Translations under genes and position numbers: made by a program | IMG/VR virus record: IMGVR_UViG_2541047689_000008 | DNA from: a virus | Taxonomy: Duplodnaviria; Heunggongvirae; Uroviricota; Caudoviricetes | Reading direction: 5' to 3' (one strand) | DNA length: 32,756 nt | The notes under the pieces: generated by a model | The model's input: only the letters and a program-made list of their open reading frames with translations | Told to the model about the DNA's origin: nothing | Database searches by the model: none | Shown: positions 1-32,756 of the stretch, piece after piece | How positions within the stretch are numbered: the first letter of the stretch is position 1 | Layout: each line of letters begins with the position of its first letter

Positions 1-318
1 ACGCCTGACCACCGTTCCGCCGACCAGACTCTGCAGGTCTTCCGCCATCCCGGTGACCATGCCGTGCAGGTTAGAGACCGTCAGTGTCGGACGGGCAGCA
101 CTGCCCTTACCGTTCAGTTCAAATCCCGTCCCCTGAATGGGGTATGCCTGATACTGCCGCCCCTGCCAGGTGACCGGCTCACCTTTTTCGTTCTGCTCAT
201 TACAGAAAAAATAACGTTCACCACCGACCTCTGTCAGATCGATTTCCCAGAGCACCACCAGGGCTGACTGAGTAAGGCGTGTCGTCTCATGATGTGTTTC
301 CTGTGGAATATCCTGCAT
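1..318 (-). CDS. Minor tail protein L (lambda gpL-like); 5' part only, gene runs off the window start
   Basis: ATG at 318 preceded by AGGAGG (5 nt spacer). Translation MQDIPQETHHETTRLTQSALVVLWEIDLTEVGGERYFFCNEQNEKGEPVTWQGRQYQAYPIQG closely matches the recalled lambda L N-terminus. Sits directly after M, as in lambda. Confidence 0.85.
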   Translation of the reverse strand, partial: MQDIPQETHHETTRLTQSALVVLWEIDLTEVGGERYFFCNEQNEKGEPVTWQGRQYQAYPIQGTGFELNGKGSAARPTLTVSNLHGMVTGMAEDLQSLVGGTVVRR

Positions 319-327
319 CAGGGCCTC

Positions 328-657
328 CTATGCCACGACCTGTTCAAAATCTGCCGTTATGGTTACCCACAGCGCCCCCACGCTTGCCGACCATTTACGA
401 CAAACCACCCTGATCGGCCTCCAGTCATAAGGTGGCGTCCACTGAAATGCGCGGACGCCACCGTGCCGTTCCAGAAAGGCTTTTAAAGATGGGTGTTCAC
501 ATTTACGAACACGTATCGTCACGCTGTAAGTCGACAACTGGTTATTCAGTCCCGCCGCACGACGCTGTTCATAACCATCGCCCAGCTTCACTGTCACCAC
601 TTTCGGCTCTGATACCACATTCATATCCGGGCGCACTTTCCAGTGAAACGTCTCCAT
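328..657 (-). CDS. Minor tail protein M (lambda gpM-like)
   Basis: 109 aa, METFHWKVRPDMNVVSEPKVV...EQVVA, parallels lambda M along its length (recalled). Start ATG overlaps the H stop (TAATG). Confidence 0.9.
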   Translation of the reverse strand: METFHWKVRPDMNVVSEPKVVTVKLGDGYEQRRAAGLNNQLSTYSVTIRVRKCEHPSLKAFLERHGGVRAFQWTPPYDWRPIRVVCRKWSASVGALWVTITADFEQVVA

Positions 658-3600
658 TACCGATATGCTCCACTTAACCGACCACCATCACGGGCCTGCT
701 GTTGCATAAAGTCCGCTGCCGCTTTTTTCCCAAGGTCATAAACCACCTTCAGGGCAGCCGGACCTATCTGCCCGTTCGTGCCATCGTTATTGATCTCGAT
801 GTTGTACTGCGGGGAAAACATCGCCATACCTGAACCCCCAATATCCGCCACAACCCCCAGCTTACCGTCAGCACCACGACGCAATGGCAGAATGGCTTCA
901 GGTCCCGCTTCCCCCATCACACCCGCGCCTTTTGCAAAAGCAAAAAACGTCGGACGGTTAACCACCGTGCCACTGTAACGACTCAAATCAGCAGACTGAT
1001 AAATCCCCCCATTGGCATTCAGGGAAAGGCTGCTGAGATCAAATCCCAGTACACTGCCAATCCCTTTTATCGATTTCATCATGGTTGCCTGCGCCAGGAT
1101 TTTCGCCATATCTGACAGCACAGAAGAGGTGAAGGATTTGAAATTGAGTTTGCCGGTAGTGACAAAAGTTGCCAGGCCATTTCCCATGTTGCTGAAGGCT
1201 GACGAGAACACCTGTTCTGCTGTTTCTGCCGTATTATCTGCATCCACGGTAAAATCCTGAAATGCACGCAGGACTCCGTTTTTCCAGTTACCCTGCACAA
1301 CTTCAAGCTGTTGCCAGTAACGGCGATTCTCATTCAGTTGTCGGTTCAGGCTCTCCGTCAGCGCCTGCTCGGCCTTTCTGTAGTCATCCGTGTTATATGT
1401 CCCTTTCTGCTCACTATCCCGCCTCAACTGCTCCAGCTGTTGCTGGTATTTCTGGCGAAGACTCAGTTGTACCTGATATCGCTGTCGCTGCTGATCACCC
1501 ATACCCACCGTGGCGATATCCAGGTCATGTTGCTGACGCTGAGCGCGCTCTTCTTCAGCCAGTTGACTGGTCAGCTGAATTGTTTTTTTCTTCAGCTCGT
1601 TGAGTGCCGTCTGTTTCTGAAGCTCCTGCTGTTTTACATCCAGCAGCGTCAGTGCCTGAATCAGTTCATCTTTACGGGCCAGCACACTCTTTTCATCTGC
1701 CGTCAGTTTTTTCCCGTCCAGGTCGCTGATGCGCTGCTGCAGAGCCAGGAGCTGTTTATGCGCTTCTGTCATCCTTTCCGTGGCAATGCCTGCTGACTGT
1801 CTGGCAGCAGCAATCTGTCCTTCCACCTGTGCCTGTTGCTGACTGTACTGCAGCAATAACCGGGTGGCCTCATCATTACGGGTTTCGCGTGTTTTTTTCT
1901 TACCGGATGCCAGGGCTTTCTCGTAACGTTCATTTTCACGTTGTATCGCCGCATCCCTGACAGTCTGATCGGCGTACTGCATGGCATTAATACGCGCAAT
2001 TTCACGCTGATGTCGTGCAGCTTCCGTTTCATTCATCCGGTTCAGTGCAGCATTTTCAGCATTACGGCGTTTCTGTTGCTCCTGATAATTCCGCTCTGCC
2101 TGCTCTTTTGCATCCTGCAAATCCTTCTGGCGTTTTTTCTCCTGAAGATCGTTAAGACGCTGCTGATCGTATTCAACCTGAGAAGATGATGCCGTCCAGG
2201 GGAGTCTTTTCGCCCGCGACACTTTCTCCTGCAAAGTGGCAATCTGCGCATCCAGCGAATCTTCACGACCAATATTCATGGCCGCATCCCAGAACTGCTT
2301 CCACCAGTCAGACAAAGTTTGCAGCGTACTGCCCAGCGCATTGAGGTTATTATCAATATCCGCAGTACGCCGACCGGTTTCCTCTGCCAGTGCAGACATG
2401 GCTATCCGTGCCGCATCACTGGACCGCCCCTGCTCTCCAAGGACGCGTATCTGCTCAAGCTGAGTGGCAGTAAGAAAATGCAGCTCATTGTCCAGAGACT
2501 TCGCGGCATTTACAGGATCATCCTTCAGCCGCTTAAACTGATTTATGGTATCGCTGACCGACTGGCCAACCGATCGCTCCATCTGTGCGGCAGCTCTCGC
2601 CACCATACCGATATCGTTTCCACGAAATGCACCACTCCCCACCACCTGAGCCAGCGCACCGGCTGCAGCATGTTGCGTGATACCATTCCCGGAAATAGCA
2701 CGACTGAGCGTCCACAGCTGCCCGGCAGTGACTCCGGCATAATGCCCCGTCAGCGACAGCTGGCGGTTAAATTCTTCCCCCTCCTTCTGACCGTCATACC
2801 AGGCTTTACCCAGACCATAGACGGCCGCGGTAATACCGCCAATAACCCCGCCCAGCATCATGCCTTTCGGTGACATCAGTGTGTCTATCCATCCGGCACG
2901 GTTAGCCAGCGTTATCCCGGATCCCCTTAGCGCCCCTAAATTGCCGCGGGCCAGTTCACCTATCAGAACGCCTATCTCCTGGCGGGCCGCTGCACTTTTC
3001 AGACCCAGCGAATGCGTGGCTTTTCCTGCCCGCTCCATTTTGCGGATATACACTTCTGCAGCACTGCTTACCCCCAGCTGGGCAGCCCTGGCACGAAGCA
3101 ACTCAGAAGAAGAAAGATTCTGGCGGGTTGCCTGCTCTTTAAGCTGACGGATAAACGCCACTTTCTGTCGGGTAGCCTCTGCCTCAGCCTGCGTAAGAAC
3201 ACGGGTTTTCGCCGTAACCTCAGAAATCAGCGCCAGATAATCCTGCTGACCAATCCCGCCACTGTTTCTGGCCTGTCGGATCTGCTGCTGAATACGCTGT
3301 AATTCCTGCAGCCCCGCACTGGCCTGTTTCACACTGTCAATCTGACGATAAAACGCAGCAGCCGCTTTATCCTGAGCCTCCGCCAGAGCCATGGCCTGCG
3401 CCTGTTCCTCGCGCATTTTCTGGCTCAGTGCCTCCATGCGCTGGCGGGTTTTCTCCACCTCGCGGGCCATGCGTTCATGAGCCTGTGCGTTCTTCTCCAC
3501 CGTCTGCGCATGGACGGATGCGGCTGTTGCAGCCGAAGAAGCTGCCTGCGTTGTCTGCCGGGCGGCCTGAGTCTGACGCTCCATAAAACGCTGCATACGG

Positions 3601-3722
3601 GCAGAAGACCGTTCTGCATCGCTGGCTGCACCATTCAGAAGGTTTTTGATACGGGGAATTTCATTTTTAAACTCTGCCGCATCAATCCCCAAATCAATGA
3701 CCAGGTTGGCTATCTGGTCCAT
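657..3722 (-). CDS. Tail tape measure protein (lambda gpH-like)
   Basis: Long ORF, coiled-coil-rich (Q/A/E/R). C-terminus NDGTNGQIGPAALKVVYDLGKK...RDGGRLSGAYR matches the lambda H C-terminus. Start placed at ATG 3722 (MDQIANLVIDLGIDAAEF, aligns with lambda H MAEPVGDLVVDLSLDAARF) with GGAGG 8 nt upstream; the ORF-track start at 3752 is rejected. Confidence 0.88.
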   Translation of the reverse strand: MDQIANLVIDLGIDAAEFKNEIPRIKNLLNGAASDAERSSARMQRFMERQTQAARQTTQAASSAATAASVHAQTVEKNAQAHERMAREVEKTRQRMEALSQKMREEQAQAMALAEAQDKAAAAFYRQIDSVKQASAGLQELQRIQQQIRQARNSGGIGQQDYLALISEVTAKTRVLTQAEAEATRQKVAFIRQLKEQATRQNLSSSELLRARAAQLGVSSAAEVYIRKMERAGKATHSLGLKSAAARQEIGVLIGELARGNLGALRGSGITLANRAGWIDTLMSPKGMMLGGVIGGITAAVYGLGKAWYDGQKEGEEFNRQLSLTGHYAGVTAGQLWTLSRAISGNGITQHAAAGALAQVVGSGAFRGNDIGMVARAAAQMERSVGQSVSDTINQFKRLKDDPVNAAKSLDNELHFLTATQLEQIRVLGEQGRSSDAARIAMSALAEETGRRTADIDNNLNALGSTLQTLSDWWKQFWDAAMNIGREDSLDAQIATLQEKVSRAKRLPWTASSSQVEYDQQRLNDLQEKKRQKDLQDAKEQAERNYQEQQKRRNAENAALNRMNETEAARHQREIARINAMQYADQTVRDAAIQRENERYEKALASGKKKTRETRNDEATRLLLQYSQQQAQVEGQIAAARQSAGIATERMTEAHKQLLALQQRISDLDGKKLTADEKSVLARKDELIQALTLLDVKQQELQKQTALNELKKKTIQLTSQLAEEERAQRQQHDLDIATVGMGDQQRQRYQVQLSLRQKYQQQLEQLRRDSEQKGTYNTDDYRKAEQALTESLNRQLNENRRYWQQLEVVQGNWKNGVLRAFQDFTVDADNTAETAEQVFSSAFSNMGNGLATFVTTGKLNFKSFTSSVLSDMAKILAQATMMKSIKGIGSVLGFDLSSLSLNANGGIYQSADLSRYSGTVVNRPTFFAFAKGAGVMGEAGPEAILPLRRGADGKLGVVADIGGSGMAMFSPQYNIEINNDGTNGQIGPAALKVVYDLGKKAAADFMQQQARDGGRLSGAYR

Positions 3723-4056
3723 AACGCACACCTCCGGAAATACCTTCCCCAAGATGCATCAGTTCTTCGTCCGTTCGCTCCGGTATCCCGTTCTCTTCCG
3801 GTAAAAGGCTGAAATCAGCCACCGCAGCATCACTGCTGCCGGACACCATTCTCACGATCAATGCCTTCAGCGAGGCAAACTGCGCATCCATCCACACATC
3901 ACTGAAGCTCTGCATCCGGAAATAATCGCCCCACTCACCAAGCTCAGTGGCCGACATTTCCGACAGCATCCGCCGCCAGTCTGCCCGCCGGAACTCCCGG
4001 GCAAGCCGCATGACAAACTGCATTTCCCGCGTCAGGACTTTTCCGGCGTCAGCGCC
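3694..4056 (-). CDS. T segment of the G-T tail assembly chaperone fusion (-1 frame relative to G)
   Basis: This frame is open from 4056 and overlaps the last 8 codons of G in the -1 frame. Position between G and H is exactly that of lambda T. Shift-prone motif CCG GAA AAG at 4046..4038. Confidence 0.7.
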   Translation of the reverse strand, partial: GADAGKVLTREMQFVMRLAREFRRADWRRMLSEMSATELGEWGDYFRMQSFSDVWMDAQFASLKALIVRMVSGSSDAAVADFSLLPEENGIPERTDEELMHLGEGISGGVRYGPDSQPGH

Positions 4057-4418
4057 TCATGCTCATCATCCACGGCATTATCAATGGCCCCCATACCGCT
4101 CAGCGACAGAACCATCTCCGCCCCCGCACCCAGGGCATCATACGACCATGTTGTAATAACGGATGTGCAAAGCGTCTCTACATCCTTAGACTGATCCGCA
4201 TTCCACAGTGAGCGGGAAACCAGCCAGGCATTGATATCCATCCCCATCCGCAGAAAAGCAATCTGTCGTTCAGCCTCCGGCAGTTCTCCCTCCACGGCAT
4301 CAAACTTTGCCGTTCGCTGCTGAACAAACGTCAGATATTCAATTCTCTGCAGCCCGGACAGCTCACTGAGCACCACGGACTGTTTTTCATAATTAAACGT
4401 GTCCTGTTTCAGAAACAT
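4032..4418 (-). CDS. Tail assembly chaperone G (lambda gpG-like)
   Basis: MFLKQDTFNYEKQSVVLSELSGLQRIEYL resembles lambda G MFLKTESFEHNGVTVTLSELSALQRIEHL. Start chosen at the second of two adjacent ATGs (4418); 4421 is possible. Confidence 0.8.
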   Translation of the reverse strand: MFLKQDTFNYEKQSVVLSELSGLQRIEYLTFVQQRTAKFDAVEGELPEAERQIAFLRMGMDINAWLVSRSLWNADQSKDVETLCTSVITTWSYDALGAGAEMVLSLSGMGAIDNAVDDEHEALTPEKS

Positions 4419-4478
4419 CATGTTCTCCACCTGCAAAAAAGCCCCGCATAACCGGGGCAAATGATGAGTATCGTCCTG

Positions 4479-5222
4479 TTAACCTGCTGCGCTGACAGTC
4501 ACCGCAGTCACAGCCACAAAATTCCCGTCAGCGGTCATGCCCACAATGCTGACACTGCCCTGCTTCACGCCTTTTACCGTGGCCACAAGTCCGTTCAGGG
4601 TAACCGTGGCAGTCTGTGGATCTGACGAATGCACACTGATCGCTTTGTCACTGGCTCCGTCAGGTTTTACTGTAAAGGTCAGCGTGGTGGTTGCTCCCAC
4701 TTTTACACTGGCAGACGCCGGTGATACTGTCAGCCCGGTAACGCTCACGGTTTCAGTGCCTTCCTCTGCCAGATACGGACGCCCCACACCGCTGATTTTC
4801 ACAGTGCGGGTCATCACGTCTTTTGAGGCAATGGTTTTACCCAGTGAGCTCAGCCAGCCACGGAAAACATCAACAGTGCCGTTGGGATATTTGATACGAA
4901 ACGCGCAGACTTCACCGGAGTCGAACAACTGAACCAGTTTTTTCTGCCCGCTGTCACCCGGACGCCAGGCCAGCGTCGCCGAAGTATCACCAACGGATTT
5001 CTGCCCCTGGGTTGTCGTTTTCCAGTCTGCATCTTCATCATCGAGATAAGTGTCATCTTCTGCATCAGCGGTCATTTCGCCAGGTTGCAGATCCTTCACC
5101 ATCGCAAGACGCAGCCAGTCAGTGTCCGACAAAGGGTTCGCAAACGCATCGCCGTTGCCGGTATACATCCAGAACGTCGTCCCCGCACCTTTCGTCTTTG
5201 CCAGTGGATTTGGTGTGGTCAT
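4479..5222 (-). CDS. Major tail protein V with C-terminal Ig-like (Big_2-type) domain
   Basis: MTTPNPLAKTKGAGTTFWMYTGNGDAFANPLSDTDW...YLDDEDADW...NGTVDVFRGW parallels lambda V. Start at ATG 5222 with AAGGAGGTG upstream. C-terminal T/V/S-rich beta-repeat tail as in lambda V. Confidence 0.9.
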   Translation of the reverse strand: MTTPNPLAKTKGAGTTFWMYTGNGDAFANPLSDTDWLRLAMVKDLQPGEMTADAEDDTYLDDEDADWKTTTQGQKSVGDTSATLAWRPGDSGQKKLVQLFDSGEVCAFRIKYPNGTVDVFRGWLSSLGKTIASKDVMTRTVKISGVGRPYLAEEGTETVSVTGLTVSPASASVKVGATTTLTFTVKPDGASDKAISVHSSDPQTATVTLNGLVATVKGVKQGSVSIVGMTADGNFVAVTAVTVSAAG

Positions 5223-5232
5223 TACCACCTCC

Positions 5233-5634
5233 TTAATTCGTGTACGTGATCTGGTACGTGATTTCCGCCATCGCCCAGGTGGCCATCTCATTATCACGTT
5301 GATAGTTAAAACCGAGTGGGTTCAGGGTGTCGATGAGTCCGGAAAGTGCCGGTACATCATTCAGGGCCGGGAAAATGGTGCTCTCCATCCACATATCCAG
5401 CTCTGAATCCGGTGCCTGTGCCCGGATGAAGACGGCAATATGCAGAACAGCCTGCCAGTCATCTTCATCCGTCATTTTTCCGGTGTACTGAGCATCACTC
5501 AGCCACACCGCCACGGCAGGCAGTTCCTGCGCATCAATAAATGCCGGAAGCCCGTCAAAAAACGTGGCGCTGTCTCCACACTGTTCCCGAAGGCGTGCCA
5601 GTACGACCTGGCGGATTTGTGTATGTCGGTTCAT
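5233..5634 (-). CDS. Tail terminator protein U (lambda gpU-like)
   Basis: ATFFDG.P...PAVAV.L...YTG...W...LHI.VF..AQ.PDSELD.WMES pattern shared with lambda U. Start at 5634 gives an ATGA overlap with the Z stop; an alternative ATG lies at 5646. Confidence 0.82.
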   Translation of the reverse strand: MNRHTQIRQVVLARLREQCGDSATFFDGLPAFIDAQELPAVAVWLSDAQYTGKMTDEDDWQAVLHIAVFIRAQAPDSELDMWMESTIFPALNDVPALSGLIDTLNPLGFNYQRDNEMATWAMAEITYQITYTN

Positions 5635-6221
5635 CGGGTCAGCCATAACCTCAGTTGTTGTTTCAGTGCATACCCCAGCTGTTTCGGCATTTCCGCAGCA
5701 ATGATGTGGTCGCGGGCATCTTCAAATGCCTGTGTCAGCGGTCCGGACAGCGGGATTTTCACTACCTCCACAGGAAGACGATTTTTTCTTGGCCTGCCCT
5801 GATGGTCATGCCCTGTTGCAAAACGCGCTTCAGGAAGACGCCTCAGAACATGCCAGCGGCCATTCGCCAGTTGCTGAACAAATGCCCCCCGGAAAAAGTA
5901 TTTTCCCACTCTCAGTCCTTCACCAGCACGCCGCCGTGTTGTGTTCAGTTTGATGGCGGGCAGATTGCCCCGGTTAACGCGGATCCTGGCCGTCATTTTT
6001 CCTGACGGACTGGCTTTAAACACCCGGACACGCTGACGTACCAGTTTCAGGGGGATCCCTTTCACCTGGTTATCTCCCGCAACGGTATTCCCGGCAACCT
6101 GCCGGGTGGCAACCGAGACCGCTTTCTGTGCCACACGGTTTATCGCCCATGCGCTGGCCTGTGGCACCATACGGGTATCAAGGCTGTTCAGATTGCGGAT
6201 GGCATTCTCAAGCCCCTTCAT
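5631..6221 (-). CDS. Tail completion protein Z (lambda gpZ-like)
   Basis: MKGLENAIRNLNSLDTRMVPQASAWAINRVAQKAVSVA...GIPLKLVRQR...VNRGNLPAIKL...FVQQLANGRWHV...VVKIPL.GPLT resembles lambda Z (recalled). Confidence 0.82.
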   Translation of the reverse strand: MKGLENAIRNLNSLDTRMVPQASAWAINRVAQKAVSVATRQVAGNTVAGDNQVKGIPLKLVRQRVRVFKASPSGKMTARIRVNRGNLPAIKLNTTRRRAGEGLRVGKYFFRGAFVQQLANGRWHVLRRLPEARFATGHDHQGRPRKNRLPVEVVKIPLSGPLTQAFEDARDHIIAAEMPKQLGYALKQQLRLWLTR

Positions 6222-6232
6222 CCCACACCTCT

Positions 6233-6508
6233 TTACTCAATAAAGATCATTGGCTTACCGTTAAAGCGTTCATGCCGTGTGACCGTCCATTGTTGTCCGT
6301 CATAAACAACGCGATCCCCGCGCCGTGGGCGGTATCCCGAAGAAAACACCACCAGAGAGACCGCAGGTCCGGACAGAGCATTCAGCTCTGCCAGTGTTTC
6401 TCCCGGGATCACAGTCATATCGACATCATTAATCGAGGCTGTCTTTCCCATCTTTCTGACCGTGATCGCATCCATACGCGCTGCCAGCCGGGAAAAGGGA
6501 TCAGACAT
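6233..6508 (-). CDS. Putative head-tail connector / head completion protein (FII position)
   Basis: 91 aa ORF between the head genes and Z, co-oriented and tightly packed. Function assigned by position only. Confidence 0.45.
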   Translation of the reverse strand: MSDPFSRLAARMDAITVRKMGKTASINDVDMTVIPGETLAELNALSGPAVSLVVFSSGYRPRRGDRVVYDGQQWTVTRHERFNGKPMIFIE

Positions 6509-6824
6509 TGAGTTTTACCGGCACTTCTTCTGCACTGGTTCCGGCATCTGCCCAGACAACCCCGACCAGCGGATCAGAGCCGCTGTTAGTCAGCTGAACT
6601 TTTCCGGACTTCAGATAAACCTTCTTACCCGTTTTCATGTCATCCGTTTTCAGCTTAGGCAGCATAAACACACCTTCGGTCATGCCGTCGCCTGTTTCAC
6701 CCTGTGGAATATCGGTCAGCGCCACCGCAAAAACATCACCCACCTGCACCAGCTCTCCGCTGCTGATGGCTGCACTGGCAACAATCGCCACCGTTTTTCC
6801 TTCTTCTACAAAATTCTTTGCCAT
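6501..6824 (-). CDS. Small head-associated structural protein (possible DUF2190-type decoration protein)
   Basis: Start at ATG 6824 (MAKNFVEEGKTVAIVASAAISSGELVQVGD...) with GGAG 6 nt upstream. Lies immediately after the capsid gene. Family assignment is tentative. Confidence 0.45.
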   Translation of the reverse strand: MAKNFVEEGKTVAIVASAAISSGELVQVGDVFAVALTDIPQGETGDGMTEGVFMLPKLKTDDMKTGKKVYLKSGKVQLTNSGSDPLVGVVWADAGTSAEEVPVKLNV

Positions 6825-6910
6825 AACTGTCTCCGCACAGCCCCGTTCAGGGGCTGATTTCAGGTACAAAAAAAGCCCTTACGGGCCATCAGAGTTGTTG
6901 TCTGCGACGT

Positions 6911-8869
6911 TTACGCCGTACATTTCACCAGACCGCGGTGATCAACTGGCGCGACACCGGCGTCAATACGCACTTTCGTTGTCACGCCATCCACACTGAA
7001 GCCCTCCATCTGATCAATATATGGCGTATCCACACCGTTGAGATAAGCCACTTCAATCGTATCGGAGCCTTTTGACGCAGCCAGGTAGAAGGTGGTCTGG
7101 CTGTTATCATCAAGACGAGGCTCTGCAATAACGGTCGCAAAATCTTTCACCGGGTTAATAATACCGGCGTTAATGTCAGCCCCCTTGACACTTGAGGAGC
7201 GAATGACCTGGTTAGCAACAGACTCCATCGCCGTCGGTACCAGTACGAACGCAGGACGAATATTCAGATGACGCTCCCCCTCTTTCTGAACGCGCATCAA
7301 CTGGCGGGCTTTATCCAGCGATGCCACGTCCATTGCAGCGCTCTCCAGTACGTTTGCATGTTTCGCTTTATCGAACAGACTTACATTATCTGTGGAGATT
7401 TTCGGGTTAGACGTCAGAATGGCATAAACCAGATCGGCAATAGTGGATTTCGCCGCACGGCCCAGTTTCATCGGGACATCGGTCAGCATATTCAGATCAT
7501 CATTGATAATGGCCTGACGGGTGATACTGAACAGCTCGCCATAGGTCGCCAGTGCAATAGTGGCCTGTTTATCTCCGGTGGTGACGTATTTATATTCCGC
7601 CCCTTCACGCACCTGACGCAGAGCACTGAAGCCCCCCATACCCACACGATGGGCAATTTTAAAATCAGACAACTGACCTTTCCGCGTCCATTGTTCATAG
7701 GTTTCAGGAGCATCTTCCCAGCCCTGCAGAATGGCTTTGTTCGCAACATCCAGCAGAATATTACCGAAGTCAGACGTACTGTGGGTGAACGCCGCACCGA
7801 CCATCTGCATCGGGTTATAACCGGAAACCCCAATACCCCGTTCAGTCAGTGACATACGGGCATATTCACGCAGGGTCATCCCGTTGTAGACATTATCACG
7901 TTCGGTTTTTTCAAATCCGGCACGCGCCATCAGCGCCTGGCGGATCCCGTCCCCCACAAAATTACCGTTACCAGCATAAATATGAGCCGGTGTATTTTTA
8001 TTGGATGGCGTGGACTCGCGCCCCATCTCGTTCAACAGCTTTTCGCGGGCCTGCTCCAGCGAACACTCAGGATCGGCAAGACACTGAGCCTGCAGCGTCT
8101 GATAACGCCCGCCAAACATGGCAAACAGATCATTAATACCGTTTACACGCGCTTTTTGCTCTGCCAGTACCTGCGCACGGATACTGTTTTCATCCACCAC
8201 GGGTGCTGCTGCCTGCACTGGCGTCCGGGAGGCTGCAGGTTCATCATCCTGTACGCGTGGAGCACTGTTGCGTGGCGGAGTAATCATGTTTCGAATGGAT
8301 TCCGGCATCTTTTTAAATTCCTCTGTACGTTTTGACTGAATACATGCCATTGCCTTAACGGCTGGCGTCACCTGATCAGCAAATCCATGTGCCAGACATT
8401 CGGCACCGGACATCCAGGTCTCATCCGCCAGCATGGCAGCAATTTCATCGGTGGTTTTCCCGGTTTTCTGTGCATAAGCGGGTAACAGAACCGCCTCAAC
8501 CTTATCGAGCAGGTCGGCATAGGTGCGCATGTCCTCCGCATCACCGCCCGTAAAGCCAAATGGTTTATGAATCATCATGAAGGTGTTTTCCGGCATAATG
8601 ACCGGGTTTCCCACCATCGCAATGACCGACGCCATTGACGCCGCCACACCGTCGACATAAACGGTAATGGACGCACCATGTGTTTTCAGCGCATTAAAAA
8701 TGGCGATGCCTTCAAAGACATCGCCACCCGGTGAATTGATATGGAGATTAATGTGGGTGATATCGCCCAGTGCATTCAGATCACTGATAAACTGCTTCGC
8801 TGTAACACCCCAGAAACCAATCTCGTCATAAATATAAATATCCGCGTCACTCTGGTGACCAGCCTGCAT
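6911..8869 (-). CDS. Prohead protease (ClpP-like) fused to major capsid protein
   Basis: N-terminal part IYIYDEIGFWGVTAKQFISDL...INSPGGDVFEGIAIFNALKTHGASITVYVDGVAASMASVIAM...MMIHKP looks like a ClpP-type serine protease. Then a Pro/Ala/Gln-rich linker and about 400 aa of capsid-like sequence. Start at ATG 8869, just after the portal stop; the ORF-track start at 9130 would overlap the portal by about 250 nt and is rejected. Confidence 0.78.
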   Translation of the reverse strand: MQAGHQSDADIYIYDEIGFWGVTAKQFISDLNALGDITHINLHINSPGGDVFEGIAIFNALKTHGASITVYVDGVAASMASVIAMVGNPVIMPENTFMMIHKPFGFTGGDAEDMRTYADLLDKVEAVLLPAYAQKTGKTTDEIAAMLADETWMSGAECLAHGFADQVTPAVKAMACIQSKRTEEFKKMPESIRNMITPPRNSAPRVQDDEPAASRTPVQAAAPVVDENSIRAQVLAEQKARVNGINDLFAMFGGRYQTLQAQCLADPECSLEQAREKLLNEMGRESTPSNKNTPAHIYAGNGNFVGDGIRQALMARAGFEKTERDNVYNGMTLREYARMSLTERGIGVSGYNPMQMVGAAFTHSTSDFGNILLDVANKAILQGWEDAPETYEQWTRKGQLSDFKIAHRVGMGGFSALRQVREGAEYKYVTTGDKQATIALATYGELFSITRQAIINDDLNMLTDVPMKLGRAAKSTIADLVYAILTSNPKISTDNVSLFDKAKHANVLESAAMDVASLDKARQLMRVQKEGERHLNIRPAFVLVPTAMESVANQVIRSSSVKGADINAGIINPVKDFATVIAEPRLDDNSQTTFYLAASKGSDTIEVAYLNGVDTPYIDQMEGFSVDGVTTKVRIDAGVAPVDHRGLVKCTA

Positions 8870-8882
8870 CCTGAACCAGGAA

Positions 8883-19528: not shown

Positions 19529-20578
19529 TTACGCCAGTACGCCTATTGCCAGCGCACGATCGATAAAACGAAATATCAGCTCCAGCTGGGAGCCATACTT
19601 CTCTTCAAATGCCACGGTATTCGCATGCAGCTCGTCGTGATGCTTTCTGCACAAAGGCAACACAAAGAGATCATGTGCTTTGGTTCCCATTCCACCCTGC
19701 CCGTGACCAATCAGATGATGCGGATCGTCGGCTGGCATACCGCAGCAAGCACACGGCTGTGTCTTAACCCAGCGTGTGTATTTCTCCTTAACCCAACGGT
19801 GACGTTTAGGCAGCTTCATGAAAGATTCCGGAGACTCTGGATCAACGGTGATGCTTACCACCGTCTTTTCCTGTGATGGGTTTTGTTGCTGGTGGGCGTG
19901 AGGCAACGGTGCAAGATTTTTTGTGCGCTGTTTCAATATGCTGGTGGCGGTCTGCTCTCCCGGTACGATGTCGCTTTCGCGGTACACCGAGCAGTTTTTT
20001 TCCGCTGGTAATCCCAGCGAGCGACGTAATACCGCTTCCGGTAGCGCGTCCGCCACCTGATTGCGGACCGCCCACCAGGATAATTCAGCCAGAGATAATT
20101 CACGCTCCTGCGTACCGCTTATTGCGTGACCGATGACGTCAATCATCCATGCTGACAGGTTTTGATGAGCAAGTTGCTCGAGTGATTCGGATGTCTGGTC
20201 ACGCAGCTGGTTGTCGCAGTGCCAGCACAACACCATTGCGCCGGTACCATAACGGTGAATAACGGTTTCGCTGTGATGATAATCGCCGTGTGGCCACTGG
20301 CAGGATTTAATATTGCGCAACAGCCAGTCAGACAATGCACCAGCACCACCAGCAGCACGAATTACCCGTGCGTTACTGAAAAACGGCAGCAATGTTTTGT
20401 CTTCCACCAGCGGCTGGCGAACGGTAGGAACGACCCCGGACGGCAGATTACGCATGCTTTTCGGTTCCGGCTCCACTAGTACCCGGGTATTGTGGAATAC
20501 CGGCATGGATTCACGGCCCGGCTTAACGACCACCAGCCCGAGTTCCGGTACCAGAACAGGTCGAAGTAATACCCGCAC
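19529..20578 (-). CDS. DUF968-family protein (YdfU-like) with C-terminal Cys/His cluster
   Basis: 349 aa; ...PCACCGMPADDPHHLIGHGQGGMGTKAHDLFVLPLCRKHHDELH... Directly upstream of Q. Confidence 0.65.
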   Translation of the reverse strand: MRVLLRPVLVPELGLVVVKPGRESMPVFHNTRVLVEPEPKSMRNLPSGVVPTVRQPLVEDKTLLPFFSNARVIRAAGGAGALSDWLLRNIKSCQWPHGDYHHSETVIHRYGTGAMVLCWHCDNQLRDQTSESLEQLAHQNLSAWMIDVIGHAISGTQERELSLAELSWWAVRNQVADALPEAVLRRSLGLPAEKNCSVYRESDIVPGEQTATSILKQRTKNLAPLPHAHQQQNPSQEKTVVSITVDPESPESFMKLPKRHRWVKEKYTRWVKTQPCACCGMPADDPHHLIGHGQGGMGTKAHDLFVLPLCRKHHDELHANTVAFEEKYGSQLELIFRFIDRALAIGVLA

Positions 20579-20579
20579 G

Positions 20580-20858
20580 TTACCTCCAGATGCGTTGCTG
20601 GAATGTACGGGACGGACGCGGTGGGCGTTCGGAGTAAGGCAATCTGACTGAGATTATCCAGTGACGGTAGTCGAGACTAAGGGCTTTCTTAACCTCGTAT
20701 CCGCGCCTGCGGTAACACTGAATTATCCATTCAGCCTGCTCTTCAGTGCATGGAGGGTGTTGGAACCATTCAGACTTGAATGCGTAAGAATACCGCTCGT
20801 GCGTGCAGACAAGAACGGGCGAATTATCAGAATTGTAATATTTTACGTTGCGTGCCAT
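20580..20858 (-). CDS. Hypothetical protein
   Basis: 92 aa, GGAG 7 nt upstream of ATG 20858, abuts the DUF968 gene. Confidence 0.5.
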   Translation of the reverse strand: MARNVKYYNSDNSPVLVCTHERYSYAFKSEWFQHPPCTEEQAEWIIQCYRRRGYEVKKALSLDYRHWIISVRLPYSERPPRPSRTFQQRIWR

Positions 20859-20924
20859 CGGTTTTCTCCGGTGGCACGGTGTTACTCAGCGGGAGTTCAG
20901 CCCCGCGCAAGATTGTAGATGAGT

Positions 20925-21176
20925 TTATTCTTCTGCAAAAGCTGAAAAGCCTGCTTTTATTCCGATCTCTTTCAGTGCCTGTAATGAAGTGACAAACTCA
21001 CCTTCGCGCAAGATAAATCCGTCTGTCACTCGACCATCCACAAAATTAATTAACGCAGCCCCATTCTTTCGCAAACACATAATGCGGTAATGACTAACAA
21101 GATTTCCATTTTCAACGCACACAGCATAGAGGCCATCTTCACAAAAAATTTTACGCAGTTCTTCGATGTTCATCAT
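20925..21176 (-). CDS. Small protein, possibly Rem-like
   Basis: 83 aa, MMNIEELRKIFCEDGLYAVCVENGNLVSHYRIMCLRKNGAALINFVDGRV... Size and position match Qin rem (recalled, not verified). Confidence 0.5.
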   Translation of the reverse strand: MMNIEELRKIFCEDGLYAVCVENGNLVSHYRIMCLRKNGAALINFVDGRVTDGFILREGEFVTSLQALKEIGIKAGFSAFAEE

Positions 21177-21299
21177 CAGAATCCTTCCGGATAATTAGCT
21201 CTCCCCTTTAAGGGACCATCCCTCTTATCCCTGCGCGCTACTTAAGTATTTTTGATTCTATTCCGGCACCGTCCAGAACTTCAAACGCGTTGAAAATAA

Positions 21300-21325
21300 A
21301 AACAAAAACCCGCCGAAGCGGGTTA
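21300..21325 (-). terminator. Rho-independent terminator downstream of hok
   Basis: CCCGC-TTCG-GCGGG hairpin followed by TTTTTGTTTTTATTTT on the - strand. Confidence 0.65.
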
Positions 21326-21392
21326 AGTGCGGGTGCGTTGAGGATGCCTGCCACATCAGAGGTGGCGAGGGATTTCTCCCTCGCCGGGTCTC

Positions 21393-21548
21393 TTACTCCT
21401 CAGGTTCGTAAGCTGTGAAGACAGCGACCTCCGTCTGGCCGGTTCGGATTCGTACCTCGCAGAGGTCTTTCCTCGTTACCAGTGCCGTCACTATGACGGT
21501 TAAACAGATGACGATCAGGGCGATTAACATCGCCTTTTGCTGCTTCAT
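21393..21548 (-). CDS. hokD: Hok-family type I toxin (HokD/RelF-like)
   Basis: MKQQKAMLIALIVICLTVIVTALVTRKDLCEVRIRTGQTEVAVFTAYEPEE, matches recalled HokD. AAGGAGAAG upstream. The in-frame upstream extension in the ORF track is rejected. Confidence 0.85.
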   Translation of the reverse strand: MKQQKAMLIALIVICLTVIVTALVTRKDLCEVRIRTGQTEVAVFTAYEPEE

Positions 21549-21759
21549 AGCCTGCTTCTCCTTGCCTTCCGGCACGTAAGAGGCTAACCTACATGTGTCT
21601 AGCATGAAATTGGCCTCAGATTAATGTTAAGCGTCTTGCAGGACGCGTAATGTTAACTGGGGCTTTTCTCTATCTGCCTTTGGTGTTCATGCCCGAGGCA
21701 GATAGCCTCAAGCACCCGCAGCCATTCTACTTAACTACCTTTACCTCGCCAATATGAAA

Positions 21760-21849
21760 TCAGTCAGAAAGGCGATCCATAAGAACAATAGCAAGACAAT
21801 AAATTGCCATTACAGCCGCAATAGCCAGCGCACACTTGAGAACCAGCAC
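21760..21849 (-). CDS. Candidate small hydrophobic membrane peptide (29 aa)
   Basis: AGGAGG, 5 nt spacer, GTG; MLVLKCALAIAAVMAIYCLAIVLMDRLSD (single predicted TM helix plus charged tail). Below the ORF-track size cutoff. Confidence 0.3.
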   Translation of the reverse strand: MLVLKCALAIAAVMAIYCLAIVLMDRLSD

Positions 21850-22051
21850 GACAACCTCCTGTATTGGACGTACACCAGTCCTGATAAATATGAGGCGGCC
21901 TCTTAAGTGATTCAATACAACTATTAGGTATAATTAGTCAGATTTTTTCTGTGGAAATGGGACATTACAACCTATCGCCACCAACAATTGAGACGCTAAT
22001 CGCCCCATCTCGTAACCTTATCCAAAACGAGGCCTAAATCATGGCAATTGA

Positions 22052-22273
22052 CTAACGTTTCTGAGTAGATAATGCCCTGAAGTAAGCGTTGCTAATCGAT
22101 TGATAAATCTCAATATCTTCAGAACCTGCAAGTTCGACATACTCACTCTCACATGTAGACGGTTGAGCAGTGTGTTGGACACTTCTCGTGTTCGAGTGGA
22201 TTGTTCCTATACTAACTTCTGTTAATATAGGTAGTTCCAACTGGTTTCTGTCGTTTTTTTTCATATAAATCAC
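22052..22273 (-). CDS. Hypothetical small protein translationally coupled to the deaminase gene
   Basis: 73 aa. GTG start overlaps the deaminase stop (GTGA); GAGG 5 nt upstream; an ATG lies 9 nt further in. Confidence 0.4.
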   Translation of the reverse strand: MIYMKKNDRNQLELPILTEVSIGTIHSNTRSVQHTAQPSTCESEYVELAGSEDIEIYQSISNAYFRALSTQKR

Positions 22274-23541
22274 TCAAGCCTCAACAAGTTAAGTTTATTA
22301 CTATCAACTTCAGCAATAACTACCTGTTCTAATTTAGGAATCGCTTTGAGACTAACGCTATCCACAGGCATAGCCGCACCCTCTGTCGCTAACTCTAGCA
22401 CCCCAGCTTTAGATTTTCGAGATCCAGATTCAAAAAGCTCAAGAAACCTAGTTGGAGCTACTCCATCAAATTGTATCAATTTCACTTTTTCATCAGTCTC
22501 GATTACTGATTCGGTCATCGCATCCGAATGAAGTTTAAGAGCTAAGCTTTTTCTATACGGCTCAATAAAATATACTTCAGAGATACCAGAAGCGATAATA
22601 TGCCTTGCGCAGGAATGACATGGATAGGTTGTTACAAATATTTTTCCGCCTAAAATTCTTTCTCCTGCCACACGAGATGCGCCAAGAATCGCGTGCATTT
22701 CTGCATGAACCGCTCTTGAAAACTCTATTAAATCTTTTAATCGTGAGTTTTTTATAATAGTTTGAATCGCCGCTTCTCTTTTTTTTACAGGGATTATTTT
22801 TTCCTGTACAAGGCTATCAATGACAACTTCAGCCAATATTCTCTTTTCCGCATCATTCGAGCAATTTCTATTTTGTAATGTATAACAACGATGATCAGGA
22901 TCAATAACTTTTAAGCGGATAGATTGTTTACCATAGAGACCACCACCATTACGAGGCACATCATTCCAACCGGTAGAAAGAAGTTCTCCAGATGAAGATG
23001 TTACTGCAGCACCAACTTGTCTTGATAGACATGCAGAATTACGAGCCGCTGAGGTGGCTGCATACATTGCATTTTCCTCTTCAGTCGGTGATATAACTGA
23101 ACTCCTAAAAATTAGCTTAAAGAAACGTTCCAGTTTAGATAGAATTTGGCCTTTAGCATCGGCATTTCCTGGCTCTGCCAACCCACTGTCAACCCGCAAA
23201 AAGTAATCACACTTCGGGAAAGTGTCTCTAACTGATTGCCCATGATCGAACTCTTCACCAGAATCAGTATTGATTAGTTCAGCAATATCTTCAACGCTTA
23301 GTCTATTAATTTTTGAAAGATTTTCACGCCTTGCCTCTAAAGGGGAAAATACACCTATAGAGAAAATCATTTTTCCATAGATTGATTTCAACAATCTCAA
23401 GCTCAGAAGAGTTTTTAACTGAGTCAATAATATGACAAATTTTTTGATTTTTAATCTTACTCGCTTCCCCTTTGCTGGATTCATTAACAATATCATCAAA
23501 TTCACCAAAGTTTTTTTTACGCTCGGCGCTAATTTTAGCAA
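22270..23541 (-). CDS. C-terminal portion of a frameshift-split gene: dCMP/cytidine-deaminase-fold domain
   Basis: Zinc-binding signature VHAEMHAILGA...(29 aa)...TTYPCHSCARHI (HAE...PCxxC), preceded by AARNSACLSRQVGAAV. The first 60 or so codons of this frame are Leu/Lys-rich AT-driven noise overlapping the upstream ORF. AT-rich. Confidence 0.7.
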   Translation of the reverse strand: MLKLAPSVKKTLVNLMILLMNPAKGKRVRLKIKKFVILLTQLKTLLSLRLLKSIYGKMIFSIGVFSPLEARRENLSKINRLSVEDIAELINTDSGEEFDHGQSVRDTFPKCDYFLRVDSGLAEPGNADAKGQILSKLERFFKLIFRSSVISPTEEENAMYAATSAARNSACLSRQVGAAVTSSSGELLSTGWNDVPRNGGGLYGKQSIRLKVIDPDHRCYTLQNRNCSNDAEKRILAEVVIDSLVQEKIIPVKKREAAIQTIIKNSRLKDLIEFSRAVHAEMHAILGASRVAGERILGGKIFVTTYPCHSCARHIIASGISEVYFIEPYRKSLALKLHSDAMTESVIETDEKVKLIQFDGVAPTRFLELFESGSRKSKAGVLELATEGAAMPVDSVSLKAIPKLEQVVIAEVDSNKLNLLRLE

Positions 23542-23908
23542 TAGCTAATTTTGCAAGAATATCACTACCATAAATTTCACGAAGTTTATCACCCACAGTT
23601 ATAAGTGACTTGAATTTCTTTAGATTAGTGCTTTCATCAATATTAATTGATGTATATTTTGAATTAATCCGGATTAGATCACTCAAGCGTATGTCGTATG
23701 TTTTATAGCCATATTTTTTAAGCGAGAATGATATCTGCTCAGCAGTCTCATGTAGCGGTGAACCAATTGGCCCACAAAGTGCGATTATAATCTCTGGAGT
23801 AACACTGTCTTTTATTTCTTGAGTTGCATTAATTGTTGACAGCTCGGCAACATCATCATTCCCAACAAGTTGAAACTCTTGACTTTTATCTAAGGCTGTG
23901 CCTTGCAT
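23324..23908 (-). CDS. N-terminal portion of the same split gene: nucleotide-kinase-like domain with degenerate P-loop
   Basis: PEIIIALCGPIGSPLHETAE resembles a Walker-A/NMP-kinase P-loop but lacks the GK[ST] lysine. Frame ends at TGA 23324 after running about 218 nt in parallel with the downstream frame. AGGATAAGGG upstream of ATG 23908. Confidence 0.65.
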   Translation of the reverse strand: MQGTALDKSQEFQLVGNDDVAELSTINATQEIKDSVTPEIIIALCGPIGSPLHETAEQISFSLKKYGYKTYDIRLSDLIRINSKYTSINIDESTNLKKFKSLITVGDKLREIYGSDILAKLAIAKISAERKKNFGEFDDIVNESSKGEASKIKNQKICHIIDSVKNSSELEIVEINLWKNDFLYRCIFPFRGKA

Positions 23909-24199
23909 GCCCTTATCCTAATTAATAGTATTTTTCCCTCTTTATAGCTAATTAAGATAAATGTTGCAAAGTAATATTGCACATGAAACTTGAGTTAGTA
24001 ATCCTTTTGACTAGATGGTTTGACCTGCGCCCTATAGATAAACACACTACGCTGTTAGCAACGTTCGCTTCTGGCACAAAGCAGGCACCACACTAGTTCT
24101 TCCCTGTACCATAAAAATGTCAATTCACATATGAACAAATGCTATTTAATCTAAAAATGTCTATAAATACCGTGTAATTCACTGATAAAATGCCAATAT

Positions 24200-24577
24200 T
24201 CACTGAATAACTTCACTCCTCCGGTACTCGCGACAGATTATGTTTAGGTGACTGTCGTAGCGACGTATTTCTCCGTCAGGTAATGACCAGATAAGGTCCG
24301 GATCAACCACAGCGGGTTTCTTCACCTTCGCCCTAGAGAGTTTTTTGCGGGCATTTTGCCAGTCCTTTCGTGCCTGTTGAGACGGGAATAACGCGTAGCC
24401 GGAGTTGTATACATAACAACTGGCAACCAGCTCTCTGGCAAGAATGCTCATCAGATATCTTGTCGCACCTGTCTTGGCTTCCAGTTGCCGTAACGTCTCA
24501 CGACCGCTCTGGCGCACGAGTTCCACCACCTGCCCTTTAATTTTTTCCCGCTCTTCTTGTGTAAAAACTTTTGCCAC
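24200..24577 (-). CDS. Hypothetical protein downstream of the replication initiator (P position)
   Basis: 125 aa basic ORF, 40 nt after the O-like gene. No family recognised. Confidence 0.45.
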   Translation of the reverse strand: MAKVFTQEEREKIKGQVVELVRQSGRETLRQLEAKTGATRYLMSILARELVASCYVYNSGYALFPSQQARKDWQNARKKLSRAKVKKPAVVDPDLIWSLPDGEIRRYDSHLNIICREYRRSEVIQ

Positions 24578-24617
24578 AAGTCCCCCTTAAAATTACCTCA
24601 TGACCTGAAATCAACAC

Positions 24618-25583
24618 TTATCCCCTGAAACCAGGCGGAATTTCGGTATCCGGTTCAGAAATATGATTCACACAACGCTTTATTGGCGAACGCCCCAGGC
24701 GAATAACCAGCTCATCCCATTTTTCGCGAAGCTTTGACGGACTCATGATGTTTTTGACCCAGAATGGATCTCGCTGTACCCGACCAAACATTTCGCAAAT
24801 TTGTCTGTGGCTTCTGCCATCCAGCATCCGCATTGTGCGCACGTCATTGGCCCAGGCAGTCCAGTTAGGCTCTTTTGGTCGCATGATCTCGCCATCATCA
24901 CTGGCGGCCTGTTCGTAGAGACCCACGATCCGCCCCCAGATCCACTGCGCACACGCCAAATCCTCCTGGCTACCCCACTGCCGTTTTTTCGCACTAAACA
25001 CAACTGCGTCAGGGTGCCGGATTAAAAAATCCTGTTCAGCCGTCTGCTGGTCCGGTTGCAAAGCTTCCGGACGAAAAGTGTTTTTATTCTCTGTAGTAAT
25101 CTCTGTTGTATTCTCTGTAGGATCATCGGGCCATTTTGACCCGATGACATTGGGTCGTTTTGAACCAATGGAGCGTTTCATTTTGACCTCTTCCATCATG
25201 TCATTTTGACCTGATGGAGCGACGCATTTTGAACTGATGGATTCGCTCAATTTGCCACCATCTAAAAGATCGCTCCCGTAGTTGATCGTGTAGAAATTGG
25301 TCATGTCGCGCTTTGATTTATTGAGCTTTTCGCAACGCAAAAGCCCCAGCGTTTTCAGACTTGCAAACGCGCGCTTTAACGTTGACTCTGACCAGAATGG
25401 GAACTGCGCCAGCCATTGTTCCGTTGTGTTGTAAATCCAGCGAACACCATCGCATTCCATGCCGGAATTGGTATCTCTCAACCAGTAATGCAGTTGCTGC
25501 AACACAATGGCTTCGTTTAAGCCAATCTTCATCGCAAGCTGTGTGTTTATAACCAGTGGGCGTTCAGCAAAAAGAAGGCTCAT
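24618..25583 (-). CDS. Replication initiator / replisome organiser (lambda O-like role), with ori iterons inside the gene
   Basis: 321 aa from ATG 25583 (MSLLFAERPLVINTQLAMKIGLNEAIVLQQLHYWL...). The coding sequence contains five direct repeats at 23-24 bp spacing. Follows a cII-position gene and the Cro-like dicC. Confidence 0.72.
   Translation of the reverse strand: MSLLFAERPLVINTQLAMKIGLNEAIVLQQLHYWLRDTNSGMECDGVRWIYNTTEQWLAQFPFWSESTLKRAFASLKTLGLLRCEKLNKSKRDMTNFYTINYGSDLLDGGKLSESISSKCVAPSGQNDMMEEVKMKRSIGSKRPNVIGSKWPDDPTENTTEITTENKNTFRPEALQPDQQTAEQDFLIRHPDAVVFSAKKRQWGSQEDLACAQWIWGRIVGLYEQAASDDGEIMRPKEPNWTAWANDVRTMRMLDGRSHRQICEMFGRVQRDPFWVKNIMSPSKLREKWDELVIRLGRSPIKRCVNHISEPDTEIPPGFRG
25132..25234. 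repeat. Replication origin iterons (5 copies)
   Basis: CATTTTGACC at 25132, CGTTTTGAACC at 25156, CATTTTGACC at 25179, CATTTTGACC at 25202, CATTTTGAAC at 25225, each followed by a GATGR-like motif. Flanked by TCTCTGTAG repeats (25088-25120) and A/T-rich stretches. Confidence 0.7.
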
Positions 25584-26085
25584 AATTCCATCCAGCTTTT
25601 TGTTGGTATTGCTGTCGATACGCAAGCTTGAAAGCAATTGCTTTTTCTATAAGTTCGTCAGTTTCACGATCTACAACGGCAGGATCTGCAAAAAGCAGTC
25701 CGGACTCCACCACATCGCCATATTCTTTATTTAACCCAGCGATCATGTACGTAATACTCTTTCCGTCACTAATTTCACGATACAACCTGAAATCACTAAT
25801 CCGGATAGCCTCCATAATTGCAGGCACTAGCGCTGTGAACTTTTCACGCTTATCCCTGGTGTCGATAGCCTTCCAGCGTTCGAATATCTTCACTCGATTA
25901 ACGCTAAGCGCTCGCTGATCAACCGCGCCACCTTCATATGTGACACGCTGAACATCGATGTTCGGGCGCTCTTTCAAAGCCCAGAATGCTTCAGTGATTA
26001 ATATCGTCGCCTGCTCCTGTGTCATTCCTGGTCGACATATCCAGGCATCCAGAGCCTCACGAGCCTGTTCAGGAGTGATTTTCAT
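25564..26085 (-). CDS. Hypothetical early protein (cII position)
   Basis: 173 aa. ATG 26085 with GGGGG upstream; overlaps the dicC stop by 17 nt and the O start by 20 nt. Confidence 0.5.
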   Translation of the reverse strand: MKITPEQAREALDAWICRPGMTQEQATILITEAFWALKERPNIDVQRVTYEGGAVDQRALSVNRVKIFERWKAIDTRDKREKFTALVPAIMEAIRISDFRLYREISDGKSITYMIAGLNKEYGDVVESGLLFADPAVVDRETDELIEKAIAFKLAYRQQYQQKAGWNYEPSFC

Positions 26086-26299
26086 TGTTCAACCCCCCCG
26101 CCCGCTTCGTCTTACGATATTCGTCATAAACTTTGGGATCATACTGAAGCTCCCCGCCAGATGCCTCCTGTAGACGCATCGCGCGACCTTCGGGAACTAA
26201 ATCCCCTTTCCAGCTATAAAGCGAAGCCAAACGAATACCTGCTGCTTGTGCAAGTTTTGTTTTTGAACCGAAATACAAAAGAGCGTCAGTTTTAAGCAT
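26069..26299 (-). CDS. dicC: Cro-like repressor DicC
   Basis: 76 aa with helix-turn-helix (SKTKLAQAAGIRLASLYSW). Divergent from dicA across an operator-bearing intergenic region. Confidence 0.72.
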   Translation of the reverse strand: MLKTDALLYFGSKTKLAQAAGIRLASLYSWKGDLVPEGRAMRLQEASGGELQYDPKVYDEYRKTKRAGGLNNENHS

Positions 26300-26313
26300 T
26301 TAAAACACCTTGC

Positions 26314-26333
26314 TTGTTAGTCATGACTAACAA
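26314..26333. promoter_or_regulatory. Operator: perfect 20-bp palindrome in the dicC-dicA intergenic region
   Basis: TTGTTAGTCATGACTAACAA. A second 8-bp palindrome TTAGCTAA lies just upstream of the dicA start. Confidence 0.6.
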
Positions 26334-26382
26334 AATAGATGTTAACAAAAACATAGTCAATACGATTTAGCATTAGCTAACT

Positions 26383-26790
26383 ATGGATACAAAAAATTTA
26401 ACCATCGGCGAACGCATTAGGTATCGTCGGAAAAACCTCAAACACACCCAAAGGTCTCTTGCTAAAGCCCTGAAAATCTCCCATGTGTCTGTATCACAAT
26501 GGGAACGGGATGATAGTGAACCTACAGGGAAGAACCTTTTTGCCCTCAGCAAAGTATTGCAATGCTCACCAACATGGATTCTATTTGGCGATGAAGACAA
26601 GCAACCAACACCACCCGTTGAGAAGCCGGTTGCCTTAGCCCCCAAAGAACTAGAGCTCCTTGAGCTGTTTAATGCACTGCCAGAATCAGAACAGGATACC
26701 CAGCTCGCCGAAATGCGAGCTCGAGTAAAAAATTTCAATAAACTCTTTGAAGAATTACTAAAAGCCCGTCAGCGGACAAATAAAAGATAA
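26383..26790 (+). CDS. dicA: cI-like repressor DicA (HTH-XRE)
   Basis: MDTKNLTIGERIRYRRKNLKHTQRSLAKALKISHVSVSQWERDDSEPTGKNLFALSKVLQCSPTWILFGDED..., 135 aa, matches recalled DicA. Confidence 0.9.
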   Translation: MDTKNLTIGERIRYRRKNLKHTQRSLAKALKISHVSVSQWERDDSEPTGKNLFALSKVLQCSPTWILFGDEDKQPTPPVEKPVALAPKELELLELFNALPESEQDTQLAEMRARVKNFNKLFEELLKARQRTNKR

Positions 26791-26825
26791 CATCATCAAT
26801 GAGTTATCTTTTATTATATCAATTA

Positions 26826-26878
26826 TGTTAGCCATAACATACAAAACCACTTGACCAATATGTTAGCCATGACTAATC
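26826..26878. promoter_or_regulatory. Operator-like half-site repeats upstream of the ydfA-dicB operon (candidate dicB promoter/operator)
   Basis: ATGTTAGCCATAACAT and TGTTAGCCATGACTAATC resemble the TTGTTAGTCATGACTAACAA operator. Confidence 0.45.
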
Positions 26879-26956
26879 TTGTTTACATCAACACACCGCA
26901 CGGTGTTCTCAGCAAACAGTTCCGCCACCCCGGCGTTAAGGGGAAATGAGGTCAGC

Positions 26957-27112
26957 ATGGATACTATCGATCTTGGCAACAACGAATCTCTGGTATGTGG
27001 CGTGTTCCCCAACCAGGACGGCACGTTCACCGCGATGACGTATACCAAAAGCAAAACGTTTAAAACCGAAAATGGTGCCCGTCGCTGGCTGGAAAGAAAC
27101 TCAGGTGAGTGA
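26957..27112 (+). CDS. ydfA: YdfA-like small protein
   Basis: MDTIDLGNNESLVCGVFPNQDGTFTAMTYTKSKTFKTENGARRWLERNSGE (51 aa). GAGG upstream. Confidence 0.8.
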   Translation: MDTIDLGNNESLVCGVFPNQDGTFTAMTYTKSKTFKTENGARRWLERNSGE

Positions 27113-27113
27113 T

Positions 27114-32756: not shown

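Follow-up and report, generated by a model that had tools for sequence, protein, structure and literature searches.

Does the small hok gene at position 21393 of this viral sequence stand by itself, as a toxin that some outside factor must silence, or does it belong to a locus that carries its own regulation? The original prediction, made from the letters of the window (the whole stretch of DNA analysed here, 32,756 nt), recognised a hok-type type I toxin resembling HokD/RelF, saw neither relB nor relE upstream of it, and described it as stand-alone and possibly unregulated, leaving undecided by eye whether a Sok-like antisense RNA or a mok-like frame was present. Here we arrive at a different answer: with a probability of roughly 0.93, the gene belongs to a hok/mok/sok type I TA module of the hokD/hokW subtype, complete in its parts and operating by the canonical scheme. 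The identity of the locus, with its folding steps and covariation, was established in silico; we infer its transcription, processing, toxicity and biological role from close relatives, and it was homology and folding that gave the putative TSSs, Sok 3' end and 3' processing. The hokD locus described here is an ordinary, already known element, and the main remaining alternative to reading it as an intact module concerns its physiology, not its identity.

The assignment of the toxin gene was upheld in full. The 51-aa CDS on the minus strand (21548..21393) is nucleotide-identical to K-12 hokD, and its protein is 100% identical to K-12 HokD and carries the same PGAP accession, WP_000813254.1. Membership in the Hok/Gef family is indicated by a match to Pfam PF01848 (HOK_GEF) with E = 3e-23 and 81.6 bits against a cutoff of 22. 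The NCBIfam Hok models scored HokD below their curated cutoffs (48.5 vs 73) and were set aside, family membership being judged by Pfam and protein identity. The strong SD that had been noticed from the letters is AAGGAGAAG, at 21563-21555. HokD has Tyr, not Cys, at the conserved C-terminal position, and the Tyr47 codon UAC is followed by G (21405-21408, minus strand), the hokD CDS thereby retaining the UACG context. In K-12, about 6% of the hokD mRNA is A-to-I edited at this site, changing Tyr to Cys (PMC12214031); such low editing may provide an extra layer limiting toxicity.

The surroundings of the gene are those of a lambdoid prophage. Searches with Rfam returned a DicF sRNA at 27950-28001 on the plus strand (72.5 bits) and two cspA-type thermoregulator leaders on the minus strand, at 17597-17989 (158.8 bits) and 14702-15087 (112.8 bits). 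DicF and the two leaders fit cspB/cspI-type cold-shock genes and fix the identity of the window as a Qin-like lambdoid prophage, with the hok module in its early-right region. Downstream of the module lie rem, ydfU and the gene for the Q antiterminator, which close relatives carry as ydfT.

Upstream of hok, a promoter scan of the minus strand found a −35 hexamer TTGGCG (21752-21747) and a −10 hexamer TAGAAT (21729-21724) separated by a 17-nt spacer. Between this hok promoter (21724..21752) and the conserved 5' end GGGUGCUUGAGG there are 6 nt. The putative TSS is the G at 21717, which is also where the Rfam leader model starts, and by alignment the distance from the −10 to the start equals that of hokC and of R1-type hok. 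The conserved hok mRNA leader that follows (21543..21717, minus strand) matches the full length (1-157) of Rfam RF01794, 'sok', with 117.1 bits against a gathering threshold of 59 and E = 2.7e-26, the 3' end of the model overlying the hok AUG. Named 'sok antitoxin', RF01794 matches the hok-sense strand, from the 5' end of the hok mRNA to the hok AUG; because it lies on that strand, the match marks the hok leader, while the Sok RNA is on the opposite strand as the complement of its central part. Compared with the Rfam consensus, the hokD/hokW subtype has an insertion of about 16 nt in the second helix and a longer Sok stem-loop.

The mok-like frame whose presence had been left undecided was found in the ORF list. 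It is an ORF of 70 codons (21393..21605, minus strand) that contains the 51-aa hok and is in frame with it, and its SD, GAGG at 21617-21614, is situated 8 nt upstream of the mok AUG. As annotated, mokW in 933W and mokC in K-12 have the same layout.

At the other end of the gene, a terminator scan agreed with the dedicated intrinsic terminator that had been proposed for the toxin. The rho-independent terminator of the hok mRNA (21298..21324, minus strand) has a 7-bp stem with 5 G-C pairs followed by TTTGTTTTTA, the stem occupying 21324..21307 with the T run after it. It is common to the window and K-12 hokD and is absent from 933W. The homology to the hokW locus of 933W stops at 21321, directly past the element fbi, and the sequence downstream differs in 933W. 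Because the homology ends there and the terminator is that of K-12 hokD, a module boundary can be drawn just 3' of fbi. The range originally given for the locus, 21393-21760, omits the 3' part, since fbi and the terminator reach to about 21298. Between hok and fbi is a 3'-UTR stem-loop, GGCGAGGGA-GAAA-UCCCUCGCC (21364..21385, minus strand), which was present in all folds and which, from the role described in PMC9841398, would form a terminal hairpin once the mRNA has been processed.

Promoter and terminator together predict a full-length hok mRNA of about 418 nt (21298..21717, minus strand). Folding of this RNA and alignment of its leader to known hok/sok loci had both been suggested along with the original prediction; Sok, tac, ucb and fbi elements were all identified, and the fold gave an MFE of −176 kcal/mol (z = −7.54) that contained the tac–fbi pairing. 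With none of 100 shuffles equally stable (z = −7.5) and an Rfam leader match at E = 2.7e-26, chance would hardly produce such features. The tac element was recognised from the folds and from motif conservation as nt 1-12 of the mRNA, GGGUGCUUGAGG (21706..21717, minus strand). Three alternative partners are predicted for it: nt 19-29 while the RNA is nascent, fbi when the RNA is full-length, and ucb once the 3' end has been trimmed. The fbi element, CCUCAACGCACCC (21331..21343, minus strand), pairs with tac nt 1-12 in the MFE structure, and the resulting 12 bp (21717-21706 with 21343-21331) appear in both the MFE and centroid folds. The rest of the 5' hairpin (21659..21705, minus strand) forms the first RF01794 helix and includes the leader inverted repeat already seen by eye, which proved to be a 10-bp stem of 21705-21696 with 21679-21670. 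Within this hairpin the folds place the ucb/anti-SD box at nt 50-59 (21668-21659, minus strand).

Three conformations are predicted from these elements. In the closed form, given by the full-length fold, nt 55-59 (ucb 21663-21659) pair with the mok SD at 21617-21614. In the open form, given by RNAs of nt 1-360, 1-365 or 1-372, nt 53-59 pair instead with nt 1-7 to make the tac stem, again the first Rfam helix, and the mok SD pairs with dcb (21584-21580) in a hairpin around the mok AUG. In the nascent form (nt 1-30 or 1-45), a metastable hairpin of −18.8 kcal/mol is predicted to hold tac. The predicted folds are those of an RNA that would refold after 3' trimming and carry a metastable nascent hairpin, and the conformations correspond to those given for R1 hok/sok (PMC9841398).

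The tac–fbi pairing is conserved well outside this prophage. Among 77 hok loci from other species, the tac motif lies 140-182 nt upstream of the hok ATG in most, with two outliers at 209 and 219 nt, and in most its complement is found 47-58 nt past the stop codon, with compensatory changes. The co-varying 5'/3' pairs are GGGUGC/GCACCC, GGCGC/GCGCC, GGGUGCCUGAGA/UCUCAUGGCACCC and GGGCGCC/GGCGCCC, and the tac–fbi covariation spans hokD, hokC, hokB and R1-type loci. Also, the 3'-UTR stem-loop differs from that of 933W by a compensatory change from A-U to G-C. That compensatory changes keep both tac–fbi and the 3' hairpin paired argues that selection still acts on the RNA.

The antisense RNA is encoded on the plus strand. 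Its promoter (21562..21590) was read from the sequence as a −35 TTGCCT (21562-21567) and a −10 TAACCT (21585-21590) with a 17-nt spacer. With consensus matches of 4/6 and 3/6 it scored too low for the generic σ70 scan, and its assignment relies on where it lies and on its identity to sokW and sokC, not on a consensus score; both hexamers are identical in 933W. The Sok RNA itself, about 71-76 nt long (21597..21670, plus strand), would begin 8 nt inside mok, as do the annotated sokW and sokC. It is predicted to consist of a single-stranded 5' tail of about 15 nt, a long stem-loop and a U-rich tail, with a fold of −30.3 kcal/mol (z = −4.5). The 5' tail is complementary to the mok AUG and the target loop, and the duplex between tail and target has a calculated energy of −22.4 kcal/mol. 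Taken together, these features describe a putative Sok encoded in cis that has a promoter of its own, a tail able to pair with the mok start and a terminator hairpin.

The matching target is a hairpin of the processed mRNA (21580..21617, minus strand), obtained by folding the 3'-trimmed RNA. Its stem is formed by the mok SD and dcb (21617-21613 with 21584-21580), it encloses the mok AUG, and its 7-nt loop is CUAGACA at 21602-21596. We take this loop to carry a YUNR motif. The hairpin agrees with the canonical description of the Sok target in PMC9841398. The ORF list, Rfam, the folds and homology to sokW and sokC thus agree that both the Sok-like RNA and the mok-like frame are present.

By analogy with R1 hok/sok and hokW–sokW, and, for the metastable hairpin, the tac–fbi closure and the refolding after trimming, from the folds predicted here, the module would operate as follows. 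A constitutive promoter would yield the hok mRNA of about 418 nt from near 21717, and in the nascent RNA the 5' tac would be kept in the metastable hairpin. In the finished RNA, tac would pair with fbi and ucb would cover the mok SD, permitting neither translation nor Sok binding. Slow exonucleolytic trimming from the 3' end would then remove fbi, allow tac to pair with ucb, free the mok SD and let the target hairpin form. For as long as the cell keeps and transcribes the prophage DNA, the 5' tail of the short-lived Sok would pair with the loop of the target hairpin, blocking mok and hence the coupled translation of hok and triggering decay by RNase III. When Sok falls, Mok and Hok would be translated and the 51-aa Hok would damage the inner membrane. 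The likely biological role, on the model of hokW–sokW, is stabilisation of the prophage, help with lysis on induction, or both.

The comparison with K-12 turns on what lies upstream of the toxin. From a point 14 nt before the ATG as far as the end of the terminator, Qin hokD (relF) of K-12 is the same as the gene in the window, CDS included, bar one 3'-UTR base. The genes downstream (rem, a hypothetical gene, ydfU and ydfT) are also those of the window. On the other side of the hok ATG, in contrast, these 14 nt (21562-21549) are the only part shared with the K-12 relE–hokD spacer. The space beyond window position 21562 is filled in K-12 by relE and its 3' flank, and K-12 hokD is without the hok promoter, tac, ucb, the mok start, the Sok RNA and the Sok −10. 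The window does not have the relBE-hokD (relBEF) arrangement of K-12 Qin. K-12 hokD is, to judge from these alignments, a 5'-truncated derivative in which relBE has replaced everything upstream of −14. Because the leader is common to the whole hok family, the form in the window must be ancestral and that of K-12 derived. The original prediction was correct in placing this toxin outside the relBE context and had the polarity reversed, the window holding the intact form and K-12 the 5'-truncated one.

Truncation fits what has been written of this strain. According to PMC7232551 and PMC12214031, each with reference to Pedersen & Gerdes 1999, K-12 hok loci have been inactivated by IS elements, point mutations or rearrangement; hokB is an exception, and intact hokD homologues occur in other strains (PMC7232551; PMC12214031). 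Counting as a full locus any match to 80% or more of its 551 nt, with the leader among them, we found it in 3271 of 5426 complete E. coli genomes, with up to 10 matching places per genome. E. coli GE3 and isolate 30821_1#335 match the window here with 100% identity. The K-12 relE–hokD junction was present in 1173 of the same 5426, and because 3271 genomes stand against 1173 the form in the window is the majority state.

These data bear directly on two other accounts of the gene. One holds that it is what remains of a relBE-hokD (relBEF) operon after deletion of relBE, an idea that draws on K-12 Qin, where hokD directly follows relE and the same rem and ydfU lie downstream. The proposal that the leader might align to the 3' end of relE was examined, and the 155 nt upstream of −14 had no similarity to relE or its 3' flank in an alignment to a K-12-type genome, and nothing derived from relE was found between 21563 and 21760; these 155 nt align instead to the leaders of hokW (933W), K-12 hokC and hokB and the R1-type plasmid hok, as well as to the Rfam model. 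The absence of relB and relE had been called correctly and extends to the whole window, in which tblastn and blastn found none of relB, relE, ydfV and flxA (best E > 2, nothing at E < 2), and the idea of a deleted relBE was rejected. With the relE–hokD junction also in the minority (1173 vs 3271 genomes), we regard such a remnant as highly improbable. We give equally little credence to the view that hok is solitary, without an antitoxin, and must be silenced by some external factor. PGAP, which in E. coli genomes marks the hokD CDS and neither sok nor mok, gives this impression. The solitary view is contradicted by the presence of the Sok promoter, the Sok RNA with its stem-loop and terminator, mok, and the tac, fbi, ucb and dcb elements; sokW and sokC, as annotated, are homologous. 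The description of the toxin as stand-alone and possibly unregulated accordingly found no support.

It is less easy to dismiss the view that the module is intact in sequence and physiologically inert: transcribed, silent, never killing, stabilising or aiding lysis, and carried as a neutral passenger of lambdoid prophages. Native chromosomal hokA, hokB and hokC gave no PSK or rifampicin-induced killing, according to a summary within bioRxiv 10.1101/2025.08.07.668861, and because of this an intact sequence is no proof of an active killer. The low Tyr-to-Cys editing of hokD (PMC12214031) can be read in the same direction, as can decay elsewhere in the prophage region, e.g. in the adjoining frameshifted dCTP deaminase gene. 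Against it, all regulatory elements are preserved, most of them identical to those of the functional hokW–sokW; the full locus is retained in 3271 of the 5426 genomes; compensatory changes have occurred in tac–fbi and in the 3' hairpin; and the HokD peptide is toxic upon expression (bioRxiv 10.1101/2025.08.07.668861). On balance we consider an inert module unlikely, although it deserves more weight than either of the two preceding accounts, and we retain the reading of a complete hok/mok/sok module.

The DNA upstream of the module has features of its own. Directly upstream, on the minus strand, is an anti-phage dCTP deaminase gene (22270-23908) that a 1-nt frameshift splits in two, leaving an N-terminal ORF of 194 aa and a deaminase ORF of 423 aa (PADLOC dCTPase 1.4e-30 and 1.2e-134). 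The gene is intact (1638 nt) in strain KK19-02, at 99.3% identity, and this cargo adjoins hokD in only 6 of the 5426 genomes. The slot between the DUF977 gene and hokD (~21990-24200; equivalents in loci L001, L002 and L086-L094) is variable, its cargo differing from one sampled genome to the next: dCTP deaminase, AIPR, DUF7380, DUF4209, SMEK with a SAM-methyltransferase, QueH, ead/Ea22-like small phage genes, or the relBE-ydfV-flxA of K-12. The hok–rem/DUF968–Q side is constant. The slot looks like a moron or defence hotspot of Qin-like prophages. Also within it is a 73-aa ORF (22052-22273, minus strand) that starts at the deaminase stop codon, more likely comprises 70 aa from an ATG (MKKNDRNQ...), and is not annotated in identical genomes.

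Between slot and promoter is a hydrophobic ORF of 29 codons (V/MLVLKCALAIAAVMAIYCLAIVLMDRLSD; 21849..21760, minus strand), with a GTG start and a strong AGGAGG SD at 21855-21860. Its stop codon comes 8 nt before the hok −35. Nine related sequences, drawn from E. coli, E. ruysiae and a phage, were compared, and in each the ORF was intact and accompanied the hok module; it is also present in 4 phage genomes. Only 8 of its 90 columns vary, whereas in the 124 nt that precede it 31 do, and the changes fall mostly at third codon positions. The 29-codon ORF and hok form a pair that is the fixed right-hand edge of the variable slot. PGAP does not annotate the ORF, which appears as 'hypothetical protein' in a few records; an exact look-up of the window's 29-aa peptide gave no match, and a one-residue variant was found only as 'hypothetical protein'. 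Pfam, NCBIfam and PADLOC returned no match for the 29-aa or 51-aa upstream ORFs, nor for the 73-aa ORF. The 29-codon ORF could encode a real membrane peptide, e.g. a second toxin-like peptide, or act by read-through modulation of the hok 5' end, and the hok/sok module could serve as an addiction anchor that stabilises the adjoining cargo slot. That the hokD module is no lone cassette, the 29-codon ORF being functionally tied to hok and hok/sok possibly acting as such an anchor, strikes us as doubtful, a conjecture that we put below even the inert module.

As a discovery the locus carries little weight, and its value lies in a corrected perspective on hokD. The textbook view derived from K-12, in which hokD/relF is the third gene after relBE, describes a truncated minority allele, and the usual form among E. 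coli prophages is an intact hokD that has a promoter, mok, Sok and fold-back elements of its own. Because standard annotation gives nothing but the CDS, the hokD locus resembles an orphan toxin; the lesson for annotation pipelines is that the Sok, mok and tac/fbi elements stay unlabelled. Furthermore, the locus is a possible natural allele for the roles of hok/sok in prophages, namely stabilisation, help with lysis as in hokW, and phage exclusion beside a slot for defence cargo.

The closest known system is hokW–mokW–sokW of the Stx2 phages 933W and Sp5/VT2-Sakai, with about 93-94% nucleotide identity from promoter to fbi (403 of 430 aligned nt identical between 933W and the window). The hok −10, tac, the mok SD and AUG, the Sok −35 and −10, the hok SD and fbi of 933W are all identical to those of the window; one base differs in the hok −35, at 21750, and two in the Sok-target loop. 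The mokW of 933W has 70 codons, like mok here, and the Sok stem-loop extended by about 16 nt is common to both. The HokW protein is 92% identical to HokD, differing at the C-terminus. Both loci have lambdoid prophage settings, at different places: hokW of 933W is near the left end, beside ead/Ea22-like genes, whereas the module in the window sits between the replication genes and rem/ydfU/Q. Experimentally, hokW–sokW is a functional type I TA system that needs both RNase III and Hfq, the sokW promoter is required for antitoxin activity, and the locus aids the release of Sp5 after mitomycin C (PMC8621323).

More distant relatives share the architecture to a lesser extent in sequence. The protein of K-12 hokC(gef)/mokC/sokC is 82% identical, its leader can be aligned throughout and the positions of mok and Sok are alike, but SokC is shorter (59 nt) than the Sok of the window because hokC is without the Sok stem-loop insertion, and an IS186 lies just downstream of hokC. 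The R1/IncFII hok/sok system (parB) has the same architecture and the same predicted conformations, including tac–fbi, the tac stem, the mok SD/dcb pairing and the metastable hairpin, although R1 Hok is only 41% identical to the HokD described here. The 5' end of the R1 mRNA is GGCGC where the window has GGGUGC, with fbi changed to match, and hok/sok of R1 is plasmid-borne, with a proven PSK function.

Follow-up and report, generated by a model that had tools for sequence, protein, structure and literature searches.

Comparative sequence analysis points to an iteron-type replication origin within the initiator gene of a Qin-type lambdoid prophage

Here, we provide evidence from comparative sequence analysis that a set of direct repeats in a 32,756-nucleotide stretch of viral DNA (IMG/VR record IMGVR_UViG_2541047689_000008; the window in the following) very probably serves a Qin-type lambdoid prophage as its origin of replication. 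We propose, with a probability of about 0.8, that positions 25060-25262 form this origin and that it lies within the prophage's own initiator gene, in the middle part that codes for the linker. An iteron origin is characterized by three or more direct repeats that are spaced by some two helical turns and vary in concert with the initiator, and such repeats were found in this region. The lambda-style arrangement as such is already known; as we describe a textbook layout in a new gene family, and in a module of the O-only type, the gain lies mainly in annotation.

Genomic setting

The window carries a Qin/DicA-DicC-type lambdoid prophage of E. coli. It may be a defective one; the reading of its sequence would be the same either way. 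The following genes and signals surround the proposed origin.

26383-26790, plus strand: dicA (cI-like)
26332-26360, minus strand: predicted pR-like sigma-70 promoter upstream of dicC(cro)-ydaT(cII-like)-initiator, from a consensus scan only
26069-26299, minus strand: dicC (cro-like)
25564-26085, minus strand: YdaT/cII-like gene
24618-25583, minus strand: replication initiator gene (321 aa; stop codon at 24618-24620), with the origin embedded mid-gene
24200-24577, minus strand: DUF977 gene (Pfam PF06163, E 6e-20), directly 3' of the initiator gene

The order on the minus strand is thus dicC, the YdaT/cII-like gene, the gene for the 321-residue protein and the DUF977 gene. All iterons and 12-mers described below are held by a single open reading frame (24618-25637, minus strand). 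Its likely start is the ATG at 25583, which gives 321 residues and is also the annotated start in phages HannyBb and PhiR42_1. The protein falls into PHROG 391 (phrog_391, 'replication initiation O-like', E 1e-91), matches no Pfam family even at E<10 and is named 'hypothetical protein' by NCBI. A near-full-length copy of the initiator is present in 1779 of 5426 complete E. coli genomes, i.e., in about one third. HannyBb and PhiR42_1 are isolated phages and carry the gene (95% identity) and have no further replication gene adjoining it, which suggests that the module is in use in live phages. The initiator gene of mEp460_4F5 is 78% identical over its whole length and near-invariant across the iterons and 12-mers.

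An array of six palindromic repeats

The iteron array was defined by repeat finding together with the 23-nt register of its units. The components of the proposed origin are, in order of position:

25060-25120: stretch of low GC content (30-35%), rich in A on the coding strand and downstream of the iterons along transcription
25085-25120: three tandem 12-mers, TATTCTCTGTAG / TAATCTCTGTTG / TATTCTCTGTAG, candidate DNA-unwinding or single-strand-binding element
25124-25146: iteron 1, CATCGGGCCATTTTGACCCGATG, the best palindrome, adjoining the 12-mers
25148-25170: iteron 2, CATTGGGTCGTTTTGAACCAATG, palindromic
25171-25193: iteron 3, GAGCGTTTCATTTTGACCTCTTC
25194-25216: iteron 4, CATCATGTCATTTTGACCTGATG, palindromic
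25217-25239: iteron 5, GAGCGACGCATTTTGAACTGATG
25240-25262: iteron 6, GATTCGCTCAATTTGCCACCATC, degenerate but in the 23-nt register, and the first to be met in the direction of transcription

From start to start the units are 24, 23, 23, 23 and 23 nt apart, and the six together span 25124-25262. The preliminary description had counted five direct repeats of about 19 bp with a period of 23-24 bp; the repeats are real and their spacing is as described, but six units rather than five stand in register. On the plus strand the consensus of the units is the palindrome CATCrGGTCATTTTGACCyGATG, which units 1, 2 and 4 approach almost perfectly. The exact sequence CATTTTGACC occurs in three units, CATTTTGAAC in one and CGTTTTGAAC in one. 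Where the window has its degenerate sixth unit, relatives have a good copy, GATGAGGTCAAAGTGACC.

The periodicity stands out from the rest of the window. Self-identity at a lag of 23 nt is 0.53 for 25124-25262, a value reached by none of 2000 shuffles; across the window, the median is 0.34 and the 99th percentile 0.45. With up to three mismatches the 23-nt consensus was found twice, both times in the array, at a chance expectation of 0.00. Tandem Repeats Finder detected the 12-mers and missed the 23-bp array because its copies are too divergent. A second periodic spot in the window, at 30100-30300, is a stretch of low complexity (21 nt, in frame) in the exonuclease gene.

No DnaA boxes were found in or beside the origin, the nearest match to TTWTNCACA lying at 24558 and being at chance level, and the origin region matched no Rfam family. 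Low GC content and repeats flank the iterons on one side only. The preliminary description had placed flanking repeats and A/T-rich stretches around the array; the 12-mers and the low GC of 25060-25120 are indeed present, whereas the opposite flank has 40-47% GC. The core of iteron 1 is separated from the first 12-mer by 14 nt in the window, and the same gap was seen in 15 of 17 listed Enterobacterales loci with at least 70% identity in the N-terminal domain. Within the 321-residue protein, the iteron units correspond to residues 108-154. Some relatives are shorter by exactly 31 residues, i.e., by 93 nt or four units, and others have a fourth 12-mer.

Covariation of the repeats with the N-terminal domain

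25269-25583, minus strand: N-terminal domain (aa 1-105), predicted winged helix-turn-helix, presumed to bind the iterons

An AlphaFold2 model of residues 1-112, based on an 87-sequence alignment, is a winged helix (pLDDT 84, pTM 0.75) with a predicted recognition helix at residues 66-79, of which residue 67 is the first (FWSE-S-TLKR). The top Foldseek matches of this domain were the N-terminal domains of staphylococcal plasmid RepA proteins (4pql, and 5kbj with DNA) at TM 0.55-0.62 and weak E-values of 2.9e-3 to 1e-2. Many other wHTH regulators score similarly, and the next matches after RepA were ArsR, MarR and PadR regulators. Given the weak E-values, we claim the fold class and not homology. 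A search of the N-domain profile against PDB sequences returned chance-level matches only.

Two kinds of natural variation tie the repeats to this domain. The first is a domain swap. In the E. coli prophages L004-L006, the C-terminal half of the gene is common with the window up to about position 25084 and is joined to another N-terminal domain, and at the position of the iterons lie different repeats with a 15-nt period, GACCCGTCAAnnTT (GACCCGTCAAATATTGACCCCTCAACGGTT...). The second is found among homologues that share the N-terminal domain of the window. This set comprises 80 genomic and five phage loci and ranges over Escherichia, Pantoea, Pseudomonas, Acinetobacter, Staphylococcus, Anoxybacillus, Limosilactobacillus and Chloroflexota MAGs. 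When iteron number is compared across these relatives, most loci have three to seven repeats right after the N-terminal domain, and the spacing of the repeats has its mode at 23 (69 spacings), followed by 22, 24 and 21. The repeat core is constant across homologues (CAAAATG or CAAATTG), and the arms are clade-specific.

Residue 67 predicts the base 5' of the CA core in 61 of 61 loci, these being the loci with a callable half-site consensus (majority-rule base calls with support down to 0.5). Serine, alanine, methionine, valine or glutamate at this position goes with T (35 loci), aspartate with G (18), lysine or arginine with A (six) and asparagine with C (two). The mutual information between residue and base, 1.47 bits, equals the full entropy of the base. 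The window protein has Ser67, which goes with the T of GGTCA. When residues 66-68 were left out of the tree, about 12 independent switches of the base were counted, each accompanied by a switch of the residue. Such switches also separate close relatives: the proteins of Staphylococcus phage P954 (R, GGACA) and of an S. caprae prophage (S, GGTCA) are 81% identical, and those of the Pantoea loci L025 (K, A) and L032 (D, G) are 88% identical. The natural domain swap and the base-for-residue covariation indicate that the repeats belong with the N-terminal domain, and a protein-DNA match of this kind is as near to binding evidence as sequence gives. The earlier proposal that the initiator has its binding sites within its own gene thus finds comparative support, as the repeats co-vary with the N-terminal domain both in the swap and across the 61 loci.

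Conserved 12-mers beside the repeats

The three 12-mers read TACAGAGAATAC AACAGAGATTAC TACAGAGAATAA on the coding strand and encode the peptide TENTTEITTENK. Tandem CAGAGAnT motifs follow the 21-24-bp repeats in 75 of 85 homologous loci, at a spacing of 12 nt and sometimes 11 nt. Codon choice within these motifs differs strongly from that in the remainder of the same genes. Glutamate is encoded by GAG 180 times and by GAA 13 times inside the 12-mers, as compared to 596 and 840 times elsewhere, and ACA or ACT is used for 369 of 383 threonines inside the 12-mers, as compared to 467 of 1116 elsewhere. In addition, 13 of 212 copies of the 12-mer are in another reading frame. This holds in loci of 32% to 70% GC and hence reflects selection on the DNA.

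IMG/VR was also searched with the exact 12-mer pair CAGAGANTACNACAGAGA alone, which gave at least 120 matches; most of those listed are in initiator genes and are preceded by 23-bp repeats. Among the matches listed, 66 have a window-type N-terminal domain upstream and 41 represent a second, Pfam-less wHTH-like family (RPIAF...LSQxxYW...GWFYKT..EW.EETGL). In both groups of listed matches the 145 nt upstream of the 12-mer pair are periodic, mostly with 23 bp; a maximum autocorrelation of at least 0.45 was reached by 53 of 66 and 30 of 50 sequences in the two groups listed, as compared to one of 305 control windows. This periodicity in both groups suggests that the combination of 23-bp iterons with TACAGAGAnTAC 12-mers within an initiator gene is an origin layout common to them. 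To judge from these comparisons, the 12-mer TACAGAGAnTAC is kept at the DNA level from Firmicutes to Proteobacteria, beside 23-bp iterons and in no fewer than two families of initiators. Searching the literature for its sequence gave no description in such a context, the matches being unrelated primers.

As a single strand, the 12-mers are predicted to be unstructured. Their position, low GC content and lack of single-strand structure fit an unwinding element, and the conservation of their sequence suggests that some factor reads the element. The AT-richness of the 12-mers is only moderate, and a function other than unwinding could account for their conservation.

Conservation at the level of DNA

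Owing to the 23-bp period, the repeat core GGTCAAAATG is read in three reading frames and encodes SSKC, GQND, EVKM, GSKR and GSKW. Conservation by codon position was expressed as mean pairwise identity among ten ungapped Enterobacterales genes. At third positions the N-terminal domain has a value of 0.55, the iterons 0.82, the 12-mers 0.97 and codons 168-180, just downstream of the 12-mers, 0.49; the respective values for first and second positions are 0.90, 0.86, 0.89 and 0.50. The use of three reading frames and the equal conservation at all codon positions argue that the repeats are constrained as DNA and not as peptide.

The same DNA is predicted to encode a disordered, Ser/Lys/Glu/Thr-rich linker between two domains. 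Residues 109-174, the repeat-encoded part of the linker, are disordered in an AlphaFold model of the full-length protein, which is poor (shallow alignment of nine sequences, pLDDT 52) and was used for this statement only. The preliminary description had called the linker Ser/Lys/Pro-rich. The richness in serine and lysine and the interdomain position were confirmed, but glutamate and threonine rather than proline are the further prominent residues (S8 K7 E7 T6 P5 of 70). Its notion that one sequence serves two purposes agrees with the constraint on the DNA on the one hand and the encoded linker on the other.

The C-terminal half of the initiator and helicase loading

24696-25037, minus strand: C-terminal domain (aa ~183-296), homologous to the lambda O C-terminal domain
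24621-24683, minus strand: tail at the C-terminus (aa 301-321), IKRCVNHISEPDTEIPPGFRG, nearly copying the final 21 residues of E. coli DnaT

Folded domains were modelled at residues ~10-105 and ~183-296. BLASTP against lambda O aligned residues 147-294 (34% identity over 148 residues, E 7e-28) and gave no alignment for the N-terminal part of the initiator. In the C-terminal domain, tblastn matched the O proteins of lambda, 434 and Stx phages. The gene had initially been described as O-like, which is accurate for the C-terminal domain, but the N-terminal domain lies outside the O family and a P-type partner gene is missing. The lambda-style layout that had been recognized at the same time is retained here: the repeats are inside the gene, in a stretch modelled as disordered, between a predicted winged-helix N-terminal domain and a lambda-O-like C-terminal domain.

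The tail matches positions 159-179 of the 179 positions of NCBIfam NF002770, with 17 bits as compared to a cut-off of 201 bits, this being the sole match of the initiator to a Pfam or NCBIfam family, and the PDB DnaT chains 2ru8, 9zbt and 6aep match residues 301-321 only. An identification of the initiator as DnaT (primosomal protein I) was rejected, as the similarity is confined to the last 21 residues and a full-length match was not obtained. In two phage records the protein is annotated as 'Primosomal protein I', for which the 21-residue tail is the sole basis.

Genes of the P, DnaC or DnaB type were not found 3' of the initiator gene in the window, HannyBb, PhiR42_1, mEp460_4F5 and SfIV. 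The slot of lambda P and ren is held by the DUF977 gene, which belongs to no helicase or loader family and whose product is assigned to PHROG 142, 'Ren-like exclusion protein'. A tail of the P.GFRG type is present in 23 homologous loci, all of them Enterobacterales. A Walker-A open reading frame within 1.1 kb downstream was observed in none of the 23 tail-bearing loci versus 14 of 58 tail-less ones (Fisher p 0.008). The O proteins of lambda, 434 and Stx phages, which are partnered with P, were matched by tblastn in the C-terminal domain and not in the tail. L004 and L006 are exceptions in that they have both the tail and a DnaC-like gene, and the papers on DnaT structure considered here define no partner for residues 154-179. 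Because the correlation between tail and loader is not absolute and the DnaT papers are silent on a partner of these residues, recruitment of host factors through the tail is put forward as a hypothesis only and is the least certain step of the model outlined below.

Proposed mechanism and alternative explanations

According to our model, and in line with the protein-DNA match shown by the covariation, the N-terminal winged helix would bind the six 23-bp-spaced palindromic iterons, probably as dimers. Since a spacing of 23 bp is close to two helical turns, all sites would lie on the same face of the DNA. The resulting nucleoprotein complex would then open the adjoining low-GC element of three TACAGAGAnTAC 12-mers, a step to which the position, the composition and the strong DNA-level conservation of the 12-mers point. 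More speculatively, the lambda-O-like C-terminal domain and the DnaT-like tail might recruit the helicase-loading machinery of the host; the reason for proposing this is that proteins of the P, DnaC or DnaB type are not encoded in the module. Rightward transcription from the pR-like promoter would cross the origin and may have an activating role.

A different use of the same binding sites has to be considered. The repeats might bind the initiator and mainly serve control, i.e., autoregulation, titration or handcuffing, or incompatibility or exclusion, with opening and helicase loading taking place elsewhere. Plasmid iterons serve both initiation and copy control, the covariation proves a match between protein and DNA and not the firing of an origin, and further low-GC stretches are located nearby (24090-24210 and 26250-26400). 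However, these stretches are ordinary intergenic or promoter regions, and both the fixed 14-nt geometry between iterons and 12-mers in the window and the listed loci and the near-universal pairing of 23-bp repeats with 12-mers look origin-like. Lambda and pSK41, which have the same layout, fire from the site inside the gene. We regard a mainly regulatory role as improbable.

Explanations that assign no sequence-specific DNA site to the repeats are less probable by a good margin. The region does encode a disordered, low-complexity linker, the 12-mers stand in the reading frame, where they give TENT/TEIT repeats, and the periodicity might be that of a repetitive, flexible linker at the protein level without function in the DNA. 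Yet a peptide repeat cannot be encoded with a period of 23 bp, the core occurs in three frames, third codon positions are as conserved as first and second ones, and the biased Glu and Thr codons of the 12-mers, together with their copies in another frame, are equally at odds with a peptide repeat; this reading is contradicted by the codon data and was rejected as very unlikely. It is similarly hard to maintain that slippage or recombination, at a junction where modules are exchanged, produced the array incidentally and that it is a recombination hotspot without sequence-specific function. The junction of N- and C-terminal domains in natural hybrids does lie at the edge of the array, and unit-wise deletions and gains are seen, but products of slippage decay, while this array has been retained in organisms that range from Staphylococcus to Pseudomonas, and its clade-specific arms follow a single protein residue. 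Least probable of all is that the palindromic units act as mRNA hairpins, for instance in translation pacing or stability, and not as DNA sites. Three units fold as hairpins, and the single-strand fold is more stable than that of shuffles (z -2.8); only three of the six units are good palindromes, however, and it is the half-sites and not the pairing that are conserved. RNA hairpins were rejected on account of this half-site conservation, the correlation with residue 67 of the DNA-binding helix, which has no RNA explanation, and the lack of a matching Rfam family.

With a replication origin as the preferred reading, two further proposals can be made, which we advance jointly and only tentatively. 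The 12-mers may be specifically recognized and thus be more than just AT-rich DNA, e.g., as single-stranded DNA during opening, in the way of DnaA-trios or of Rep on plasmid 13-mers, and the O-only phages of Enterobacterales may do without a loader of their own, using the copied DnaT tail to load DnaB. If true, recognition of the 12-mers would explain why they are maintained as DNA across a range from Firmicutes to Proteobacteria, next to two or more N-terminal domains that look unrelated. The tail would connect the initiator with DnaT's partner in the host (PriA/PriB or DnaB-DnaC), which would explain a module type that has been called 'not yet understood' and give the DnaT tail a function.

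Beyond the single prophage, the covariation provides a one-residue/one-base rule (S pairs with T, D with G, K/R with A and N with C) for a family of phage initiators that spans phyla, and this rule could predict origin specificity and prophage incompatibility. The conserved 12-mer marks this class of origins, which makes them findable by a DNA pattern alone. The DnaT-like tail may represent an entry point to host helicase loading by initiator-only lambdoid phages.

Relation to known replication systems

The iteron plasmids RK2, F and pPS10 and the chromosomal oriC have initiator sites at a spacing of about two turns beside a short, tandemly repeated AT-rich element, as does the window. Rep proteins of some iteron plasmids bind one strand of the 13-mer element sequence-specifically. 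The origin in the window differs from these systems in that it has no DnaA boxes and lies inside a coding sequence, and its 12-mer is unrelated in sequence to their 13-mers.

The layout of the protein resembles that of RepA_N replicons. In pSK41 Rep, an N-terminal winged helix binds boxes located centrally in rep, and a dispensable linker encoded by the origin is followed by a C-terminal domain for host contacts (PMC5703833). The window has the same domain layout with repeats central in the initiator's own gene, and the best matches of the N-domain model, although with weak E-values, are the RepA structures 4pql and 5kbj. In contrast to RepA_N proteins, the initiator shows no sequence match to PF06970 and its C-terminal domain differs; it also belongs to a phage in a Gram-negative host rather than to Gram-positive plasmids, and antisense-RNA control is not evident.

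In gene content, the window corresponds to the O-only lambdoid modules. A classification similar to 'initiator-solo' was reportedly used by Weigel and Seitz in 2006. Zhang et al. (Genome Res 2025, PMC12315714) report only the gene content of O-only modules, with a single O homolog after cro and a cII-like gene and no helicase or loader, as in the window, and describe their replication as not understood. mEp460_4F5, named in that article, carries the 78%-identical gene. Iterons, 12-mers, a residue-base code or a DnaT-like tail do not appear in its text as far as it was searched.

The most extensive comparison is with lambda. Differences concern the N-terminal domain, which lies outside the O family (no match to Pfam Phage_rep_O and no BLASTP alignment), the DnaT-like tail, which lambda-type O proteins lack, the number and size of the repeats (six units spaced at 23 bp versus four of about 19 bp), the low-GC part, which in the window consists of three conserved 12-mers, and the absence of a following P gene. 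As in lambda ori, however, dyad-symmetric iterons are located inside the initiator gene between its two domains and are followed on the coding strand by an A-rich low-GC stretch, the region is placed to be transcribed from a pR-like promoter through cro and a cII-like gene, and the initiator's C-terminal domain is homologous to that of lambda O at 34% identity.

Candidate recognition elements within the initiator gene

In a comparison of 61 loci, residue 67 of the initiator N-terminal domain is a perfect predictor of the base that lies 5' to the CA core in the half-sites of the iterons. Serine at this position is paired with T, aspartate with G, lysine or arginine with A, and asparagine with C, and the pairing has undergone approximately 12 independent switches. 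The iterons, which have a period of about 23 bp, are adjoined within the initiator genes by a 12-mer, TACAGAGAnTAC.

25383-25385, codon 67 (Ser) of the initiator N-terminal domain, compared with the iteron half-sites at 25124-25262
25085-25120, 12-mer TACAGAGAnTAC, also present at loci L003, L007-L091 and L093-L212, in 2-5 tandem copies

The arrangement of 12-mers beside iterons is conserved at the DNA level across these loci, and the 12-mers accompany at least two distinct families of initiator N-terminal domains. Their range extends over Proteobacteria, Firmicutes and Chloroflexota MAGs, and no description of the 12-mer was found in the searchable literature. The contigs L012 (MAG labelled Veillonella parvula), L013 (Bacillota MAG) and L057 (Collinsella MAG) encode an initiator N-terminal domain with 98-100% amino acid identity to that of the E. 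coli gene, a figure that for L057 covers only 53 N-domain residues, and are probably Escherichia prophage DNA that was assigned to the wrong gut metagenome bins.

Natural variants of the initiator

Five natural variants of 290 aa (P0017, P0019, P0020, P0022, and P0023) each lack exactly 31 aa; the corresponding 93 nt equal the length of four iteron units (23+23+23+24), and one or two units are retained. The longer variant P0111 (331 aa) possesses a fourth 12-mer. Three E. coli prophages encode initiators that share the C-terminal domain and tail with the one studied here and have a different N-terminal domain.

L004, 2997-3944, initiator with other N-terminal domain
L005, 3001-3963, initiator with other N-terminal domain
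L006, 3000-3953, initiator with other N-terminal domain

Their in-gene repeats also differ, with a 15-nt period and the sequence GACCCGTCAAnnTT. A DnaC-like ATPase gene and a DUF1627 gene follow the initiator in two of the three prophages and are absent from this position in the remaining one. Separately, two initiators with the second N-domain family, on the IMG/VR contigs L094 and L120, carry an HNH endonuclease domain inserted between the N-terminal domain and the in-gene repeats.

Other features of the prophage

22270-23908, minus strand, anti-phage dCTP deaminase gene, divided between two ORFs (194 aa and 423 aa) that overlap
21543-21717, minus strand, sok antitoxin RNA, adjoining hokD
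27950-28001, plus strand, DicF sRNA
14702-15087, minus strand, cspA-type thermoregulator leader of a prophage cold-shock gene
17597-17989, minus strand, cspA-type thermoregulator leader of a prophage cold-shock gene
30100-30300, plus strand, degenerate 21-nt in-frame periodicity inside the exonuclease gene (28646-31117)

The dCTP deaminase gene is unbroken in E. coli KK19-02 and SJC33 (98% identity), and its slot between the DUF977 gene and hokD is variable; other strains carry HEPN/DUF262 or FRG-domain genes there. The four RNA elements were assigned by Rfam at gathering score. Besides the initiator-gene array, the stretch at 30100-30300 is the sole periodic one in the window; it codes for a Gln/Asn/Glu-rich segment of the exonuclease and looks like low complexity at the protein level.

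Resemblance to host DnaT

24621-24683, DnaT-like C-terminal tail of the initiator (aa 301-321)

In related Enterobacterales phages, this tail is also found on different C-terminal domains, and its presence correlates with the lack of a gene for a helicase or loader. In the initiator studied here, it nearly duplicates the C-terminal 21 residues of host DnaT.
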